A stretch of 64,000 nt of DNA from Octopus sinensis (Eukaryota). The notes beneath the pieces are model-generated. The model was not told the origin of the DNA. It did not search any database and worked only from the letters and a program-made list of their open reading frames with translations. Every line of letters starts with the position of its first letter. Positions within the stretch are counted from its first letter, which is position 1. The translations under genes were made by a program, and so were the position numbers. Shown here piece after piece: positions 1 through 64,000 of this stretch. The stretch spans positions 66,774,001 through 66,838,000 of the forward strand of contig NC_043007.1 in assembly GCF_006345805.1 (NCBI RefSeq), in the 5' to 3' direction.

Positions 1-68
1 TATTATTATTTGTGCGCCGGTAGTAAAATGTGTGCGCCAGCACAGACGCATAACTTCAGGGAACACTG
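1..68. mobile_element. Probable end of a hAT-like element, cut by the window edge
   Basis: Terminates in AGGGAACACTG (CAGTG-type TIR) with TGTGCGCC subterminal repeats; the other end is outside the window. Confidence 0.35.
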
Positions 69-127
69 CCTCAATAGGAAATTCGGTATGATGAAATTGT
101 TTCACATTCACAAAAGGGAACACACAT

Positions 128-475
128 ACCTTGGACAATTGTCTTCCACTACAGCCCCGGGCCGACCAAAGCTTTGCGAGTAGATTTAATAGCCGGAAAC
201 TGAAAGAAGCCCGTCGCATATATACATATATGTGTGTGTGTGTATGTTTGTGTGTGTGTGTGCGTTTGTGTGTGCGTGTGTGTGTGTTTGTCTGTGTGTG
301 TCTGTATTCGGATCCACGAGCGCTTGACAGCCAATGTTGGTTTGTTTACGTCACGATAATGAAGCGGTTCGGCAAAAGAGACTGATAGAATAAGTAACAG
401 ATTTGAAAGGAAAAAAATAAGTACTGTGGCTGATTCATTCGACTAAAAATTCTTCAAAGCGCTGCCCCAGGCTGG
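128..475 (+). mobile_element. SINE family B, 5'-truncated
   Basis: Homologous to 46067-46542. Confidence 0.8.
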
Positions 476-561
476 TTGTATATACATTTTCGGCAACACA
501 TCCAACTCAACCATCCATGTGTCTGTTTCTCGAATAATCTCTTGAATTAAGTGGCACACAA

Positions 562-965
562 TATGGTGATAAATTATATTGCTTCCCAATCACTTGGTTC
601 CGAGTTCAGTCCCACTACATGGGCAAATGTCTTCTACTGTAGCCTCGGGCAGACGAAAGCCTTGTGAGTGGATTTGTTAGACGAAAACTGAAATAAGCCT
701 GTCGTGTATGTATATGTGCGTGTGTGTGTGCGTGTGTGTGTATTGTATGTATGTATTTGTGTATTTGTGTTTGTCCCTCACCACCGCCATCGCTTGATAA
801 CCGATGTCGGTGTGTTTACATCCCAGTAACTTACCGGTTCGGCAAAAAGATCCCGATAGAGTAAGTACTAAGCTTACGGAGAATAAGTCCTGGGTCGATT
901 TGTTCGACTAATGGCGGTGGGCCAGCTTGGCTGCAGTCAAATGACTGAAAGAAGTAAAAGAAAAA
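562..965 (+). mobile_element. SINE family B
   Basis: GAGTTCAGTCCCACT B-box, same body and tail as 46067-46542. Confidence 0.8.
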
Positions 966-967
966 GA

Positions 968-1011
<44 letters not shown>

Positions 1012-1130
1012 CACACATGCCACACATGCAGCATAACATTATATACATAGATCCACAAATATTTATATGCATATATATATTTATATATATATACACACAC
1101 ACAGCTCCTTCATATATATATGTGTGTATG

Positions 1131-1163
<33 letters not shown>

Positions 1164-2164
1164 CACATATATATATATATATATATATATTAATGTATAA
1201 ATATGTATGCATACATATATATAGAGATACAATATTATATATATAAACATACATGTATACATAAATATATATGTATGTGTGTGTGTGTTTGTATATATAT
1301 ATGTGTGTATACATATATGTACAAACATTGGTTTATATGTCTATGTTTCTTTCCTTATGTGCATAAGTGTGTATGCGTATGCATCACTCTCATAAACGGG
1401 CCATCTTTATCACAAGCAATCGTTTATCCCCCCACCAACATAAGCCAACCAATTCAGACTCCTATAACTTATTACTTACACAACAGACAGCTAAGCTACA
1501 TTTACACAATAAATTCTCTCACAATATGTCCCTATACAATCTTGCCTCACATTCCCTTAACCAGCCCTAAATATAGCATCATGGTATTTATAAATGCCTT
1601 TTATCTTTACATTTCCAAAAATGCTGATTCCATCAACTTCATTTATTACACACTCACAGATGCACTCCCAACCCATAACATCTGCACTTTTCAACTTCCT
1701 ATTGTGATAATTATTATATATATATATTTATATATATATACCTTGATTCCCTTTTCATCATGGTCTTTCTTTTTGTTTTTATGTAACTTTTATTGAATTC
1801 CAAATTCCAAGCTAGTTTCTATTGTTTTTAAATTGTGTGTGGCCATACCACAGCTTATGAAGCGGAACTTCGTAACTTGGATAGTAACTCCCTCAAAAGC
1901 ATATTATTTGAATATCTATCTATCTTTCTATCTAACAGTTTATCTATCTATCTGTCTATCTATCTATCTGTCTGTCTCTCTGTCAGTCTGCCTGCCTGCC
2001 TGTCTGCCTGTCTATATATATATAATACAAGCATACGGTCATTTATACAGGCGCACATATATACATGCAAGATTCACACGAGCTCATCACATCACATGCA
2101 CACACGCACACATACACACATTCACTCATGCTGATATAATGAGCGCCATACATATAGATTTCAA

Positions 2165-2522
2165 AATTTATCACAAGGCCAGTAGTTTGGAGACAGGAGC
2201 CAAGTCGATTAAATCGACCTCAGTGTTTAAATATTAGGTTGTCCCAAAAGTTCGTAAACACTTGCAAAAATTGAATTTTTACTCGCCAAGTACTAACAAA
2301 AACAACAAAAATTATTCCTCAAAATAAAGACCATTAATTTCCAAGACTTTCTACGAACTTTTGGGACAACCTTATAGTACTATTTTTTATCGTCTACGAA
2401 AGGATGAAAGTATGTAAAGCAAAGTTGATTTCGGCGGAATTTGAACTCAAAACGTACAGGAGGACGAAATGCCGCAAAGCACTTTGCCCTACGTGCTAAC
2501 AACTCTGCCTTCTCACCACCTT
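2165..2522 (-). mobile_element. tRNA-derived SINE (family A, MetaSINE-like core), split by a MITE
   Basis: GAAAGGATGAAAG..TCGGCGGAATTTGAACTCA..GACGAAATGCCGC is the reverse complement of the family A head. Confidence 0.75.
2234..2374. mobile_element. 141-bp Tc1/mariner-type MITE nested in a SINE
   Basis: TIR AGGTTGTCCCAAAAGTTCGTA / TACGAACTTTTGGGACAACCT with TA on both sides; interrupts the minus-strand SINE at 2165-2522. Confidence 0.85.
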
Positions 2523-2705
2523 AATGAGTGTCATACATATAAAAGCGAGAATTAAAGAGACACAGAGACGTAAACACGTACACTTCGATCACATTGTTTA
2601 CATAGACGTATTCGTATACGAAACATCATGTTTTTTGGTGCTGGCTCTAATTTCAATAGAAAATTTGTTGAGATAACCTTAAAAGCACTTTCATTATATA
2701 TCTCC

Positions 2706-2897
2706 CAGCGAGCTGGCAGAATTGTTAGCACTCCAGGCAAAATGCTTAGCGGCATTTAGTCCGTCTTTACATTCTGAGTTCAAATTCTGCCGAGGTCGAC
2801 TTTGCCTTTCATCCTTTCGGGGTCGATGAAATAAATACTAGTTATACACTGGGATCGATGTAATCGGTTAGCTCTCTCCCACAAAATTTCAGGTTAC
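2706..2897 (+). mobile_element. SINE family A
   Basis: GCGAGCTGGCAGAA..GAGTTCAAATTC (B-box)..GCCTTTCATCCTTTCGGGGTCGAT.AAAT (Meta-domain-like core). Confidence 0.85.
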
Positions 2898-3685
2898 ATA
2901 TCTCCCTGTTCTTTACTGCTCTTTCTTCTGTAAAGTTTAAAATAATGTAATTTTATGTAAGAAACCTGACTACATCGTTCTGAAGAAATCTAGCGAGATC
3001 AAACCAGACTATGTCTTGAGAGAAGTAACAGCTAAGATGGAAACGTCCCTTGCGCCATCATTGAATTGTAAACGATAATACCTTTATACTGAAGAAATAC
3101 TCTCATTATATACCTCCCTGTATTTCATTCTTGTTCTGTTAAGTTGACAATAATTTGAAGTAATAGATCTTGACGGCTTTGCACTGAAGAAATCCATTAA
3201 GATTGAAATCGCTACACACGAATGTTAAGAACTCTGATTAAAAGAAAAATTAAAGGAAAGAAAATTAAGTGAAATAAATGCATGAAGTATCTTTATTGTT
3301 TTCACTAACGGAAGGGGGTAAAAGGATTTGGACAGAAAGTCTCTCCCTCGCCATAGAGACAAACAACAGCATAACTGAGAAACAGATTTATATGAGATTG
3401 AGAAAAAAGAAAAGAAACGGGGAGATACTACACCGCATACTCCATTACAGTCAGTTTTTGAATACGAAAGAGTTTTGTGGAAAAAGTCGTACAAATGAAG
3501 ACGAAAATAAAGAACAATATTTAAGTTTAATTTTTGAAAAAGTAGGTTTTCATAATGATGATGTGATAATATCTGTTTTCATAACTGGCAGATTTTTGTT
3601 GTATAAAGACCTTTTTAAGCTACTCAACTGATGTTTTTAGTATAAAAAAATATGCAACACTTTATATGAGGTACTGATATATAAA

Positions 3686-3860
3686 GACTGTGTGGTGAAA
3701 AGTTTGCTTCCCAACCACATGGTTTCAAATTCAGTCCCACTTCGTCGCACATTGGGCAAGTGTCTTCTATTAAAGCCTAGAATAGACCAAAGCCTTTGTG
3801 AGTGGATTTGGTAGACGGAAACTGACAGAAGCCAGTTGTGTGTTGTGTGTGTGTGTGTGT
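3686..3860 (+). mobile_element. SINE family B, 5' half
   Basis: CTGTGTGGT..CCCAACCACATGGTT..TTCAGTCCCACT..GACCAAAGCCTT. Confidence 0.75.
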
Positions 3861-4065
3861 GTTCTTCAAGCTTCTCTATTTTTCACATAAATAATTCCCA
3901 AATATTTTAATTCTAATTAAATCTTCCAAATATAGTATTCTTGGAATATTTTAAAACACACACACACACACACACACATACGTATATACATATATATATG
4001 TGTATAAGTGTGTGGGTGTTGATATATGTATAATATATATTATATATATATATATATTACTATTT

Positions 4066-4067
<2 letters not shown>

Positions 4068-4096
<29 letters not shown>

Positions 4097-4240
4097 AAGA
4101 AGAAGAAGAAGAAGAAGAAGAAGAAGAAGAAGAAGAAGAAGAGAAGAAGAAGAAGAAGAAGAGAAGAAGAAGAAGAAGAAGAAGAAAGAAGAAGAGAAGA
4201 AGAAAGAAGAAGAAGAAGAAGAGAAGAAGAAGAAGAAGAA
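4068..4240 (+). repeat. (GAA)n microsatellite
   Basis: Direct reading. Confidence 0.95.
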
Positions 4241-4242
4241 AT

Positions 4243-4462
4243 TATAGTAAATGTACAAACAGAAAAAAGTAAAAGAACGAATAATGAGTGCACAGACGAA
4301 CGGAAAAACATATAATTATTGCACAAACGGACGGAAAACGTACATAGAATTATGGACATTCTATGTACGTTTTCCGTTATATATGTTTTCAATATATGTT
4401 TTTCAGTTCGTCTGTGCATTCATTATACGTTTTTTTTTCTTTCGGCTTGTGTATTTACTATA
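4243..4462. mobile_element. ~220-bp foldback MITE-like palindrome
   Basis: TATAGTAAAT..ATAATGAGTGCACAGACGAACGGAAAAACATATA pairs with TATATGTTTTTCAGTTCGTCTGTGCATTCATTAT..ATTTACTATA; inner arms ACGGAAAACGTACATAGAAT / ATTCTATGTACGTTTTCCGT. Confidence 0.75.
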
Positions 4463-4513
4463 CATTTTTTCCCTTATTAAGTAACAGAATGCAACGCATC
4501 CTGGTTTTTATTA

Positions 4514-4905
4514 AATGCTTAGCGGCATTTCGCCCGTCTTTCCGTTCTGAGTTCAAATTTTGCCGAGGTCGACTTTGCCTTTCATCCTTTCGCGGTCGAT
4601 AAAATAAGTACCAGTTGTTCACTAGGGTTGATTTAAGTGAATTACCCTCTGTTCCCAAACTGCTGGCCTTGCACCAAAATTTGAAAGCATTATTAAGGCA
4701 ACGAGCTGGCAAAATCGTTAGCACGCCGGAGAAAATGCTTAGCGGCATTTCGTCCGTCGGTACGTCCTAACTTCAAATAGGCGATCGATTTTGAAGCTCA
4801 TCCTTTCGGGGTCTATAAAGTAAGTACCGGTCATGTACTGGGGTCGCTGTAATCAACACGTTCCTTCACCCCCAAATTTCAGGCCTTGTACCTATAATAG
4901 AATTA
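4514..4905 (+). mobile_element. Two tandem SINE family A copies (4514-4690 and 4696-4905)
   Basis: Two successive AAATGCTTAGCGGCATTTCG..TCATCCTTTCG.GGTC..TAAGTACC units. Confidence 0.8.
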
Positions 4906-5089
4906 TTATTTTCAACCTCCCACTCTTTCTTTTTCTTTCGAATTTTATTATGCAGCCCCATTACACAACCACCCTCACATACACAAAGTGTACCCTACTC
5001 TTGTAATGTACCTCTCATTTGATTCCCTGGAGCAAATAATAAAAATTATCACCTCTATCCGCCACCCCCTCTTCTTCTTCCTTCTCCTC

Positions 5090-5153
5090 CTCTTCATCAT
5101 CATCATCATCACCAACACCATCATTATCATCATCATCATCGTCATCATCATCG

Positions 5154-5185
<32 letters not shown>

Positions 5186-6535
5186 GTTATCGTCGTCATC
5201 ATCATCATCATTATCATCATCATCCCGTATCCGCGTCTCCTTCCTACTCCTACTCCTACTCCTGCTCCTCCTCCTCATCATCATCATCCTCGTCGTCGTC
5301 ATTATCATCATCATCATCATCATCATCATCCTTCCATTCATCATCATCCTCGCTATCATCTTCAGCATCATCATCATCATCATCATCATCTTCATCTTCA
5401 TCCTTATCCCCCTCTCCCTTCTCATCCTCATCATCATCCTTATCATCATCACCATCTTCATCATCCTCATCATCCTCATGATGATGATGATCATGATCAT
5501 GATCATCATCATCATCAGCCTCCTCCTCCTCATCATCATCATTATCGTCATCGTCATCGTCGTCGTCACCATCATTAGAGTCACCACTATGTCTTACTTC
5601 CACCGTTGTCACACACTAATTCACATACCAAGTCAAACAACCTCACTACCGTTAACTACTATCACCAATACTCATACAAGTTAACGGTAACAATTCCGTC
5701 TGTACATCCCTGCCATTACCAATGCTCTTTTTACTACCATCACAAATACTGTTACCACCATCGCCACCAATACCCCTGTACCAGTACCACTACTGCTACC
5801 ACTACCACCACCACCACGACCATCACCATCATCATCATCAACCTGCATCACTATAAAACACTACCATCAACAATACTATTATTACTGCATTTACCACCAC
5901 CACTACCACCTTCACCACCATCATCACTACCAGCACTAGTATTAATAATGTCATAATTACTACAATCACTACTACCACCACCACCACCCTCCACTACCAT
6001 CACAACCTTCCACTACCATCACCCCCTCCACCACCATCACCACCTTCAACTACCATCACAACCTTCCACCATTACCACCTTCCACCACCATCACCACCAC
6101 CATCACCACCACCACCATCACCACCTTCCACTACCATCACAACCTTCCACCATTACCACCTCCACTACCATCACCACCACCTACCACCACCACCATCACC
6201 ACCTTCCACTACCATCACAACCTTCCACCATTACCATCTTCCACCACCATCACCACCACCATCACCACCATCACCACCACCACCACCATCATTACCAAAG
6301 TTACTAATGTTATTACTAACGGCACCACCTCAATCACAGCTTCTCCCCACCGCCATCACCACCGCCATCACCACCGTCACAATCAGTTACCATCTCCACC
6401 ACCATCACCACACCAAAGTCACCAAATGTCGCCATTACTAACTGCACCACCTCAGTCACTATTTCCCGCCATCACAATCACTGCTCCCGCCACCATCACC
6501 ACCACCACCACCACCACCACTACTATTACCACTAT
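5090..6535 (+). repeat. (CAT)n then (CAC/ACC)n low-complexity tract with higher-order units such as CCACTACCATCACAACCTTCCACCATTACC
   Basis: Direct reading; source of spurious His/Ile/Met/Asp-rich ORFs. Confidence 0.9.
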
Positions 6536-6731
6536 CCATGAAGCAAGGGTTTTAAACATCCCTAATTAAATATGATTCCTTAGGACTGCGAAGGGACGAC
6601 GCATTTAAGCTGCCGTGTGTGTGTGTTGCTGTGTCTCTTTTATGTGTATGCACGAACCAGAGCCTGTCTTCGTGCATGTGTGTGTGTGTGTGTGTGTCTG
6701 TGTCTGTGTGTCTGTGTGTGTATCTGTGTGT

Positions 6732-6831
6732 NNNNNNNNNNNNNNNNNNNNNNNNNNNNNNNNNNNNNNNNNNNNNNNNNNNNNNNNNNNNNNNNNNNNN
6801 NNNNNNNNNNNNNNNNNNNNNNNNNNNNNNN
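6732..6831. other. Assembly gap (100 N)
   Basis: Run of n. Confidence 1.
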
Positions 6832-7531
6832 GGGGTATGGCGGCCGACGTATAAAATGTCGCGTGTTTGTGTCGCCTAGCCAGAACTCGTGCAAGATTTT
6901 TTCAAACAAGCTGCTTGCAAAAAAGAACAAAAACAAAAACAGAAAAACGACAACACCAACGCACATGCATACATAAATACATACTCACAAACGGGCATTT
7001 ACAATACCATTGCGGCGACATACTGTTGTCTGTGTGTATATCATTTTTTCATTTTTTTTTTTTTTGCAATATTTTCTTTATAATAACTGAGTTTCATATC
7101 ACAATCACCATTTATTTTGTCCCTCCAGCAGCATCCTGCCTTCTCCCGTAAGCCAACCTTGAAATTATTGATATTGTGTCGCGATTGATAATACATACAT
7201 ACATACATATATATATATATACATATATATATGCATGTATGTATGTAAAGTGGGTATGAATGTATGTATGAATGTCCATATCGTAAACCTTTAATATTGC
7301 ACTTAATTTATTTACAATTGTTTATGTGCGTCTAATGCATAACTATACATGCATACATACATACTTACATACTTACATACATGCATGCATGCATGCATGC
7401 ATACACACACACATACATACATACATACATACCTACATACATACATAAGTTTGTCTACGGATATCTATACACATACATATTTTATACATACATACCGATG
7501 TATACTTAAGAGAATTATACACATACACACT

Positions 7532-7567
<36 letters not shown>

Positions 7568-8242
7568 AAACAAGCAAGTTTTCATCACAATTGGATAACA
7601 TCACGGAATATAACAAACGAAAACAAATTATGAGAAATATATGAGGAAAATTGTAACAAAAAAAAGCCTATAAAACGCACAAAAAATTAATGGATAAGAT
7701 ACACGACAATCAAAGGAGCGCCTATATGGTCGTTGGACTTGCAAAAAATAGTAGCTAAATCTCCCTCTGTTCACAAGTCCTCTAAAAGTAGAAGGACTCA
7801 TTTGGATATTGTAGCCGTACTTGAGAAAAGAAACAAAATGAAGACGGGATGGCTACGGTTGGAAAGCCTTTGTGTATACGTTTGCTCATCGCTGAGCTAA
7901 CCTGGAGGAAGTTAAACAACAAATGATATCGACTTCAACACAAACAACAACGGATATGAAGAAGAAAGATAATGAGAAAAGAATGAAAACAAAATGGAAG
8001 TCATACGGATGAAATTGCTAAGGACTACGTATGGATGAAAATTCAGTAAACAACTTCAGCAGCAGCACCAGCAGCAGCAACAACAACAACAACAATCCGC
8101 GCACGAGGGACTTTACATAACTTCACTATGCATGCCTGGCGTGTCTGTGTGTACATATATATATATATATATGTATATATATATGTTCTTGTCCTAGTTT
8201 GTATTTTTCTACATATAATATATATATACATATGTATATATG

Positions 8243-8285
<43 letters not shown>

Positions 8286-8540
8286 GTAAATACATATGTA
8301 TATATGTGTATATCTATATATATATAATATGTATATATGATAACATAATATATATATGTATATGTATACATATATACATATATACAAATATATATATGTA
8401 TTATGTATATATATATGTAATATATATATGTATATATATATGTATATATATATGTATATATATATGTATATATATATATGTATATATGTATGTATATATA
8501 TATACATATACAACATATATACACATATATATATACTTAT

Positions 8541-8578
<38 letters not shown>

Positions 8579-10128
8579 ACATAATATAACACACACACAC
8601 ATATACATGTGTGTGTGTATGTGTGGTATGTAGCAGTGTGTGTGTGTGTGTGTTGTGTCTGTGTGTAATTACGCTGTTAGCTCTACCCACTCTACTATTA
8701 CTACTTCGACCACTACTCACTCCATCTTAGCCAGTTCGCTCATTTTCATTTTCATTTTCATTTTCGCTTTCACCTAACATATCTCGACTGTTTACTTTGA
8801 GCGCATTCTTTTTCCTCACTCAATCACACTCACTCGCTCTCTCACTGTTTACTACTGACAACAACATCGACTACTACGACTGCTACTATCAACACCGCCT
8901 TTATTCCAACTTTTAAGTTATGTGTGTGTGTGTGTAAGTGGTTTGTGCGTATAATGTTTAAGCATGTATGTTTGTGCGTACGTGGGAATCTGTGACTATT
9001 TGCATACGCTAATATTTACGTTTGCACATATATATTCATACATATATAATTATATATATTTGTGTGTGTGTGTAAGCGTGTGTGTATGTGTAGTACCCGG
9101 GGCAACACTGATTGCTATCGACCAAGAGACCTATGACTAACGACTCTCCAATCATGACCACGCCATCGTTTAATCAGATATACACTCAATGTGTCCCTTA
9201 ACTTTTTATAAGACGTAGGTAGGGCGTATTACATATTGATTATATGTATGTACACGCTTGTGTTTACGTGCTTAGGTGGGTGTTTGTGTGTGTGTGTGTG
9301 TATTGTAATGTTTGTGTGTGTATGAATGTACATGTCCGTGCGTGCGTGTTTTCTTTTATTTATTTATTCTATTTTTCGTTGCGTGAGACTTTTGAATTCT
9401 AATTTAAGTTTTCTTATACTTTGCGGTTCTTGTTTATTCCTCTCGTTGTTGTTGTTGTTGTTGTTGTTGTTGCAGCAGCTGCTGTTGTTCCGTAGAGGGC
9501 CAAATGGACCGATATACAAAAGCATTCCAACCGTAACCACCCCGTTCTCCGTTTTTTTTTTTGTTTTTTTTTTGTTTAACAACAATATCCAATATTTATG
9601 TCCCATTTTTTGTTGTTCTTGTTTAGACGGTAAGTAGTGTTGTGATTGGAGGAAGATTTGACTACTGTTTTTAGCACATCAAGAGATCAATGTCAAGGCT
9701 CATTCGTTCATTGTTGATTCATAATATTTTCCGGTCAATCCAACAATTTATCTTTCATCATTTCATTTTTTTTTATATTTCTCTTTCACTTTCTTCCTTC
9801 TTTTTCCTTCATTCTTCTTTCCTTCCGTTTCCTTGCTTTGCTCTTAAATTTTCAATGTCTTTGTTATTGATGTTATTAGTGTTTATTAATTTCCTTTTCC
9901 GGTTCATTCGTCCCATCCTTTAGTTCATTTTAACTATTGATTGATATTTTGCGAGCTGCGATACCCGGCCTCTCACCATGGTATTTAGCAAGTGTCAGCC
10001 TACGCAAAACATTTCTGCAACGTAGGTGCACGTATAACTGTGATTTAAAGCATCGAACATAAATACATATATGCATACATACACCCATATATATATACAC
10101 ATACATAAATATATACACGCATACATAT

Positions 10129-10163
<35 letters not shown>

Positions 10164-10253
10164 GCATTCATATATACATATAAACACATACATATATGTG
10201 TGTGAGTGTACATATATGCATACATGCATTCATATAAATATGCATACGCACAC

Positions 10254-10300
<47 letters not shown>

Positions 10301-10816
10301 AAAATAAAATACAAAATGGGACAAGAACGCAAAACATCCAGACCACACATATATATTTACATACATATTGGCATGCGTACATTCATACATACAAAAATAC
10401 ATATACACTCATACAAGCATATATACACATGTATTTTCAAACATTAAAATTTTATCGGGACCGGCCGAATTGATAAAAAATTCAATATTTGATTTGTTTC
10501 CTTTTTTTTACTGGGTTCAGATCACGCCATGTTTGACTTTGTCATCCATCTGAGGGTAACAGGGTGGTTTCGGTGAAATAAATACCGATTAAGTACTAGG
10601 GACCGGGGAGGTGTAAGTGTGATGAAATACCGGCTGTTCCTTTCCTTGCCTAATGTGTGTTGATGTGTGTGTACGCACGCGCGTGCGTGTGTATGCCTCC
10701 TTGTGTCTCTGTTAGAAATCAGATTTCCTTTCCCTGAAGGCATGTCAAGACAAATCCAATCGTTTCGAAATTCCTACTACATAGTCCCACGTTAAAGTAA
10801 AATAGACAACATAAAT

Positions 10817-10857
<41 letters not shown>

Positions 10858-11004
10858 TGTATATATGTGTATATATGTATTATATATATATATTAATAAA
10901 AAATTTTTTTTAATTATTAATAAATAAAATGGGGAAGGTACATATTCCTAGTGTCCCAAATACAACAACCAGAGCAATAATGATAATTATGATTCTGTCA
11001 ACTT

Positions 11005-11222
11005 TTGGCACAAAGCCAGCAATTTTGGTGAAGGAATTAGTTGATGCCATCGACTCTAGTGTTTGACTGGAACTTTACTTTTATCATTCCCCTGGGGGTG
11101 GAAATTGAAAAGGAAAGCTGACATCAGCGGGATTTGAATTCAGGTTAAGAGTCGGGACAATTAGTGCAAAACACATTCTTTCCCGAACCCTCTGACGATT
11201 CTGCCAAATAACAGCAGCCACA
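11005..11222 (-). mobile_element. SINE family A, diverged
   Basis: GGCACAAAGCCAGCAATTTT..ATCGAC..GATTTGAA.TCAG..GATTCTGCCA. Confidence 0.6.
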
Positions 11223-11238
11223 GAACAAAAACAATAAC

Positions 11239-11309
<71 letters not shown>

Positions 11310-11392
11310 TAACAATAACAATAACAATAACAATAATAATAACAATAACAATAGCAATAATAATAGCAATAACAATAATAATAATAATAATA

Positions 11393-11431
<39 letters not shown>

Positions 11432-11773
11432 TAATAATAATAATAAAGTGATGTCCTAATCAACTAGCGAAAAGATCGAACATGCCAAACAAATATAAAC
11501 ACGAATCAGATATATGTTCGCAATAACAACTACTACAATATCGACAACAGTAAAACCAACACAAACCGTAACAACGGCAACAATAACAAACATGGAGTTT
11601 TGTTTTTTTATGTGAAATAATGTATTGGAAGTGGCGTGGAATGTGATTGGTGAGATAGGGGGGAAGAGATATTTGTTCGGAGAAGATTAACACGGCAAAG
11701 AGGAAATAACATAACAATAACGGCACCAGCGACCAAATCGTGCCAATAGTTTTGAAATCAAAGTCTTTTTGAA

Positions 11774-11828
<55 letters not shown>

Positions 11829-11920
11829 GTTTTTTCCTTCTTTCTTCAAATTTTCTTCCGTTTCTCGCCGGGTGTTTTCCATACACCTAGGGCAGAGAAG
11901 CTCATTGTATGCATTCCCAG

Positions 11921-12018
<98 letters not shown>

Positions 12019-12036
12019 CATTACTATTATTATTAA

Positions 12037-12260
12037 GGGCGACGAGCTGGCAGAATCGCTGGCGTGCAGGACAAAATTGCTTGGCTGCATTTCTTTCTGT
12101 TCATCGTATTCTGTGTCTAAATCTTGCCGGAGTTTCAATTGCGTTTTTCATGCTCTTGGGGATCGATAAAGTAAAGCGCCATTCGAGTACTTTGGTTGTT
12201 GTAATCGATTACACTCCTACTGCAAAATTTCAGGCCTTTTAACCTATAGTAGAAAGGATT
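12037..12260 (+). mobile_element. SINE family A, diverged
   Basis: GGCGACGAGCTGGCAGAATCG..GATCGATAAAGTAA..AAATTTCAGGCCTT. Confidence 0.7.
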
Positions 12261-12757
12261 AATGATATTATTATTATTATTATCATCTTTGTTGTTGTTG
12301 TTGTTGCTGTTTTTGTTATCAATATTGCTATCACCATCATCATCATCATTATCATCATCATCATCATCATCATTACATACATACAAACATACCGATAGAT
12401 ACACACATACATCCACATAGAATTATACTGGCAGAACGATGGCATATCGAACACATGTCTCCGTTTGGTTCACACGCAAACACATCCATCCATTGGTATG
12501 CTTTGCTTTCAATGATAGAAGTTAGATGTCACGCTCTCGCTTTACACACACGCACTCACACTTGCAGCACGTACACACGCACTTACGAGCGTACATACAC
12601 CCGTGCATATATAATTGAAATTCTGATAATTCCACAGATGAAACCGCACTAAAACGTAGCTATATACTTTCTTTTCACTGGAGTTAAATATATTTTTTTA
12701 AAATTTGTATTGTGTGTACACGCGTGCGCATATTTGTAAGCCTATGTGCACATATGT

Positions 12758-12789
<32 letters not shown>

Positions 12790-13383
12790 ACACACACACA
12801 CACACACTCACACACACACACACACACAAACACTCATGTATGTGTTTACGAGTGTGTATATATAAGTATATATATATATGTGTGTGTGTGTAGATATGCG
12901 CGTATGTATGCACGCACAAATACTTACACACGTGTATATTCTCTGGGCATGTGTATATAGTATTTATTTATAGATACATTCAGCGAAGCATTCATTTGTA
13001 TGTACGTACATTCAGGCAAGAGTCTTATGTGCGCATGCCTGCACGCGTATAAACAAAATCCCGCGCTATGCAAGCATTACATATTTTCATGCTTTTTATA
13101 CGTGCGTACACACATGCGCGCCCGCACACACGTACACAAACACATTCACTCACACACACACACACACACGCATATACAGACACACGCGCGCATATACAGA
13201 CAGACACGCAAGCATGCATTCTCATACTCGCTCATTCACTTGCATATGTAGGCATGCACAGACACATATACATTGCAAACCGGCCAGGTATTCGTGTCGC
13301 CTGATATCGATCCCTTGCGACTGCATACACCGCCACACATCGCCGTCGTCATCATCTTCAGCATTATCATCCTCACCATCATC

Positions 13384-13425
<42 letters not shown>

Positions 13426-15763
13426 GTCATCATCATCATCATCATCATCGTCGTCATCGTCATCATCATCAGGCTATAATCACCAACGTGACAATCACAA
13501 CACCAATACCAACAGTACTCGATATATAATCATCATCTATGAATCATTCTTTTCCTCCCACTTCGCCTCCTTCTCTTTCTCTTATCACTCCTCTTATCCC
13601 TGATTGTTTTCCCGCTGTTACGAATGATGTGATGTCGTGATGTACATTCTTTTTACTGTCAATGATTTTTTTTACTCTCGCGCGAAAACTTCCGAGAGCT
13701 CTCTGACCAGGAACGCAGCTTTTATTTCTTAGGCATATATATGTTTATATATATTTGTGTGTGTATGTGTGTGTGTATGTGTGTGTGCGTGTGTGCGTGC
13801 GTGCGTGTGTGCGTGTGGGGGGGGGGCTCTCCTTTAGCGTTTTGTGGTTTTGATAAGGATTTCATGGCACAAGGCCTCATCAGCATTTTGAACTTAGAAC
13901 TTAAAGTCGGAAGAAATATTTATATCTATACAGTCCTGTCCCAGAACTCTAAGAATTGTTCTTGCAAATAAAATATGTATCCGAATGATGCTGTCATTCT
14001 TACGATATGTCAGTGTATAGTGCAGAACAGAACGTGTGAGTTCAATTCTAAGTCGCTCACGGACAGCCAATTCATGTTCGCAGCTAATAGACCCGTTGTC
14101 ATCAGGTATAATAACACCTACCAAATGTGACATGGAAGGTTGTTTTACATTGTTACATAGATTAGACACAACATCCTGTTATACGCACGCTCACGCACAC
14201 ACAGACACGAGTGGCTGCTCACACACATAACAACGCTACCACGCATAACAGCATAATTACAAATCATTCTTTTCTGTAATTCGATGTGTGTCTATATACA
14301 AATGCGTATGTATGTATGTATGTAAACACACAGACATTCATATATGCATATATACATACACATATGTATACCACAAAATTGGATATGCAGCTACGCATAA
14401 ATTTGAACACACAAACACACACACAGATGCATACATACATATAACTATATATGAAGGTTATAGTAATTATTTTGTGATTTAGAAAAAAAATTAATTACTT
14501 TTTCTACCTTTCGAGATCCTAACGAATATCAAATTATTTCTTCGAATTCAATTTTTTTTGTTAATTTTGGTTTTCATCTGTTTTTCTTTTGTTATATTTA
14601 TTCATTATTCACTTATTTTTCCTTTTTTTTTTTTTTTGTCATTTTTATAGTCGTTTCGTAAAAGATCCCAGCAACTGAAGGACAGATGACGGAGAAAGAT
14701 AAATAACAAGAAATCAGAACACTAGCAGACATTTCTGTGTTTGGTGTTGGACAACTTTTGGCAGGAAAAAAAAAAAAAAGGAGCCGAGTGGAATAAATTT
14801 ATTTTGACACGCTACATTAGTACAATAGCTACCACTACTTCTACTGCTACTGCTGCTGCCCCTGCTGCATTATCAGAATTACTGATAAACGAACCAATCG
14901 ACTAAACAGACTAACTGACCAATTGGAATACAGCGAAATACTAGGCTGACGAAAGACGGAGACAGTATCAACGGGGCTGGCTCATTATTCTCAGATAACT
15001 TTTCAACAGTGAAAATAAACATGTTTCACACGCTGGCCATATGTGTCGCCATTTGGAGCCGAGGACATACAGGTTAGACAACAGAAACTGTTATATATCT
15101 TTCACAATCTAGCTAAAAGAGTCATGTTCCATGGTTTCGTACCATTCTGCATGTCTCTTCTGACAAATAAAAGACACGCTGAAAGAACGTTATTTTATGC
15201 CGATAAATTGGCCTTAAAACTATTTATATTGCTCTGCAAAGAATTAATTTAAAAGATAAAAAAAAAACGTGAAAAGAAGTATAAGAAAAAGACAGATATT
15301 CATTTATATACCAAACATATATTCACACATAATATACATATATATATATATACATATCCATCTATATTTATATCTATATTTATATCGTCTATTTATAAAC
15401 TATATTTGCCTGTCGTTATCTGTTGTTAATTATCATATCTATATATTTGCATAAATATATGTATATATAAACGCACACATAATTATATACATATATAAAC
15501 TATACATATATATGTATATCAGTACCCTTTTTGCTATAAAATAACATATATATACATACATGCATATATCATATCTATATAGATACGGATAAATTATTTA
15601 TTGTCTAAGCTTCTATGAAATAACTTGTTTTGTAAAATTTTCTTTATTTTCTGTGAAATAACACCATTCCATAAGTGTTGGGAACAACAAAACAAAACCA
15701 ACCATAAACACAGACATATAAAACACTAGTAGAAATACTAACCAATAACTCCAAGAATTCAAA

Positions 15764-17806
15764 ATGCCACGTGGATTTTTGGTGAAACGAACAAAAAATG
15801 CTGCGGCATTCTCTTACAGAGTTCGGAATTCCGATGATAGTGACTCTGATCACGAACACATTCAAACAAATTTCGGTTCTCCAGATTCTGGATATTCTCC
15901 AAGTCCGATATCATTGACTCCACGCGAGAGAGATCTCCATGCCTTTGACAGGGACCCGACACAAGGTACCACCCTGCCCTCGTCTCCGTTGCCAAGTTAT
16001 CCGTCCCCACATTACTTTTATGCCTTCGACAGACTGAGCGTTTCTAATTGTTCACCAGTCAACTTGACCCCTGTGAAAAACGAAACCGGAACTGCTGCTC
16101 TTTCCAGTCCTAACAAACGCAGGGGTCCGGCCGAAGCCGAGAAAAAGGTGAAAACGCCCAAGAAACCGAAAGCTTGTCGTAAAATTAATTTCGACGAGGA
16201 CAAGACGTCACCCGTATCGGGTACAATCATCAAAGACATCTCTGATACGGACGAGGAAGGACAAGTTGTGTGCGGAGACATTGACAGTGCCTTTAACTAT
16301 GTAGAGATCACGGCGGAAGCTAAGGCTGAGCTGGAAAAAATCGAGAACAAAATTGGCGACTATGTCTGTCAGCTATGCAAAGAATATTTTGACGATGCCT
16401 TCCAACTGGCTCGCCACAGATGCTCACGCATCGTGCATGTAGAATATCGCTGCCCTGAATGCGACAAAGTTTTCAACTGTCCAGCCAACCTCGCTTCGCA
16501 TCGGCGTTGGCACAAACCGAAAACCGCGTCCGACAAAAAGAACGTCCCCACTCACATACTGCCGGCCAACATCCCGTCGGTTGCTCTCAACAGTAACCAC
16601 AGCAACGGAACAAATGGAGATCCGATGGACGAATCCAGCGACAAATGTGACAGTCCACGAATGCTAACGTCACCTCCTGGCTCGCCGAACAACTACACAG
16701 CTTCCACACATCACCACCAGTACTTCAATTCGAACTCATCACCGTCTCCGTCGTCCGCTTCACCTCCAGCCGTCACCATCAACGACTGTCCGTCGTCCAC
16801 TGTCGAAGAAGGACAATTCCAGTGTGAGATATGTTTCAAAAGGTTCCGCCGTCAAGCCTACCTGAAGAAGCATATTCTTAACCATAACAATGACCGAGCC
16901 AAGCAACAACAACAACAACAACAGCCGCCACAACAACAACAACAACAGCAACAACAGTCAGAGCAGCACCTTTCATTGCAGCAACAACAACAAAGTGAAA
17001 CTAGTCAGCCCTCAACTCACAATCACTTACAGAACCAACCCACCGACTCGCCACCTCATAGTTATTTCCAACACAAACACCAACTCCATCAACACAACAA
17101 TCAAAACCTCACGCAAAACAACGGTAGCAGCAACAACAACAACAACAACGCTAACAATAACAACAGCGACATCAGCAGCAGCAATAACAACAACAACAAT
17201 AACAACAACAACAACAACAATGACAACACAGATTCCAATGGCAACAAAGAGCCGACTTCTTCGCTAAACAGCAATGTAAATACACAAAACGGTGCCTCGA
17301 GTAATAACAGTTCTAGTATGGTGGTCAACGAGAGTAGTAGTGAGAGTATGGACCCCACGACTAGCTGTAGTACTCCGGCTGCAACAAATGGTACCATCAC
17401 TAATGCTACAAGCATTGCAAGCAACGGTAGTAATAGTAGCCTCACGACCACTGACACAACAACCACCAACAGCAGCACCGACACCACTACCACCACCACC
17501 ACTACCAATACCAACACCACCACGACCGGCAACAGTAATAATAACAACAACAGCAACAACAGCAGCAGCAATGGTAACGGAACCACTGCCCACCTATCAT
17601 GCGACCACTGTAATAGCATTTTTACCACAAAAACGGCTCTCGAGAAGCACAGCCGGACGCACAGTGGCGAGGTTTTCACCTGTAAGTACTGCTCAAGTCG
17701 CTTCTATAGTTCTCCAGGTCTTACCAGACACATCAACAAATGCCATCCCTCCGAAAATAGACAGGTCATTCTTTTACAATTGACCCCAGTTAACCGACCT
17801 TGTTGA
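15764..17806 (+). CDS. INSM1: Insulinoma-associated (INSM1/IA-1, nerfin/EGL-46 family) SNAG-domain C2H2 zinc-finger transcriptional repressor, 680 aa, single-exon ORF
   Basis: N-terminal SNAG motif MPRGFLVKR; family motif RKINFDEDKTSPVSG; ZF1-2 YVCQLCKEYFDDAFQLARHRCSRIVHVEYRCPECDKVFNCPANLASHRRWHKP; ZF3 FQCEICFKRFRRQAYLKKH; ZF4 CDHC..HSRTH; ZF5 plus the C-terminus SPGLTRHINKCHPSENRQVILLQ typical of INSM proteins. The symbol marks the family, since invertebrate genes are co-orthologous to INSM1/2. Confidence 0.96.
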   Translation: MPRGFLVKRTKNAAAFSYRVRNSDDSDSDHEHIQTNFGSPDSGYSPSPISLTPRERDLHAFDRDPTQGTTLPSSPLPSYPSPHYFYAFDRLSVSNCSPVNLTPVKNETGTAALSSPNKRRGPAEAEKKVKTPKKPKACRKINFDEDKTSPVSGTIIKDISDTDEEGQVVCGDIDSAFNYVEITAEAKAELEKIENKIGDYVCQLCKEYFDDAFQLARHRCSRIVHVEYRCPECDKVFNCPANLASHRRWHKPKTASDKKNVPTHILPANIPSVALNSNHSNGTNGDPMDESSDKCDSPRMLTSPPGSPNNYTASTHHHQYFNSNSSPSPSSASPPAVTINDCPSSTVEEGQFQCEICFKRFRRQAYLKKHILNHNNDRAKQQQQQQQPPQQQQQQQQQSEQHLSLQQQQQSETSQPSTHNHLQNQPTDSPPHSYFQHKHQLHQHNNQNLTQNNGSSNNNNNNANNNNSDISSSNNNNNNNNNNNNNDNTDSNGNKEPTSSLNSNVNTQNGASSNNSSSMVVNESSSESMDPTTSCSTPAATNGTITNATSIASNGSNSSLTTTDTTTTNSSTDTTTTTTTTNTNTTTTGNSNNNNNSNNSSSNGNGTTAHLSCDHCNSIFTTKTALEKHSRTHSGEVFTCKYCSSRFYSSPGLTRHINKCHPSENRQVILLQLTPVNRPC

Positions 17807-19294
17807 TTACGAATATCAATACAAACAATGAATTTTGTCATCGTCATCTACAATAGCAACAAACAATAACAGCAGCAACTACAACAACCAGATCTGTCTA
17901 AGAACAATAATTTAACATCAATAAGAACAACAATAGCAACAACAACAACAATAATAATAATAATAATAATAATAACAATAATAATGATGATGATAATGAT
18001 TATCAACTGCCTCTTTATTTAAAAGTATGAAACCGAGGCAAGTTATTTTAATGAGTGGTCTAGACTTAAACCCCTCTTGAAATTATATACCTTTCTGTGA
18101 GAAGATAAAAGCGAAGTTCGTTGGTTGGTCACCAACGCAACAATACCTGCAAGTGAAATACGAACTCTCAAACGAAAAGATAGCCAGGCAGGTGTAGTAA
18201 GTCCAGTAATCTGATCTACCCGGCCATTGCACGCCCTAACCAGTCCTATCCCAAAATATCATCATCAGCCTTATCGTTAACATCAGTATCAATATCAACA
18301 TTATAACTATGAACAAAGTGGCATTTTTCCATTACAAAAGCTCGACATTACCAGTACAAACTATACCGCCATTATACTATAACGGGACAATTTACTCGTA
18401 TCACTCCCATTGCTATAACATCGTAGATTTACTAACTCTTATTCACAACCAGTAATCTCAAACACAAACAACTGTAACTAAATATAAACAACAAAACAGA
18501 TGAAAAAGGCGCCAAAAACAAAAATGACCATGAAAGTAAAAAAAAAAAATGAACGGAAAAAACAAAAGCAAACAATAAATAAATTAATTAATTAATTAAC
18601 AAAAAAAAAACAAAGAAAGGAACTGCAAGATAATTCAAATAGTGACAAAGTATATAACTAAACTAAAAATAATCTAGGGAAGAAATGAGGTGCTGGTAGA
18701 AAGACAGACGAAAAGAAAAGTTCTGTGACGGAACGAAAATTGCTTATCAGTAATAACACTGGATTCTTCCTTGATGTCTTTCAAACTATATCGTCCGTGT
18801 GAAAGAGAAATCGTAAAATAAAAAAAGAAAAGAAAACTAAAAGAGAAAGTAGGGAATTAAAAGCAGGTGAAGAGAGATGGTGAATATGGAACATGTAATT
18901 CTCTCCATTCTGAGTTCAAATTTTGCTGTGCACCCTATTCGGGCAACCCCACTCCATTTTTTTTTTTTTGACGTTTCAGATTTCTCTCGTATGGTTTATA
19001 TTCTTACAAAACAAACAAAAAAAATATTGGCCTTATATTTCGTTAGATTAAAACAAACGAACAAAAAAGAAACCAAAACAAAAAAAAATCGTTCTTTACA
19101 GTCAAATCAAACAAAACTATGAGCTAAAAGACAATTAAAGAATTCTAAGGAATGTAATAAACTGTAGTGAATCCCCAAAACAAGTTTCAAAATATACAGT
19201 CACAAAACACACACAAACAAACAAACGTGTACACATGTGCAGAAAAGAAAATGTGAACATCTTGCAGTAATTTATATTTATTTATTTATTTATC

Positions 19295-19325
<31 letters not shown>

Positions 19326-20939
19326 TCATCATCTTCATTATCATCGAAAGTATTTTGACTGCTGTGGTGGTTGGTTGGATTGGCGAGACGGTATGAACGT
19401 AAACGGATACTTCATATATATATATATATATATATATCACGTACATTTACGTCCAGATTTCGAATCGAGCAAGCGGCGGCTTTTCTTTTTTTTTTTTTTT
19501 TTTTGGCATTTCATCCTTCCTGATATCGATAAAATGATAGATCGATTGTAGCTCTCCCTAAAAATGTCGTGGCCTTCAACCTATGCAAGAAATTATCATC
19601 ATCATCATCATCATCATCAATACCATTTATTAATAGGAATAAGCATTAGCAAATTTCTCCCTTTTTTTTTTTCATTTTTAAAATTTAATTTCGTTCTTTT
19701 TTGGGTTCCTTTTAACATCCTAATAATCAACAACACACACATACATACATATATATATGTGTGTGTGTGTGTATGTGTGTGAATACTCTTACTTCTAACA
19801 AAGTGTCTTCAGCCGAATGGATTTAAGTAAAAGTCCTTAACCCTGTTGCCAAAATACAAACTATTATTTCTCTTTGAACATAAACATCACCACCACCATC
19901 TTCATCTGGACCCTCGTCCTCAACATTATCATCATCATCATTATCCTCATCGTCATCATAGTCATGGCCATCATTTCATTAATTAACATACTTTTCTTTA
20001 TACTTTGTCTTCTATTTCTTTCATTATTCATTATTCATTATTCGCTTTTTTTTTTTATCTTCAAAATCACGTGCCTTGAACAACAAATATGATGTTTGAA
20101 ATTTTCTTTAACATACACACATATACACATACCTGCACATACATACACACTCATATATGTAGTGTGTGTATGTGCATGCATGTGTATACCTGCATAAAGA
20201 CATACACACAGACATTAAGTGGCATTAGAGAATGATGGTGATGATGATGATGATAATAACCAGTAAGAAAAATAATGACAATATGAAAAATAATAATAAC
20301 GAGGAAGAGGAGGAAGAGGAGCATGAAGAGAATCAAAAAAGAAGACGGCGGATACATATCAGTATATGATCAGGACAATGTTACGTGACTCTAGAGGAAA
20401 ATTTTCTCAACGTACAGACATACACGCGCTTTATATATATATATATATATACATATCACAAAGGTATTGACTCAGAACAATAGCAATGCGACCAAGTAAA
20501 AAAGAAAATGACAGCCAACAACAAGAACAAAAAACCCTTGCAAAGGACATATTTTTTTTCTATTTTATACATTATTTTTTTATTTCATCATCTGCCTTCT
20601 GTTATGTGACGGACTTATATTTTATCCCACCTGGTGGTTTAACAGGTAAGCTTTATAGAGTACTCTATGATTTATTGAACAAAAAAAAAAAGTGCCTCCG
20701 TATACTCTATTAGTCAATCTGTCTATCAGTCAATTTATCTAATTGTCAATTTCTCTGTCTATCTTTGAATTTTTATCAATCTGTCGTCATCTACATCTAT
20801 ATAGGACTATTCCTATAGACACATACACACATATATATATATATTACATATATGCATGTATATGTATATTTATGTATACATGTATATATACATGCATACA
20901 TAGATACATACATTCGTTACGAAGCACATATATATATAT

Positions 20940-20994
<55 letters not shown>

Positions 20995-21142
20995 TCATAA
21001 ACCATCTAACTATTAGATTAATTTATTCATTTTTCTTTCCCTTTCATAAATGAAAAACTAACGTTTAACTTTTTTTATTTCCATTATATTTTATTTGTCC
21101 TCATACTAACACATATCACTAATTATTATTATTATTATTACT

Positions 21143-21189
<47 letters not shown>

Positions 21190-21219
21190 TATCATCATCA
21201 TCATCATCATCATTATCAC

Positions 21220-21273
<54 letters not shown>

Positions 21274-21552
21274 GTACCAGCCGTGTACTAGGGCTCAATG
21301 TAATCTGTCTTCCCATAAGTACTGACGGTATTACATCCAGGTTAAAACTTACGAAATTATTCTCTACCCCCTGGGCACCCCACTCCCTGCAAGGATCAAT
21401 CCAGTTCATGCCATCATCACTAGCATATATTCCCTATTGCTGTTAATAACAGTCCGCCGACATTAACTTTACTTTCCGTTTGTTTTGAATTTGTGGCTGT
21501 GAGATGAAATTTACTGCTTCACGTGTAAAGATGTGTGCGTACGTGTGTGTGT

Positions 21553-21618
<66 letters not shown>

Positions 21619-23750
21619 TGTGTTATCTTAAACAGAAGATGAAGGCTGAAAGATTGCGGAGATATAGAACATGCAGGATGTATTGTCTTCACAAAATGCT
21701 TTGTGATTTATATAGAAGTAGACCCTATGATGCACATGCATTATTGGTCCTGGCTGAGCACTAGAGTTCCTCTCCAGTTTAATAGTCACCCATTGACAGC
21801 ACAACGCAGCGATGACTAATAGATTTATATGGCTGAATTTAAAGATGCTTCCAAATCTATACTTATTAAATTAAACGTTTCCTAGCTCACACTAAATCAC
21901 AAATCTAAGAAGGAGCTTAACACGAATATACACACATACCTAAATACATACATAATTGAATACACACACACACGTGCATACATACGCGCATATATCCGCG
22001 ATCCAAGCTTCACGACGTTGCCTTGTTCACGTGAGAACATATGTAGCGTGAAACCCGAGTCGCGATAATAAACTTAGTATAAATGATATATATTCTGTAA
22101 TACATATTGAGTTCTATCTTCTTCATTCGTGGACAAACTAGAACGTCTCAATATGTGCGTTTGAATGCGTATTTATTTATCGTCTAACATTTTACTGGAA
22201 TACGTAACATTCATCGTCTATTTCTAAACAGAAATGTTAAGAATTCACACGATTATGAAACCACACGGCTTCTCGCATAAACGCTATGGCAAGTATTATT
22301 GCCCAACCATTCCAAATCCAGCTCATTCTATATTTTCATGACCATCTTTGAAATCGATCCATATATACACACATAGGACACATCTAGTAAGAAATGTCGT
22401 GGAATTATTCTATTGACCTTAATAACATTAGATACCAGTCATGTTTCAGAAACTAGTTTACGTTTATGCTTAGTCATATATATATACAAATACTTTACAT
22501 TGATGTTAACGTTTATGAAATGCAATCTGGCTTATTCGTCCACTTTGTGTTTTGTGAAAGAATGATACGAGAGAGTCATGCTAGATGCGTGATCTTACTA
22601 CGGTAAATTTTAGCAAAATAATAATAATAATAATAATAATTAATTTGACGGTAAAGATGATTTGAAAATTTCATCGCATGGAATGTGGCATGACTCCTGG
22701 AAAGATCTAATCTATAGTTATTCGTTTTTTTTCCTATTCTCCTTTCAACAAACTTTTCTTGATCACCACAACCATCGCTAATACAGTAACAATAACTAGT
22801 ACTACTACTACTACTACTACTATTACAAATGACATTCTAACAAACCATCACTAAACCTAACCACAACCACGAGCATTTTTACGAAATACTTATGCCTATT
22901 ACACGCATATTTTTATGATAGCCGCAACAGCAGCAGCAGCAGCAGAAAAAGTAAAACAAAACAACTATAGTTTCAGAAATAAAAATAATAAACAATAAAA
23001 TTATAATAAAATGTAAAATTTTCGACATTCGTCCAAAACAGAAGCAGGAAAATATAACACAGCTCTTTCCCTTTCTCTTCCTGCTACCATCTTTCTACGA
23101 ACATTTGGCCTTTCAAAATTCTTAAAATTCTTGTTTCATATCAGCCTTTTATAAAATAGTGAACGCCTTAGAGTAAGTGGCACCCTCCCGGCGAACCGAG
23201 TCCATGATCCGGTTTCGATTTCCGGTTGAAGCTAATTCATTTTTTCACTTATGTTCTTGAATCACGTATCATTGCCTTTAACTATAATTTTTATAGTTTA
23301 ACAGTCTTGGGCTCCAGTAAGAAATTGAAATGTAGTGGAGGAAAAAAAAATTAAAACTGACAGCTCGTCATTTTTCTGAAATTGGAGATCTATTTTATTG
23401 ACATTACAAAAAGCCCCTTTAGAAAAATTTTATTGAAAGTTTTCTCGTCACTCAGTTTTAAGGGTATTTTTATGTTTATTTTTTAAAAATTTCGTCTCGT
23501 CCCATATTCATAGTTTCCAGTCGCCAGACATTTTTTCCCTGCACCTGCCCTCTTCCCCCACCACCGACACTCAAACATATGTACGAAACAAACAATGATA
23601 CTTTTATTGTCTGCAAAAATATCCCTTCTCTTTCTTTATTTGGGAAAATAAAAAGGTTTGTGTGTGTATATATGCTCACACACACATACACATATATAGA
23701 CACACATACATATACCCATGAACGCACATGTGTATGTAATATATGTGTGT

Positions 23751-23785
<35 letters not shown>

Positions 23786-24857
23786 CATACATACATACAT
23801 ACACACATACACACACACATATATATATATATTATATATATATATATATAATATATATATATATATATGATTGTATGTATATACATATATAAATTTGATT
23901 TTTTTCCTCTCACTCAGTATTCAGTACTATCTTGGTGTAGGAAATTATTTTTACAACTAACTACCATACCATCTGTTAGTATTCAGTAATAATAGCAGCC
24001 ATTAACCAATAACGATTAACCCTGCATGACGTTTGCTTTGTGAAATCCAATCAAACTTCAATAGCATTCGCTAGTCATTCACTGCTAGCATTCAAAATCA
24101 TTACATTGAATGCTTAAAACAACGTTTGCTGAATACTATGAACCAAAAGAGAAAATTTCCGTTTTTCATAAACAACAGCCCTAAACAATCCTCCGCAAAT
24201 AAACATTCGTTACATATTTCCCAACAATTACAAACATTGTTTAACTTTCACATGCATTCCCTTAATCTCAATAGTATTCTTTGACATTCCTTAACCTTGA
24301 AAATCATTCCATAAGATTCGCCATTATTTGGTATCAAAATTTAATATTACTCAACATTCCATAACATTTCTCGCTATTCCTCGACAAATCTCAATATTAC
24401 AATTCTTTGACATTCCTTGACATCTGCTGATCTTTATTCACGTACAGAGATTTTATTTTTATTTTAGTAATTATTTACTGTGGCTAAATTTCGTTGACAT
24501 TCCATTAAACGTATTAGCATTCCTTGGCATTCTAAAATCATTCGCCATCTTTGTTTTAAGATCCCTCTTAACACTGAATAATATCCCGATAATATTAGCA
24601 TATCATTCCGTAATATTCTGCACTATTAATTATGTAGATTATTTTTGTTTGTTTGTTTTTTGTTTGTTTTTTGTTTTGTTCTTTGTTTTTTTTGTTGTTT
24701 TTTTCGTATTTTACCAATTGGCATTCATTCACAAATGTTCTAGCCGAAAATGTTTACGTTGGCTTCGTGGTGTTTTGTGTAAAGATAAGATAGATGTACA
24801 GATTGGCGACTGGATGCCGATTAAAGCAATGAATGATGGAGATTGCGAGAGCGTGTA

Positions 24858-25700
24858 CGAGGTGGTATCAAAATGTTCCTGGACTAGTTATGTTTAATAA
24901 AAAAAAATAATAATAACTTATTTACCCAAGTTTTAACATTATCTCCTTCGAAATAGTCACCTTGCCCACCGGTTCCAGCGTTCCTATCACTTTTGGAACC
25001 CTGCCTGGAAGTCGTTTTTCCGTGAGCGAGTCGAGGACCTTCTGCTATTCGCTCTGGATCTCGACAACGGTGTTAAAACGGTGACTTTTCAGCTGCCTTT
25101 TCATCTTGGGAGAAGAGATGGAAGTCCGTAGGTGCTAAATTTGGTGAATAGGGCGGGTGCAGAAGCGATACCATGTTTTTCTTTGTCGAAAGCTTGGTGA
25201 CAGAGTGCATTGTCGTCGTGGAGAATCCAATTCTTCGCGTTCCACAGATCCGGTCGCTTTCGCCGAATGTCCTCCCCCAAGCACTTTAAAACGTTGTAGT
25301 AGAACTCTCGATTGACGGTCTGGCCCTGGGGGACGAATTATCGATCCTCAATGCAGATGTCGAGAAAAATGATGAGCATGCTCTTGATAGAGCTGCGGCT
25401 CTGTCGTGCCTTCCTCGATCGTGGAAATGAAGGGCTATTCAGTTATGATGACTGCCGCTTCGTCTCAGGGTCGTACCCATACACCCAACTCTCGTCACCG
25501 GTAATGATCCTCGACATGAAGGATGGGTCATCAGCGGCACGCTGACGGAGATCTTGACAGACTTCGTAAGCTTGCCGAAGCATGCTTAATGCCTCTGTAG
25601 CAGACTTACTAAGTTTAACGCAAAATTTCACATTGGCTCTTTCTTCCAATTTCTTGTCCATGACAAAATCGCAGACTATAGCATACACGTGATCACATTA
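24858..25700 (-). mobile_element. Decayed mariner element with internal deletion
   Basis: TA-CGAGGTGGTATCAAAATGTTCC TIR-like end; minus-strand remnants EERANVKFCVKLSKSATEALSMLRQAY, ITGDESWVYGYDPETKRQSS and C-terminal QGDYFEGD. The second TIR is not clearly seen. Confidence 0.85.
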
Positions 25701-25933
25701 AATACAATCATTTATATTCACTTATTTATTTATTTTGCATTAAATAAAGACAATAATCGGGTTCGACTCTCAGGTCTGGAAGACTTTACTAATCGCACTA
25801 AAAATCTCAGGAAGAAAACCTTAAGCATTAAACTTTCCTCTAAGAATTTATGTTGCATTCTCTTTACCTCATAGTTATCATTCTCATCATTATTTTCATC
25901 ATCAGTATCAGCTTGATCTTGCTTCTTCTTCTT

Positions 25934-26026
<93 letters not shown>

Positions 26027-28077
26027 TGGTGTAATGATCGAAACAGATGCTCGTCGGAATAAAACATCGTAAATAAACGTAAATAAACGTCGAAACAAAA
26101 CGTTGTAAAAATTCATTGTCCCATGTTTTGAGTGCAATTCCAATCGAATTGGACTGAAAACATTCTTTCTTTTGGAATGAGAGTGGATTGATGAAATAAA
26201 TAGGTATTAAAAACCTCCCTTCTTGGCTATAGTTATCTCGCAGAAAACTTAAGCGGACACCCTCTTATCAATGGAGAACATCATAATGACGATCATGAAT
26301 ACACACATACTCACACAATCCACATGCATAAATATATTAGCACATGCATATGCAAGTACATACATCAACAAACGAGTACACACACATGCATACACATGCC
26401 AAAAACATGTATATATATATAATACACATGAAATTTGTGAACATTCGTTTACAAAAAGTGAACCGGAAGCGTGATGGGACACAGATAACATTTGTTTGGC
26501 TAGTCAGTCTAGTCACAGGCAGACGACATTAAATTAAAATGGCGGTGAAATTATTCATTGCTGACTCGAACGAGGCTTTTAACCTTATATGTCGCGCTTC
26601 CCAAGTCAGTCGCTCTGATTCGTTAGCTAGTTGATTATGATGATTATCACGACGATGACGACAGCGGCGACGACGACAACGACGACGGCGAGGGGCTGTT
26701 TTCATTTCTATATCGATAAATTTTTATTTATTTACTTTTTAAATCTTTTTTATTTTATTATGTTTTATAACTTTATGCCTGGAATAATTTTCTGGGTTTC
26801 TTGGTACATTCATCCCACATTCGATAGTTATGGCGAATTTCTTTTTGCCTGTATATCACTCTGTATGTCTGTGTGTATTTTTGCATGTATGCACAAAGGT
26901 ATGCATGTGGGTATGTGACATATGCAAATATGCATGTTTGTATGTATCCAAGTATGCATGTGTATACATACATATAAACATACATATGTATCTACATACA
27001 TACATACATACATACATACACATGCACACACTCAAGCACATGCACACACACACACACACATACACACATACACACGCACCCCCACCCCCACACACACACA
27101 TATATGGATGTTTAAGCGTTTCATTTGTAAGTGCCTTCATTTAATAGGCAATCTTAGAATATTTTACAATATTAAGTATGTTTACAAGCTCTTGTGTGTG
27201 AACGAAGGATTGTGTGGTGATGGGTCTGTTGCTCTCGTTTTATTCAAATTTGCCAAAGTTCAGGCGATCTTTAACCAATGTCCCCTCTATTTGTGGTCAT
27301 TCCTCTACACATGGAAGTTGTTGTTGTCGTTGTTGCTGTTGCTGCTATGTCCTGTTTGTGGGTGAAAGGAGGAGGGGGGCAATGTTTTGTTCATATTGTT
27401 TATGCAAGATGCCTAGCCGCCCATTAATATTCTTGTTATTACATCTTCCTTTTTGCTCCTTACATCAGTTAAACTACTAATATGGTGCTGGAGATGACGA
27501 TAATAATAATAATAATAACAACAACAATAGCCACCTTTAGCATAGTCCCAGACAGCAACTAGAACGATGTCATTTGTCTTTGTAAACAAATTTAGATATC
27601 TCTTTTGGTTTGGTTTGGTTTGGTTTTGTATATTTTATTTATTTCACAATATTTCGGGATTAGTTTAATGAATTGTGTGATGTTAAAATAGTTAAGATCC
27701 AACACTCACAACAACATCAACTGTAACAATAATAACAACAAATGCAACGATGATCTCGCTAAGACTATTTTAAACTTGTATTTGGGTTTTTTAATTAGTA
27801 TGTGTTAGTCGCATTTTATCGGTTCATATACAAACATCCACGTGTGTGTCTGTTTGTGTGTGTGTGCTGTGTCTGTGTGCGCTCTGTTGTGTGTCTGTGT
27901 GTCTGTGTCTGTGTGTGCCTGTGTGTGAGTGTGTTCGTTTGTATGTGTTTATAGGTGTGTGAATATGTGTGCGTGCGTGTGAGCGATGCTAAACTTTTGA
28001 AATGTTTCGCATTCTTTTACAGTTCCAATTATGTCTTATAGTTGTATCATGTATTTATAGATGCATAAACACACACA

Positions 28078-28895
28078 CAGTATCTCACAGAAGTCTGCAC
28101 ACCCCTAAAAAATTTCAGTAAAATTGCCATTACTCTCATAATAACGAATGAATGCGCCCATGAAAACCACACTGGTTCAAACTTCGACGGACTGTTTGGG
28201 CAGAAACACTCTTACCACTAGCAGAAGACACTTCTTGGGCCAAAGATGAAGCGGTACGACGCCTGTCGTCCATCACGCAACGTTGGATGTCGTAAATATC
28301 ACGCGCAGTTAAAATAGAAAGACGACCTGGATGATGCGTATAGCTTAGTCGTCCAGTAGCTTTGTACTTCTGAATTACTTTAGCAACTGTGTTTACGCTG
28401 ATATGTATTCGTTTGCTAATTAACTAGTATCCTAAACCATCCATGTGCAAATTAAGAATAATTCTCTTCAAATCTTCAGACAATTCTTTTCCTTTTAGTG
28501 CCATTTTAATCACAATTAATATTTCACCACGGTACACAAATCAGAATTCCTGCAGATGCAATAACAATGACCGGTGCAAAATGTCAGGGGAAATAATTTA
28601 TTAGAATTGAAATTATCAGCAATATCTGAATTTAGTAAAAATAAAAAAGTGGATAACATATATAAAATATAGCAAATTTACTTCAGGGTGTACATATTTT
28701 TGCATCGTTTGATAATTAATATTTCGTTCATATCTTTGAAAATACGTATTGTTTTGTGTTCCAAATTTATATAATGTTTGCACGTATCATATATTTTATT
28801 CAGTAGAAATTTCCTTTGATTTCCTTCGATATTATCAGAGTATTGGCAATTTTACTTAAATTTTTCAGGGGTGTACATACTTCTGTTAGATACTG
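28078..28895 (-). mobile_element. Internally deleted Tc1-like element
   Basis: ~65-bp imperfect TIRs (CAGTATCTCACAGAAGT.. / ..ACTTCTGTTAGATACTG-TA). The minus strand from 28504 reads MALKGKELSEDLKRIILNLHMDGLGY*LISKRIHISVNTVAKVIQKYK.., a Tc1 HTH N-terminus; the catalytic domain is absent. Confidence 0.85.
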
Positions 28896-29048
28896 TATAA
28901 TGTATGTATGTATGTATGTATGTATGTATGTATGTATGTATGTATGTATGTATGTATATATATATATATATGTATGTTTGTATGTACGTGAATGTATGTG
29001 CATGTATGTATGTATGTATGTATGTATGTATGTATGTATGTATGTATG

Positions 29049-29080
<32 letters not shown>

Positions 29081-29100
29081 TGTATGTATGCATGTACGTA

Positions 29101-30325
29101 CCAGGGTTGGACAAAATAATGGAAACACCTTAAAATTTCAAGCAAATTTATTTTAATATGGAGTAGGACCATCTTTGGCAGTAATTACAGCTTGAATTCT
29201 ACAAGATATGGAGTCGTATAAAGTTTGAATTGGTTTCGAAAGGAATTTTTGTCCATTCTTCAGCTAAAACAGTTTCCAGTTCTTGTAGTGATGATAGTGT
29301 AGAATATTTTCTAAAATGCACCATAAATGTTCAATAATATTGAGATCTGGGGACTGTGGTAGCCAGATAAGATGTTCAACTTCACTAGAATGTTCCTCGT
29401 GCCATTCAGTAACAACTTTAACTGTGTGAATTGGTGCATTATCATCCTGAAAGATTGCGTTTCCCTCCGGAAACAGTTCCGCAAACATAGGATGAATTTG
29501 ATCAGATAAAATACTTAAATAGTCTTAACTATTAATTCTGCCATGAAGGGAAACCATTGGACCGGCAGATTTCCAAGATATAGCCCCCACACACACTAAC
29601 TCGCCCCTAGATCATCACAGATCCTCCTCCATGTTTAACAGTTGGAGGAAGGCAGTCTGGGTTAAATGCTTCTTTTGGCTGTCTCCACACGTATACTCCG
29701 CTGGTGGTCAGAAATAAGGTAAAGGATAACTCGTCCGAGAAAATAACATTCTTCCACTGCTCTAGGGACCAATTCTGTAGGATTTTACTCCACTCTACAC
29801 GCTTTGCAACGTTTGTTTTTGAAAGTAGTGGTTTTCTGATTGCAGCTCCCTGGGTTCTCGAGGTAGTCATTAAGCTTTTCAGTAATTTTAGGAGCTGTAC
29901 TTTTGTGATCCTTTCTAACAATTCACGTAAGAGTCCGACGGTCCCTATCTGAAAGTTTTGGTTTTCTTCCGGAGTTTTGTTTCGACGAGGATGTTTTTCC
30001 CTCTTTCTCAAAGGCTCTCATTACTTTCGAGACAGTACTTCTTGATACACCAAAAATTTCGGCTGTTTTCGTTACGCTAGCACCTGCCATGCGAGCACTA
30101 ACAATTTGACCTCTTTGAAAGTCCGATAGATGTGTCATTTTAATGAATTTTGATTACCTTTCTTTTTCATGATATCTGAAAAGAAACTGTAATTTTAGCA
30201 AAACATATTAAGCAACACTTATAATAAATCAAAAAACATAAAAACAAACTTTTGACGGTTTTATAGATATTACAAAATTATGATGCTATGATGCTAGGTG
30301 TTTCCATTATTTTGTCCAGCCACTG
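29101..30325 (-). mobile_element. Tc1-family (DD34E-type) transposon with frameshifted transposase
   Basis: ~30-bp TIRs (..TGGACAAAATAATGGAAACACCT / AGGTGTTTCCATTATTTTGTCCA..) flanked by TA. ORF fragments MTHLSDFQRGQIV.., WKNVIFSDE, TVKHGGGSVM, FQDDNAPIH, PQSPDLNIIEHLW. Confidence 0.93.
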
Positions 30326-30919
30326 TATGTACACACAAGTTTTGGGTTCGTGTAATTGTCACTGTTTAGCTCCTTGTTGGTCATCGTCAAAAATGCTTCG
30401 GCCATGACCATCACGTATGTGACAGTACACTAGACTACATTATGCGATATGTTCTTAGCCTTAAGATTACAGGGTATGGTTTGAAAGAGATTTAACTGTT
30501 ATTTCTAACCGGTCCTTCGACTAATAACAGCCCCCCCACCGCATTCGCTTAGACTCTCTGATCACGCTAGGAATGTTTTTATTTGTGCCATCTATGCACA
30601 GTTACAGTTTGAATTGGTTTATTGATCAATGTGCAAAGACCATAGCAAGCTACATGCGCTCAGTGAGTAACGATTAGGAAAACTTACCTACATTCAAGTA
30701 TGGAAGCTCAACGCAGGTCATAAAACTTAAAAACGAAAGTATTGAACAAGAGTAATCGTTAGGAAGTTTTAGAGTCAAAGGCTTATTGAAACAAATATAT
30801 CTTTTTTCTTTATGTTCTGCGCTCACTGGCTTCCATCCGTTACGTATATTTATTTTCCTATCAGAATGCTTTTAAGATAAAAGAAGTAAGGATTCTTGCA
30901 TATGCTCCTTCTAATGTTG

Positions 30920-31140
30920 TTGCTGTTGTTATTTAGATCAAGATCAGCCTGCATCGTGCAGAGAGACCTGTGATCAACGGCGTTTTAGCTATGACCATCT
31001 TGTTTTATTTCCAGTTATAGCATATCTACACCAACATTTTCTAACGTGTCTGGTCCTTGTTTGTGACTGCAAGGTGAGATCTGAGGGGCATGTGGCTGCT
31101 AGTTGTAGCATATCCACCGACCAACGTAGATGTTTCGAGC
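30920..31140 (+). repeat. Old dispersed ~220-bp repeat family; other copies near 7715-7920 (-), 9095-9235, 30360-30520, 41250-41330 (-) and 57530-57735
   Basis: Shared motifs TTGTT.TTTAG..AGACCT.TGA..GCTATGACCATC and GAGATTT.GCT..TATTTCTA; class unknown. Confidence 0.45.
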
Positions 31141-31312
31141 AAGACATTACTTTCGTTATTTCAATTTCTAAATTCCAAAACAGAACATTAAAAAAAAATC
31201 CTTTTTCGCTTCGTCCTTTTCTGGTTGGCATCTCTTTTAGACAAGGCAAGATACGAGAGATTCAGAACTTACCTTCTCTTTTCCTTTCCGTCTCCAATCT
31301 TTCTTTCTTTCT

Positions 31313-31375
<63 letters not shown>

Positions 31376-32092
31376 CCCATCCCTTTTTGTTTCTTCTTAT
31401 AATTCCCTTCTTCTTTTTCTTCTTCTTCTTCTTCTTTTTCTTTTCTTCTTCTTCTTCTTCTTCTTCTTCTTCTTCTTCTTCTTCTTCTTTTTTCTCCATC
31501 TCTCTCTCTCTCACTCTTCTCTCTCTCGTTTATTCTGTCTTTCCTCAATTTTTCTATTTCACTCTCTCTCTCTCTTACTACCTTCTCTCTTGTTCTGTCT
31601 ATACCTCCCTCTCTGTCCTTCTGTATGTCTCTCCTTTTTGCTCTCTCTATCTCTCTATCTTTCTTTCTCTCTCCCTCTTTCTCACACACATGCACACACA
31701 CATACACACACACACAAACATGCACGCACACACAGACGCACGCACACACACGCACACACGCACGCGCACTCTTTATGTTCCACCCACTCATTTTTCGTTT
31801 TTCCCATAGCTTTCAATATTGCATTCACTTTGAACGCAAAACAAGAATTTGTTTTGTCAGCAATTTCTTACCGTGGCGTTTTTTCTGTGCATTTACGCTT
31901 CCCTTCCTCTCCCCCTTTCTCTCCCCACTATTATACATACATATATATATATATATACATATGTACATGCATAAATACTTACATATATATATATATAATT
32001 ACACACACACACACATACATACATACATACATACATACATACATACATACATACATACATAAATAAATAGATAGACAGACAGACAGACAGAC

Positions 32093-32141
<49 letters not shown>

Positions 32142-33149
32142 TCGATATATATAGATATATAGATATAGTTATATATATCTGCTTTCTGTATTCTGTAGCC
32201 CTCTGCGATATACTCCTTGGAGAATTAGGCTACGCCGTTGGTTTTGGAGAACATCCTGTTACAGGCTGTGCTTAGATTTTTCCACATGTGACGGCCTCGG
32301 GAAATGCATGAACAACAACACAACTTCCTCTCTCGTGTTCCCTTTTCTCTCCTTATCTGTCTCTCTCTCTCTTTCTCTCTTTTATTTATTTATTCTCGGT
32401 CTTCATTTTTGTGAAAGAAATATATCTTCGTAACGGCCATTAGCATATGAAGAAATAATATAACTCTTGTTTGGTTTAAAGTTTTGTTCACTGTTTTTTT
32501 TTTATATAATACATGGGATTTTTTTGCCTTTGTTTTTTTTTTGTTATGTTTTTTTTGCTTCACATATTTTGGTTCTTTTGTTATATTCTGCTGGGATCCA
32601 TTTAGGTTTACCATGCCATATATGGAAACATAGCCTTGTATGACGTAATGTTGGTCCCAGCGGAAGAGTTAGTCAGGCGCAATGCTGGCATGCATTGCTG
32701 TCGCGTAAGGTTCACGTATTTTAATCAAACGCACACACACACACACGCACACACACACACTCTCACGCATAGACACACAGATTCGCTCGCTCGCTCGCAC
32801 ACATCTACACATATGCACACAAATAAACGGATGACAGAGATGCTAACTCTTAAATCCATGCATACACGTATGCATATGCACGTATGTACGGAATACAGGA
32901 ACACACACACACATACGCATACAGACAGCCCTACATACATACATACATACATATAATTACAGTTACAAACACGTGATCAACTGCACAATTATGTACACAA
33001 ATATATATGTAAGCATACTTTCTTATATATATATATTATATATATATATATATATTATATATCATATATTATTTATGTGCATGTATATATATATATAATA
33101 TGATTTAATACCCATACTCACATTTGCACAGTATCACCACGCAAACACA

Positions 33150-33180
<31 letters not shown>

Positions 33181-33836
33181 CTCGTACACACTTACACACA
33201 CTCCCGCGCAGAAATTTACATCTTGTCTAGTTGTATTTTCCTTTCTTTCACTTTTTGTTTATTTCTGTTTAATTTTCTATTGATGTTTTTATTTAATTTT
33301 TCTTTTTGTTATTCAGTACTTTTTGTTCTTTATTTACTTATTTTCTTTTTTTTTATTTTTTAAAAGAACTTTAAATACTTTCCACCTCGCTGTCATTCTT
33401 AATTATATTAATTCACCTCTTTTCTCTTCTCAAATATTTTAGCTGTCGTTTTAGAAATGTCATTTTATCACATTCCACCCACCCACCCACCCACCATATC
33501 CATCCATCCCACAACTTCCCCTCCCCTAAACATTTTCTACCTTTCCCTCTTCCCTTCTCTCTGTTTTCTTTCTTTCGTTCTTTTTCTTTCTGTCTCTCTC
33601 TCTCTCTGTCCCTCTTTCCCCCCTCTCACTATTTATCTATCTACCTCTCTTTCATTTTGTTTCTTTTCCTCCCTGCTTCTGTCTATCTGTCTTTCTATCT
33701 TCCACTCCCCACCCCTCTCTGTTTCTCTCTCTCTCTCTCTTTATTTTTCTACTTATCTATCAATGTATTTATCTACCCATCTATTTCCCCGTATCACCCT
33801 CATTCTCCCTGTTTTTGCCCATTCATCTGTCTCCCG

Positions 33837-33947
<111 letters not shown>

Positions 33948-34051
33948 CGTGCCTTGCTCTTTCTCTTCCTTACTATCTCTCTTATATAAAGTTCCCGTTT
34001 CCATGAGTCTCTCCTTTCTTTCTACCACTCCCTTTCCCATTCTCTCTGCCT

Positions 34052-34095
<44 letters not shown>

Positions 34096-34719
34096 ATTTT
34101 GTCCCCCTCTTTTTCATTTTTCATAGTTTCTTTCCACTTTCTCTCTTCACTGCTTCCATCCTAGCTCTTCGTTCACAACCATTATTATTATTCATTTTAA
34201 TTTTTGTCTTTTATTTTATATCTTATTTCATTCTTATTCATTTATTTACTACTTTTTCTTTTTTTTTCTTTACACGTTTCCCCCAAAACGTAGTCTTTCG
34301 GGACACTTCGCCAATGTTTCAAACGTCTTCTCAGACTATCCCCTACTTATTCAAAGACCCGAGGGAGTAAACGCGACAAACACGTCTTTCACCCTTTAAA
34401 AAAACTATGATATATTAAAGAGATAAAACCAACAGCAAAACGAAAAACCAGAGACAACAGTACTCCTTATTGAGATAATCAATCCACTTTTCTTTAGCTA
34501 AGAATGCGATTAGAGTTTTATAGATGCATGTTTGCACGTATGAATATGTTCATATATGCATTTATGCATGTATGTAAGCGCTTTTGTATACATGAGTATA
34601 TGTAAGGATTTGTATGTGTGAGTGTGTGTATGTATGTATAAAATGTACGTGTGTGTATGTTTATGTAAGTGTATTTGGAGGTGCGTGTCTCATATAGTAT
34701 TATATCTGTATGTTGGTGG

Positions 34720-34765
<46 letters not shown>

Positions 34766-34817
34766 CGCCATCATCATCATCATCGTCATCATCATTGGTT
34801 CACACATTTATCAGCAA

Positions 34818-34853
<36 letters not shown>

Positions 34854-35228
34854 TAACCTCTTTCTCATTCTCATTCTTACATACTTACACACGTTCATAC
34901 GTACATGCATGAATGCACATATAACATAATTATAATTATACCCATATACATATATATGAATATGCATTGTATATTAATATATATTTGCGTGTATGTATGT
35001 GTGTGTGTATATACACACACACACACATACACACACACACATCATTATTGCCATCGTATATAATTTCCGTGGTGTTTTTCCCTTCTAGATTTTTAGTTTA
35101 AATCCCTTCCGGGTTCTCTTTGCCGTCGTTCCTCCGGATTCTATATAAAATTTCTTCTATTCCATTTACTATCTCATACAAACCCGTGACATTCGACGAA
35201 AGACAGAAATTCCTATCATCATCATCGT

Positions 35229-35260
<32 letters not shown>

Positions 35261-37879
35261 TCATCATCGTCATCATTACCTTCATTTTTTTTTTAATTGG
35301 ACTACATAATGTATTTTGTACAGTAACGACTTATCTGCCAAAATTTTGGGATGCAGATTAACAGTAAAGAATGAAGTTAAGCATATCTTTCGCCGTTCTT
35401 CAAAATCGTTTCTTTTTCACAATTTTTAAAATCGGTTCATTAAATATGGCAGTGACCAAGAAACAAATTATACTCTTGTTATACATTCTCTGCACTGCTA
35501 TTCAAGAGTTCAAACCCTGCTAAAGTCAAATTTGCCTTTCATTCTTTCAGAATTAAATAAAGAATAACCATAAACAGATATATTAGAGAGCCAATTCAGT
35601 GAACCATAATACATTTCTGCTGAAAAATAATACCCCATGTGCCAAGTCAAGAGAGATCAATATTTGGTTCAAAGATTGATCGATGTTAAAACAGTCAGAG
35701 TGAATAAAAAAATCGGACGAACAGCAAGAAGTCGACAGACGTTCAAATTTGATACTGGTATATGTGCATTAGTGGAGAGTACATCTCAAATATATAGGAA
35801 GTATGGCGTTTAATTGTTTCAGCGTCTTTTCCTTAGCAGTGTAGAGGAAAAAATCTCTGCAAAACGTAGTTCACACATTTATGTTCACTGACGGTAGCTA
35901 TGTTACCTCGCTTGTGACATTTAATGCCTTTGAAAAAAGTTCTAAATTCATATTAAAATGTCATTTCCACTCCATCTCTCACCGATTAAATAAATCTGAG
36001 GCCTTGTAGGAAATCAATATCCGTTGCTCTAAACCTTGCCTTAATCCGTTACGCAGCCTTATTCAACTAATCTAACCCGTAAAATGCATCCATTCACCTA
36101 ATGGAACATCCCAGACATTCACTCAAATTACTAGCTCACGCTAACTACAGATTCTGCCCCATCATGACTCCTTTATAATTGAATAAAGGGAGAATACTAA
36201 CCAACGCATGACATCAACCACAGTCATTTAGTTGCAACATATACACTCACTCACACTCAAACACACACGTACTAAGACACACACTGTCAATCAGCTGCCT
36301 TTTAATATGTGCCTTTAAATTACTTGAAAAAATATTAATAAAGTTATTTTAAGATATTTAAAAAGAAACTAACTTGCCGCAAAATTCATTAAGACTATTT
36401 TTTTAAAGAGAAAAATTATATTTATTGATGCAAATATTATGATTATTATTATTTTCCATTATTTTTTTTATTGAGAATTATCACTGCAATAAAAGTTTAA
36501 ATCAAGAAATTCATCTTTAAAGAATAATATTTAAAGAAAGCGCATATCATTTCAAGGTTCCAGTTTATTTTTTCTTAAAAAAATGTCAATATTTTGATAA
36601 ATGTATTTTTTCATTATCGATAAATTCAATGGAATGTGAAAACCTTAAAACATATCATTTGACCCTTCATGCAAACAAAAACCCTTTTAGCTTGGCACGC
36701 AGAAATGTATAAGAAACATACATACATAAATAAGTTACAAGAATGTATATGCATACATATATACACCGATGAACATAGATGTACACATTCATGCGCATAT
36801 ATATGTATACATATATATTATATATATATATATATACACATATATATACATATACATATGTGTATATATATATATGCATATATATACATATGTATATATA
36901 TACACATACATATACACTTATAAATACAGGCATATAAGTTTCTAAACTTAAAAATTAAATGCAATATTTATGCAATATATATATATATACAAAATATGTA
37001 TATATAATATTTATATATGCATTATACTAATTTAATATATATTTTATACGCATCTCTACAAAAATTCGATATATACAAACAAAGATATATCCATATACGT
37101 GATATATATACAAACATATATACATATATCTTTGCATATGTGCATACCTGTATATATGTATATAAATATACATATATATGTATATATGGCTATTATTTTT
37201 CATTTATGTATATTTCCAACATTAATATGAGCTTCTTTTGGCTTTCACTATTTTACAAACCTTGTTTCTTTAATTTTCCTTTTTACAATTATTTATTTTT
37301 TAGCTGTTTTCTTTTCTTTTTTTTATTGTTTCTGATTTAGAAAACATCCATTGCCTTTTCAATGGATGACTGTGAAAAGTGAATACATACATTCATACAC
37401 ACACACACATATAATGTATAAATTTGGTCTGTCATGACATTCCAATTGTTTCAACCATTGTTATCTCCCCATTAATGTCAAAAAATGCCGAGTGATGGCG
37501 AAGCAAGTTGCTTATGGAAACTGCCGCTGGATTGAACAAAGAGAAATTTGACTTCAACTTTTTTTTTTTTAGATCAGGGAAAAAAATAATATTGTTAAAA
37601 TAATCTGCTATTACAAACGTAAAAAAAAAGAAAACAATCAGAAGAAAAACAAAACATTGGAATTGATAACTTGTCTTCAAAATTCATGAGGACATTTTAT
37701 TTCCGTCTTAAATCTACAAGCCTCTAAGAAAAAAATTATTTTTTACAGTAATACAAAACAACCTTTCGAGATAGCCTTTATTATTTGAATTTTCAAAGTT
37801 TCCTATATTATTGAAATTATACAAACATACACACAGACTCTCTCTCAAACACACACACGCATAATCATATACATATTCC

Positions 37880-37941
<62 letters not shown>

Positions 37942-38365
37942 TATATACAGATATATACTTATAGCATATTATTTATAAATATATATATATATGATATATC
38001 ATAGGTTGATAGTTTACATATACATGCATTTAGTGAGGCCTCACTCCTCTGATATTCATCCAAATGTGGATTCCTGCTCAACTGCTCGACAAATATAAAC
38101 TCAGTTTATTTATTTATTCCCTTATTTATTATGCAATATCAACCATGTCTGGTTGGGTTTCATTTTTTTTATAATTCTTCATTTCTATTCAAGTTTATTT
38201 TCAATTTCCTTTACCATTTTTCTTAAAACAATGTAAGACATTTACAGCTTTCTTTCAAAAATTTTCATTTCTATCATATTTCCATAGCCACACTGGTTTT
38301 TGTGTAGAAAAAATAAAACTTACACCACCTACATACATACATACATATATATATGTACAATATAT

Positions 38366-38419
<54 letters not shown>

Positions 38420-39030
38420 ATATATATACACATAGATATATATTTAGATATATATATACACATAGATATATATTTAGAAGACCACGGTGAGAACTATAAA
38501 TGTCTTTCTCTCTCAGATGGAAAATTTTCTCCCTAGTTTGAGAAGACATTTTTACATATTATGAATATGCCTTAACGTCCAAAATGTGCAATGAATAGCC
38601 ATGCATTTGCCTAAAATATTTTTTTACTTAAGTTTATATAGATTTCACCCATCAGGATTCTTATGTATGTATATATATATATATATATGTATTTATATAT
38701 ATATGCACACTAAACATTCCTTCACCTATAATACCCCGTTACGAAATACCTCCCAAATAAACATGAACAATTCTGAATCTCCTAAAGAACAGGAATAGCA
38801 ATATTAGAAATAAGAGCAAAGCCTATTGGTTTTTGCATTGTATTTAAATATTATTATGAAAATATTAACGTTATATTTTATAAGCATTTTTATTATCATT
38901 AATAGTATGGTTTTTCACGTGAAATTGTATCTTGAAATATCTGCTTTGTCTTTCCACACAAACTACTTTGCAACAAACACTGAGGAGAATAAACCATAAG
39001 CCGCAGCAGATATATATAATAATATATATA

Positions 39031-39099
<69 letters not shown>

Positions 39100-40769
39100 A
39101 AGATATATATATATATACTGAATATCTCTCGTTGAAAGATTTACAAATAGAAATTTTCTATTTTATATATATATGTGTGTGTGTGTATCTATGCATATAA
39201 ATGTGCGTATATATACACGTATACACATGTATACGCATTAAATACTTGTGTTTACGTTTACATACACAAAAACGCACTCACACGTTTAAAACAAGAACAC
39301 ATGCAAAGACTATTTTAAATAAATACATTAAACTTTACATAATAAAGTTGAAATTATTTATTTGTGTCTATTATTTAGAATAGGAAAACATATAAGATAA
39401 GAAGGGCAAAAATATATTAAAGAGGAAACAGAAGGAAAGATAATTCCCTCTTTCATCTTATCAATAATCTGTAGAATTTCGGATTTTCCTAACCTAAACC
39501 TACAAGGACAGCTATGAAGATTAAGTGAATTGCAGTAGAAAATTCTTTTAACTCAAAAGAAACAAACATACATACAATAACGAGCGTATCTAATTGAAAC
39601 CGTAGAAACATACGCCGAATTCTGAACAATGTATATGCGTATGTATGCATGTAAGTACATATGTGTATGTATATATATATATATATAGCTGCACCTATAC
39701 ATATACACATGCACATGCACATACATACATATGTACGTACATACATACATGCATACATATGTACATACAAACATATATATATTTTAAAATCCCACTCCAG
39801 AAACTCGCTGACTTCTGATTTGCGACGTCAGCTAAATGTATCGGCCATATTGCTTTAATATGCCGAATTTATTGCCTTATCATATCCGCTTTTTCGTGCG
39901 GTAAAAATATATATTTTGCATCTTCAGACAAAATCTTTTGCCTTAAAACTTGTCATTTAAAATGAAATAAAACTAAAATAAATATTCAAATAACGTTTTT
40001 TTTTGCCCATTAATTTTCATTCCTTCAAAGATTCATTCTCATTTCTCTTTTCAAATTTATTTTATTTTATATTTTTAATGGATATTTGAAAAGAGAAAGT
40101 ATAAAAGAAAATTAAATTTAATTAAAAATAAAGTAAAGGTAACTAAAAAGAAAGCAAAATAATAACATTGAAATAAAAGAGAATATAACAATAAAAAGAA
40201 AATAAACATGGATTCTTCATTTTAATGCCTATCTCTCCTACCACCAACACTATCACAACTACCATATATAAAGCAAATTTGAATTGCTTAACAAATCTGA
40301 TATTTTTATTTTCGTTTTTTTGTTTGGTTTTTTTTTGAGAAAGAAAAATGTGTATAAATTACAATAAAATTTTACTTTCAATGTTTTGTTGTGCTTCGAT
40401 CTTCGATCTATCTGTTGTACCCTCAATGCCTTTATTATTTGGTAACAGCGCAATAAAGATTATCGTTTTAGTAAAAACGAAACAAACTTTAAAGTTTTTT
40501 CTTCTCGTTTCTTTTTATTCTTAATTTCTCTTATTTATCTTTCTTATTATTTTTCATTTATATTCTATAACTCAAAAATCGTTAAGGTTTTGTATGGTTC
40601 GCTGCTGTACAGAATGGTACCTTACTCAGTTACCTTCTTTTATCCGAGCTTGGCATCAAGCTTGACAGTGGTGCATTCCGAATTGGCGTAGCTCTTCGCG
40701 TAGGCTCGAACGCAAAGGGCTCGGATGTTAAGATGTAAGTATAATAAAACGACTGATCCGAGAGAATTT

Positions 40770-41125
40770 CATGTGCTTCTATGAATTTCAAGTGGATCGT
40801 TATGACATCTTTCCTTCACATCTCTCCTTTTGCTGTATCTTCCTATCGTCAAATTAGGGCATGAAAAAAGAATGCATAGAAAGAAAGCAAATAGTATTTT
40901 GCTTTGTATGCCCCGATATGAATTTACAGATGTCAGCGCCTTATATGTAACACGTAGGAAGCAAAAAGCACAAGACTTTGATGGTGCAATGGTGTTCAAA
41001 CGAACATACGGGTGAATATTTGTCAAATGCATTAATGTTGATAGTTCGTTTCTCGGCATACCAACTACAAAAGATTGCCTAACCGTATACGGCCCATGAT
41101 CATGTGCGGGGCTCTCATGGAACAA
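40770..41125 (-). mobile_element. Possible decayed Penelope-like reverse transcriptase fragment
   Basis: LMHLTNIHPYVRLN...FCFLRV..LTSVNSYR resembles the PLE RT pattern L.HLN.IHP.I.FT..FLD..T.VYRK; the YxDD motif is not preserved. Confidence 0.3.
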
Positions 41126-42179
41126 ATATATCTAGTAATAAATGGACGACATTGAGAGAAGCAATTATTAAAGGAATGACTTTATAGCTTAACACTAGTG
41201 TATCGTTAGCTTGTATATTTCAAATACTCTTACAGATGTAGTTTAGAGTTATCGAGGGAGCCTCTTCGTTGTTATTTTGTCACTTAGAAATAGTAACCAA
41301 AGCTCTCTAAAATATGTCATCTTCAATGAATGGAGGATGTGTAGCAAGATTCGAAACCTAATCGGAAAATTGCTAAGGTAAAATAACAACTTAGTTACAG
41401 ATCTTTCATGAGATCGACCGAGTTATGAACCAGTCAGCAGGCAGACATCGCGTGATGCATTATACTGGAAGACTCTAGAATATTATCCTAACAAGGCCTA
41501 TAAATAGGCACGTTTTGAATGCCGAACTTTAGTTTGTGACCACGCGAAATTAAGCTAACCACATACTCATTTTGCTGTTTTAAACAATCGTTATTACGAC
41601 TCTTTACTCAATCTAGTCAGCAGCTACTGTTAGCCGGCGTGAACCCAATGTGTACATTTTCTCCTATCTTAACAACTCGATTACAGAGCCTTTTTAATGA
41701 ATTATTTGTAAGAGCTACATAATTGTCCTTTCTCTGTGTAAACTGTGTTGTCGCAATTTTTAATTCACGACCAATATGGAAATTATTTGTGTGGTAAATT
41801 AAAATTCTGTTAATTGTTCACGAGTGCTGTGCCTTCATTATACGCAGCCTGAACCCAACTTGACTACCAAAATTTCATATATACTTCGGCTATCGTGGGA
41901 GTTTTCATCTACACTCAGTTACAGATGTATTGGGTGATATAGTCCAAAATGCAGAAAGATAAAATATCGACAAAGAAAATACTCACAAAGCAGACTTGAA
42001 AATGCTAAGTTTATTTCACGGAAATATTTTTTAAATATGTTTTAAAACTGAAGCAAGTTGTTAAAGGAAATTTACTAAAAAGAAAGTTTATTTAGTAAAA
42101 TATTAAAATAAATCTTTTTTATTCAGTAAAACTCTTAAAATACTTTTTAAAACATTTAAAAATATTTTCAAAATATTTT

Positions 42180-42281
42180 GTACAGGATTTGGCTGTACGT
42201 ATTTTAAAATTGCAACGATACAGATTAACATGGCCCCTGCGCAATGATAACACGCAAATTCGTGAAGCGTTCCATATTTTT
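42180..42281 (+). pseudogene. U6 snRNA pseudogene
   Basis: TAAAATTGCAACGATACAG..ATTAACATGGCCCCTGCGCAATGATAACACGCAAATTCGTGAAGCGTTCCATATTTTT matches U6. It has a 5-nt deletion in the ACAGAGA region and the AGC triad is changed to AAC. Confidence 0.9.
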
Positions 42282-42284
42282 CTT

Positions 42285-42497
42285 AGACGGCGATCTGGCA
42301 GAATTGTTAGCACCTCGGGTAAAATGCTTAGCAGCATTTCGTCCGTCGTTACATTTTGTGTCCAAATTCCGCTGAGGTCGACTTTACCTTTCGTCCTTTC
42401 GGAGTCGATAAAATAAGTACCAGTTAAGCACTGAGGTCAATATAATCGACTTACCCCATCCTCAAAGTTGCTGGCTTCGTGTCAAAATTTGAAACTA
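42285..42497 (+). mobile_element. SINE family A directly 3' of the U6 pseudogene
   Basis: GGCGATCTGGCAGAATTGTTAGCAC..GAGGTCGACTTTACCTTTCGTCCTTTCGGAGTCGATAAAATAAGTACC. Confidence 0.85.
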
Positions 42498-42879
42498 ATA
42501 TTTTTAAATATTTTACCAAAACCTTTTATAAAATAAAAATTAAATATTAAAGCATTACTAAATATTAAAATAATATGACTGATACATTTATCGAACGTCG
42601 CGAATCAGAATTAGATACATATAAATAAAAATTAAAAATATGCTTTATAAAAGCTTACTTTTTAAAAACGCTTATTCTAAATTTTTATTGAAATAAAAAA
42701 AATTGAAGAAATACTCATTTTTGAAAATATTGATTTTTTTTTTTACTAAATTAAAATTTTTGTCAATGTTCTTTAATAAATTGCTTCAGTTTTATTAAAA
42801 ATAAAAAGCTGCCATAAATAATGTTTTAAAATAAAGTTATTGGTGTCAACTGTTCGCACAAGGACAATAAGTTCAGATG

Positions 42880-43020
42880 AACATTGACCCCAATGCTCAA
42901 CTGGTACTGATATTATCGACTCCGAAAGGATGAAATGTAAAGTCGTCTTCGACAACATTTGAAATCAGAGCGTAAAGACGGACAAAATGCCGCTAAGCGT
43001 TTTGCCCAGTGCAGTAATGA
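42880..43020 (-). mobile_element. SINE family A, partial, inverted relative to 42285-42497
   Basis: CTGGTACT..TATCGACTCCGAAAGGATGAAA..AAAGTCG..ATGCCGCTAAGC. Confidence 0.7.
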
Positions 43021-43782
43021 TTAAAATTAAAGTAATCTATTAAGATGAAGCTATAAATAGTGAAGCCTGGACTTTGAGAAAAATAGCGGGGTGGGGTCGA
43101 ATCATAAGTTGTGAGGACTTCTTTACAATGGTCATTAACTTTGGTATATTTTTATTTGTGTCACATTAGCCCCAAGAGGTAGATATTTGTTGCAGAATTA
43201 ATTCAATGCTAGATTGTTATAGATGGATTCCTACTCTTGAAACTAACGTCTAAATGGTTGATTATTCCGCAAGCATATCTACCCTCAACACATTTCTCAA
43301 GCCGAATCGGCGTGACACAGTGTAACAAAGAGCTCCTTTGAATTACATGTACAATCCAGGGAGAAAGTGAAAGAGAGAAGAATCGATCTCATTATTGAAC
43401 TGCAGCACTTTATTTATCGACCCTAAAAGGAAGAAATACAAAATTTATATCTGTGAGATTTGAACTCAGATTTCAGAGTCTTACAGAACAAACAGAGTAA
43501 GGCATCCTATCCGATGCTCTAAAGATTATGCCAATTCGCTGTCTTAGCTGCAACAGCAAACTTGCAATCAAGCTTCATATTGAAACGCTCACAGGTTCGC
43601 TCTCTTATTCTACGTAGATTTCTGCATAGTTATTATGGGTATTGCTGTAATTTTGGGCTCCCGCAAATCAGAGGGAGATTTTACAGCTAATGCAAAGAAT
43701 CAAAATTCGGATATGAAATAATTGTGAAACTATCATTTCAAATCATTTGCCGAACAAGTGAAGTTTTTCCAATACATAAATC

Positions 43783-43846
<64 letters not shown>

Positions 43847-43861
43847 TGTGTGTGTGTGTGT

Positions 43862-43899
<38 letters not shown>

Positions 43900-45512
43900 G
43901 TTTATGTATATGTATGTATATTAGGAGTGACAGACGCCTGGTCTTTGTTACAACATCCCTTTTGGAGAAGGTTAATTCGTATATACAACTCGCTGCTCTA
44001 CAGAGCCGGATATCTTGCATTTTGCTTGTATCTGGACTTATTGGTATTGCTAGTGATATTCGTTGCAGTATTGTGCAAGCTGCACTTAACCTAAAACAAT
44101 TGCACGGGCATAGGTGACACTTCCCTGTCAGCAATGGTGATACTCGTCTAACGAGCAGACATTCTTCAAGTATGCGTGTAATAAGTTCGTTGTGGTATGT
44201 AACTCAGGTGTTTACCATATGAAGTACTACCACCCACTCTAACCAAAATGTCCAGGCCTCTCTCCCAAGAACATCGCCCCCCCCCCTCCACGGAATCTTC
44301 TCTCTACTTTTTGTTTTTTGCAGGTGTAGACATGAAACATTTAAAAGAGAACATTAAGAGCATCGCACACACTAGCCTCGGAAGGTCTACAAAAGCCATG
44401 GAGAATATCGCTTCCTCTAGTTTCAGCATGTGTAAAAAAAAAGAATTAATAATAATAATAAAGAAAGACCTCCCTTTCATTGCATCAATTTCTTGCATCC
44501 AAATTTGAACCCGCTGCAGTTTCCGCTGCTATTCACTTCAGCGAAAGATAATGAAAACTAGGTTTACCGAGTCGAAGGTAAATGTCACAAAATATCACAA
44601 CTGGATTACCGACTCATTATTTGTGAGTACGATTTCCATTTTTTTCTCTACTCAGGTAGTTGAGCTCAAGAATATTACTATGAAATGAAATCCAAAATTA
44701 AAGAAGCAAGATCACAGAGGATTACACCATGTAGTGGGGCTCAAGAAGATTACTACGATGTGTAATCCAAAATTAAACACGCAAGTTACAGTGGGTCAGA
44801 TATCATGAAAAACAAATCAAAGTTGCAATGTATCAAAATATTAAAGATCCCAAAACCCGCTATCTATTAGAGTCAGTAGCGGCTTTAGAGATATTTGGAT
44901 TTAAAACTGCATGGTTCATATATCCTACTCCAAAAGCTTGTACGCATACGCAACCTTTTTAAAAGAAGTGGTCGGCTCATCATCAGGCGGGCAGCACAAC
45001 TAAAAAATTTCAAGATAATTTTTTTGTTTAAGCGTGCCATTCAGAGAGTCTTACGGGCTCCTTTCCTAGAGATGGCTTACATTTTACTTATTTAGACAAT
45101 AATACAATTACTCCAAGGACAACTATGATATTCAATACACTGTCCACACGAACGACAAATTTTTTTCTAACTGGTTGCCAGTCACCGAGATCACAGGCTA
45201 ACACAACTGCACATATTACACATAGGTACATTTAACATACAGCATACACATAATCAATACAAACATATTGAGTAAACACATCTCACTACAATAAACACAA
45301 TACAAATACTAAATACATTATTTCAAGTTAGCGTGTTCATGTTAATATACGTAAACACAAACACACACACGCACACACACGCGCACACACATATACATAC
45401 ACACATACATACACACATACACACACACACATACATACATACATACATACATACATACATACATACATACATACATACATACATACATACATACTATATA
45501 CAATGACTTTTT

Positions 45513-45720
45513 GTTTCAGTCACTGAACAGCGGCCAAGCGGGGGCATCGTCTTGAAGAGTTTAATCGAAGAAATCGACCCCGGTATTTTTTTTTTTTTAG
45601 GTCCACAATTTATTCACTCAGCTTATTTTGCTCAACTGCACTGCTGCGAAGGCGTAAGTAGACCAATACCGGTTGTCAAGATGGGAAGACAAATACAAAC
45701 ACGAAAAGACACACACACTC
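45513..45720 (-). mobile_element. SINE family B, diverged 3' half
   Basis: TGTTTCAGTCA..GCGGCCA..AAATCGACCCC..CCGGTTGTCAAG matches the family tail. Confidence 0.6.
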
Positions 45721-45789
45721 ACGCACCACACACACACATATATGTATATATGCATGCATGTGTGTGTATATGTGTGTATATGTGATTGT

Positions 45790-45834
45790 CGTGCGCTGAT
45801 GACGGGTCAATACCCAGAAACTGCAGTCCGTGCG
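45790..45834 (+). ncRNA. Minimal type I hammerhead ribozyme with canonical core
   Basis: CGTGCG-CTGATGA-CGGGT-caat-ACCCA-GAAA-CTGCAG-TC-CGTGCG. Stem I has two GU pairs, stem II has a C-A mismatch at its first position, and stem III is palindromic. Confidence 0.75.
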
Positions 45835-45992
45835 TATTACTTAGGTTGACGAGGGAAGGATGACCTCCCTTTGCAAATACCGAAAGGTCACAGAAAATGT
45901 GCCTATAGCCAGCTGGAGGAAATGTTCTCCTGGAGCTACAAGCTAGAGTAACACCCACCCTTAGTGGTTAGCCATATTGGGATGGCAAATAT
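45790..45992 (+). mobile_element. Dispersed copy of the HHR repeat family
   Basis: Colinear similarity to 52646-52850 (TGACCTCCCTT, TAGC..AGG..CTC.TGGAGCTA, GCCATATT...ATGGC) and to the reverse complement of 62248-62381. Confidence 0.7.
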
Positions 45993-46015
45993 ACCTCACA
46001 CACACACACACACAC

Positions 46016-46066
<51 letters not shown>

Positions 46067-46067
<1 letters not shown>

Positions 46068-46304
46068 CTCTTTTACTTGTTTCTGCCATTTGACTGCGGC
46101 CATGCTGGAGCACCGCATTTAGTCGAGCAAATCGACCACAGGACTTATTCTTTGTAAGCCTAGTACTTATTCTATTGGTCTCTTTTGCCGAACCGCTAAG
46201 TTATGGGGACGTAAACACACCAGCATCGGTTGTTAAGCGATGTTCGGGGGACAAACACAGACACACAAACACATACACACACACACACACACACATACAC
46301 ACAT

Positions 46305-46363
<59 letters not shown>

Positions 46364-46542
46364 TATATATATACATATATACGACGGGCTTCTTTCAGTT
46401 TCCGTCTACAAAATCCACTCACAAGGCTTTGGTCGGCCCGAGGCTATAGTTGAAGACACTTGCCAAAGGTGCCACGCAGTGGGACTGAACCCGGAACCAT
46501 GTGGTTGGTAAGAAGCTACTTACCACACAGCCACTCCTGCGC
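46067..46542 (-). mobile_element. Near full-length tRNA-derived SINE (family B) with internal (TA)/(CA) microsatellite
   Basis: Minus-strand head TGGCTGTGTGGT (A-box) ..GGTTCAGTCCC (B-box); body GGCAAGTGTCTTC..GACCAAAGCCTTGTGAGTGGATTT; tail GAAACAAGTAAAAGAGT; several homologues in the window. Confidence 0.85.
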
Positions 46543-46652
46543 ATATATGTGTGTGTGTGTGTGTGTGTATGAGTGTGTATAAATATTTTTTTTATTTTAT
46601 TTTATTTTATCTAGTTTCAGCTCACGAGCTGTGGCCATGCTGAGGCACCGCC

Positions 46653-47343
46653 CATATATAGAGAGATTTATAATAGTATAAAATACAATTATAATCAAGG
46701 GCATAGAAGAGATTATGTCTATGCTGGAAATAGATGCTAAATCGTCAAACCACTTAAAATTATTACTTTTATAGTACACACGTGTTGAAATCGAGGGAGC
46801 AGGTTCGCAGAAATTCATAAAATAGTCAGCCGTGGGTCAATCAATTTTTGGATTAGTCTAATAACATTTCCTCATCAGCAAGGTATACTGAGGAAAGTAA
46901 ATAAGATATTTATACATACTCACAGGGAAGCAAAAGCAAAGCAGCGATTACTTACAAATACCACAAATATATCCGCATTTGAATTTCGTAGTCTACCTCA
47001 GCGCGTGTGTATTTGATCTGAGTAGTATAAAAGTGATTAGACTGTCCCGGAGTGAATGGAAAATATTCAATTATAATAATAAAGGATAAATATCTCATTT
47101 ATTTCCCTCAGTATGCCTTGCTGATAAGGAAAAGTTATTAGACTAAACCAAAATTGATTGACCCACGGCTAATTATTTTATGAATTTCTGTGAACCTACT
47201 CCCTCGATTTCAATACGTGTGTACTATAAAAATAATAATTTTAAGTGATTTGACGATTTAGCATCTATTTTCAGCATAGGTATGGTCTCTTCTATGCCAT
47301 TAATTATAATTGTATTTTATACTATCATAAATCTCTATATATG
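46653..47343. repeat. Long imperfect inverted repeat (~260-bp arms, ~170-bp spacer)
   Basis: 46653-46913 is the reverse complement of 47086-47343 with scattered, mostly transition, mismatches. Confidence 0.92.
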
Positions 47344-48049
47344 AATTCACCTTAATAAGTGGCCAGCATATAATATAAGTCTACATTATGTGCTGGCCAC
47401 TGATAAAATCTTCAACGATTTTATCCTTCATTATAATAATTAAATATATATGTATGTGTGTGTGTGTGTATACATATACATATTTATGTATGTTTGCATA
47501 TATGTATGTATATACATGTATGTATTGCGTAACTGTATATGTATGAACACAGTATCTATTAATGTATGCATGTGTATATGTATATCATGGCTATTTCGTC
47601 CATGAATGAAATACATACAATGCATAGCTAACCTAAAAAGATGAATGTAAATCACAAATTTGGTTCTAAATTATATCTTTCATTCTTATAAGAAAGAGAC
47701 AGAAGGAGAGAAGATAGAAGAGAGAAGGGCAGATAGTACACACGTTATATGTGTATTCTAATACTATTATATAGCTTTGATTTTTGAAAGAACATACTTT
47801 AGTTTTTAAGTACGATTCCTCGCATCAGGAATCAGCAATGATCCGACATGCTTCTTTTATTATGTGTAGTTGGTGACATGGCAGACATTTTGTTCAACGC
47901 ATTTCAGTTCATTTGTGTTCAAATCTGATTTAACCAATTTTTCCACACGAAACTGACTACGAAATACTACTTCCCACGCATAAACATGTATTAACCCATT
48001 ACCATTCAGAATACTCTCTCTAATGTAATACTTACTTATTCACAGTTAT

Positions 48050-48790
48050 GAATTGACCAAGCCTTATCTCGTAACTTAAAATGAGATTGTATGGTAGACG
48101 TGAGAGGCCAGATTTGTTCGGTTTTAATATAAAAGCAGGTATAGGATCGATGGCTTCGATAGCAGAGCCCTGAGAACCATCGAGAACATCAGATGATACC
48201 TTCACGTTTCCAGCAAAGAATTGCGTGCGCGCACGCATCAGACCGCACGCTCCCACCTCATAACTATTCATTGCATGCGCTGATGGGGTCATATCTTCCG
48301 TCTTCCTCTAGATCATCCAGGGTTTTACTCTCGTTCAACACAACAACTACGGGCTGGAAGCGGCCTCGTAGCAGGCCCCGTATCATACGGTGAGACATAA
48401 TTGGGAAAGATCTCCAAAGGCTCGACGACACCTTGAAGGATGTTGAGGGGCTGGCATGGAACTGTCATTGATGGTGAGCACTGGTGGATCTGGTCAGCTC
48501 TATGCATGATGACGTCCTGAGACCGCTAACCTGGGATGATCCCAGTCCCATCAAGCAAGAGCACGAAGCAAGCAAGCAAGAATATTTGGGCCAAATATAG
48601 CCAACTTCAAATGCTATACTCCCGTTCAATGGCCACCAACATATTTGTCTCACCTTCGTCCTGTTTCCTTCAGCTTAAATCACGTTACACTTTTTTACCC
48701 AATATCTTGTTAACATCGCTAACCGCTGTCATGACCGGCCGGGCAATGATCAACACTATGCAATAAGTGTTTATTGAGCATAGTCCTGTG
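48050..48790 (-). mobile_element. Highly decayed non-LTR retrotransposon fragment, restriction-like endonuclease type (HERO/NeSL/R2-like)
   Basis: Minus-strand remnants PLNGSIAFEVGYIWPKYSCL (compare HILNGC..L..GRYTWRHNSVL) and downstream YEVGACG (compare EVG[AC]RG) in the expected order. Confidence 0.45.
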
Positions 48791-49371
48791 TTTCTGTATC
48801 ACAAAGATACACGTAAACAACATATGTATATGTATATGCTATAGGTCAAGCTACGCATTCGATTATCTTTGATCGATTGAAAATGCTATAACATTGAACA
48901 CATGGGTGATTATCTGAAAAAAAACCCCATTAATCAATAGAATATTTAATAAATCTTGGTGCAAACAACTTAAGACAGCTCTCGACATTAAATCTACAGT
49001 TTAATATTTTTAATATTTTTTCTATATATAACGACATAAAAAGCAACATTAATATATTAATAATATATAATATTCAATATGCGTGTGTGTGTGCGTGCGC
49101 GAGTTTGTGTGTATGTGTGCTTGTGTGTGTGTGTATGATATTTTAAAACGTGATATTTTAAGATGATTCAATGTGTACCTGAACCATATATTAAATCATT
49201 TCAAAATATCACGTTTTCGTTTAACTTCATTTTTACATCATAAAAACGAATTGATGCCGAGCAAACGGGAAGTTAAATGCTTCTTATACTCAAAGGTATT
49301 GAGTGATCATTCATTTTAGTGCGGCTTTTTTTATATATGTAACTCGACATGAAAGAAAACATTAATATATA

Positions 49372-50845
49372 CTAGCGGAACCCGTAAACATTTCACGGAA
49401 TTAATGGTAAACCTATTGGGTTATTTCTGAAAACTTTATCCAAAACCCTGAAAGCGTAGTCTGTGTTGTGTTTGTATGGAAAGATTGTCACTCATCTGCT
49501 ACTCATTGAAAAATGTAATTTATACAGAAAATGTAAGCATAAATAAAAGTCGACTTCATTATATTTTTTCTGTAAAAACCTATTCTGATATTAAATGAGT
49601 CAACTTCCGGTACAAATGTTTACAGTTGTACGTCATTTTCAACAAAAAATTTCAATTTGTTACCTGTATGAAGTACATATGTATTTTAACAATTTCTACC
49701 AAATACACTCTCTTTCTTGAGCATAAGAAGTCCTTTTCCCGGGTGACAATAATTTATATGTCAAATTGTTGCACAAGATCTTGCTGTTTTGATAAGGAAA
49801 ATCAGAAAGGTTTGAAATGATTTCATCGACATTTACCTGTACCAAAGAGCACTCTGTTGATAGACAAAATGTTGATCTCATAAATGTCGCGTGGTGGAAA
49901 TAAATGCAAACACCAAACTTTCAATTCATTATTTCGTTTTATTTTTTTCATTTCAATTTGTACATCTGTACTCCCGACTGCGTACAAGCGCATATGTTAA
50001 ACGACGTCCTTTGTTTTATAATCATTATCTGCTGATATCAAAATAAGTAGTACATTTAAAAATAAAAATATTTTCTGGGGTGGGGGACATTTGTGACTCC
50101 AAGGGTCAAAAGGGGTCCTTTGGCCAAAATGGGCTGAGAATCTTTGGCGTACAGTGTTTTTAGTCGATTTAATCACTGTCGTATGTAGACAGTCGAAATA
50201 AATAAATAAATAGACAAAATCCTTTCAGTTTTATAATATTTTCTAACTGAAACACTCAAACAATACACACCAATACACATAAAATATAGACAGTAATAAT
50301 ACACAATTACAACATATAAATGAATATTTTTTTAATGTGAAAATAACTAAAACATATTATGTAAAGCAAATATACGACCATATAGATTAAAAAATATGGT
50401 AAACAGTCGAAATAAATAGACAAAATCCTTTCACTTTTATAATATTATCTACAACCAAAACACTCAACACACACCAATATACATATAAAAAGTATATAGA
50501 AAATAAATAATATACAATTACAACATATACATAAATAATAAATAAAAAATTTGAAAACCACTAATAAATAATCTCTAATTCTAATATACGACCATATAGA
50601 TTTAAAAAGTATGGAAGACTACATACAAAAAACTATGTACATACAACGAATTAGAGAAAAACCCGTATAAACCACCGTTTTTCCAGGTTTGTCCATTTAC
50701 GCGGGAGCTCTGGGCAAAATGCTATAATGCATGACCATCCTTGAGACATAAGTAATGTATGTGTAAAGTTTGGTGAAAATTGGTTGAGAATTGTGTAAAT
50801 GTATGCGTTACGCAATATACACACACATACTGTGATTTATACAGA
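49372..50845 (-). mobile_element. Non-autonomous Helitron
   Basis: Minus strand starts A|TCTGTATAAATC at 50845 and ends CCGTGAA-atg-TTTACGG (hairpin)..GTTCCG-CTAG|T at 49372. TC...hairpin...CTAG inserted between A and T is the Helitron signature. Confidence 0.7.
50188..50615 (+). repeat. Diverged ~215-bp direct duplication inside the Helitron
   Basis: ACAGTCGAAATAAATA..GACAAAATCCTTTCA.TTTTATAATATT at ~50188 and ~50403; both units end AATATACGACCATATAGATT. Confidence 0.8.
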
Positions 50846-51318
50846 TATGCAAACTTCTTAACAGTTCAAATATGCTTAAGGCATATTCGAACCCGTAAGA
50901 AAGCCATTCACTGGATAGTAAGAGCATTCTTGATCTCTACATGACTACAACTAGTATCCTTTTATCTCCTAATATAATTCCCCTAGTATGATAGATAATA
51001 ACAACTGAACATTACAGTCTTAGACTGACCACGTCTATAAAAAGCCCGTATGAAATTTCAACACAATGGCTGGAGAATATCTTACCTATATACAACGCTA
51101 ATATGGTAATGTGTGTTGACCTGACTACAAACACAAATGTTTTAGGACTGTCCCTCTTCCAAATTTGGCAATGCTCCTGATTTTAGTGACTCTTATACCA
51201 TCCTCTTACCTACTTCCACCCTGTTGTCTATTCTATTAACATATTTCCATCTTCTCTCCCCCGCCTTCTTCCCCATACAATAACCATTACTTCAGTGCGC
51301 TGATTGTTATAACCAGAA

Positions 51319-51354
<36 letters not shown>

Positions 51355-51356
51355 CA

Positions 51357-51562
51357 AAATGTGACCTCGTGTGTACCGTTGGCGATTTTATTTCCTCTGT
51401 CTTCCTTTCTCTGGATCTTTCCTTCTCCTACGTTTCCGACGAAGAGCTCCGCTCGAAACGTTTAACCCTCCTTCTTTCCTTCTTTCCTGAGCGTCCAATA
51501 ATACTATATGTGTTCCACGTCCTCGCGTTGTTGTGTTTTTTTGTGTTTTTCTTTTTGGATTA

Positions 51563-51568
<6 letters not shown>
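51357..51568 (+). mobile_element. Penelope-like terminal repeat fragment with degenerate hammerhead-like motif
   Basis: GTTT-CCGACGA-A-GAGC-tcc-GCTC-GAAA-CG-TT-TAAC at 51432-51466; between (TA)n tracts; related to 62463-62587. Confidence 0.5.
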
Positions 51569-51613
<45 letters not shown>

Positions 51614-51834
51614 GAAATATTAAAATTACTAAGTCTCTCTAAAAGAGATCACGGCAGCATTCTGGAAAATAAAGTTATCGCCATACTAATATGGATTCTT
51701 ATAAAAATAAGAATAAAGCTGTCCGCTTATTAGCTCCATGAGGCCATCGCCTTAAGTTAGCTATTTGATACCAAACTGTATCCATATAACCTTCGAACAA
51801 GGGAGGTCAGTCGCTCCACACTACTTGATCGACA

Positions 51835-51876
51835 GCTACAGACGCGTTTCGGGGTATTGCCCCTTTTCAATGTAGC
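51835..51876 (-). ncRNA. Minimal type I hammerhead ribozyme, U3:A8 core variant (array copy 1)
   Basis: Exact reverse complement of 52646-52687. Confidence 0.85.
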
Positions 51877-52197
51877 GTAGTCAGACCAGTAGGTGTCGCT
51901 TCCGACAATCTCTGTTCGAAGGTTTTATTTACCTAGTTTCAGTGGAATACATCCACTTGTTTTTCATAAATAGAAATATTAAAATTACTAAGTCTCTCTA
52001 AAAGAGATCACGGCAGCGTTCCTGGAAAATAATAGTTATCGCCATACTAATATGGCATTCTTATAAAAATAAGAATAAAGCTGTCCGCTTATTAGCTCCA
52101 TGAGGCCATCGCCTTAAGTTAGCTATTTGATACACAAACTGTATCCATATAACCTTCGAACAAGGGAGGTCAGTCGCTCCACACTACTTGATCGACA

Positions 52198-52239
52198 GCT
52201 ACAGACGCGTTTCGGGGTATTGCCCCTTTTCAATGTAGC
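52198..52239 (-). ncRNA. Minimal type I hammerhead ribozyme, U3:A8 core variant (array copy 2)
   Basis: Exact reverse complement of 52646-52687, 363 bp from copy 1. Confidence 0.85.
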
Positions 52240-52645
52240 GTAGTCAGACCAGTAGGTGTCGCTTCCGACAATCTCTGTTCGAAGGTTTTATTTACCTAGT
52301 TTCAGTGGAATACATCCACTTGTTTTCAATAATAGAAATATTAAAATTACTAAGTCTCTCTAAAAGAGATCACGGCAGCGTTCCTGGAAAATAATAGTTA
52401 TCGCCATACTAATATGGCATTCTTATAAAAATAAGAATAAAGCTGTCCGCTTATTAGCTCCATGAGGCCATCGCCTTTGGTTAGCTATTTGATACACAAA
52501 CTGTATCCATATAACCTTCTTTTAGAGAGACTTAGTAATTTTAATATTTCTATTATTGAAAACAAGTGGATGTATTCCATTGAAACTAGGTAAATAAAAC
52601 CTTCGAACAGAGATTGTCGGAAGCGACACCTACTGGTCTGACTAC

Positions 52646-52687
52646 GCTACATTGAAAAGGGGCAATACCCCGAAACGCGTCTGTAGC
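52646..52687 (+). ncRNA. Minimal type I hammerhead ribozyme, U3:A8 core variant
   Basis: GCTACA-TTGAAAA-GGGG-caata-CCCC-GAAA-CGCG-TC-TGTAGC gives a 6-bp stem I, 4-bp stem II, palindromic stem III and GUC cleavage triplet (cut after 52681). Confidence 0.85.
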
Positions 52688-52852
52688 TGTCGATCAAGTA
52701 GTGTGGAGCGACTGACCTCCCTTGTTCGAAGGTTATATGGATACAGTTTGTGTATCAAATAGCTAACTTAAGGCGATGGCCTCATGGAGCTAATAAGCGG
52801 ACAGCTTTATTCTTATTTTATAAGAATGCCATATTAGTATGGCGATAACTAT

Positions 52853-52886
<34 letters not shown>

Positions 52887-52896
52887 TATATATAAT

Positions 52897-52948
<52 letters not shown>

Positions 52949-53274
52949 ATATTATATATTATATAAAAGACAAAAACAGACCAGACCGACAGACAGACAG
53001 AAAGAAAGAAAAGAATTGAACTGCATATGTAACCATTATGTTCCGGTGATTTGAAGAGTTGTGTTTCTTTTGCATTAATTTGTGTATTGTATACGTATTG
53101 AGCATACATATTGATGCAAACAAATTCGTATAATTGTTTACACTCTGAAATTAAAATTATATGATGAAGTTTACGAAACACCGGTAACCATATGGAAGTC
53201 ATGAATAAATGCATCTGTCTTCACCACTCACATCTTCTGACTTTAGGATTAAGAGTAATTTTCACTGAAATACA

Positions 53275-53942
53275 AGCTTGGGCTGTAAAGTTCATAGACT
53301 GACTATGAAAGAATTATGCTTGAGCTGTGAAATTTTGTATGGTAAAATAACGTCTGACTGTTCAAAGAAGGCTTCAAATATAACTGTCTTCTGAAAATGG
53401 GACAAAATTTGGTATCGTAGTGTTATCAAGTACCCGCAGAAAAATGATTTAGGCCACAAGGACAGTTATGCTGTCTTGGTTGCTACATTAGATGAAGCTC
53501 TAAACTTTATCAACAGTACAAAAGTGGGCAACTGAATTTAGGAGGAGAAGGGAGTGTTTTGAAGATGACCCAAGATTTGCACGTTCTGCAACTACCACCA
53601 CTGAGGAAAACATTGATCGTGTTCACCACAAGGTGATGGATGATAAGTGATTGCCTATAAATCAAACAGCCAAAGCTATTAGCATATCCCGTGAGAGAGT
53701 TGAGAATATTCTGCACAATGAACTTGGCATGACGAAGGGTTCTGCTCGGGGGATACCACAACTTCTGACACCTGATCAAAAGCGCATCAGTCTGATAACA
53801 TCAAGGAAAAATCTGATATTGTTTGAGGCAGATCCAGCTGGTTTCCTTGAATGTTTTCTAAGACAGGCTCAAAGTCGGCTTCATCAATTTAAGCCAGAGA
53901 GAAAGAAATAATCTATGCAGGGGAAACACCCTTCCTTACCTG
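53275..53942 (+). mobile_element. Decayed mariner transposase, 5' half
   Basis: Remnants KWATEFRRRRECFEDDPR..TTEENIDRVH and ISISRERVENILHNELGMTKGSARGIPQLLTPDQK (WVPHEL-like motif), with stops and frameshifts. Confidence 0.8.
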
Positions 53943-54055
53943 TAGAGTGTTTCCAAAGATCCCAATATATTCCGGTTGAGAATGAAAAGGCGAGTGATTA
54001 GAGAGTTTGGTAAGTATGAAAGCTAGCTTTGTCTATCTGTCTGATTATCTGTCTG

Positions 54056-54123
<68 letters not shown>

Positions 54124-54129
54124 CCTACC

Positions 54130-54193
<64 letters not shown>

Positions 54194-54308
54194 CTTTGAG
54201 TACCAATGTGTTTGCAGACCCTTTGCCTCATAAAAGCATTCATGGCTTGACGTCTCGAACGAAGATACGGTGGGGTGGTCTGCGTCAACTCAGTGTGCGA
54301 GTGTATGC

Positions 54309-54340
<32 letters not shown>

Positions 54341-54558
54341 GCACACACTCTCTCACACACATATATATGTATATACATATATTAGTCTCTGAGTCTTAAT
54401 TTCTTTCTCTCTTTCTCCTCTTCCTCTCTCCATCCTGCACTCGTCCTTTCTCTCAGACTTCTCTCTTCATTTGCACTCTCTCTTTCCCTCTCACTCTCTC
54501 CCTCCCTCCATTTTCCTCTCTCTCATTCCCTATTTCTATGTATGTGTAGATGTGTATA

Positions 54559-54611
<53 letters not shown>

Positions 54612-54764
54612 ATGTATGTGTGCTTTTTTATATGAAATATAATTTTTTAATGTTCTTTTTTAAAAGTACTTTGATGAATTTAATAGAATATAGATCGACA
54701 TACACATTACAATTTTCAGATAGAACGAATTTCTTTTTGTGATTTGTCTCAGTTCGTTTAATAT

Positions 54765-55000
54765 TACATATATATACATATATATACATATATTACATAT
54801 ATATATATGCATATATATAGACAAATATATGCTACATATTATATATCAACGTATATATATATTTCATATATATATACGTACATACACACACACATATATA
54901 TATATATTACATGTATATATATTATCTATATATACATATATGTATACGTATATACGTATATATATTTATTGTGTGTGTGTATGTATATAATATGTATGTT

Positions 55001-55031
<31 letters not shown>

Positions 55032-56051
55032 GCATTTATGTACATATATATATAATATATGTGTGTGTATATATATATAAGTATATATATATATGTATAT
55101 ATATGTATATATATGTATATATATATGTGTATATGTATATATATATGTATATGTGTATATGTATATATACATATGTATATATATGTACGTATGTATGTAT
55201 ATATATATATGTATATATATGTATGTATATATGTATGTATATATATATATATATATTATATATATAGATATAGATATATATTTATATATGTATATGCATA
55301 TGTATGTATGTATATGTATATGTATGTATTTCCTTTGTTTAAAATTAATCAATTTAAATATTCTCCTCTTCCCAGCTATTATCTCCAGTACGCAGCTCCG
55401 GAAAAAAATAATAAACGGAAAAATAAAAATAAAATACATATGGAAAAGAATGGGATATCGAAGAGTATGAAGCTTATTAACCCCTTAAATAAAATCTGAA
55501 AACTTAAAAACTACATTAGCAAACAAGCAAATATATAAATACATAAATAAACGAATAATCAGTTTGTTTCTTCCTTACTTAAAAAAAAATTGTCGCAGCA
55601 ATAATATCAACACCAAACCCCTTGGGTTTTGGGGGGGGGTTTGGGTTGTTTTTTTTTTTTTGTATTAAATGCAAGCGTAAAATACATATATAAACTGAAA
55701 TAAAGACAATGTGAAATTATGAATGGATACAAGGGAAAAGTAAATACTGAACAATAAAAATGCAAAAATATTTATAATGAATAAATTGAAATCACTTGAA
55801 GATAAAGCCATTGCAGAGAACGGAACAATTAACAAATATTTTCTCGTCTCATTTAAACCTTGTGAATAACAGTGATATCTAAAACATGAAATATTGTAGC
55901 CTAGGAAAATATGTGACAAGTTATTTGTTAAGTACGACCTTTGCGGGTATTGATGTCGGTAAGTATATGTGTGTATATACATATGTATACATATATATAT
56001 ATGTACATATACATCTATGCATACATATAGGCTTGCATGCATATATCTATG

Positions 56052-56087
<36 letters not shown>

Positions 56088-56232
56088 ATATATATATAGA
56101 TATGTATATATATAATATATATATCATATATATATTTATATATATTGATATACATACATGTATGTATATGTGTGTGTAGAAAAGCATGATCACTTTTCCA
56201 GTTGAACGATCGGAAGTGTGTATGTATGTGTG

Positions 56233-56279
<47 letters not shown>

Positions 56280-56318
56280 GACACCACGTACATACACATT
56301 CATGAATACAAACATATT

Positions 56319-56358
<40 letters not shown>

Positions 56359-56475
56359 GTCTTTGCGTATGTATAATGTATATATTATATACATATATAT
56401 GTATATACATACATATATATATGCATATACCATATACATACATATATATATATATACATATATATGTATATATAT

Positions 56476-56527
<52 letters not shown>

Positions 56528-56700
56528 TGCATACATTATTTTATCTATATACGTATTTGTACGTATGAATAAACAAATATCCATTTGTATACGCAGAATC
56601 ACACAGACATTCACACATATATATACCTATACATTCATAGTATATGTGTGTATACACACATGCATATGCATACACACATATCCACATATATTTGTAATGG
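54765..56700. repeat. (TA)/(TG)/(TATG) compound microsatellite field, representative of dozens of such tracts in the window
   Basis: Direct reading. Confidence 0.85.
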
Positions 56701-57411
56701 ATTAAAATTAATTTCAATTTTGTTGGGTAATATGCTATGAATAAGTGATCGTCAACTTTCTGTATGGTAACAAAGACATAACTAACAAAATAATTTAAAC
56801 CGAAAACAATACAATAAATAATAGAACGTTTAATCTGATGGCAGAGAAACGACGGTGAATGTAAGATGACACACAAACTTCTCTTTTTATTGAATAAGAG
56901 ATAGATCTGTAATCTTTTCTTTTTTATATATATTTTATTTTATTCAGTATAACCTCTAGCGTCCTTTCAATTTTTCTATCAAACAAAAGACAGACATTGG
57001 GATTATACTTATTCAGATATAATACTGGCTTGATATTTTTTGTTGCTTTTGTTTTTGAGGTGAAATCGCCATTGTATAAAGGTTTATAGCCTTTTGTTTC
57101 TCCCTTTAATAGAAAGCTTTACTAAGTAAGTAACAAAAGTGTAATTGATATGTTTGGTTTAAAAAGTAGAAAAATCGAAGAGATTTATTACTCATTTTAT
57201 ATATTAATTAAAACTCGCTTTCTAATTTTCTCTCCCTTTTTTACTTATTCTTTTTCAGTTGTTTGAGCAATAATCTTTCCGTCTGCTCATGATTAATTAA
57301 TTAATTCTATTTATTTATTTACTTATTTTTGATGATACCCAAGGCCTAGAAATTTGTAGACGAAATGAAATGTAGAGTTCAATGGATCAAATCATGTAAA
57401 ATAGTTTATCC

Positions 57412-57482
<71 letters not shown>

Positions 57483-57843
57483 GTCCCTTTTCTAATTTGT
57501 AATAAAAGGCAATTCAAGCAGCAACGGTATTTGTTGTTTTTAGCCCCAAATCAGCTCTGCTTGAACACGATGTTCCAGCCCTAGCCATTACTATCTGCTT
57601 TTGTTTTTTTTTTTGTATATTCATGTCTACGTTGTTCAATGCCCTTTATTAGAAAAAAAAAGAATACCCGTGTATGATTAAAGTAGACTTGTCAGTTAAT
57701 TTTCATAGGCTGAGTAACTGTATAAAGGTTCCTTTTCTGATTCGAACTGTCGACCTATGTTTTTACTCCAAGATATATAAATTCCTCAATTGAGATGCAG
57801 TAAATAATCTTGTCCGGCATTGGTACTTCTCTGTCTGTCTGTT

Positions 57844-57941
<98 letters not shown>

Positions 57942-58262
57942 ATCGCACCCTCTACTGTCGGAGAAAATTGGGAAGTGCAGAGAAGACCTGTATCACCTAG
58001 GACTCTAAACCACAAGACGACGTTACACAAAAGTTCCTCCCTGAAATTCTACTGCTTTATGGCTGCTTAACAAAGTTCAATGCTAGAATTCTAGAAGACT
58101 AATAATGTATCACATTCACAAACTAAAATAAGTTTGTTAGCTGTTGTTTCGGGCTAAGCATTTTTTTTTTCACCTGAAAAGAATTTTTTTGCTTTTGTAT
58201 TTTTCCCTTTTGTCCTTTATTTTGAAAACGTTTTTAGTTTAATACATTGTTGTTGTTTAGAC

Positions 58263-58424
58263 CAGTGCTCTGCAACCGGTATGCTGCAGCACACTAGTGT
58301 ACCACGAGACGATTCTAGGTGTGCCGTAGTTTAACCTGAATATGATTCTTTTCCCTCAACTTTTAATCGTATTTTCAGTTCAGGTATGCTTCTGAATTTT
58401 GAAAAGAATTTAAGTGTAGCACTG
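58263..58424. mobile_element. hAT-family MITE remnant
   Basis: Ends CAGTGCT / AGCACTG with a perfect 8-bp target-site duplication GTTTAGAC (58255-58262 and 58425-58432). Confidence 0.8.
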
Positions 58425-58731
58425 GTTTAGACTAGTGTCAGAGCCTATCAATCAGAAGTATTAACTAGAGTAGAATTTTCTTGGTACTTCTTTGAAGCAA
58501 ATGGTCATATAACGTCTTTATTTTCCCTTGGCGATCTCGCTCGGCCTTTAGACATCACAATTTCTTCTCAAATGTCTTTTCCAGAGATCCAAGATATGAA
58601 GTGCCAGACCATGATGTTGTAAAAGTAGGATCATGAGTTGTGACGAAGAGTTTTGAAATTTCGAATGGAGTCAACAGATGCTTAAGTTCTTTTGAAGACC
58701 CTTGTACTTATCTTACAGTGTATATATATAT

Positions 58732-58765
<34 letters not shown>

Positions 58766-59002
58766 CATACATATAAGAGGGATGACCACTTATATATGTA
58801 TGTATGTAATATAATTTTTCTGAATCTTCAGATTTTTTATATGCTAGATTTTTTATATGCTAGGTTTTAAATTGATATTAATCAAATTAATATTCAATTT
58901 TTCACCCTTATTATTTTAATATATACATTTTAATATATATATATGTATTGAGAAGTCAAAACGTATAGTAATAAGCAAATGTCCGTTTGTTTATTACTAT
59001 AC

Positions 59003-59061
<59 letters not shown>

Positions 59062-60517
59062 AAGTAATCTTAACCACTTTCTGAGTGATTTATTGGTAAG
59101 AGGAGATTCCGATGTCTATCTGAATACACCAGTTTTCGTTTCTGTCTTTGGTAATTATATCTGTACTGTTCACATTGATTTCATTGGCAGACTATCAAAC
59201 TAGGTAGATAAGTACCAGTTTACTGCAGCCGGATCCCTGCCATGTACCAGGAAGTGTTTATTCAGTAGAACCTAACCCTAATATTTTACAGACACTCTGC
59301 CATTTCTTCCAGTTACTAACCTTAATTTTGATTTTACTTGGACATGTATCACATATTTTCTACATACTGGTTGTAGTCGCTTCAATCGAAACTGCTACTA
59401 TTAACTTGAGCATGTTTTATCAAGCATCGAGAGCTGAAAAACAGAATTGACTCTAACGCGAATAAAATTCAGAATTAATAAGGTAGCAAGGCATTTTGTT
59501 CAAAATTCTATTATTATTCCGCAATAATTTAATTGTGGTGTGGTAGTTTTGTAACAGAAAAACAACTTCATTTTTGCACCAAATATTCGTCTTCATAATG
59601 TGAGAAAATAAAGGAAATTATAAGGAATTTCAAACAGAACTGGTAAAATAAAGATGGCGTATCGGAAGTAAAAGATTGCTTTGTTCATGAACATACTAAC
59701 TTCAGTTCGCACAGACGTAAGAAAAAATAAAAATAAGTTCGAAGGTCGATTATTCACTCAAAGAAAATTCTTCCCTACAAACCTAGTTGGTTAGGTTAAA
59801 CTGAGAAATCAATATATTTCAATATTTTAATATTTTCCAATGTTTTAAAGAAGACGGAGGTAATGCATTGATAAGCTTCTGTTAATAGCCACAAGAAAAG
59901 TATGAACGCTAATTAATATCGTGTCTGGCCCCTCTTCCCTCTTTGTCATCATGAATTTCGAAAATTTTCGTTCGCGACTTGTCACACAGAAAATATTCTG
60001 CTATGACGTCATAATTTGCATTCATTTTAATTATTGAATCATTTAACTAATTTTATGAATACAAACAACGGTATTCTTTATTTTTATTTCATATCTTTAA
60101 TATTTCTACAGACATTAAACATTAAAATTGTACAGATAAATGTCTTGGCTATTAAATCTGAGACAACATTTGCCAACTTTAAAATTATATATATCGACTA
60201 CCGCTTTCTGTATTAAAATCAAAACAACATTGATTAACAGTAGAACTATATGGATTGGTGTCTTGTCTATAAAATCCCAAACAGCATTAACACTAGAATT
60301 ATATAAACTGTTGGTTTGCCTATTTAATCCAATACAGTTTTAGATTCTTCACCTACCAGTGTGCTAGACAGACAAGAAAGATCATATGCGTCACAAAATA
60401 CATTTTAGATAGTCCACATCGCGAAACACATTGTTTGATATCTAGGTAAGGAATTCGACAGAATTATTCTTCACGTACATATACATAATCATATAAGTTC
60501 CTGCACTCATACACAAT

Positions 60518-60582
<65 letters not shown>

Positions 60583-62247
60583 GTGACAATACATATTTGT
60601 GTGTGTATGGATATGTGTACAGCTATAACACAGCAATAACATGCATACACATTGTAGTGGAAATATACGTTTAGTATCGAGTATTGATATGGCTGCGTGT
60701 ATATTATTACAAGAATTCTCACAGAGAAGAAGAATAAATTTAAGAACTATATATTTACTACATAAAAATATATTTTATTTATTGGTCGATGATGGTATAT
60801 AATCAAGCTGTAGAATCTAGTTGAATGAAATAATCTATGCAACAAAGTTCAGAAATAGGTGGTTTTCAGTCATGTGGCGTAAAGAAATAGACGGACATAG
60901 CAATGACGTGAATGGCTCTAAGACTAATCGACTAAGAAGCGAAGAGCAGGGTTACCAAGCTGTTTTTTATTAATGGAACGCTAGACATTCTAGAAACTTC
61001 CAAGAAAAACGCTAAGCTTCTTGAATAATTAAGAATTACTTCTCATGATACAGATGCTTCGAGAAACTTAGTAAAGGGAGGTTACTCTATAAACCTTCTT
61101 GAGATAGATCATTCAACTATTGAGCTAGACTACTAGAGTATATAAGTATATATATGTGTGTATCTTTATATACACAGATACACATATGAAGCTACTCATG
61201 GGATTTCCCTAGTATCCATAAATTTATGAGTAGCATTGGAGAACTTTTCAACAGTCCTTGGCTTGGCTGTAAAAGATATTGCCTGTTCCAAATTAGCTCC
61301 ACAGACACAGAAAATCCAGCAGTGGAACCCCTCCATGATATGATCAGGGCGACGAAACCGTCCAAACGCACACTTGCTGACTTGAGATTTTGCATCGCCG
61401 TATAAGAGAGAACAGGCTATTAGCCGTTCTGTAGGAAATATTCATCTGCTGCCTTCCTTTAGCTAGCAAAGGCATTTTAGTTTCCATTACCCTGTAACTA
61501 TGGCGGAGTGAGTTGTATGATGCAGGCAGATAAAATGTTTTTGAGGTCAGAACTTTTCCTCTTTGGTGACGACCCCTGGTAACACAGAGGAGTGCGCACG
61601 TGTGTGTGTCTGTGCGCGCATGTGTGTGTGCATGTGTGAGTATGTGCGTGTGTGTGCGTGTGTGTGAGAGAGAAGGGGGAGGAGAGTGATCGAAGTTAAA
61701 TAGGCCAATTCTGATTATACAAAGGTAAACAGGAAGCAGGAGCCTGGATGTATTTCATACATCAGAGTATTCCAGATCCTCACTGTGAAGCAGATTCTAC
61801 CTAGGGCCCTCAGATGGTGTTTTTTCCTTCCTATATGGGCTCTTTTTCCTGTTGAAATTCTATTGTTTTGCATTCATTCTTTTGGGAATTTAATTATTTA
61901 ATTTTTTTTTGTAAATTATTGTTATTTTATTGCTTCTGCGTTAGACACCCCCTCCCCCACTTGCTCCTTGTTTTCGTATTGTCTTTTAATTGTGTTCGGT
62001 CCTTGTGGCCAATAAAGTAAAGAACGTCTATATTATTCAACTCGTTCTAGTGTTACGAACTGTTTTGTCCGTATGCTACGCTTACACTAAGGGAGATAAT
62101 AACTGAATGGGCTATATATATGTATATGTATGTATATATATATATATATAATATATATATATATATTATATATAATATATATATTATATATATTATATAT
62201 ATATATATATTATATATATATATGTATATGTATATATATATAGTGAC

Positions 62248-62381
62248 GCATATTTGCCGTTTGAATATGGCTAACCCATAAGGGTGGATGCTACTGTAGT
62301 TTGTAGCCCCAGGAAGATATCTCCTCCAGCTGGCTACAGACACACTATCTGTGTCCTCTCAGTATTGTGAAGGGGAGTCAT
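62248..62381 (-). mobile_element. Truncated copy of the HHR repeat family (3' module only)
   Basis: Reverse complement aligns with 45861-45992 (TAGCCAGCTGGAGGA..TCCTGG.GCTACAA..CCACCCTTA..GGTTAGCCATATT); embedded in (TA)n. Confidence 0.7.
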
Positions 62382-62405
62382 AAGATTTATCATTATTATA
62401 TATAT

Positions 62406-62448
<43 letters not shown>

Positions 62449-62462
62449 ATATATATATATAT

Positions 62463-62586
62463 GAATATAGGGAGAATTCACAAAAAAACAAAAGACGCAG
62501 ACAGGTGGTGTAGACAACAAATAGATGTATTAGTATAATGCTCGGGAAGTGAAAAAGTTTTTAACGTTTCGAGCCTACGCTCTTCC

Positions 62587-62587
<1 letters not shown>
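62463..62587 (-). mobile_element. Penelope-like terminal repeat fragment with the 3' half of a hammerhead-like motif
   Basis: Minus strand reads GAAGAGC-gtag-GCTC-GAAA-CG-TT, followed by sequence similar to 51460-51560; between (TA)n tracts. Confidence 0.45.
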
Positions 62588-62625
<38 letters not shown>

Positions 62626-63440
62626 AAGAGAGAGAGTGGGGAGGGGGAGAAGGAGAGAAGAGAGTACTAAGAGAGAGGAGGAGAAGTTCTCTATTATTCT
62701 GCATTTGTATTATCAAATCGCAGAAGCAGTCGAATGTTTAACGTAGTGATACAATGTCATGAAGATTTATAAATTAATGCATTAAAAGATATATAGATAA
62801 ATAGTTAAATTAAAGTGAAAGAACCTTAGTTAGCAAATAGCTGCGGATGCTACACTTTTATCTTTTATATGTGCCAGGCCAAAGGCCGTAGCTATGCTGG
62901 GGCACCGTAATTGTTCTTATTTTGTTATTTGGTTTAAATATTTATGCGTATTATGAGAGTAGGCAAATACACAAGGGAATGCAGACATAGCTAATTAGCT
63001 AGTTAGCAAGATTGATATCTCAAGATTGTACGGAGATGAATCTATAGATATATCAGCAGATATGCAGACAGAGAGATATTAATAGATATGTAAGTAGATA
63101 TGTAAGTGAACTGAACAGAAATGAAAAGAAGGTCGCGATTGGACAGCAAAAAGCGTAGATTTTTTTGATACATATATGAATAAGTTTTATAACTTTAATT
63201 AATTTGTTATTTCTTTAAACTATAAAGCATATCGTATCTGTCAAACATATAAAAAAAAATGGAAAATAAGCAATACGTTCTAAGTTCTACTTAGTTATAT
63301 TTCGAAGTACAATTTTGATTAAATGTCAGGATTTCAAAAGAATTTTTATTTTAATTCCTTGCTTGTGTTTAATATAACAATGTTTTCAAATATGCTGACT
63401 TACACAGTGGAATTTCCACAGGTCCTGCTAGTAAAAGATT

Positions 63441-63519
<79 letters not shown>

Positions 63520-63553
63520 GTTGTTGTTGTTGTTGTTATTATTGTTATTATTA

Positions 63554-63636
<83 letters not shown>

Positions 63637-63638
<2 letters not shown>

Positions 63639-63996
63639 TTGCCTCCGCCTTTGCCAAGGCGGAGGTATGTTTTCAGTTGTGTTTGTTTGTCCGAGGACAA
63701 GATATCTCAAGAACCGCTTGATGGATTCGAATGAAACTTTCAAGGATGTTTGGCATCGTGACTGGCACAAACTGATAAGATTTTGGGATCGATCCAGGGC
63801 CGGACAGGGATTCGGGATTATTTTTCATTATTTTTTAAACTTAATATTTAAGAGTGGTTGGGTTTATCTTTAGTATTCTCGTTTGTGAGAGCAATCGAGA
63901 TTATTTCAGATATTCTCATGTTGAAATTTATCTCTGGCTAATCGTTGAGAGGACGTTGGTGTTGCACTGGCGGTGGTTTGCGCTCTCTGAGTGCAC
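63637..63996 (+). mobile_element. Helentron-associated non-autonomous element (HINE/DINE-1-like)
   Basis: 5' subterminal CCTCCGCC with nearby inverted GGCGGAGG, a GTTT microsatellite, core CAAGATATCTCAAGAAC..GGATT..ATGAAACTT, a 3' sub-TIR GGCGGTGG and terminal hairpin GCGCTC-tct-GAGTGC. Confidence 0.7.
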
Positions 63997-64000
63997 TTGT

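Follow-up and report, generated by a model that had tools for sequence, protein, structure and literature searches.

Features of the locus

The window (the whole stretch of Octopus sinensis DNA that was analysed, 64,000 nt) contains a short hammerhead-bearing element of ~216-218 bases between TG/TA and CA microsatellites, an inverted array of related units, and a third, shorter relative.

45782-45840, plus strand: type I hammerhead motif with three helices and an open stem I.
45783-46000, plus strand: 5'-truncated copy of a family-A monomer (putative retrozyme), with the last 46 nt before the predicted cut site and 172 nt after it; the 352-nt unit is seen at loci L028 and L029.
45784-45785, plus strand: equivalent of the LINE insertion position, where the 16-18 nt target-site duplication of other copies ends, 11 nt upstream of C3; unoccupied in the window copy.
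45829-46000, plus strand: conserved 3' domain of ~175 nt, with a hairpin at 45886-45903, a long hairpin at 45907-45937, a terminal hairpin at 45971-45986 and the first fixed 3' end at ~46000.
51610-52519, minus strand: minus arm of the family-B array, ~2.5 units of 362-363 nt, with U3:A8 cores that begin at 52233 and 51870; the arm stops at the second fixed 3' end (+235).
52518-52855, plus strand: inverted arm of the family-B array; its U3:A8 hammerhead lies at 52652, and the arm stops at the first fixed 3' end (+175), within a TA microsatellite.
62238-62381, minus strand: third, shorter copy of the 3' domain, belonging to another subfamily, with no hammerhead and lying in a TA microsatellite.

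The motif at 45782-45840 displays the type I core C3UGANG8A...GAAA...UH with its three helices and open stem I. Distal stem I (45782-45786/45836-45840) is followed by a 3x1 internal loop and by proximal stem I (45790-45795/45829-45834); the core CUGAUGA occupies 45796-45802, stem II 45803-45816 and GAAA 45817-45820, while the 10.1:11.1 position, usually a G-C pair, is C10.1·A11.1 and is unpaired throughout family A. The palindromic stem III, ACUGCAGU, lies at 45820-45827 and the cut is predicted after C45828; ACTGCAGTC spans 45820-45828, and GAAAC is found at 45817. An earlier note on this DNA had described a CUGAUGA core with a CAAU loop (CTGATGA at 45796, CAAT at 45808), a stem I differing from that of the array yet still pairing (6 pairs, two of them G·U), a distinct palindromic stem III and a colinear downstream region (TGACCTCCCTT at 45861, or +33, against +32 in the array; GCCATATT at 45971, or +143, against +147), all of which we recovered.

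A strict hammerhead scan of the window returned this motif, three motifs in the array and one weak, chance-like match at 49789; Rfam gave no hammerhead, either for the element alone or among the best 150 of 282 matches listed for the whole window. The homology proposed between the element and the array unit was confirmed, since 45790-45992 aligned to 52646-52850 with a score of 295, against 170±16 for dinucleotide shuffles (0 of 2000 as high), and the downstream part alone scored 226 against 137±15 (again 0/2000); the alignment of the hammerhead alone was weaker (6/2000).

A search of the animal's own genome (2.72 Gb) with family A yielded 3528 candidates and 49 matches, the full-length ones being 92-96% identical with the window copy itself excluded. 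The family-A unit is 352 nt long and is repeated head to tail at locus L029, so that the window element corresponds to the last 46 nt before the cut and the 172 nt after it: a sub-monomer fragment with a single cut site. What had been called a solo element is therefore a truncated monomer of a tandem family, and its truncation, its Penelope-type ends and the LINE target site had been overlooked. The copy is 4.2% diverged from its family and differs from the majority at 9 positions, two of them in the hammerhead, where both keep G·U pairs; the changes at 45888 and 45934 disrupt pairs in two downstream helices and are private to this copy. The C·A at 45803/45816 occurs in 42 of 44 family-A records (a count that takes in overlapping loci) and is a family-wide state, not damage. 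Since it is the natural state of the family, the earlier proposal to assay cleavage with this mismatch "repaired" started from a wrong premise.

Families A and B and their shared 3' domain

Family B, which forms the array and is a sister of family A, has units of 362-363 nt and gave 1623 candidates, the best copies being 98-99% identical. Homology between the A and B monomers is limited to the hammerhead and the next ~170-175 nt (0 and 1 of 1000 shuffles); over the other 122-133 nt they are not significantly alike (178/1000). Both families consist of tandem non-coding units within the 150-450 bp range, each with a type I hammerhead and no LTR; by the architecture of their genomic copies, A and B are non-LTR retrozymes. 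The units hold no ORF, hence none combining RT and GIY-YIG as an autonomous Penelope-type element (PLE) would have, and PLE queries gave no match in the window.

The 3' ends of the copies fall at two places. In family A, 28/40 end at +167-176 and 12/40 at +216-221; in family B, 28/52 end at +172-177, 21/52 at +233-238 and 3 elsewhere, in counts where overlapping loci appear more than once and where the queries favour copies reaching +172. The 5' ends are variable and many insertions carry an inverted arm, with inverted pairs usually having one arm per fixed 3' end; the array in the window is such a pair, its minus arm stopping at +235 (51610) and its plus arm at +175 (52855). The marks of PLE mobilisation are all present: two fixed internal 3' ends, an inverted 5'-truncated arm and microsatellite targets. 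Among the features reported for PLEs are the tail, an inverted 5'-truncated copy and a preference for (TA)n (PMC8557442), and for an anole PLE the tail is described as two internal RT start sites 3' of the hammerhead, within the protein-binding region (PMC11167929); the 3' ends, inverted arms and microsatellite sites of A and B match these accounts, as far as the accessible text of both papers goes. The ~175-nt domain is likely the region where a PLE RT recognises its template and initiates.

We interpret 45783-46000, with a probability of roughly 0.85, as a 5'-truncated genomic copy of a 352-nt hammerhead-bearing tandem family, likely a non-autonomous retrozyme reverse-transcribed by a PLE enzyme, this copy being likely inert. 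The kind of element is known, and the window copy is a dead-end fragment of it; its variant features are a fixed C·A pair, a mapped 3' domain and dedicated LINE parasites. As a circle, the family-A unit is predicted to fold only weakly better than shuffles (z -1.7), against z -7.0 for family B. In four runs guessed to be RNA, contigs span the family-A unit, and one contig joins unit end to unit start; as such a junction cannot tell RNA, circle and tandem DNA apart, we counted it neither for nor against expression.

Covariation and core variants in the superfamily

Hammerhead patterns run against the own genome gave 4827 matches against 291 in controls and 6579 against 740, and tighter patterns gave 3739 against 1 and 3778 against 6. 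The loci fetched held 252 hammerhead-like records, 169 of which had the same downstream domain and grouped into 42 clusters at 88% identity, so that the two diverged subfamilies keeping one structure, as originally suggested, are upheld and extend to these 42 clusters among the 169 sampled records. We analysed 32 complete clusters for covariation, 10/42 being left out as truncated or rearranged; the representatives were chosen by hammerhead pattern and are single, partly decayed copies, and the test combined a motif-anchored alignment with a tree-based null.

In the all-pairs test (24,531 column pairs) only 10.1:11.1 (E<0.005) and 3:8 (E=0.095) stood out, and no single pair of stem I, of stem II (10.2-10.4) or of the downstream region was significant. 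Counted by helix on the 32 representatives, compensatory branch events numbered 8.7 in stem II against a null of 0.5 (0/2000), 6.3 in proximal stem I against 1.0 (6/2000) and 5.0 in the inner long hairpin (45913-45932) against 0.7 (1/2000), so stems I and II do covary at helix level. Compensatory change was not significant in distal stem I (210/2000), the outer stem 45907-45937, the small hairpin 45955-45967 and the terminal hairpin (354, 449 and 414 of 2000 for the three downstream ones); these helices are mostly paired and vary little. The first downstream hairpin was folded per sequence, outside the tree test. In a structure-blind MAFFT alignment the 20 named pairs were 87% paired, against 34-50% when slid, while RNAalifold on that alignment recovered 7 pairs only. 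The covariation anticipated by the earlier note is accordingly seen in stem II, in proximal stem I, at the 3:8 pair and in one downstream hairpin, and is not significant in distal stem I and three downstream helices. Its view of the fold as functional is borne out as selection on the fold during the mobile history of the families; activity of the window copy does not follow, given its one cut site, its 4.2% divergence and its private mismatches in two downstream helices.

Stem III has many sequences and is self-complementary in 33/42 clusters, which fits the expectation for dimeric hammerheads (PMC4209133, in its accessible part), and predicted dimer folds are more stable than two monomers. 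As regards the core, three close relatives of family A (L207, L203 and L175) have U3:A8, so the core switched within the lineage. By hand count, the first 100 C3:G8 matches include 48 with C·A, against 0 in the first 100 U3:A8 matches, a difference that shared ancestry can explain. Strict coupling between core type and the 10.1:11.1 pair was rejected as an artefact of the search pattern; lists free of that bias include a C3:G8 family with G-C at this position (19 of the first 100, hand count). Both U3-A8 cores and weak 10.1:11.1 pairs were already known from published descriptions (PMC4209133; PMC3088659; axolotl Amex2).

The same conservation could be read otherwise: the fold may be kept as a binding or priming signal for the PLE enzyme, self-cleavage being weak or dispensable in family A. 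Hammerhead mutants of the anole PLE are reported to leave in vitro insertion unaffected, cleavage there needing protein (PMC11167929, accessible text), and family A has C10.1·A11.1 in place of a usually conserved pair and a minimal stem III. Nevertheless, 32/32 representatives (selected by pattern) retain C-G or U-A at the catalytic 3:8 position, stem III changes in sequence yet stays palindromic, and U·U at 10.1:11.1 is known in active natural hammerheads (PMC3088659; axolotl), so that we hold this explanation to be rather unlikely.

Mobilisation and candidate helpers

For a retrozyme mobilised by a PLE, the route that we infer is the following. Tandem copies would be transcribed, and hammerheads would pair through the palindromic stem III and cut as dimers, releasing monomer RNA that may circularise. 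The RT/GIY-YIG protein of a PLE would bind the ~175-nt domain 3' of the hammerhead and nick AT-rich or microsatellite DNA, and cDNA synthesis would start at one of two internal sites, ~+173 or else ~+218 in A and +235 in B, with a variable stop. For the window copy the cDNA would have stopped 46 nt past the cut site, so that the surviving part is the part conserved between the families.

Young autonomous PLEs are present in the genome, and two families were examined. P1, with 15,173 candidates, has an ORF of 778 aa that is GIY-YIG-like in its C-terminal region and gave no Pfam match over its full length; P2 has a 748-aa RT + GIY-YIG ORF with a CxxC linker of the kind known from Neptune and Nematis. 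Both families possess a hammerhead and two 3' ends of their own, and the 175-nt domain was found beside neither hammerhead, by eye or by profile search. Neither of these two is supported as direct parent, and the helper PLE is accordingly a putative one. A 5.3-kb tandem on C23, considered as the autonomous parent, was also discarded, as it has no LINE ORF match and its sole PLE ORF match (P1, L032) lies >2 kb downstream of the last hammerhead copy.

The P1 hammerhead-like motif (L093-L127) has a very long stem II and often CCGAAGA for CUGAAGA, its 3' ends lying ~155 nt apart. At L198 (C1:4405500-4412000) a young autonomous P2 copy carries a U3:A8 hammerhead directly after a pyrimidine-rich tract and ACAG, which resembles the intron end described beside the Drosophila Penelope hammerhead (PMC4209133, accessible part).

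That the element is a pLTR fragment of an autonomous PLE, and not an independent non-coding retrozyme, appears very improbable. Type I hammerheads occur in PLE pLTRs, and PLE copies are mostly single and 5'-truncated (PMC4209133); Xenopus retrozymes are related to pLTRs (10.64898/2026.07.22.740005), according to the accessible portions of these sources. In the octopus, however, longer copies run upstream into the preceding 352-nt unit and not into an ORF; neither PLE ORF query matched immediately 5' of a hammerhead of family A or B, the matches at L011, L032, L066, L067 and L087 being separate neighbours or untraced; and the sole long upstream sequence shared among copies is a LINE inserted with a target-site duplication.

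LINEs inserted beside the hammerhead core

That shared sequence, a 5.5-kb element upstream of two family-A loci (L002 and L017), had been a candidate for the 3' end of a PLE and turned out to be a LINE: its ORF1 has a CCHC-like motif at the end (by eye), and its ORF2 comprises endonuclease, RT and zf-RVT. At L218 the LINE is flanked by a 17-nt duplication ending 11 nt upstream of C3, equivalent to 45784|45785 in the window. A search with the LINE 3' end gave 256 candidates and 40 matches, of which 30 were fetched and 29 were readable, L246 being left out as its alignment stopped short of the 3' end. Hammerhead units of several A-type subfamilies follow in 22/29 cases (two being the seed loci), another LINE after the same duplicated target in 5/29 (3 by BLAST, 2 by eye), and the 5' end of a U2 gene in 1/29; one is unassigned. 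A full-length LINE is present in 17/20 extended loci, with a perfect 16-18 nt duplication in 13/17.

In 105 pairs the LINEs are 96-100% alike and their flanks 72-98%; the greater divergence of the flanks indicates that young LINEs entered older repeats in independent insertions. The upstream target copy at L255, L267 and L269 matches another subfamily, not the local target, and at L267 (1120-1138, 6490-6683; C3:19.73 Mb) the LINE sits at the 5' end of an intact U2 gene, a 14-nt U2 duplication being followed by 17 nt of retrozyme-type target. From these foreign copies and the U2 site, the LINE RNA would seem to carry target sequence at the 5' terminus.

A sister LINE, with 81% identity over the C-terminal part of ORF2, targets family B 16 nt upstream of U3. 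Of its ends, 23/25 lead into family B, and in the other 2/25 the same duplicated target comes next and then a second element; in A and B the LINE sites thus lie close together in register without coinciding. APE and RT, a fixed target with duplication and more than 20% of flanks of one repeat type mark these two related APE-RT LINEs as target-specific ones, likely of Tx1 type; a protein search returned nothing named Tx1 among the 120 matches listed, the second-best being a hypothetical Argonauta protein.

The idea that the repeat itself is a SINE-like partner or the 3' tail of an APE-RT LINE, and was mobilised by it, would account for the hammerhead units after LINE 3' ends (22/29 and 23/25), and we consider it scarcely credible: the unit encloses the LINE, upstream of which lies retrozyme sequence or another LINE end, and the 16-18 nt target is duplicated, the contrast in likeness between LINEs and flanks (96-100% vs 72-98%) largely refutes a LINE tail, a LINE ORF and LINE end lie directly upstream in only 3/169 hammerhead records (L002, L017 and L162) plus L197 with the sister LINE, and LINE-free copies show PLE-type ends.

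With PLE-driven retrozymes retained as the main reading, a three-tier system may be imagined, which we put forward as speculation and think improbable as a whole: retrozymes with a structured 3' domain and a tuned hammerhead, its C·A pair fixed, would be driven by PLEs, and Tx1-like LINEs would have diversified alongside their subfamilies and would exploit them beyond simple landing, carrying ~17 nt of retrozyme target at the RNA 5' end into new sites and having their read-through 3' end trimmed by the intact hammerhead ~60 nt downstream. If true, a retrotransposon would be borrowing the ribozyme of another element.

Other AATAAAG-tailed elements adjoin further hammerhead subfamilies at a similar position (L006/L007/L024, L064, L063 and L162), one AATAAAG-tailed element having no LINE ORF and being possibly a SINE; this suggests further LINE or SINE families with a hammerhead-unit target. 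The 5' end of the window copy (45782-45785) coincides with the LINE insertion site, which may be chance given how copies were selected, and several further short family-A copies begin within ~10 nt of that position.

Comparison with known systems

The octopus families resemble the metazoan non-LTR retrozymes (Cervera and de la Pena 2020, PMC7229834; Li, Clavereau and Pollet 2026, 10.64898/2026.07.22.740005), as described in the accessible parts of both studies, in their tandem non-coding units (350-365 nt here, 350-390 in mussel, 330/350 in axolotl), in having one type I hammerhead per unit with a short palindromic stem III, in their monomer, dimer and multimer copies and in the co-occurrence of PLEs. 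Compared with what those parts report, octopus family A has a family-wide C10.1·A11.1 where axolotl (Amex2) has U·U, the octopus superfamily mixes C3:G8 and U3:A8 cores, and there is a structured 3' domain with two fixed ends, inverted arms and LINE targeting. RNA circles and cleavage have been shown for the elements of those studies and are predictions for the octopus families; in Xenopus, 8/9 predicted retrozyme dimers were reported uncleaved in vitro (10.64898/2026.07.22.740005, accessible part).

With the hammerheads and tail of PLE pLTRs (PMC4209133, PMC8557442 and PMC11167929, each in its accessible part) they share the U3-A8 variant, the palindromic stem III, two internal 3' ends, the inverted 5'-truncated arm and AT-rich or microsatellite targets. 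Unlike the pLTRs described there, the units have no ORF, their helices are of canonical size and not of the minimal long-stem-II motif, and the 3' ends are spaced ~45 nt (A) or 60 nt (B) apart, against 30-40 bp in PLEs.

Target-specific LINEs of the Tx1 clade include Tx1 (into Tx1D), Tx1-Mar (into Mariner-N4_AMi) and Keno (U2 snRNA) (PMC4494074). The octopus LINEs are like those that the accessible text describes in their APE-RT make-up, a fixed site in another mobile repeat, the target-site duplication and tandem insertions, one octopus insertion being at U2. They differ from these three in that the target is a ribozyme-bearing retroelement, hit beside its catalytic core, and that two LINE families have different retrozyme targets.

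As the class of element is known, the hammerhead alone is ordinary. In the literature searched, which left Repbase and subscription journals outside, we found no description of the octopus or cephalopod families A and B, no paper joining retrozyme and Tx1, and no LINE landing beside the ribozyme core of another retroelement. The ~175-nt structured region ends exactly at PLE-type start sites and offers a minimal candidate cis-signal for the still unproven mobilisation of retrozymes by PLEs, and the recurrent C·A at the most conserved position of stem II provides a natural variant with an activity open to measurement.

Other features of the window

A single-exon ORF of 680 aa at 15764-17803 (plus strand), starting MPRGFLVKR, contains C2H2 zinc fingers and presumably resembles an INSM1/nerfin-type SNAG transcription factor. 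The Rfam match to U6 snRNA at 42180-42281 (plus strand, 79.5 bits) lacks 5 nt in the conserved ACAGAGA region and is likely a pseudogene. By eye, 29610-30017 (minus strand) is a Tc1/mariner-like transposase fragment; it has no Pfam match.

What the first reader, a model, noticed from the sequence alone, without database searches (positions are those of the whole stretch)
52646..52687. Hammerhead core with compensatory U3:A8 instead of C3:G8
Seen: the core reads UUGAAAA rather than CUGANGA in all three copies, while G5, A6, A9, G12-A13-A14-A15.1, G10.1:C11.1 and the GUC site are intact. Known: positions 3 and 8 form a Watson-Crick pair in the active fold, and U3:A8 is an uncommon natural variant that retains activity. 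Inferred: the double change argues for selection on catalysis, and standard CUGANGA pattern searches would miss this family. Stem I may extend through ACTAC (52641-45) pairing with GTAGT (52698-702) across a bulge.
Basis: partly seen in the sequence, partly recalled or inferred. Interest (0 to 1): 0.8.

Follow-up and report, generated by a model that had tools for sequence, protein, structure and literature searches.

The report
Variant hammerhead ribozyme in jumping repeat
A 362-base repeat, whose ribozyme motif occurs over 1,600 times in this animal genome, carries a predicted self-cutting RNA with an uncommon but already described U-A core pair, and the ends of its copies hint that the cut RNA is likely what a Penelope-type retrotransposon enzyme pastes back into the genome.

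Summary
The core observation holds: all three window copies read UUGAAAA in a type I hammerhead. It sits in a 362-bp ORF-less repeat (non-LTR retrozyme type). One pattern finds 1,666 U3:A8 motifs in the genome and 23 C3:G8 motifs, all in other families. Mismatched 3/8 copies are about 1% or fewer and sporadic. U3:A8 is kept in subfamilies about 20% apart, while N7, the stems and the stem III palindrome change in pairing-preserving ways. That supports selection on a working ribozyme, although no C3:G8 ancestor was found. The proposed ACTAC:GTAGT extension is not supported; stem I closes through GAC:GUC around a UAC/U loop. U3:A8 is already in print, including about 1,300 Penelope-associated motifs in Schistosoma, so the variant itself is not new. 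Added here: insertions have Penelope hallmarks (back-to-back truncated arms, a 62-nt tail, (TA)n targets, rare fusions to Penelope ORFs). Their 5' junctions also step up at the predicted cleavage site, which suggests, without proving it, that cleaved RNA is a template in vivo. Verdict: new member of a known kind.

The parts
51610..52855 (.). Whole insertion: two back-to-back 5'-truncated arms of a 362-bp ORF-less repeat (family A, retrozyme type)
   Evidence: longest stop-free frame 55 aa, unit GC 0.40
51610..52519 (-). Minus arm: partial unit (unit positions 172-360) plus two near-full units; ends at the long 3' end (unit position ~360) against (TA)n
52518..52855 (+). Plus arm: unit positions 324-362 then 1-300; ends at the short 3' end, about 62 nt before the long one (Penelope-type tail); 2-nt microhomology at the inversion junction
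52646..52687 (+). Type I hammerhead, copy 1: stem I 52646-51/52682-87; U3 52652, A8 52657; stem II 52659-71; palindrome ACGCGU 52675-80; predicted cleavage after 52681
52640..52691 (+). Stem I extension: closing helix GAC 52640-42 with GUC 52689-91, internal loop UAC 52643-45 opposite U 52688 (likely the loop I-loop II tertiary site, inferred); continues as a long irregular helix
52198..52239 (-). Hammerhead copy 2, identical 42 nt
51835..51876 (-). Hammerhead copy 3, identical 42 nt; tandem with copy 2, so the two can form a double hammerhead (predicted)
51567..51609 (.). (TA)n microsatellite, left target flank
52853..52959 (.). (TA)n microsatellite, right target flank

Best explanation
The motif is a type I hammerhead with a U3:A8 core pair, predicted to self-cleave (likely best as a dimer), inside a non-autonomous 362-bp retrozyme that is likely copied and inserted by Penelope-like (PLE) enzymes working in trans. 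Shown: the sequence, the copy numbers, conservation of the core with covarying stems, the PLE-type insertion layout, and PLE ORFs in the genome. Inferred: tandem units are transcribed; neighbouring copies pair their ACGCGU palindromes to make a 6-bp stem III and cut after C17; a PLE GIY-YIG/RT protein nicks (TA)n DNA and primes reverse transcription at two internal sites (unit ~300 and ~360), giving two inverted, 5'-truncated arms. U3:A8 is an old, fixed, functionally tolerated state of this lineage rather than a recent compensatory event.
For: 1,666 U3:A8 matches with 0 in the reversed control. 27 non-U3 and 4 non-A8 matches, mostly indels, junctions or other families. Core unchanged across subfamilies (0 of 12 core columns vary against 27% elsewhere, P~0.02). 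The 17-pair structure is 98.2% paired over 16 copies, with 7 pairs changed on both sides and 0 of 500 shuffles as high in percent paired. The palindrome centre reads GC, UA or AU and is always self-complementary. In 4 public runs under 4 organism labels no variant at 3 or 8 reached 2%. 85 of 101 two-arm loci have one long and one short 3' end, and 224 of 240 such ends abut TA repeats; the same layout is described for PLEs (PMC8557442, PMC11167929). Family A is fused to a PLE ORF in L111, and family B in L055/L056. The double hammerhead is the minimum-energy fold of two tandem window units, with inter-copy pair probability 0.67-0.80.
Against: No cleavage assay and no run on record as RNA. The dimer fold disappears (probability 0) when the whole minus arm is folded, so it depends on transcript limits. 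The unit has no detectable homology to the flanks of the two PLE families examined, so the partner enzyme is not identified. Only 1 of about 148 family A loci is fused to a PLE ORF. Core invariance against the old subfamily alone is not significant (P=0.08). Pattern-based sampling fixes several core letters by design. In vitro, hammerhead cleavage was dispensable for insertion by an anole PLE (PMC11167929).
Confidence: 0.8

Rival explanations
1. The repeat is mobilised by PLE enzymes, but its hammerhead is weak or inactive; U3:A8 was inherited from one founder, and conservation reflects an RNA shape needed for protein binding or stability, not catalysis.
For: One founder explains a uniform U3:A8. 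Cleavage was not needed for PLE insertion in vitro, and PLE hammerheads cleave poorly. Many insertions contain uncut multimers of up to 10 units (L202).
Against: The unpaired catalytic residues are fixed while N7 takes A, C or U and the stems covary. 5' junctions are scarce just upstream of the cleavage site and common just downstream.
Confidence: 0.12
2. The unit is the detached pseudo-LTR of an autonomous PLE still present in the genome, not an independent retrozyme.
For: It has a PLE-type tail and inverted layout. A preprint reports that retrozymes derive from pLTRs (10.64898/2026.07.22.740005). Only 98 of 7,549 candidate PLE places were scored.
Against: None of 50 fetched PLE loci (L131-L180, partly overlapping, two families) has the unit as a flank, apart from the L111 chimera and an older copy in L172 lying 2.7 kb from the ORF in the opposite orientation. 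About 148 family A loci show units joined head to tail; long ORFs were screened only in loci up to L130.
Confidence: 0.15
3. The repeat spreads at DNA level (satellite amplification or a MITE-like element, given the terminal inverted arms), and the hammerhead is incidental.
For: The insertion looks like a long inverted repeat; tandem arrays exist.
Against: Inner breakpoints differ at nearly every locus, the two outer ends are offset by about 62 nt, and copies are dispersed on nearly all large contigs. RNA structure covaries.
Confidence: 0.03

Closest known systems
Non-LTR retrozymes of animals (coral, mussel, axolotl; PMC7229834)
   Same: Type I hammerhead in dispersed tandem repeats of 150-450 bp (here 362; mussel 350-390), GC under 50%, no ORF, weak palindromic helix III that favours dimers.
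   Different: U3:A8 core throughout the family. PLE-type inverted arms, tail and (TA)n targeting are documented here; I did not see these stated for retrozymes in the parts read. Circular RNA not shown here.
PLE-associated hammerheads, including the U3-A8 variant of Schistosoma mansoni (about 1,300 hits; PMC4209133)
   Same: Same U3-A8 covariation, in a PLE-linked setting, with predicted dimeric activity.
   Different: Those are minimal motifs (helix II 7-8 bp, helix I 4-5 bp, poorly defined loop 1, mostly single). This one has canonical geometry (helix I 6 bp, helix II 4 bp, defined internal loop) and sits in an ORF-less tandem unit.
Natural U3:A8 hammerheads (Perreault et al. 2011, PMC3088659)
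   Same: Same pair swap, described as natural and as active in vitro (citing Przybilski and Hammann 2007, which I could not read).
   Different: Reported as several scattered examples; here it defines a high-copy lineage with subfamilies.
EN+ Penelope-like elements (Neptune-type; anole Poseidon PAc, PMC11167929; PMC8557442)
   Same: Partial tandems, adjacent inverted 5'-truncated copy, tail on one end, AT-rich or microsatellite targets.
   Different: No ORF; tail about 62 nt against 30-40 bp described; no sequence homology to the two PLE families examined.

Membership tests
Type I hammerhead ribozyme | Conserved core (3:8 pair, U4 G5 A6 A9, G12 A13 A14, A15.1:U16.1, H17) | tested here: met
   3:8 is U:A, a described covariant
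Type I hammerhead ribozyme | Three helices around the core with covariation | tested here: met
   98.2% paired, 7 of 17 pairs changed on both sides; helix III drawn as the palindrome (dimer form)
Type I hammerhead ribozyme | Loop I-loop II tertiary contact | tested here: inconclusive
   U-R-Y bulge opposite U and a CAAUA/CAAAUA loop recur in families A, B and C; likeness to the Schistosoma contact is recalled, not tested
Type I hammerhead ribozyme | Site-specific self-cleavage | not testable with these tools
   indirect only: step in 5' junctions at the site
Type I hammerhead ribozyme | Match to an Rfam hammerhead model | tested here: not met
   uninformative, because C3:G8 families B, C and D also give no hit
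Non-LTR retrozyme | Tandem 150-450 bp units, each with a type I hammerhead, GC under 50%, no ORF | tested here: met
   362 bp, GC 0.40, longest frame 55 aa; arrays up to 10 units
Non-LTR retrozyme | No LTR, PBS or PPT | not tested
   no LTR-type layout in the loci mapped; PBS and PPT not searched
Non-LTR retrozyme | Expressed as linear and circular monomer RNA | not testable with these tools
   only contigs of runs guessed to be RNA; the end-to-start joint in X2 and X7 fits tandem DNA as well as a circle
Non-autonomous PLE derivative | PLE insertion signature (inverted truncated copy, tail, microsatellite target) | tested here: met
   85 of 101 two-arm loci long+short; 224 of 240 ends abut TA
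Non-autonomous PLE derivative | Homology to the pLTR of an autonomous PLE | tested here: not met
   for the two PLE families examined only; other families not surveyed

The most novel reading that the evidence does not exclude
The genomic copies record ribozyme action in vivo: RNA cut by this U3:A8 hammerhead is itself a template for a Penelope enzyme acting in trans, leaving 5' junctions that start at the cleavage site. That would be fossil evidence that retrozyme/PLE hammerheads cleave in the germ line and that retrozymes parasitise PLE enzymes without sharing their pLTR sequence.
Probability: 0.45. Interest if true: 0.6.

Novelty: new member of a known kind. Interest (0 to 1): 0.36.

Why it matters
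The U3:A8 pair itself is known, so the headline claim is not new. The family is still a useful natural experiment: more than 1,600 near-identical motifs plus older subfamilies show which positions can drift. It also touches an open point. Whether hammerhead cleavage matters in Penelope and retrozyme transposition is unsettled: one in vitro study found it dispensable and saw no RNA ends at the site. The step in 5' junctions here, and the intact PLE ORFs in the same genome (1,042 and 1,044 codons stop to stop), make that directly testable.

Tried and rejected
Rfam: no hammerhead hit at gathering or E<=10 and none for sister families, so it was not used as evidence. 'A3:A8 subfamily': 19 of the 27 non-U3 matches read A3; of the 14 fetched, 12 are one-T deletions and 2 are junctions, with intact neighbours where present (read by eye). 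Rejected as a subfamily; 5 were not fetched. ACTAC:GTAGT extension rejected; the first energy figure for it came from a mis-set bracket string and was discarded. Exact-extension junction calling was broken by subfamily SNPs and replaced. A search for a C3:G8 ancestor in the lineage found none. A search for a PLE with this unit as pLTR found none in two families. Controls for the junction step in family C and the old subfamily were too few and too biased to read (1 family C arm starts at -1; no peak among 52 old-subfamily ends). Expression: no RNA holder listed on record; contigs cannot show ends or strand. Przybilski and Hammann 2007 is not held. Earlier findings: nothing returned. Paper supplements were not read and may list cephalopod or U3-A8 families.

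Full report
Observation. At 52646-52687 the plus strand reads GCUACA, UUGAAAA, GGGG-CAAUA-CCCC, GAAA, CGCGUC, UGUAGC. This is a type I hammerhead: 6-bp stem I, core with U3 (52652) and A8 (52657), 4-bp stem II, palindromic stem III ACGCGU, and a GUC site with predicted cleavage after 52681. Two more copies lie on the minus strand and are identical over 42 nt. My scanner's strict filter passes only these three, and 0 of 20 shuffled windows gave a strict hit. The 131-nt context folds with z -5.35. Rfam gives no hammerhead hit, but it also misses C3:G8 families from the same genome.

What it sits in. The motif belongs to a 362-bp unit (GC 0.40; longest frame in the insertion 55 aa). The insertion 51610-52855 has two back-to-back arms between (TA)n tracts. 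The window is G000:C11, in a 2.7-Gb animal genome; the features recall an octopod, from memory and untested. I mapped 273 arms in 148 loci after dropping 6 duplicate loci. Inner 5' ends vary. Outer 3' ends fall at unit positions about 297-304 or 353-362. 85 of 101 two-arm loci have one end of each kind, and 224 of 240 such ends abut TA repeats. An inverted truncated copy, a tail on one end and microsatellite targets are described PLE hallmarks (PMC8557442, passages). In an anole PLE the tail reflects two internal priming sites (PMC11167929, passages). Two PLE families with a C-terminal GIY-YIG, a Cys linker and open frames of 1,042 and 1,044 codons are present; I call them Neptune-type from the linker motif, without a tree. 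Family A is directly fused to a truncated PLE1 ORF in L111. The C3:G8 family B is fused to PLE2 in L055 and L056, which share one junction and are probably one event. The unit is not homologous to the flanks of either PLE family, so mobilisation in trans is inferred and the partner is not identified.

The 3/8 table. With one generic pattern (4-bp stem II, CAAUA loop): U3:A8 1,666 (the 100 listed are all family A); C3:G8 23, of which 21 are family B and 2 a further family D; non-U3 with A8 27; U3 with non-A8 4. Of the 27, 19 read A3; of 14 fetched, 12 are one-T deletions and 2 are junctions. 8 read C3: one is a family B G8A copy, two are junction artefacts and five are point changes (read by eye). 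Post-insertion mutations are neutral, so this alone does not prove selection.

Selection. Subfamilies differ from the window unit by up to about 20% (282 of 355 aligned bases identical for an old subfamily). In 24 older hammerhead-spanning segments, position 3 is U in 20 (C in 2 from one locus, G in 1, deleted in 1), and position 8 is A in 25 of 25. None of 12 core columns differs between subfamilies, against 27% of other columns (P about 0.02; against the old subfamily alone 19%, P 0.08; single natural copies stood for the young subfamilies). The changes inside the ribozyme fall at N7 (A, C, U), in the bulge or loop, or keep pairing. Over 16 copies chosen by me, the 17-pair structure is 98.2% paired with 7 pairs changed on both sides; slid controls give 28-54%. 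The shuffle control ignores relatedness. The stem III centre is GC, UA or AU and always palindromic. In four public runs under four organism labels, the only variants at 2% or more were at 52632, 52634, 52641, 52644, 52649, 52690, 52693 and 52694, plus a 1-nt deletion at 52637; none fell in the core (one run may be the source of the assembly). No C3:G8 member of the lineage was found, and family B shows no clear homology outside the ribozyme (z 1.0-2.8). 'Compensatory' is therefore true relative to the consensus, not an event seen here.

Stem I extension. In 9 young haplotypes both registers pair. The GAC:GUC register is favoured by 14 kcal/mol and covaries AU/GC in 5 versus 11 of 16 copies. 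ACTAC:GTAGT drops to 70% paired once older copies are included. Families B and C show the same U-R-Y bulge opposite U.

Mechanism. A single copy has no stable stem III in the fold model (the model forbids 2-nt loops). Two tandem window units fold as a double hammerhead with a 6-bp inter-copy palindrome helix (probability 0.67-0.80), but not when the whole minus arm is folded. Dimer cleavage of such motifs is described (PMC4209133, parts 1-2 of 4; PMC7229834, parts 2-3 of 6).

Junction step. The cleavage product would start at unit position 126. Among 255 arm 5' ends, 13 lie at 124-128 (3.6 expected if uniform) and none at 118-123; positions 105-123 hold 5 and 124-143 hold 30 (these windows were chosen after seeing the data). 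Allowing for microhomology, 6 of 182 clean junction ends include 126 against 1.9 expected (p about 0.01), but 15 of 339 positions are as high, with other peaks near 27-33, 162-176, 267-277 and 317-328. A genome-wide pattern gave 102 matches, 100 listed. After removing indels and duplicates by eye, 14 start at 119-125 and 46 at 126-132. A script on 70 of these loci (the first 30, plus 40 I chose, mostly with starts up to 131) classed 59 as junctions: none started at 119-120, 12 ranges include 126, and 8 lie wholly at or before 125. The two samples overlap in a few loci. So there is a step near the site, but it is not nucleotide-sharp, and stalling in the long stem is an alternative. I rate it suggestive.

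Known context. U3:A8 covariation in nature is reported in PMC3088659 (section 8), and about 1,300 U3-A8 motifs linked to PLEs in Schistosoma in PMC4209133. Retrozymes as PLE derivatives are argued in bioRxiv 10.64898/2026.07.22.740005 (part 1 of 5 and passages). Six literature searches listed no paper describing this family or a junction step at the cleavage site. Most subscription papers and all supplements were not seen.

Verdict. The motif is real, conserved and probably functional. It is a new member of a known kind, with a known core variant. Interest is 0.36, carried mainly by the testable hint of in vivo cleavage and PLE-dependent spread.

Noticed in passing
window 45790-45834 (+): A second, older hammerhead repeat (family C, C3:G8 in 18 of 18 matches in fetched loci; palindrome ACUGCAGU; extra C after A9 and A before G12 or a C-A mismatch). 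3,360 candidates in the genome; 66-70% similar to family B.
   Followed up: partly
L051-L064 (e.g. L051 3905-4623): Family B: 359-bp C3:G8 retrozyme, 21 motif matches, same CAAUA loop, tandem/inverted layout and ~42-nt tail; fused to a PLE2 ORF in L055 and L056.
   Followed up: partly
L168 ~6359-6414 (+), and 11 other PLE2 loci (12 in all): The 3' repeat of the autonomous PLE2 carries a conserved minimal hammerhead-like motif with core CUGAUGC (C in place of A9) and a 5-bp stem II; possibly another core variant, untested.
   Followed up: no
L161 3452-6577 (-); L168 2710-5841 (+): Open PLE frames of 1,042 and 1,044 codons with RT (YVDD), Cys linker and GIY-YIG; about 55% identical to each other; many copies, recently active. 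No canonical hammerhead was found near PLE1.
   Followed up: partly
L065, L066: Family D hammerhead (C3:G8, stem II GGUC/GACU, palindrome ACAUGU), few matches; one copy elsewhere has U3:G8.
   Followed up: no
window 15764-17806 (+): Intronless C2H2 zinc-finger gene starting MPRGFLVKR (SNAG-type start; resembles INSM1/Nerfin, name recalled), about 34 kb from the insertion.
   Followed up: partly
window 42180-42281 (+): U6 snRNA copy with a 5-nt deletion in the ACAGAGA region; likely a pseudogene.
   Followed up: no
window ~53400-54000 and 29607-30017: Degenerate Tc1/mariner-like transposase fragments (by eye, from recall).
   Followed up: no
family A, unit positions 317-328 and 162-176: Other hot spots of 5' truncation, near predicted hairpin bases; possibly reverse-transcriptase stalling sites.
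   Followed up: no
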